Positions 1 to 12,358 of a stretch of DNA of 12,358 nucleotides are shown here, piece by piece; the stretch's first letter is position 1, and every line of letters starts with the position of its first letter. The stretch is from NCBI GenBank assembly GCA_028275885.1, contig JAPWTW010000010.1, forward strand, positions 1-12,358, given 5' to 3'. The notes beneath the pieces are model-generated. The model worked only from the letters and a program-made list of their open reading frames with translations, was not told the origin of the DNA and did not search any database. Origin of the DNA: Candidatus Nanopusillus sp. Its GTDB lineage: Archaea; Nanobdellota; Nanobdellia; Nanobdellales; Nanobdellaceae. The position numbers were made by a program, and so were the translations under genes.

Positions 1-78
1 GCAATAATAGAACCTGGTGAAGGAAAGCAAATTATGGATGAAATAGTAAAGGCACTTAATACGTTGCTAAAGAAATAA
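1..78 (+). CDS. 3' end of an unidentified CDS (partial, enters from upstream)
   Basis: Frame 1 is open from base 1 and reads AIIEPGEGKQIMDEIVKALNTLLKK before TAA at 76-78. A T7 run follows. I recognise no family. Confidence 0.35.
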   Translation, partial: AIIEPGEGKQIMDEIVKALNTLLKK

Positions 79-88
79 ACTTTATAAA

Positions 89-95
89 TTTTTTT
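89..95 (+). terminator. oligo-T tract, putative archaeal terminator of the upstream gene
   Basis: Seven consecutive T begin 11 nt after the stop at 76-78. Archaeal RNAP is known to terminate at oligo-T. In DNA this AT-rich the signal is weak. Confidence 0.25.
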
Positions 96-130
96 ATTAT
101 TATATGTAGATTAATATAAGTAAAGAAAAA

Positions 131-138
131 TTTATAAA
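131..138 (+). promoter_or_regulatory. TATA box (TTTATAAA) with purine-rich BRE-like tract upstream
   Basis: TTTATAAA lies at 131-138 and is preceded by aaagaaaaa. Its first base is 30 nt upstream of the ATG at 161. The same spacing recurs at six other starts in the window. Confidence 0.5.
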
Positions 139-160
139 GCTTTGTGTAGATATATGTAAT

Positions 161-1087
161 ATGGCGTTAGAAGCTCTTATCGGAAAATATATGGATCAAA
201 TAAGTAAAGACACCAATTTAGGTCAACAAATATATAATGAACTAATAAATTCTATTAACGAGGCTTTAGAGTCTACTGTAAGACAAATAGATATGCAATT
301 AGATCCAAAATTCAATAAAGCATTAAAGTATATAATTGGAGGGTTTACTATAAGTTCAACTAAAGATGGTATAAATCCATCACAATTATATGGAGAAATG
401 GTAAATATATACAAACAAAATTTATTCGGAAATGATCAATTAGCAAATATTCATATGCTATCAGCATTATATATAAGAGCTCTCAAAAAATTGGGGTATC
501 CAGATCCGGTTACTGGTAAAAAAGAATATACAAATATCGCTAGGCAAGAAAGAGAAAATGTACAAAATATTGTAAATATGGTTGGAGATTTGTTAGCAAA
601 ATCTCTACATGAATATTATAAATCAATAGGTAAAGATGTAACGGAGGAGGAGATTGCAGCAAATCTGTATGTATATGCTTCAGCATTCTATAGCGAGTAT
701 GCTGGAATAATAAATAAAGTAAGATCATATATAACATCAAAGACACCAAATGTAACACTATTAGAATCTACAACTAGACTAATGCCTACATTAGATGATA
801 TATTTATGTCTTCTATAGAAAGCTTAATATCTACAATGTATTCAAAGGTGCAAATTCCTGGAGTAGTATCATTAATATTAAATTCTTGGGGTCAATACGG
901 ATTCTATAGGAATTGGTTTGATATAGTGTCTAGTAGAATTGGTGGCTATGTAAGTCCAAGACTACAACAACCTCTACAACCACCGGCAAGCCAACAACCA
1001 GCTCCTCAGCAGCAACAAGCTCCACAAGGTGGACAATCGGCAAACCAATTTAGACAACCACCAGGTCCACATGTGCTAAAGCCATAA
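161..1087 (+). CDS. hypothetical protein, predicted helical body with C-terminal P/Q-rich low-complexity tail
   Basis: 308-codon ORF preceded by a canonical TATA box. It has no signal peptide or TM segment. The tail SPRLQQPLQPPASQQPAPQQQQAPQGGQSANQFRQPPGPHVLKP is encoded at about 956-1084. I recognise no family. Confidence 0.7.
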   Translation: MALEALIGKYMDQISKDTNLGQQIYNELINSINEALESTVRQIDMQLDPKFNKALKYIIGGFTISSTKDGINPSQLYGEMVNIYKQNLFGNDQLANIHMLSALYIRALKKLGYPDPVTGKKEYTNIARQERENVQNIVNMVGDLLAKSLHEYYKSIGKDVTEEEIAANLYVYASAFYSEYAGIINKVRSYITSKTPNVTLLESTTRLMPTLDDIFMSSIESLISTMYSKVQIPGVVSLILNSWGQYGFYRNWFDIVSSRIGGYVSPRLQQPLQPPASQQPAPQQQQAPQGGQSANQFRQPPGPHVLKP

Positions 1088-1116
1088 AATAATAAGTAGT
1101 ATTATCATAAAATAAG

Positions 1117-2679
1117 ATGAAAATAGTAATATTAGCAGATCATAGGTGGAATTCTGGGGCAAAAACATATACTATAAGTGCAACTTTATCTTTTTTAAAA
1201 ATATATGAATTACTTAAAAGTAGATTAAAAGATTTAGAAATTAAACTTTATGTAACAACTTTTAATGGGAATAATGGTGTAGATTATCATGAAGTTGATT
1301 TTAATGAATTATATAAATTATATAAAGAAGGAAAAATAAAAGAAATCTTAGAACTTGCAATAGAACAAAATTATAATGACAAATCCAGAAAGATCGGGTT
1401 GGATGATTTATTAACTGGTTTATCCAGTTCAGATTTTAAATTTATTAGCAGTGCTGGTTTTGGGATATTTGATAGAAATATAACAAAGGAAAATTTAGAT
1501 AGAATATTATCTGAAAAGGGAAATTTTGTTGTAATGGTTCATTCTGATCTTGATGGTAATTTGTTAATTGATCTTTGGAATATAATTAATCGTAATGAAT
1601 TAAAAAATATAAGAGAAGAAACTAAAAGAAAAATATATAATTTATTTGAAAAAAGAATACATAAAGGTTATTTGGATGATGAAGATCAGAAAGAATTGAT
1701 AAATCTAGCAAAATATTTATTTTTTGAGGATAATGAAGAAGCTAGAGAATTAAGAGAAAAGTATAGGTGGTTAGTAGAAGCAATTGAAAAAGAATTGCAT
1801 ATATTGGATAGGTTAAAATATGGAATTGTAATGTTTCCTACAGATATCGTTCGTGATTCAAATGAAAGATATGCAGAAAAAGTTACTGGGTCTAAATTTA
1901 GAAGAGCAATAGTTTTAGATGAGCCAATGTTTATGATATCATTATGGAAGAATTATAGATATGAAATAAAAGCTTACAAAGATTATTATGTGGATTCATA
2001 TAAAGAGGATAAGAGAACAAAGCTAATTTATAACGGAAGAATTCATCCAGAAAAAGGTATAAATGATGTAATAAAGTTATATGAAGATTTACTTAAGGAG
2101 GGTAAAGATGTAATGTTAATAATAATTACTCCAGACATGCGTGAAGGAAGTGAAGAGTATGAAAAGTTAAAAGAAATTATAAGTAAATATAAGAGAGGAG
2201 AAGTTCATATATATAGTGAGCAAATGGGAAATTCATTGTATGTATATCCTTTACATCTCATAGGATTCTTAGAAGCAATGGGGGAATTAAAAAATACAGT
2301 ATATATTAACGCGGCTTATATAGAGTCATATGGTCTCGCTACTTTAGAGGCACTAATATTTGGAAAGTTGCCAATAATACATAGGAAGATTTCTGCATTA
2401 CAAGAATTAGAAAAAAAAGGAATATTAAGTAGTGAATTATCATTTAAGACATATGAAGATTTATATAATTTGGTTAAAGAAGTAATTGAAAAAATTGAAA
2501 GTGGAAGTTTTGATGTAAACAAATATATAAATGAAGAGAAAAGAAAAGAATTAATTGAGTCGACAGATCCTGAAAAAGTTGCGGAAATATATGCAGAAAT
2601 AATATACAATTATATAAAGGAAAATTATAACGTTAATTTAAAAAATCAAAAAGCGCAAGAAGATAATGTAAATTCATAA
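1117..2679 (+). CDS. glycosyltransferase, GT-B fold (family 1/4-like) with long atypical N-terminal half
   Basis: The C-terminal half carries the GT1/GT4 signature: NGRIHPEKGINDVI, followed by YINAAYIESYGLATLEALIFGKLPII (E-x7-E motif). The gene starts 29 nt after the previous stop with no clear TATA box, so it is probably co-transcribed. Confidence 0.8.
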   Translation: MKIVILADHRWNSGAKTYTISATLSFLKIYELLKSRLKDLEIKLYVTTFNGNNGVDYHEVDFNELYKLYKEGKIKEILELAIEQNYNDKSRKIGLDDLLTGLSSSDFKFISSAGFGIFDRNITKENLDRILSEKGNFVVMVHSDLDGNLLIDLWNIINRNELKNIREETKRKIYNLFEKRIHKGYLDDEDQKELINLAKYLFFEDNEEARELREKYRWLVEAIEKELHILDRLKYGIVMFPTDIVRDSNERYAEKVTGSKFRRAIVLDEPMFMISLWKNYRYEIKAYKDYYVDSYKEDKRTKLIYNGRIHPEKGINDVIKLYEDLLKEGKDVMLIIITPDMREGSEEYEKLKEIISKYKRGEVHIYSEQMGNSLYVYPLHLIGFLEAMGELKNTVYINAAYIESYGLATLEALIFGKLPIIHRKISALQELEKKGILSSELSFKTYEDLYNLVKEVIEKIESGSFDVNKYINEEKRKELIESTDPEKVAEIYAEIIYNYIKENYNVNLKNQKAQEDNVNS

Positions 2680-2685
2680 TCCTTA

Positions 2686-2691
2686 TTTTTT
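2686..2691 (+). terminator. oligo-T tract, putative terminator
   Basis: A T6 run begins 7 nt after the TAA at 2677-2679. Confidence 0.25.
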
Positions 2692-2706
2692 GGTGGTTAT
2701 CTAATT

Positions 2707-2714
2707 TTTATAAA
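2707..2714 (+). promoter_or_regulatory. TATA box (TTTATAAA) for ppsA
   Basis: An exact TTTATAAA whose first base is 31 nt upstream of the ATG at 2738. Confidence 0.5.
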
Positions 2715-2737
2715 GATCAATATTTCTTTAATTTTTT

Positions 2738-5020
2738 ATGGTATATATAAAGTGGCTTAATGAATTATCTAAAGATGATAGGAATATTGTTGGTGGAAAA
2801 GCTGCAAATTTGGGAGAAATGATAAAAATGGGAATTCCAGTTCCCCCAGGATTTGCAATAACAATAGATGGCTATTGGAGATTTGTAGAATATAATGGAA
2901 TAGGAAATAAAATAGAAGAAATATTAAAATCAATTGACGTAAATAATATAGCTCAATTAAGGAAAGCAGCTAATCAAATACAAGAATTATTTATGAAAGG
3001 AAATATTCCAGATGACTTAAAGAATGAAATATTAGAAAACTATAGAAAATTATCTAGTATGTTTGGAAATGAACCAATATTTGTTGCTGTAAGATCTTCA
3101 GCAACTACAGAAGATTTGCCAAATGCCTCTTTTGCAGGTCAGCAGGCTACATATTTAAATGTAAAAGGCGAAGATAAATTATTGGATGCTGTTAAAAAAT
3201 GTTGGGCATCTCTATGGACTGCGAGAGTAATTAATTATAGAGCAATGATGGGAATTGATCAAAATAAAATAGCCTTAAGTGTTGTAGTACAAAAACAAGT
3301 ATTTTCAAAGAAATCTGGTGTTATGTTTACTGCAGATCCTGTTAAAAATGATTTATCAAAAATAGTAATTGAATCTTCTTGGGGATTGGGTGAAGCAATT
3401 GTTTCTGGAGCAGTAATACCAGATGAATATGTTGTAGATAAGAATACATTAAATATATTAGAAGTAAAAATAAATGAAAAGAAAGTTATGACAGCATATG
3501 ATCCAGATTCTCTTACAAAGGAAGTAGAAGTTCCAAATGAATTAAAGAATGCTAGAGTATTATCTGATGATGAAATAAGAACTTTAGCGAATTATGGAAA
3601 AATATTGGAACAACATTATGGAAAACCACAAGATATAGAATATGCAATTGATGATACTGGTATATATATTGTACAAACAAGAGATATAACAACAATTAAG
3701 AAAACGAAGAAAGAAGAATTAGAAATAAAAAGTGAAAAAATATTATTAAGGGGTATTGCTGCATCTCCTGGTGTTGGTACTGGAAAAGTAAAAATAATAT
3801 TATCTCCAGAAGAATTTGATAAATTTGAAGAAGGGGATGTATTAGTTACTGTAATGACAAATCCAGATTTTGAACCATTAATGGCAAAGGCTTCTGCAAT
3901 AGTTACAGATGAAGGTGGACATTTATCACATGCTGCAATTGTTTCAAGAGAACTTGGTAAACCTGCTGTTGTTGGAACAAAAGATGCAACTAAAATATTA
4001 AAAGATGGAATGGTTATAACTGTAGATGGAACACATGGTATTGTATATGAAGGAGAAGTAAAATTGGGAGAATTAACTAAAAAAGAAGTTGCAAGGAAAA
4101 TAATAAAATCTACACCATTAGAAATTACAGCTACAAAAATCATGGCAATTGCCGATTATCCAGAAACTGTAAGTAAAGTAAAAGATTTAGTAGATGGAAT
4201 AGGATTATTAAGGTTGGAGTTCTTAGTATTAAGAAATAGAAAACATCCAAGATGGTATTTAGATAATAATAAGTTAGATGAATTTACGAATATGTTAGTA
4301 GAAAGATTAGAAGAAATATTAAGAATTATGTATCCAAAGCCAGTAATAGTTAGGACATTGGATATGAGGACTGATGAATATAGAAATTTAGAAGGAGGAG
4401 AAAAAGAACCAAAAGAAGCAAATCCAATGATGGGATGGCATGGTATCAGGAGAGATTTAGATCAAGAACAATTATTTAGAGCTCAGATAAGAGCTTTTAA
4501 AATATTAATAAAAGAAAGAGGATTGAATAATTTATGGATAATGTTGCCATTTGTAATATCATGGGAAGAAGTATATAGAGCAAAAGAAATAATTAAAAGT
4601 GAGGGATTAATACCTGGAAAGGATATAAAGTTCGGAATAATGATAGAAACACCTGCCGCTGCATTAACAATTGAAGATATAATTAAGAATGCTGGTATAG
4701 ACTTTGTATCTTTTGGAACAAACGATTTGACTCAATTAACGTTAGGAGTAGATAGAAATAATGAAATGGTACAAAAACTAATGGATGAAGGGCATCCTGC
4801 AGTTGTTAAATTAATATCAAGGGTAATAAAAGTATGTAAAAAATATGGGGTATATACATCATTATGTGGACAAGCAGGATCTAGACCTGATTATGCAGAA
4901 TTATTGGTAAAACTTGGTATAGATTCTATCTCAGTAAATGTGGATGCAATAGAATTAGTAAGGGAAACTGTAGCAAGGATGGAGAAAAAACTTTTATTAG
5001 ATAAAATAAGAAAATTATAA
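2738..5020 (+). CDS. ppsA: phosphoenolpyruvate synthase (pyruvate, water dikinase)
   Basis: 760 aa. The N-terminus WLNELSKDDRNIVGGKAANLGEM is an ATP-grasp start. The phosphohistidine swivel motif is TDEGGHLSHAAIVSRELGKPAVVG. The C-terminal PEP-utilising TIM barrel has FVSFGTNDLTQLTLGVDR and SLCGQAGS. The length fits PpsA rather than PPDK. Confidence 0.95.
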   Translation: MVYIKWLNELSKDDRNIVGGKAANLGEMIKMGIPVPPGFAITIDGYWRFVEYNGIGNKIEEILKSIDVNNIAQLRKAANQIQELFMKGNIPDDLKNEILENYRKLSSMFGNEPIFVAVRSSATTEDLPNASFAGQQATYLNVKGEDKLLDAVKKCWASLWTARVINYRAMMGIDQNKIALSVVVQKQVFSKKSGVMFTADPVKNDLSKIVIESSWGLGEAIVSGAVIPDEYVVDKNTLNILEVKINEKKVMTAYDPDSLTKEVEVPNELKNARVLSDDEIRTLANYGKILEQHYGKPQDIEYAIDDTGIYIVQTRDITTIKKTKKEELEIKSEKILLRGIAASPGVGTGKVKIILSPEEFDKFEEGDVLVTVMTNPDFEPLMAKASAIVTDEGGHLSHAAIVSRELGKPAVVGTKDATKILKDGMVITVDGTHGIVYEGEVKLGELTKKEVARKIIKSTPLEITATKIMAIADYPETVSKVKDLVDGIGLLRLEFLVLRNRKHPRWYLDNNKLDEFTNMLVERLEEILRIMYPKPVIVRTLDMRTDEYRNLEGGEKEPKEANPMMGWHGIRRDLDQEQLFRAQIRAFKILIKERGLNNLWIMLPFVISWEEVYRAKEIIKSEGLIPGKDIKFGIMIETPAAALTIEDIIKNAGIDFVSFGTNDLTQLTLGVDRNNEMVQKLMDEGHPAVVKLISRVIKVCKKYGVYTSLCGQAGSRPDYAELLVKLGIDSISVNVDAIELVRETVARMEKKLLLDKIRKL

Positions 5021-5812
5021 ATGAATAAAAAGGATATATTATATATATCTTTAATAACTGTTTTTTCTATATCTTTCATATTTTTACCAATAAATATTAA
5101 TATATTTGTTAAAATTGGAATAATTGTATTATTATATTTAATTTATTCATTAAAATATCTTCAAGAATATTTAGAATATGAAGAGATGATAAATAATTTT
5201 CCATTATTTTTAAGAGATCTATCCCATTATCTAAAAATAGGACAGCCATTACCAATTGCTCTAAAAACTATATCAAATAATTATTATGGGAAGAGATTAA
5301 ATAAAGAAATTAAATATATAATTTCTGAGATGGAATATGGGAAAACTTTTTATGATGCATTAAATGATTCTGCAAAGAGGATAAATAATTTAGAAATATC
5401 TGAAGTTTTATTGAATATAAATAATGTTTTAAAAAGTGGTGGGGATTTGAGTAATTTATTAGATACATTATCAGAAAGCATAAGAAATTTAGAAATGATT
5501 AAAAAGGATAGGTTATCTCAACTAAAGCTTACTACTTATACATATTATGGATTATATCTTGGAGTTCTATTATCAATTATTGCAGTATATTATTTAATAA
5601 TTAATATAAAATCACTAGGTCTTTCATTTAATAAAGAAACATATTATGAATTAATAAATATATATAAATTCTTATCTTTTTTATTATTATTAATTAATGC
5701 AGTTTTTACAGGTCTAGTTATTGGAAAGCTTGCAAAGGGAACGATAAAATCTGGTATAATTCATAGTATAATTTTAACGGCTATATCTATAAGTTTTTTC
5801 TTTTTATTATAA
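5021..5812 (+). CDS. type II secretion system F-domain membrane protein (FlaJ/TadC-like, single-domain half-size form)
   Basis: An N-terminal TM hairpin is followed by a cytoplasmic segment, FPLFLRDLSHYLKIGQPLPIALKTI...EMEYGKTFYDALNDSA...VLKSGGDLSNLLDTLSESI, that matches the T2SS-F domain pattern. Three C-terminal TM helices follow. The ATG comes directly after the ppsA TAA (taaatg). Confidence 0.65.
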   Translation: MNKKDILYISLITVFSISFIFLPININIFVKIGIIVLLYLIYSLKYLQEYLEYEEMINNFPLFLRDLSHYLKIGQPLPIALKTISNNYYGKRLNKEIKYIISEMEYGKTFYDALNDSAKRINNLEISEVLLNINNVLKSGGDLSNLLDTLSESIRNLEMIKKDRLSQLKLTTYTYYGLYLGVLLSIIAVYYLIINIKSLGLSFNKETYYELINIYKFLSFLLLLINAVFTGLVIGKLAKGTIKSGIIHSIILTAISISFFFLL

Positions 5813-5820
5813 TTTTAAAA
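5813..5820 (+). promoter_or_regulatory. TATA-like box (TTTTAAAA) for the mini-ORF
   Basis: Its first base is 31 nt upstream of the ATG at 5844. It starts immediately after the stop at 5810-5812. Confidence 0.4.
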
Positions 5821-5843
5821 TTTTTTTCATTTAATGAATTATA

Positions 5844-5969
5844 ATGGTATTCAAGAACTATAATGTTAAAATAAGAAAAGTTAAAGAATCAAGAAAATTT
5901 ATGAGACCACCTTTTTGGGCAGTAATTAAAAAATTTGGTAGAATAATTTCACCTTATAGATTAAAATAA
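5844..5969 (+). CDS. rpl39e: possible ribosomal protein eL39 (L39e), short form; ORF absent from the supplied track
   Basis: 41 codons: MVFKNYNVKIRKVKESRKFMRPPFWAVIKKFGRIISPYRLK. It is very basic. The core P-x-W-x-V-x-K-x-x-G-R-x(3,4)-P resembles archaeal L39e (..PIWIVLKTRGRVRYNP..). A TATA box sits at the standard distance. The C-terminus is shorter than typical L39e. Confidence 0.45.
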   Translation: MVFKNYNVKIRKVKESRKFMRPPFWAVIKKFGRIISPYRLK

Positions 5970-6998
5970 TTATACATTGGGTTCAACATTTTTTATTATA
6001 GGATCTATATCCATTCCTTGTCTTCTATTTTTTATTAATACAACTCTTGAATCAATATCTTCTTTAAATATTTCATAGCCAGGCAATTTTTCTACTAATC
6101 CTTTTGCAAAATTTCTTATATCTTCCATACTTGGAACATTTTCAAATTTTAATCTTGATCTTGAATATCCTAAGAATGAATAAGATTTTACTTCTACAAA
6201 ATGAGGATTATATATTTCAATTAATTTTGCCCATTCATCAAAATATTTTGGATCATCATTTATTCCCTTAATTAATGTTATTCTTGCAACTCTTCTTGTT
6301 TTCATTTTTGATGCAATTTCTAATGACTTTAGAAATCTTTCCCAATAATCTTTATATAAAGGTACAGATATTTTTTTATACATTTCTTTATTTGGAGCTG
6401 TAAATGATATATATAATTGTGTTGGTAATGCATTCTTTTCAATTAATCTTTCCAATGCTTCTGGAACTTGTCCAGATGTTACTATAAATATTGATTTTAT
6501 CCATGGCCAATTTTTCTTAATATATAATATACTCTCTGCAACATATGGGTATAACAATGGTTCTCCCGATAATGAAAATGTAACATGTGTTGGTTTATCA
6601 ATAAATTTATCTAATAATTCTTTATTTGCCTTTAGATTTCCATAATATCCAATTAATAATTTCTTTCTTAATTCTCTTAATTTTTCCATTATTTCTTCAG
6701 GTTTATCTACTTTATCTTCCGGTAGTATATCATAATAAGGTTCAAATTTTGTATTTGGTCTCCAGCAAAATATGCATCTATTTGTGCACCAAACAACAGA
6801 TTGTGTCATTTCCATACATCCTGCAGTATCTATCCCATAGAATTTATTTTTATAACATGTTCTTCCATTTATGATTGATTCTTTTGTCCAATGACAAATT
6901 TCGACAGCAGAATGATTATAAATTCCATATCCAGCTTTCTCTAATTGTTTTAAAGTCTTTAAATCATGTATCTTCCATTTTTCAATATTTTCATTCAT
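5970..6998 (-). CDS. taw1: S-adenosyl-L-methionine-dependent tRNA 4-demethylwyosine synthase (Taw1/TYW1, radical SAM)
   Basis: 342 aa. The radical-SAM cluster motif is CTNRCIFCWRP. Upstream Cys residues (EICHW, GRTCYKNKFYG, AGCMEM) are positioned for the auxiliary 4Fe-4S cluster. The motifs LSGEPLLYPY, QLYISF and VEVKSY are typical of archaeal Taw1. Confidence 0.9.
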   Translation of the reverse strand: MNENIEKWKIHDLKTLKQLEKAGYGIYNHSAVEICHWTKESIINGRTCYKNKFYGIDTAGCMEMTQSVVWCTNRCIFCWRPNTKFEPYYDILPEDKVDKPEEIMEKLRELRKKLLIGYYGNLKANKELLDKFIDKPTHVTFSLSGEPLLYPYVAESILYIKKNWPWIKSIFIVTSGQVPEALERLIEKNALPTQLYISFTAPNKEMYKKISVPLYKDYWERFLKSLEIASKMKTRRVARITLIKGINDDPKYFDEWAKLIEIYNPHFVEVKSYSFLGYSRSRLKFENVPSMEDIRNFAKGLVEKLPGYEIFKEDIDSRVVLIKNRRQGMDIDPIIKNVEPNV

Positions 6999-7021
6999 TG
7001 AATAATATATTATATAACACC

Positions 7022-7029
7022 ATTATAAA
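7022..7029 (-). promoter_or_regulatory. TATA box (TTTATAAT on minus strand) for taw1
   Basis: The reverse complement of attataaa reads TTTATAAT. Its first base (7029) is 31 nt upstream of the A of the taw1 ATG (6998). Confidence 0.45.
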
Positions 7030-7033
7030 TCTA

Positions 7034-7082
7034 TCAGCGAACTTGGCATTCATCATTTATCAGCTGAGAAGGCTTTCCTCAC
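7034..7082 (-). ncRNA. C/D-box sRNA candidate (2'-O-methylation guide), core from C box to D box
   Basis: The minus strand reads 5'-atctgg GTGAGGA aagccttctcag CTGA taa ATGATGA atgccaagttcg CTGA tagat-3'. The C box (7082-7076) has one mismatch to RUGAUGA. A 12-nt guide occupies 7075-7064 and D' occupies 7063-7060. After a 3-nt loop, a perfect C' box (7056-7050) is followed by a 12-nt guide (7049-7038) and the D box (7037-7034). The flanks atct/agat can form a 4-bp terminal stem. The element is a local GC island. Confidence 0.6.
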
Positions 7083-7467
7083 CCAGATAATTATATATCC
7101 TAAAGGATTTTATTTCATAATTTTTAAAATATTTCTTAATTAATTCTTCCAATTTTTCTTTATTTAAGTTTTCTCCACTACACCATGCAGCATCTATATC
7201 TATATAAATTCCATCCTCTTCAGTATAGCTACTTATTACTATATGAGATGTTGTTAAAATTCCAATAAATGTTATATCCTTATTTCCTTCAAAATCTGCT
7301 GGAAATAAATAAATTTTATGATATAATAATCTACTATTTAAAATTTTTGCAAGATCATTGGAAAATTCTCTAATAATATATATAAAACTCTCATTTTTAT
7401 TTATCTTTACTATTGCTATTAATCTTTTTATATCTTTAACAGATATTCTTTTATATTCTTTATTCAT
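7060..7467 (-). CDS. S-adenosylmethionine decarboxylase (SpeH/class 1b AdoMetDC)-like protein, divergent at processing residues
   Basis: 135 aa. The core ITFIGILTTSHIVISSYTEEDGIYIDIDAAWCSGEN aligns by eye to the archaeal/bacterial AdoMetDC core [33 protein letters not shown]. The Ser, the Cys and GE are kept. The Glu before the Ser is Thr, and the processing His is Ser. Confidence 0.45.
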   Translation of the reverse strand: MNKEYKRISVKDIKRLIAIVKINKNESFIYIIREFSNDLAKILNSRLLYHKIYLFPADFEGNKDITFIGILTTSHIVISSYTEEDGIYIDIDAAWCSGENLNKEKLEELIKKYFKNYEIKSFRIYNYLGEESLLS

Positions 7468-7516
7468 TTATAGATGAATCTATATATTTTTATCTTTAAA
7501 AATTTATATTTAGGAA

Positions 7517-7589
7517 AGCCCCGTCGTCTAGTGGCCTAGGATTCAGGGCTCTGGTCCCTGAGACCGGGGTTCGAATCCCCGCGGGGCTA
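7517..7589 (+). tRNA. tRNA-Gln (anticodon CUG), no encoded CCA
   Basis: Manual cloverleaf: AGCCCCG TC GTCT AGTGGCCTA GGAT T CAGGG CTCTGGT CCCTG AGAC CGGGG TTCGAAT CCCCG CGGGGCT A. The anticodon is at 7551-7553. A1:U72 and A73 are typical of archaeal tRNA-Gln. The stems are almost all G:C. Confidence 0.92.
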
Positions 7590-7591
7590 CT

Positions 7592-7599
7592 TTTATAAA
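7592..7599 (+). promoter_or_regulatory. TATA box (TTTATAAA) for the 7622 ORF
   Basis: An exact TTTATAAA whose first base is 30 nt upstream of the ATG at 7622. It starts 3 nt after the tRNA-Gln 3' end. Confidence 0.45.
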
Positions 7600-7621
7600 A
7601 ATAATTATTTAACGATTTTTA

Positions 7622-8446
7622 ATGGTTCAAAATCTTGAATCATTAATATCAGATGTTGGATATATAATAAATAATGCTGATAAATTATCAAATCCTAAAG
7701 ATTATATTCAGATAATTTCAAAAATTCAATATATAATATCTTCATCTAATGCAAAATTTTATGAGGGAATAAAAAGGAAGAGGATACCTTTTGATGAAAT
7801 AGAAAGATATATGGATTTAGATAGTATACTTATTAATGGTTGCTCTACAATTGGGAGTATAGAAATAGCAAGAATTTTAAGATTCGGTGAAAAAGCTGTA
7901 AGTAATGTAATTGATATAATATGCATAGATCAACAAAGAGCTATAACACAAAGAGATACTATAACAAATTATATTAAAATGAGGAGATATAAATATGAAT
8001 TTCTACCAAATAATATTTATGGATTTAGAGTAAGTTTAAATGAAGAATTAATAATTCCAAACTTATATGGAATATATTTTTATATAAAAGTAGATTTATC
8101 AAATTTAAAATTATATATAACGATTAATATGGCAGGAAATCTGTTTATTAAAAAAAATGGTTTAAATTATATATTATATTTTAACGATTTTGGATTATTT
8201 TCCATAATTTATAAATTTTTTAGATATAAAGATAAAGATATAAAAGATTTAGAAGAATATGAAAAATATAAAGATAAAATTAAAGAAATAATAAATAAAG
8301 GATTCAATGATAGAGACATTGATAATTTAAGAATATTATTTGGCGAGAAAGATATTGATAAGATAAGAAAAAACTTAGATAAATATCTTGAAAAACATCC
8401 AGGTTCTGTGTATAAAAGTTTATATAAAGTTATTGAATATGTCTAA
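7622..8446 (+). CDS. hypothetical protein (possible HTH-like segment; K/D/E-rich C-terminal helical region)
   Basis: 274-codon ORF with a TATA box at the standard spacing. The segment GSIEIARILRFGEKAVSNVI looks helix-turn-helix-like. I recognise no family. Confidence 0.55.
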   Translation: MVQNLESLISDVGYIINNADKLSNPKDYIQIISKIQYIISSSNAKFYEGIKRKRIPFDEIERYMDLDSILINGCSTIGSIEIARILRFGEKAVSNVIDIICIDQQRAITQRDTITNYIKMRRYKYEFLPNNIYGFRVSLNEELIIPNLYGIYFYIKVDLSNLKLYITINMAGNLFIKKNGLNYILYFNDFGLFSIIYKFFRYKDKDIKDLEEYEKYKDKIKEIINKGFNDRDIDNLRILFGEKDIDKIRKNLDKYLEKHPGSVYKSLYKVIEYV

Positions 8447-9188
8447 TAAATTTTTTTGGTGAATTAACTATTATAGATTTTTCTAATGGTATATTTAAAT
8501 AAATAGAATCAAGTAAAATCTTTATTAATATATTTATCCTATCTGGAACATTCTTTATAGATTTGTATAGTTCTATTCTTTTATGCGGTAAATCAATATT
8601 TCTAAATAAATATTGGGTTGCATATTGCCAATTTAAACCAACATCAACAATTCCCCCAAGAATAAATAGTTCATACTTTTCTAAATCTTTATCATTTAAT
8701 ACCTCATCCCCATAAGGGTCTAATATTATTGCCTTATATTTATAGAAATCAAACTCCTCTTGTTTTTTATATATATTTACAAGATTTTTACCTAAAAAAG
8801 AGTAATCAATATCTCCAATTAATATTAAATTACTATCAAATAAATATTCCCTTATAACTTTTAATGATTGGGAAATTTGTATTTTTAAACTAATTTTTCC
8901 TTTATTAGATAATAGATTATACAATGAACTATCTATCAGAAACTTTTTTTCATTTTGAATATCACTTAATATTTTTTCTTTTGGCATATTTATTTCTTCC
9001 TTTGCATCTTTATTATATTTTACTTCAATAAAGTTTTTGTATATTGTTTCTCCATCATCTTTATACAATTTTTTCCTATTTAATAGATGTTTTACAATAC
9101 AATCTTGTCCAATATATTTTTTACTCTTATCATAGTTTCTTACGGTTATATAATTAATATATTTTGAAGCTATCTTTTCCAATATCAT
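8430..9188 (-). CDS. trm10: Trm10-like SPOUT tRNA (purine-9 N1)-methyltransferase
   Basis: 252 aa. LKVIREYLFDSNLILIGDIDY, then AIILDPYGDEVL, LFILGGIVDVG and NVPDRINILIKILLD, resemble the archaeal Trm10 SPOUT core as I remember it from the Sulfolobus and Thermococcus enzymes. Confidence 0.6.
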   Translation of the reverse strand: MILEKIASKYINYITVRNYDKSKKYIGQDCIVKHLLNRKKLYKDDGETIYKNFIEVKYNKDAKEEINMPKEKILSDIQNEKKFLIDSSLYNLLSNKGKISLKIQISQSLKVIREYLFDSNLILIGDIDYSFLGKNLVNIYKKQEEFDFYKYKAIILDPYGDEVLNDKDLEKYELFILGGIVDVGLNWQYATQYLFRNIDLPHKRIELYKSIKNVPDRINILIKILLDSIYLNIPLEKSIIVNSPKKFIRHIQ

Positions 9189-9217
9189 AAAAAAATATTT
9201 TTTAAAAAAATATTTTA

Positions 9218-9289
9218 AGGCCCGTAGTCTAGTGGTATGATGCCGGACTCACTATCCGGAGGTCCCGGGTTCAAATCCCGGCGGGCCTA
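9218..9289 (+). tRNA. tRNA-Val (anticodon CAC), no encoded CCA, unusual U37
   Basis: Manual cloverleaf: AGGCCCG TA GTCT AGTGGTA TGAT G CCGGA CTCACTA TCCGG AGGTC CCGGG TTCAAAT CCCGG CGGGCCT A. The anticodon is at 9250-9252 and the discriminator is A73. Position 37 (9253) is T, and the first pair is A1:U72. Confidence 0.85.
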
Positions 9290-9521
9290 TCTTATAAAAG
9301 ATAAAAATTATTAGTCTTAATGGCCAATAAAAACATAATATAAATGAAATAGGTTTGTTGTTATGAATAAATCTATAAGATTTAAATGTGTTGCATTAAT
9401 ACATTAATTTAAAGTTGTAAATATTATTATATTATAACTTATAAACAGAATAATTGGTATTAAGTCAACAATTTTTCCTAAATAAGAATTGATAGATTAT
9501 TGTATACTTAATGTTATTGAT

Positions 9522-9529
9522 TTTTTAAA
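9522..9529 (+). promoter_or_regulatory. TATA-like box (TTTTTAAA) for the HTH-regulator/ACD operon
   Basis: Its first base is 30 nt upstream of the ATG at 9552. Confidence 0.4.
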
Positions 9530-9551
9530 TTTTATTATATAACATCATTAT

Positions 9552-9878
9552 ATGACATTGAGATGTGAACTATTTGTAAAGGAAATGCTTCCTTCAATTA
9601 GAAGAGAATTATCAAAAATATTGTATGATAATTATAAAATGTCTCAAGAAGAAATTGCAGATAAATTATCAATAACGCAATCTGCAGTTTCACAATATTT
9701 AAAGGGTATAAGAGGTAAATATTATTTTGAATTTGATCAAGAAGACAAAAATATATTAATTAAGATGGCAGAATTATTAAAAAATGATAAAAATATTAAA
9801 TTATTAGATTTACAATCTATGTTATGTCAATTATGTGAAAAAAGATATAAATACATAAAATGCTATATTAAATTATGA
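9552..9878 (+). CDS. small archaeal HTH transcriptional regulator (XRE-like HTH) with four Cys
   Basis: MSQEEIADKLSITQSAVSQYLKGIRG is a classic HTH. Cys residues occur at the N-terminus (RCE) and the C-terminus (CQLCEKRYKYIKC). The stop overlaps the next start in ATGA at 9875-9878. Confidence 0.7.
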   Translation: MTLRCELFVKEMLPSIRRELSKILYDNYKMSQEEIADKLSITQSAVSQYLKGIRGKYYFEFDQEDKNILIKMAELLKNDKNIKLLDLQSMLCQLCEKRYKYIKCYIKL

Positions 9879-10750
9879 GTATATTTGACATAAAATCTGT
9901 TGCAATTGTAGGAGCAAGTAATAAAGAAGGAAAAGTTGGAAATATAATATTAAAAAATTTTATTAAAAGATTTCCTGGAAAAATATATCCAATAAATCCA
10001 AATTATGATAATTTATATAATCTAAAATGTTACAAAAATATTTTTGAAATAGATGAGAATATAGATGCAGTTGTAATAGCAATACCTGCAGAGGGCGTTC
10101 CTGAAGTTATAAAACAGGCTGGAGAAAAAGGTGTAAAGTTGGCAATAATAGTTTCTGCTGGATTTTCTGAAGTTGGTAGAAAAGATCTTGAAGAAAAAAT
10201 ATTAGAATATTCGAAAAAATATGGAATAAGAATATTGGGACCAAATGGTATGGGTTTATATGATCCATATAATGGTATAGATACATTTTTTGTTGATGAT
10301 AAAAGATTAATAAGACCAAAGAAAGGAAAAATTGTCCTATTATCTCAATCTGGCGCAATTGCTTTGGCAGTTATGGAATGGTTATCAAGTAAAAATATTG
10401 GTGTATCAAAGATAATTTCTTATGGAAATAAAATTGATTTAGATGAAGTTGAAATATTAAAAGAATTAAAAGATGATCAAAATTCTAAAGCAATATTTAT
10501 ATATATGGAAGGATTAAGAGAAGGAAGGGGTAAGGAATTTTTAAAAGTTGCAAGCCAATTAAATAGACCAGTAATAGTATTAAAATCTGGAAAAACAAAG
10601 AGGGGTTCTATTGCAGTTTCTTCCCATACAGCATCCATGGCGGGAGATTATGAAGTATATAAAAATTTATTTAAACAATATAATATAATTGAAGCGAAAA
10701 GTATGGGAGATTTTATGATTTATTTAAAAACTCTGGCATTTTATTTATAA
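9875..10750 (+). CDS. acdA: acetyl-CoA synthetase (ADP-forming) alpha subunit, N-terminal part (CoA-binding plus phosphohistidine CoA-ligase domains)
   Basis: The start IKSVAIVGASNKEGKVGNIILKNF is a CoA-binding Rossmann motif. Also present are ILGPNGMG, LLSQSGAI and the phosphohistidine loop AVSSHTASMAGDYEVY (His codon 10625-10627). The ORF ends in TAA at 10748-10750, about where full-length homologues continue into another domain. Confidence 0.85.
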   Translation: MSIFDIKSVAIVGASNKEGKVGNIILKNFIKRFPGKIYPINPNYDNLYNLKCYKNIFEIDENIDAVVIAIPAEGVPEVIKQAGEKGVKLAIIVSAGFSEVGRKDLEEKILEYSKKYGIRILGPNGMGLYDPYNGIDTFFVDDKRLIRPKKGKIVLLSQSGAIALAVMEWLSSKNIGVSKIISYGNKIDLDEVEILKELKDDQNSKAIFIYMEGLREGRGKEFLKVASQLNRPVIVLKSGKTKRGSIAVSSHTASMAGDYEVYKNLFKQYNIIEAKSMGDFMIYLKTLAFYL

Positions 10751-10752
10751 TA

Positions 10753-11217
10753 ATGGTTATTTATATATATACAAATGGGGGAGGTGAAGGTGTTTTAACA
10801 ACAGATGCTTTAGAAGAAAATAATATTAAAATAGAAGAAACGCCAGAAGATATTAAAGAAAAATTAAAAAATATTCTACCCTCTTTTGCTTCATTTCATA
10901 ATCCAATAGATACTACAGCTCAAGTGAGTGAAGATCAATACATAGAAGGATTAAAGATACTATTAGAAGATTCAAGAACAGAAGGAATAATTGCAATATT
11001 ATTACCACAATTACCTCTTTTTACAGAAAAATTTCCTGAAAAATTATCAAAAATAATTAATAAAAAAATTCCCTTAGTATTTTTAATATATGGAGGAGGA
11101 TTTACCGAGCAAATAAAAATATCTGTTGAAGAATATTTACCAGTATTTGAATCACCAGAAGAGGCTGCTAAAGCATTATCCTTTTTATTAAGATTAAAGA
11201 AAAATAATTGGATATAA
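10753..11217 (+). CDS. acdA: acetyl-CoA synthetase (ADP-forming) alpha subunit, C-terminal domain as a separate ORF in another frame
   Basis: MVIYIYTNGGGEGVLTTDALEENNIKIEE...SFHNPIDTTA matches the ..RVAIVTNAGGPGVLAADALE...NPVD.. region of ACD alpha. The ATG lies 2 nt after the upstream stop. Its frame is offset by -1 relative to 9875-10750. Confidence 0.8.
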   Translation: MVIYIYTNGGGEGVLTTDALEENNIKIEETPEDIKEKLKNILPSFASFHNPIDTTAQVSEDQYIEGLKILLEDSRTEGIIAILLPQLPLFTEKFPEKLSKIINKKIPLVFLIYGGGFTEQIKISVEEYLPVFESPEEAAKALSFLLRLKKNNWI

Positions 11218-11220
11218 ATT

Positions 11221-11228
11221 TTTATAAA
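11221..11228 (+). promoter_or_regulatory. TATA box (TTTATAAA) for the surface-protein gene
   Basis: An exact TTTATAAA whose first base is 29 nt upstream of the ATG at 11250. Confidence 0.4.
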
Positions 11229-11249
11229 TATTTTCTTTAAGGATAATAT

Positions 11250-12358
11250 ATGAACAAGAAAATATTATTAATTTTATTATTGTCCTTTATACTTTTATCA
11301 ACTAAAAATATTTTCTCTTATCAAATTTATTATTATAATCAAGGTTATATTCCAAATATTTTAATTACTCCATATTTATATAGTAGGGAATTTTTACCTG
11401 GACAAAATATTACAGGATATGTTTTTATACAAAATAATGATCCATATTATTATCCGCAAATATTTTTGGGAATAATGTTAGTTAATGAAAACTTATCATT
11501 TGGTACACAAGTATTATATGCAGAATTAAAGATGATATCAAATTTACTACCATATGAAAATTATACAGTAAATTTTTCATATCAAATTCCAGAAAATATA
11601 TCTTCAGGAAATTATGAACTATTATTCTATTTATATACTGCTACAAAACATATAATAGGTAATCCAAACAACTTTTCTACGCCAATATATGAAAATATCT
11701 ATATAAGTAATCCTAATATTGGTAATTATCCTTGGATTGCTATTGTGAGAAATCAAACAGAATTAATTATTAATAATAATAAAGTATTAAATTTAAACTT
11801 AAGTTTGTATTCATTATATAATACAAATGCAACAATAAATATTAAACTTGCTGCGTGGGATGCTATATTATACGGAGCAATATACAATAATTCTTTTAAT
11901 GTAGAATTAAAGCAGGGATATAATTATATTTATGATAATATTAATGTATCCAATCTATATCCTGGGATATATTATATTTTAATTGAGGTATATTCTGGTA
12001 AGTTATTACAAGATCTACATATTATACCTTACTATGTTTATGGTGAATCATTATCTTTTGATGGGATATACTTAAATAATAATGGAACTTTATTGATAAT
12101 TTTATCTGCATATCCAAATGATAATAAGAATCATGTTTTATATAATGTTGGACTGACAATATATTCAAATAATCAAAATTTTCAAAATTCAATTAATATA
12201 GGAAATTTATTGTATAATTCTACAAAATATATATATATTTATGATAATGTTCCAATGATAAATGGTGAAGATTTATGTTTTAACTTAACATATCAAAAAG
12301 AAGTAAATGGACTAACATATCTTTCAAATATATGTTATACATATTATTTAACAAATCA
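11250..12358 (+). CDS. secreted or surface protein, N-terminal signal peptide, N-glycosylation-sequon-rich, repeated beta-sandwich-like modules (partial, runs off the 3' end); absent from the ORF track
   Basis: I translated the frame by hand and found no stop from ATG 11250 to the window end (369 codons). The N-terminus MNKKILLILLLSFILLSTKNIFS looks like a Sec signal. I count about 14 N-x-S/T sequons. The sequence is Tyr/Asn-rich with recurring motifs such as ENISSGNYELLFYLY and VSNLYPGIYYILIEVY. Confidence 0.75.
   Translation, partial: MNKKILLILLLSFILLSTKNIFSYQIYYYNQGYIPNILITPYLYSREFLPGQNITGYVFIQNNDPYYYPQIFLGIMLVNENLSFGTQVLYAELKMISNLLPYENYTVNFSYQIPENISSGNYELLFYLYTATKHIIGNPNNFSTPIYENIYISNPNIGNYPWIAIVRNQTELIINNNKVLNLNLSLYSLYNTNATINIKLAAWDAILYGAIYNNSFNVELKQGYNYIYDNINVSNLYPGIYYILIEVYSGKLLQDLHIIPYYVYGESLSFDGIYLNNNGTLLIILSAYPNDNKNHVLYNVGLTIYSNNQNFQNSINIGNLLYNSTKYIYIYDNVPMINGEDLCFNLTYQKEVNGLTYLSNICYTYYLTN

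What the first reader, a model, noticed from the sequence alone, without database searches (positions are those of the whole stretch)
7029..7088. Textbook-architecture C/D-box sRNA lying across the stop codon of the SpeH-like gene and abutting the taw1 promoter
On the minus strand the order is C box GTGAGGA, a 12-nt guide, D' CTGA, a 3-nt loop, C' ATGATGA, a 12-nt guide and D CTGA, with atct/agat flanks that can pair. This is the canonical archaeal double-guide layout with the characteristic 12-nt spacers.

The single deviation is in the C box, where U5 is G. That is the position that forms the non-Watson-Crick U-U pair in the k-turn. The sheared G-A positions are intact.

The upstream CDS stop codon TGA is part of the D' box, and the first guide also encodes the last residues (E-S-L-L-S). 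This stretch is therefore under dual constraint. The 3' flank touches the taw1 TATA box (7022-7029). The element is also a clear G+C island in AT-rich DNA.

By the N+5 rule the predicted targets are 5'-CUGAGAAGGCUU-3' (2'-O-methyl on the fifth nt, G) and 5'-CGAACUUGGCAU-3' (on the fifth nt, C).
Basis: partly seen in the sequence, partly recalled or inferred. Interest (0 to 1): 0.75.

Follow-up and report, generated by a model that had tools for sequence, protein, structure and literature searches.

The report
Conserved nanoarchaeal C/D box guide RNA
This is very probably a genuine small methylation-guide RNA (C/D box sRNA) of a Nanopusillus-like nanoarchaeon that lies across the stop codon of one gene and against the promoter of the next; it is a new member of a well-known RNA class, so it is not a surprise.

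Summary
On the minus strand, 7082-7034 reads C box GUGAGGA, a 12-nt guide, D' CUGA, UAA, C' AUGAUGA, a 12-nt guide and D CUGA. The TGA of the D' box is the stop codon of an AdoMet_dc-like ORF.

- **Not chance:** a relaxed version of the pattern hit once in 3000 dinucleotide shuffles of the window.
- **Source:** the window comes from a Nanopusillus-like nanoarchaeon.
- **Conservation:** the element sits at the same junction in eight further nanoarchaeal genomes or contigs. In one (L083) the ORF stops inside the C box, so both guides are non-coding there, yet the D' guide is unchanged.
- **Codon use:** in the window the overlapped codons (AGC CTT CTC AGC) are among the rarest in this 25% G+C DNA.
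- **C-box deviation:** it is lineage-typical. N. equitans sRNAs pair UGAAGA with CAGA, and UGAGGA C boxes occur in Ignicoccus and Methanopyrus sRNAs.
- **D guide target:** the D guide falls in the same register as the D' guide of M. maripaludis sR105, on 23S rRNA GGGAAN*UCGGCA (about E. coli C1670).
- **D' guide target:** unresolved.

I could not obtain the organism's own rRNA, so the targets are not verified. Verdict: a real C/D box sRNA, a new member of a known kind, of modest interest.

The parts
7084..7088 (-). 5' flank AUCUG, the 5' strand of the terminal (K-turn C) stem
   Evidence: Pairs in register with 7033-7029. 85% of cells are paired across 8 sequences, against 10-50% when the partner is slid. 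One pair occurs as C-G, U-A and A-U.
7076..7082 (-). C box GUGAGGA (variant of RUGAUGA, G at position 5)
   Evidence: Relatives have GUGAAGA or AUGAAGA. In L083 the UGA of this box is the stop codon of the ORF.
7064..7075 (-). D' guide AAGCCUUCUCAG; it also encodes ...E-S-L-L-S
   Evidence: The first 11 nt are invariant in all 9 genomes or contigs, including L083 where they are non-coding. The codons AGC, CTT, CTC, AGC are rare in this genome (3.4%, 7.6%, 0.8%, 3.4%).
7060..7063 (-). D' box CUGA; its UGA (7062-7060) is the stop codon of the AdoMet_dc-like ORF
7057..7059 (-). UAA linker between D' and C'
   Evidence: The linker is ACAG in L083.
7050..7056 (-). C' box AUGAUGA
   Evidence: Invariant in all homologues.
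7038..7049 (-). D guide AUGCCAAGUUCG
   Evidence: The core UGCCRAGU is conserved. The L083 variant AUGCCGAGUUCU forms 11 consecutive pairs (10 Watson-Crick and one G-U) with the 23S sequences of P. calidifontis and S. acidocaldarius at GGAACUCGGCA. It is in the same register as the D' guide of M. maripaludis sR105.
7034..7037 (-). D box CUGA
   Evidence: It is CAGA in YN1 and L006, where the C box is UGAAGA.
7029..7033 (-). 3' flank UAGAU, the 3' strand of the terminal stem
7023..7028 (-). TTATAA, the probable TATA box (box A) of taw1
   Evidence: It lies exactly 30 nt upstream of the taw1 ATG in 7 of 8 genomes, while its distance from the D box varies (1, 5 or 9 nt).
7060..7467 (-). AdoMet_dc-like (SpeH-like) ORF, 135 aa, whose last 7-9 codons run through the C box and D' guide
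5970..6998 (-). taw1 (Radical_SAM plus Wyosine_form) ORF directly downstream

Best explanation
The element is a functional archaeal box C/D sRNA gene of about 50-60 nt on the minus strand of a Nanopusillus-like nanoarchaeon.

Inferred assembly: the C/D and C'/D' motifs each fold into a K-turn that binds L7Ae, and then recruit Nop5 and fibrillarin.

Inferred action: each 12-nt guide pairs with a target RNA, and the nucleotide opposite the fifth guide position upstream of D or D' receives a 2'-O-methyl group.

D guide (indirect evidence): its most likely target is the conserved 23S rRNA domain IV sequence GGGAAC*UCGGCAAA, about E. coli C1670.

D' guide (unresolved): its target is not identified. 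The nearest candidates are two GAGAAG sites that flank the D target. If one of them is the target, this is a 'double guide' sRNA acting on one rRNA region.

Biogenesis (inferred): the RNA is probably released by processing from the 3' end of the AdoMet_dc-like mRNA, or from a read-through transcript into taw1. The UGA inside its boxes is used as that gene's stop codon, so the protein's last residues are dictated by the guide sequence and not the reverse.
For: - **Layout:** the complete, symmetric box layout with 12-nt spacers is present. A relaxed form was seen once in 3000 shuffles.
- **Rfam:** the only hits here are sub-threshold hits to archaeal C/D families.
- **Source organism:** nanoarchaeal. 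The protein matches are 88-93% identical and two carry the NCBI name Candidatus Nanopusillus.
- **Conservation:** the element is at the same AdoMet_dc/taw1 junction in N. acidilobi 7A, three other Nanopusillus MAGs, Nanobsidianus stetteri, strain YN1 and two metagenome contigs. The boxes and the D' guide stay invariant while protein identity falls to 64%.
- **L083:** the ORF ends at the C-box UGA, so both guides are non-coding, yet the element is kept.
- **Codon use:** the overlapped codons are very rare in this genome, with a joint probability of 2e-8 under its codon usage.
- **Terminal stem:** the K-turn C-stem is kept with one compensatory pair.
- **Box variants:** they follow the C5/D2 pattern of RNA-seq-verified N. 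equitans sRNAs.
- **L7Ae:** its gene lies 7 kb away; the window's first 78 nt encode its C-terminus.
- **D guide target:** the L083 guide forms 11 consecutive pairs with crenarchaeal 23S at GGAACUCGGCA. The D' guide of M. maripaludis sR105 (GUGCCGACUUCA, then CUGA) sits in the same register on the same nucleotide. N. equitans sRNA21, P. calidifontis sR38, T. tenax sR151 and I. hospitalis sR169 target a position 2 nt away.
Against: - There are no expression data.
- No Rfam family reaches its gathering score.
- The organism's own rRNA and tRNA set could not be retrieved, so a match of 9 nt or more is not shown for the window's own guides.
- If the 23S keeps the C found in every archaeon of the Dennis alignment, the window's D guide has an A-C mismatch at guide position 7, and the YN1/L006 guides have one at position 3.
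- A metagenome scan for GAACTTGGCAW, a 17-30 nt gap, then GAGAAGGCTT found 10 contigs; Rfam found no RNA family on any of them and their G+C (44-63%) is unlike nanoarchaeal DNA.
- The D' guide matches the available archaeal 23S sequences over only 7 contiguous nt.
- In Pyrobaculum, 61% of guides that overlap ORF 3' ends in sense have no target.
Confidence: 0.88

Rival explanations
1. It is a real C/D box sRNA but effectively a single guide. Only the D guide directs methylation (23S, about C1670). The D' guide is an orphan, kept for another reason such as RNP assembly, weak chaperone-type pairing or processing of the host mRNA.
For: The D' guide has only 7-nt matches to the available archaeal 23S sequences. 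No sRNA in the seven-species set of Dennis et al. carries a CCUUCUC-type guide. Most guides that overlap ORF 3' ends in sense are orphans in Pyrobaculum.
Against: The D' guide is the most conserved part of the element: 11 of 12 nt are invariant in all lineages, including L083 where it is non-coding. It is also written in very rare codons. Both facts argue for strong sequence-specific selection of the kind a target imposes.
Confidence: 0.3
2. One or both guides target tRNA and not rRNA. For example, CUGAGAAGGCUU could be the anticodon loop plus 3' stem strand of a tRNA-Leu(GAG), and ACUYGGCA could be a D-loop.
For: This is inference from sequence only. CUGAGAA fits the anticodon-loop consensus (Y32-U33-NNN-R37), and A-N-Y-Y-G-G-N-A fits the D-loop consensus. 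Archaeal C/D sRNAs are known to target tRNAs.
Against: None of the tRNAs in the fetched loci (Gln, Val, Arg) matches either guide. The N+5 nucleotides would fall at tRNA positions 36 and 15 or 16, which to my knowledge are not known 2'-O-methyl sites. The D guide has a documented rRNA counterpart in the same register.
Confidence: 0.12
3. It is not a trans-acting guide but a cis-acting L7Ae-binding K-turn pair in the 3' end of the AdoMet_dc-like mRNA, beside the taw1 promoter. It would control termination, mRNA stability or taw1 expression.
For: It lies across the stop codon and 5 nt from the taw1 TATA box. L7Ae-mRNA regulation has been proposed in archaea (title of PMC5539422, listed; the paper was not read).
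Against: A cis K-turn does not need two 12-nt spacers of conserved sequence, a perfect C'/D' pair or the exact double-guide geometry. The D guide follows a known rRNA target register.
Confidence: 0.05
4. It is a chance resemblance in a coding or intergenic junction.
For: None beyond the lack of expression data.
Against: One hit in 3000 shuffles. Conserved in nine genomes or contigs. Rare codons.
Confidence: 0.01

Closest known systems
Nanoarchaeum equitans C/D box sRNAs (26 RNAs verified by RNA-seq; Randau 2012, PMC3491384)
   Same: Same phylum. Same compact layout, with guides of about 12 nt and a 3-nt D'-C' linker. Same box variants (UGAAGA C box paired with CAGA D box). [quoted passage not shown]
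   Different: None of the 26 has these guide sequences, so this is not an orthologue of a described N. equitans sRNA. The GUGAGGA/CUGA (G/U) combination of the window does not occur among the 25 N. equitans sRNAs I parsed. N. equitans sRNA ends are described as not base-paired, whereas here a 5-bp terminal stem is conserved.
Methanococcus maripaludis sR105 ('M5'), D' guide GUGCCGACUUCA (Dennis et al. 2015, PMC4644070)
   Same: The guide is in the same register on the same 23S segment (GGGAAN*UCGGCA) and selects the same nucleotide column, about E. coli 1670. 9 of 12 guide positions are identical to the L083 variant.
   Different: It is the D' guide there and the D guide here. The partner guide and the genomic context differ, and the phylum differs, so convergence or guide shuffling is as likely as common descent.
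[quoted passage not shown] 2018, PMC6009581)
   Same: The D' guide region overlaps the end of an ORF on the same strand. The overlap is conserved in part of the family and dynamic in others.
   Different: In Pyrobaculum the coding function is said usually to override the guide. Here the rare codons and the L083 arrangement indicate that the RNA sequence dictates the protein tail.
Rfam archaeal C/D families sR5 (RF01304), snoPyro_CD (RF00095) and sR7 (RF01310)
   Same: Box positions and spacing align over the full model length.
   Different: The scores (24.4, 21.7 and 17.9 bits) are well below the gathering thresholds (40, 45 and 37). The similarity lies in the boxes only.

Membership tests
Archaeal box C/D sRNA (L7Ae-Nop5-fibrillarin guide RNA) | C box (RUGAUGA) near the 5' end and D box (CUGA) near the 3' end | tested here: met
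   GUGAGGA at 7082-7076 and CUGA at 7037-7034. The G at position 5 is a natural variant: UGAGGA C boxes occur in RNA-seq-derived I. hospitalis and M. kandleri sRNAs. This position co-varies with D-box position 2 in N. equitans.
Archaeal box C/D sRNA (L7Ae-Nop5-fibrillarin guide RNA) | Internal D' and C' boxes with guides of about 12 nt and a short D'-C' linker (symmetric double-guide layout) | tested here: met
   CUGA, then UAA, then AUGAUGA, with 12-nt spacers on both sides. Seen once in 3000 shuffles.
Archaeal box C/D sRNA (L7Ae-Nop5-fibrillarin guide RNA) | Ability to form a K-turn: tandem sheared G-A pairs flanked by a Watson-Crick C-stem | tested here: met
   The GA dinucleotides are intact in all four boxes. 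The 5-bp flank stem abuts the boxes in the correct register and is 85% paired across 8 sequences, with one compensatory pair. This is sequence-level evidence only; no structure probing was done.
Archaeal box C/D sRNA (L7Ae-Nop5-fibrillarin guide RNA) | Guide complementarity of 9 nt or more to rRNA or tRNA of the same organism, positioned for N+5 methylation | tested here: inconclusive
   The organism's rRNA was not retrievable. Indirect evidence: the L083 D guide forms 11 consecutive pairs (10 Watson-Crick plus one G-U) with crenarchaeal 23S. The window's D guide pairs at 9 of 10 core positions unless the rRNA carries a C-to-U change. The D' guide has 7-nt cores only.
Archaeal box C/D sRNA (L7Ae-Nop5-fibrillarin guide RNA) | Boxes and guides conserved in related genomes independently of the protein-coding context | tested here: met
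   Nine genomes or contigs carry it. In L083 both guides are non-coding. The overlapped codons are rare.
Archaeal box C/D sRNA (L7Ae-Nop5-fibrillarin guide RNA) | Expressed as a discrete RNA of about 50-70 nt bound by L7Ae, Nop5 and fibrillarin | not testable with these tools
   No transcriptome is available. The L7Ae gene is present 7 kb away. I did not look for Nop5 or fibrillarin.
Any curated Rfam C/D family | Score at or above the family's gathering threshold | tested here: not met
   The best hit is sR5 at 24.4 bits against 40. Nothing reaches the gathering score.

The most novel reading that the evidence does not exclude
The sRNA may be more than a passenger in the mRNA 3' end.
- Its box UGAs serve as alternative stop codons: the D' box in most lineages and the C box in L083. 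The last 7-9 residues of the AdoMet_dc-like protein are therefore a by-product of a guide RNA.
- L7Ae/RNP assembly on the nascent transcript at the stop codon, 5 nt from the taw1 TATA box, could couple three processes: sRNA excision, termination or decay of the upstream mRNA, and expression of the tRNA-modification gene taw1.
- A related novel point would be a lineage-specific co-evolution between the D guide (G to A at guide position 7) and a C-to-U change at an otherwise invariant 23S position.
Probability: 0.12. Interest if true: 0.5.

Novelty: new member of a known kind. Interest (0 to 1): 0.3.

Why it matters
It adds a well-supported C/D box guide RNA to Nanopusillus and its relatives. 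I found no paper in the searched library that describes such RNAs for this lineage.

It is also a clean natural example of an RNA gene overprinting the end of a protein gene. The rare codons, and the relative whose ORF stops in the C box, show that here the guide sequence wins over codon choice.

The family also documents a series G-U, A-U and A-A at the K-turn position that is normally U-U. This could interest people who study K-turn folding.

None of this changes how C/D sRNAs are understood.

Tried and rejected
1. **Genome-contig scan** with AAGCCTTCTCAN{5,35}TGCCRAGT, meant to find both targets side by side in 23S. The pattern has the same order as the sRNA itself, so among the matches I read (the nanoarchaeal ones and four other archaeal contigs) it returned sRNA loci and chance matches.
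2. **Metagenome-contig scan** with GAACTTGGCAWN{17,30}GAGAAGGCTT. It gave 10 contigs with no Rfam family on them and G+C of 44-63%. The arrangement with the D' target upstream of the D target was never scanned.
3. **Rfam scan of all fetched nanoarchaeal loci for rRNA.** It found only tRNAs.
4. **Reaching rRNA genes through spurious ORFs.** I searched with a translation of N. equitans 23S; nothing was found.
5. **Two viral-contig scans.** Both returned nothing.
6. **Synonymous-site test on the ORF tail.** It was uninformative: codon identity among identical residues is already 0.65-0.76 everywhere in this AT-rich genome. I replaced it with the codon-rarity argument.
7. **Ordinary Watson-Crick folding.** It gave no signal (z = -0.12), as expected for a C/D sRNA.
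8. **Internal promoter.** An invariant stretch upstream of the C box (AAAAATTATGAAATAAAATC, with TTTAAA at 7128-7123) might be the sRNA's own promoter. It also encodes the conserved KYFKNYEIKS in preferred codons, so I do not claim it.
9. **Complementarity to the tRNAs in the loci.** None was found.

Full report
**1. The observation**

The minus strand of the window reads 5'-aucug-g-GUGAGGA-AAGCCUUCUCAG-CUGA-UAA-AUGAUGA-AUGCCAAGUUCG-CUGA-uagau-3'. The coordinates are:
- C box 7082-7076
- D' guide 7075-7064
- D' box 7063-7060
- linker 7059-7057
- C' box 7056-7050
- D guide 7049-7038
- D box 7037-7034
- flanks 7088-7084 and 7033-7029

The ORF 7467..7060 ends GEESLLS*, and its TGA is the last three bases of the D' box. 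Pfam assigns it to AdoMet_dc (E 1.9e-6). It assigns the next ORF, 6998..5970, to Radical_SAM plus Wyosine_form, that is Taw1.

The core element is 45% G+C in a window of 25%.

A relaxed regular expression for the whole layout was [AG]TGA[ATG]GA, 10-14 nt, C[TA]GA, 2-8 nt, [AG]TGA[ATG]GA, 10-14 nt, C[TA]GA. It matches once in the window and once in 3000 dinucleotide-preserving shuffles; a strict version matches none of the shuffles. A still looser scan found no other match in about 90 kb of related nanoarchaeal DNA.

**2. Source organism and homologues**

The AdoMet_dc-like protein has 34 homologues. A source names three of them: two Candidatus Nanopusillus (about 90% identical) and 'Nanoarchaeota archaeon YN1' (64%).

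Fetching the encoding contigs, together with a pattern scan that happened to pick up the sRNA itself, gave the same junction in:
- N. acidilobi 7A (L125) and an N. acidilobi MAG (L001)
- Nanopusillus MAGs DS.bin.8 (L012), RHS.bin.5 (L122) and CTOTU25739 (L083)
- Nanobsidianus stetteri Nst1 (L060)
- strain YN1 (L004/L031)
- two metagenome contigs (L002, L006)

In all of them the element lies between the AdoMet_dc-like gene and taw1.
- The C' box, the D' box and the first 11 nt of the D' guide are invariant.
- The D guide keeps the core UGCCRAGU and varies at both ends: guide positions 1-3, next to the D box, and position 12.
- The spacer after the D box varies in length and sequence.

**3. The conservation is not due to the protein**

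Three observations support this.
- In L083 the ORF is 126 aa and stops at the UGA inside the C box (uuc uua UGA AGA...). The whole remainder of the element is therefore non-coding there, yet it is kept, including AAGCCUUCUCA.
- In the window the overlapped codons AGC-CTT-CTC-AGC account for 3.4%, 7.6%, 0.8% and 3.4% of Ser or Leu codons in the window's ORFs. For the seven tail codons (GGT to AGC) the joint probability under this codon usage is 2e-8.
- Half of the element (linker, C' box, D guide, D box) is non-coding in every genome.

A direct synonymous-site comparison had no power, because codon identity is high everywhere in this AT-rich genome. The protein tail therefore looks like a by-product of reading through the RNA gene until a box UGA comes into frame.

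**4. Structure**

There is no significant Watson-Crick fold (z = -0.12), which is usual for C/D sRNAs.

The five flank pairs that would form the K-turn C-stem directly against the C and D boxes are 85% paired across eight sequences. The figure is 10-50% when the 3' partner is slid. One pair occurs as C-G, U-A and A-U.

**5. The C-box 'deviation'**

I parsed 25 of the 26 RNA-seq-verified N. equitans sRNAs (PMC3491384, supplement 2).
- C-box position 5 and D-box position 2 are U/U in 15, A/A in 8 and A/U in 2.
- CAGA D boxes occur only with UGAAGA C boxes.
- The present family shows A/A (YN1, L006), A/U (L060, L122, L083) and G/U (window, L001/L125, L012).
- UGAGGA C boxes also appear in the I. 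hospitalis and M. kandleri sRNA lists of PMC4644070.

So the variant is lineage-typical and affects the K-turn position that is normally the U-U pair. This last point rests on established K-turn knowledge, not on a test made here.

**6. Targets**

I could not obtain the organism's rRNA.
- The fetched loci hold only tRNAs.
- A search for spurious ORFs inside rRNA genes failed.

The indirect evidence comes from the 23S alignment of seven archaea in PMC4644070. The consensus there reads ...AGGGAAcUCGGCAAAUUgGCcCcGUAaCUUCGGgAGAAGGgGUGCC...

*D guide.* The L083 D guide AUGCCGAGUUCU forms 11 consecutive pairs (10 Watson-Crick and one G-U) with GGAACUCGGCA. This segment is a documented target region.
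- N. equitans sRNA21, P. calidifontis sR38, T. tenax sR151 and I. hospitalis sR169 all carry UUUGCCGAGUG-type guides (UUUGCCGAUUA in N. equitans sRNA21), aimed 2 nt downstream.
- The D' guide of M. maripaludis sR105, GUGCCGACUUCA followed by CUGA, lies in exactly the register of the present D guide. It selects the same column: G in M. maripaludis and C in the crenarchaeal sequences.
- By E. coli numbering this is about C1670. The position was checked on an E. coli 23S. The 6-nt offset to canonical numbering rests on my recollection of m6A1618.

The window's own D guide has A where L083 has G, at guide position 7. It therefore needs a C-to-U change in the rRNA or tolerates an A-C mismatch. The YN1 and L006 guides similarly differ at position 3.

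*D' guide.* It matches only 7 contiguous nt at two places that flank the D target:
- GGUGAG*AAGCC, 38 nt upstream
- GGGAG*AAGG, 29 nt downstream

Either site would make this a 'double guide' sRNA in the sense of Dennis et al. (two targets within 100 nt). Neither reaches 9 bp in the sequences available.

A metagenome scan for the downstream arrangement with exact matches found 10 contigs with no rRNA (no Rfam family) on them. tRNA targets remain possible. None of the Gln, Val or Arg tRNAs in the loci match.

**7. Context and biogenesis**

TTATAA at 7028-7023 lies exactly 30 nt before the taw1 ATG in seven of eight genomes, while the gap from the D box to this hexamer is 1, 5 or 9 nt. This fits a taw1 core promoter giving a leaderless or short-leader mRNA. 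N. equitans box A sits 26-27 nt upstream of transcription starts.

No oligo-T terminator separates the sRNA from this promoter. The most economical inference is that the sRNA is cut out of the AdoMet_dc mRNA 3' end or out of a read-through transcript. This is the route proposed for most N. equitans sRNAs, which lack recognisable promoters and overlap mRNAs. A promoter of its own inside the ORF cannot be excluded.

The window's first 78 nt encode the C-terminus of L7Ae.

**8. Comparison and verdict**

This is the same kind of object as the N. equitans C/D sRNAs. Its genomic arrangement matches the 'sense overlap with an ORF 3' end' category described for Pyrobaculum.

It belongs to no curated Rfam family, and none of the 26 N. 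equitans sRNAs shares its guides. I found no paper in the library that describes Nanopusillus C/D sRNAs.

It is therefore a new member of a known kind.
- Confidence that it is a functional C/D box sRNA: about 0.88.
- Confidence that the D guide targets the 23S GGGAAC*UCGGCA site: about 0.6.
- The D' target is open.
- Interest is modest (0.3).

Noticed in passing
window 1-78 (+): The window starts inside the L7Ae gene. Frame 1 reads AIIEPGEGKQIMDEIVKALNTLLKK*, which matches the C-terminus of the Pfam Ribosomal_L7Ae protein in L001 (15746-16138). The K-turn-binding protein of C/D RNPs is thus encoded about 7 kb from the sRNA, and this synteny is kept in L001, L004 and L006.
   Followed up: partly
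L083 1775-2155 (-) and 1729-1778 (-): In Nanopusillus sp. CTOTU25739 the AdoMet_dc-like ORF is 9 codons shorter and uses the UGA of the sRNA's C box as its stop codon. The other lineages read on to the UGA of the D' box. The two stop codons are therefore supplied by different boxes of the same RNA gene.
   Followed up: yes
window 3949-3960 (+), inside the PEP-utilising enzyme ORF 2738-5020: AGAACTTGGTAA can form 10 consecutive pairs (9 Watson-Crick and one G-U) with the D guide. The same 12-mer is present in L001, L012, L060 and L122. It is probably chance plus coding conservation (GAA CTT GGT), but it is an mRNA site complementary to the guide.
   Followed up: no
N. equitans sRNA list (PMC3491384, supplement 2), not in the window: Among 25 parsed N. 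equitans sRNAs, a D box CAGA occurs only with a C box UGAAGA (8 of 8), and a D' box CAGA only with a C' box UGAAGA (4 of 4). This is an A-A for U-U covariation at one K-turn position. I did not see it commented on in the passages of the paper that I read.
   Followed up: partly
window ~5813-5969; L001 9721-9846, L004 11507-11632, L006 5795-5923: A small ORF of 41-42 aa is called directly after the end of taw1, on the opposite strand, in all related loci. It has no Pfam hit. I did not check whether it is a real conserved small protein.
   Followed up: no
window 7106-7134 (-): A 29-nt stretch, AAATATTTTAAAAATTATGAAATAAAATC, lies 24-52 nt upstream of the C box. It is identical in the five N. acidilobi-clade genomes and differs at only 2 positions in YN1 and L006, despite 64% protein identity. 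It contains TTTAAA, the N. equitans box A motif. It could be an internal promoter for the sRNA, but it also encodes the conserved KYFKNYEIKS in preferred codons.
   Followed up: partly
window 7517-7590 (+) and 9218-9289 (+): tRNA-Gln(CUG) and tRNA-Val(CAC) genes. They are G+C-rich islands like the sRNA. tRNA-Gln lies 50 nt upstream of the AdoMet_dc-like gene and is transcribed divergently from it. This arrangement is conserved in the relatives.
   Followed up: no
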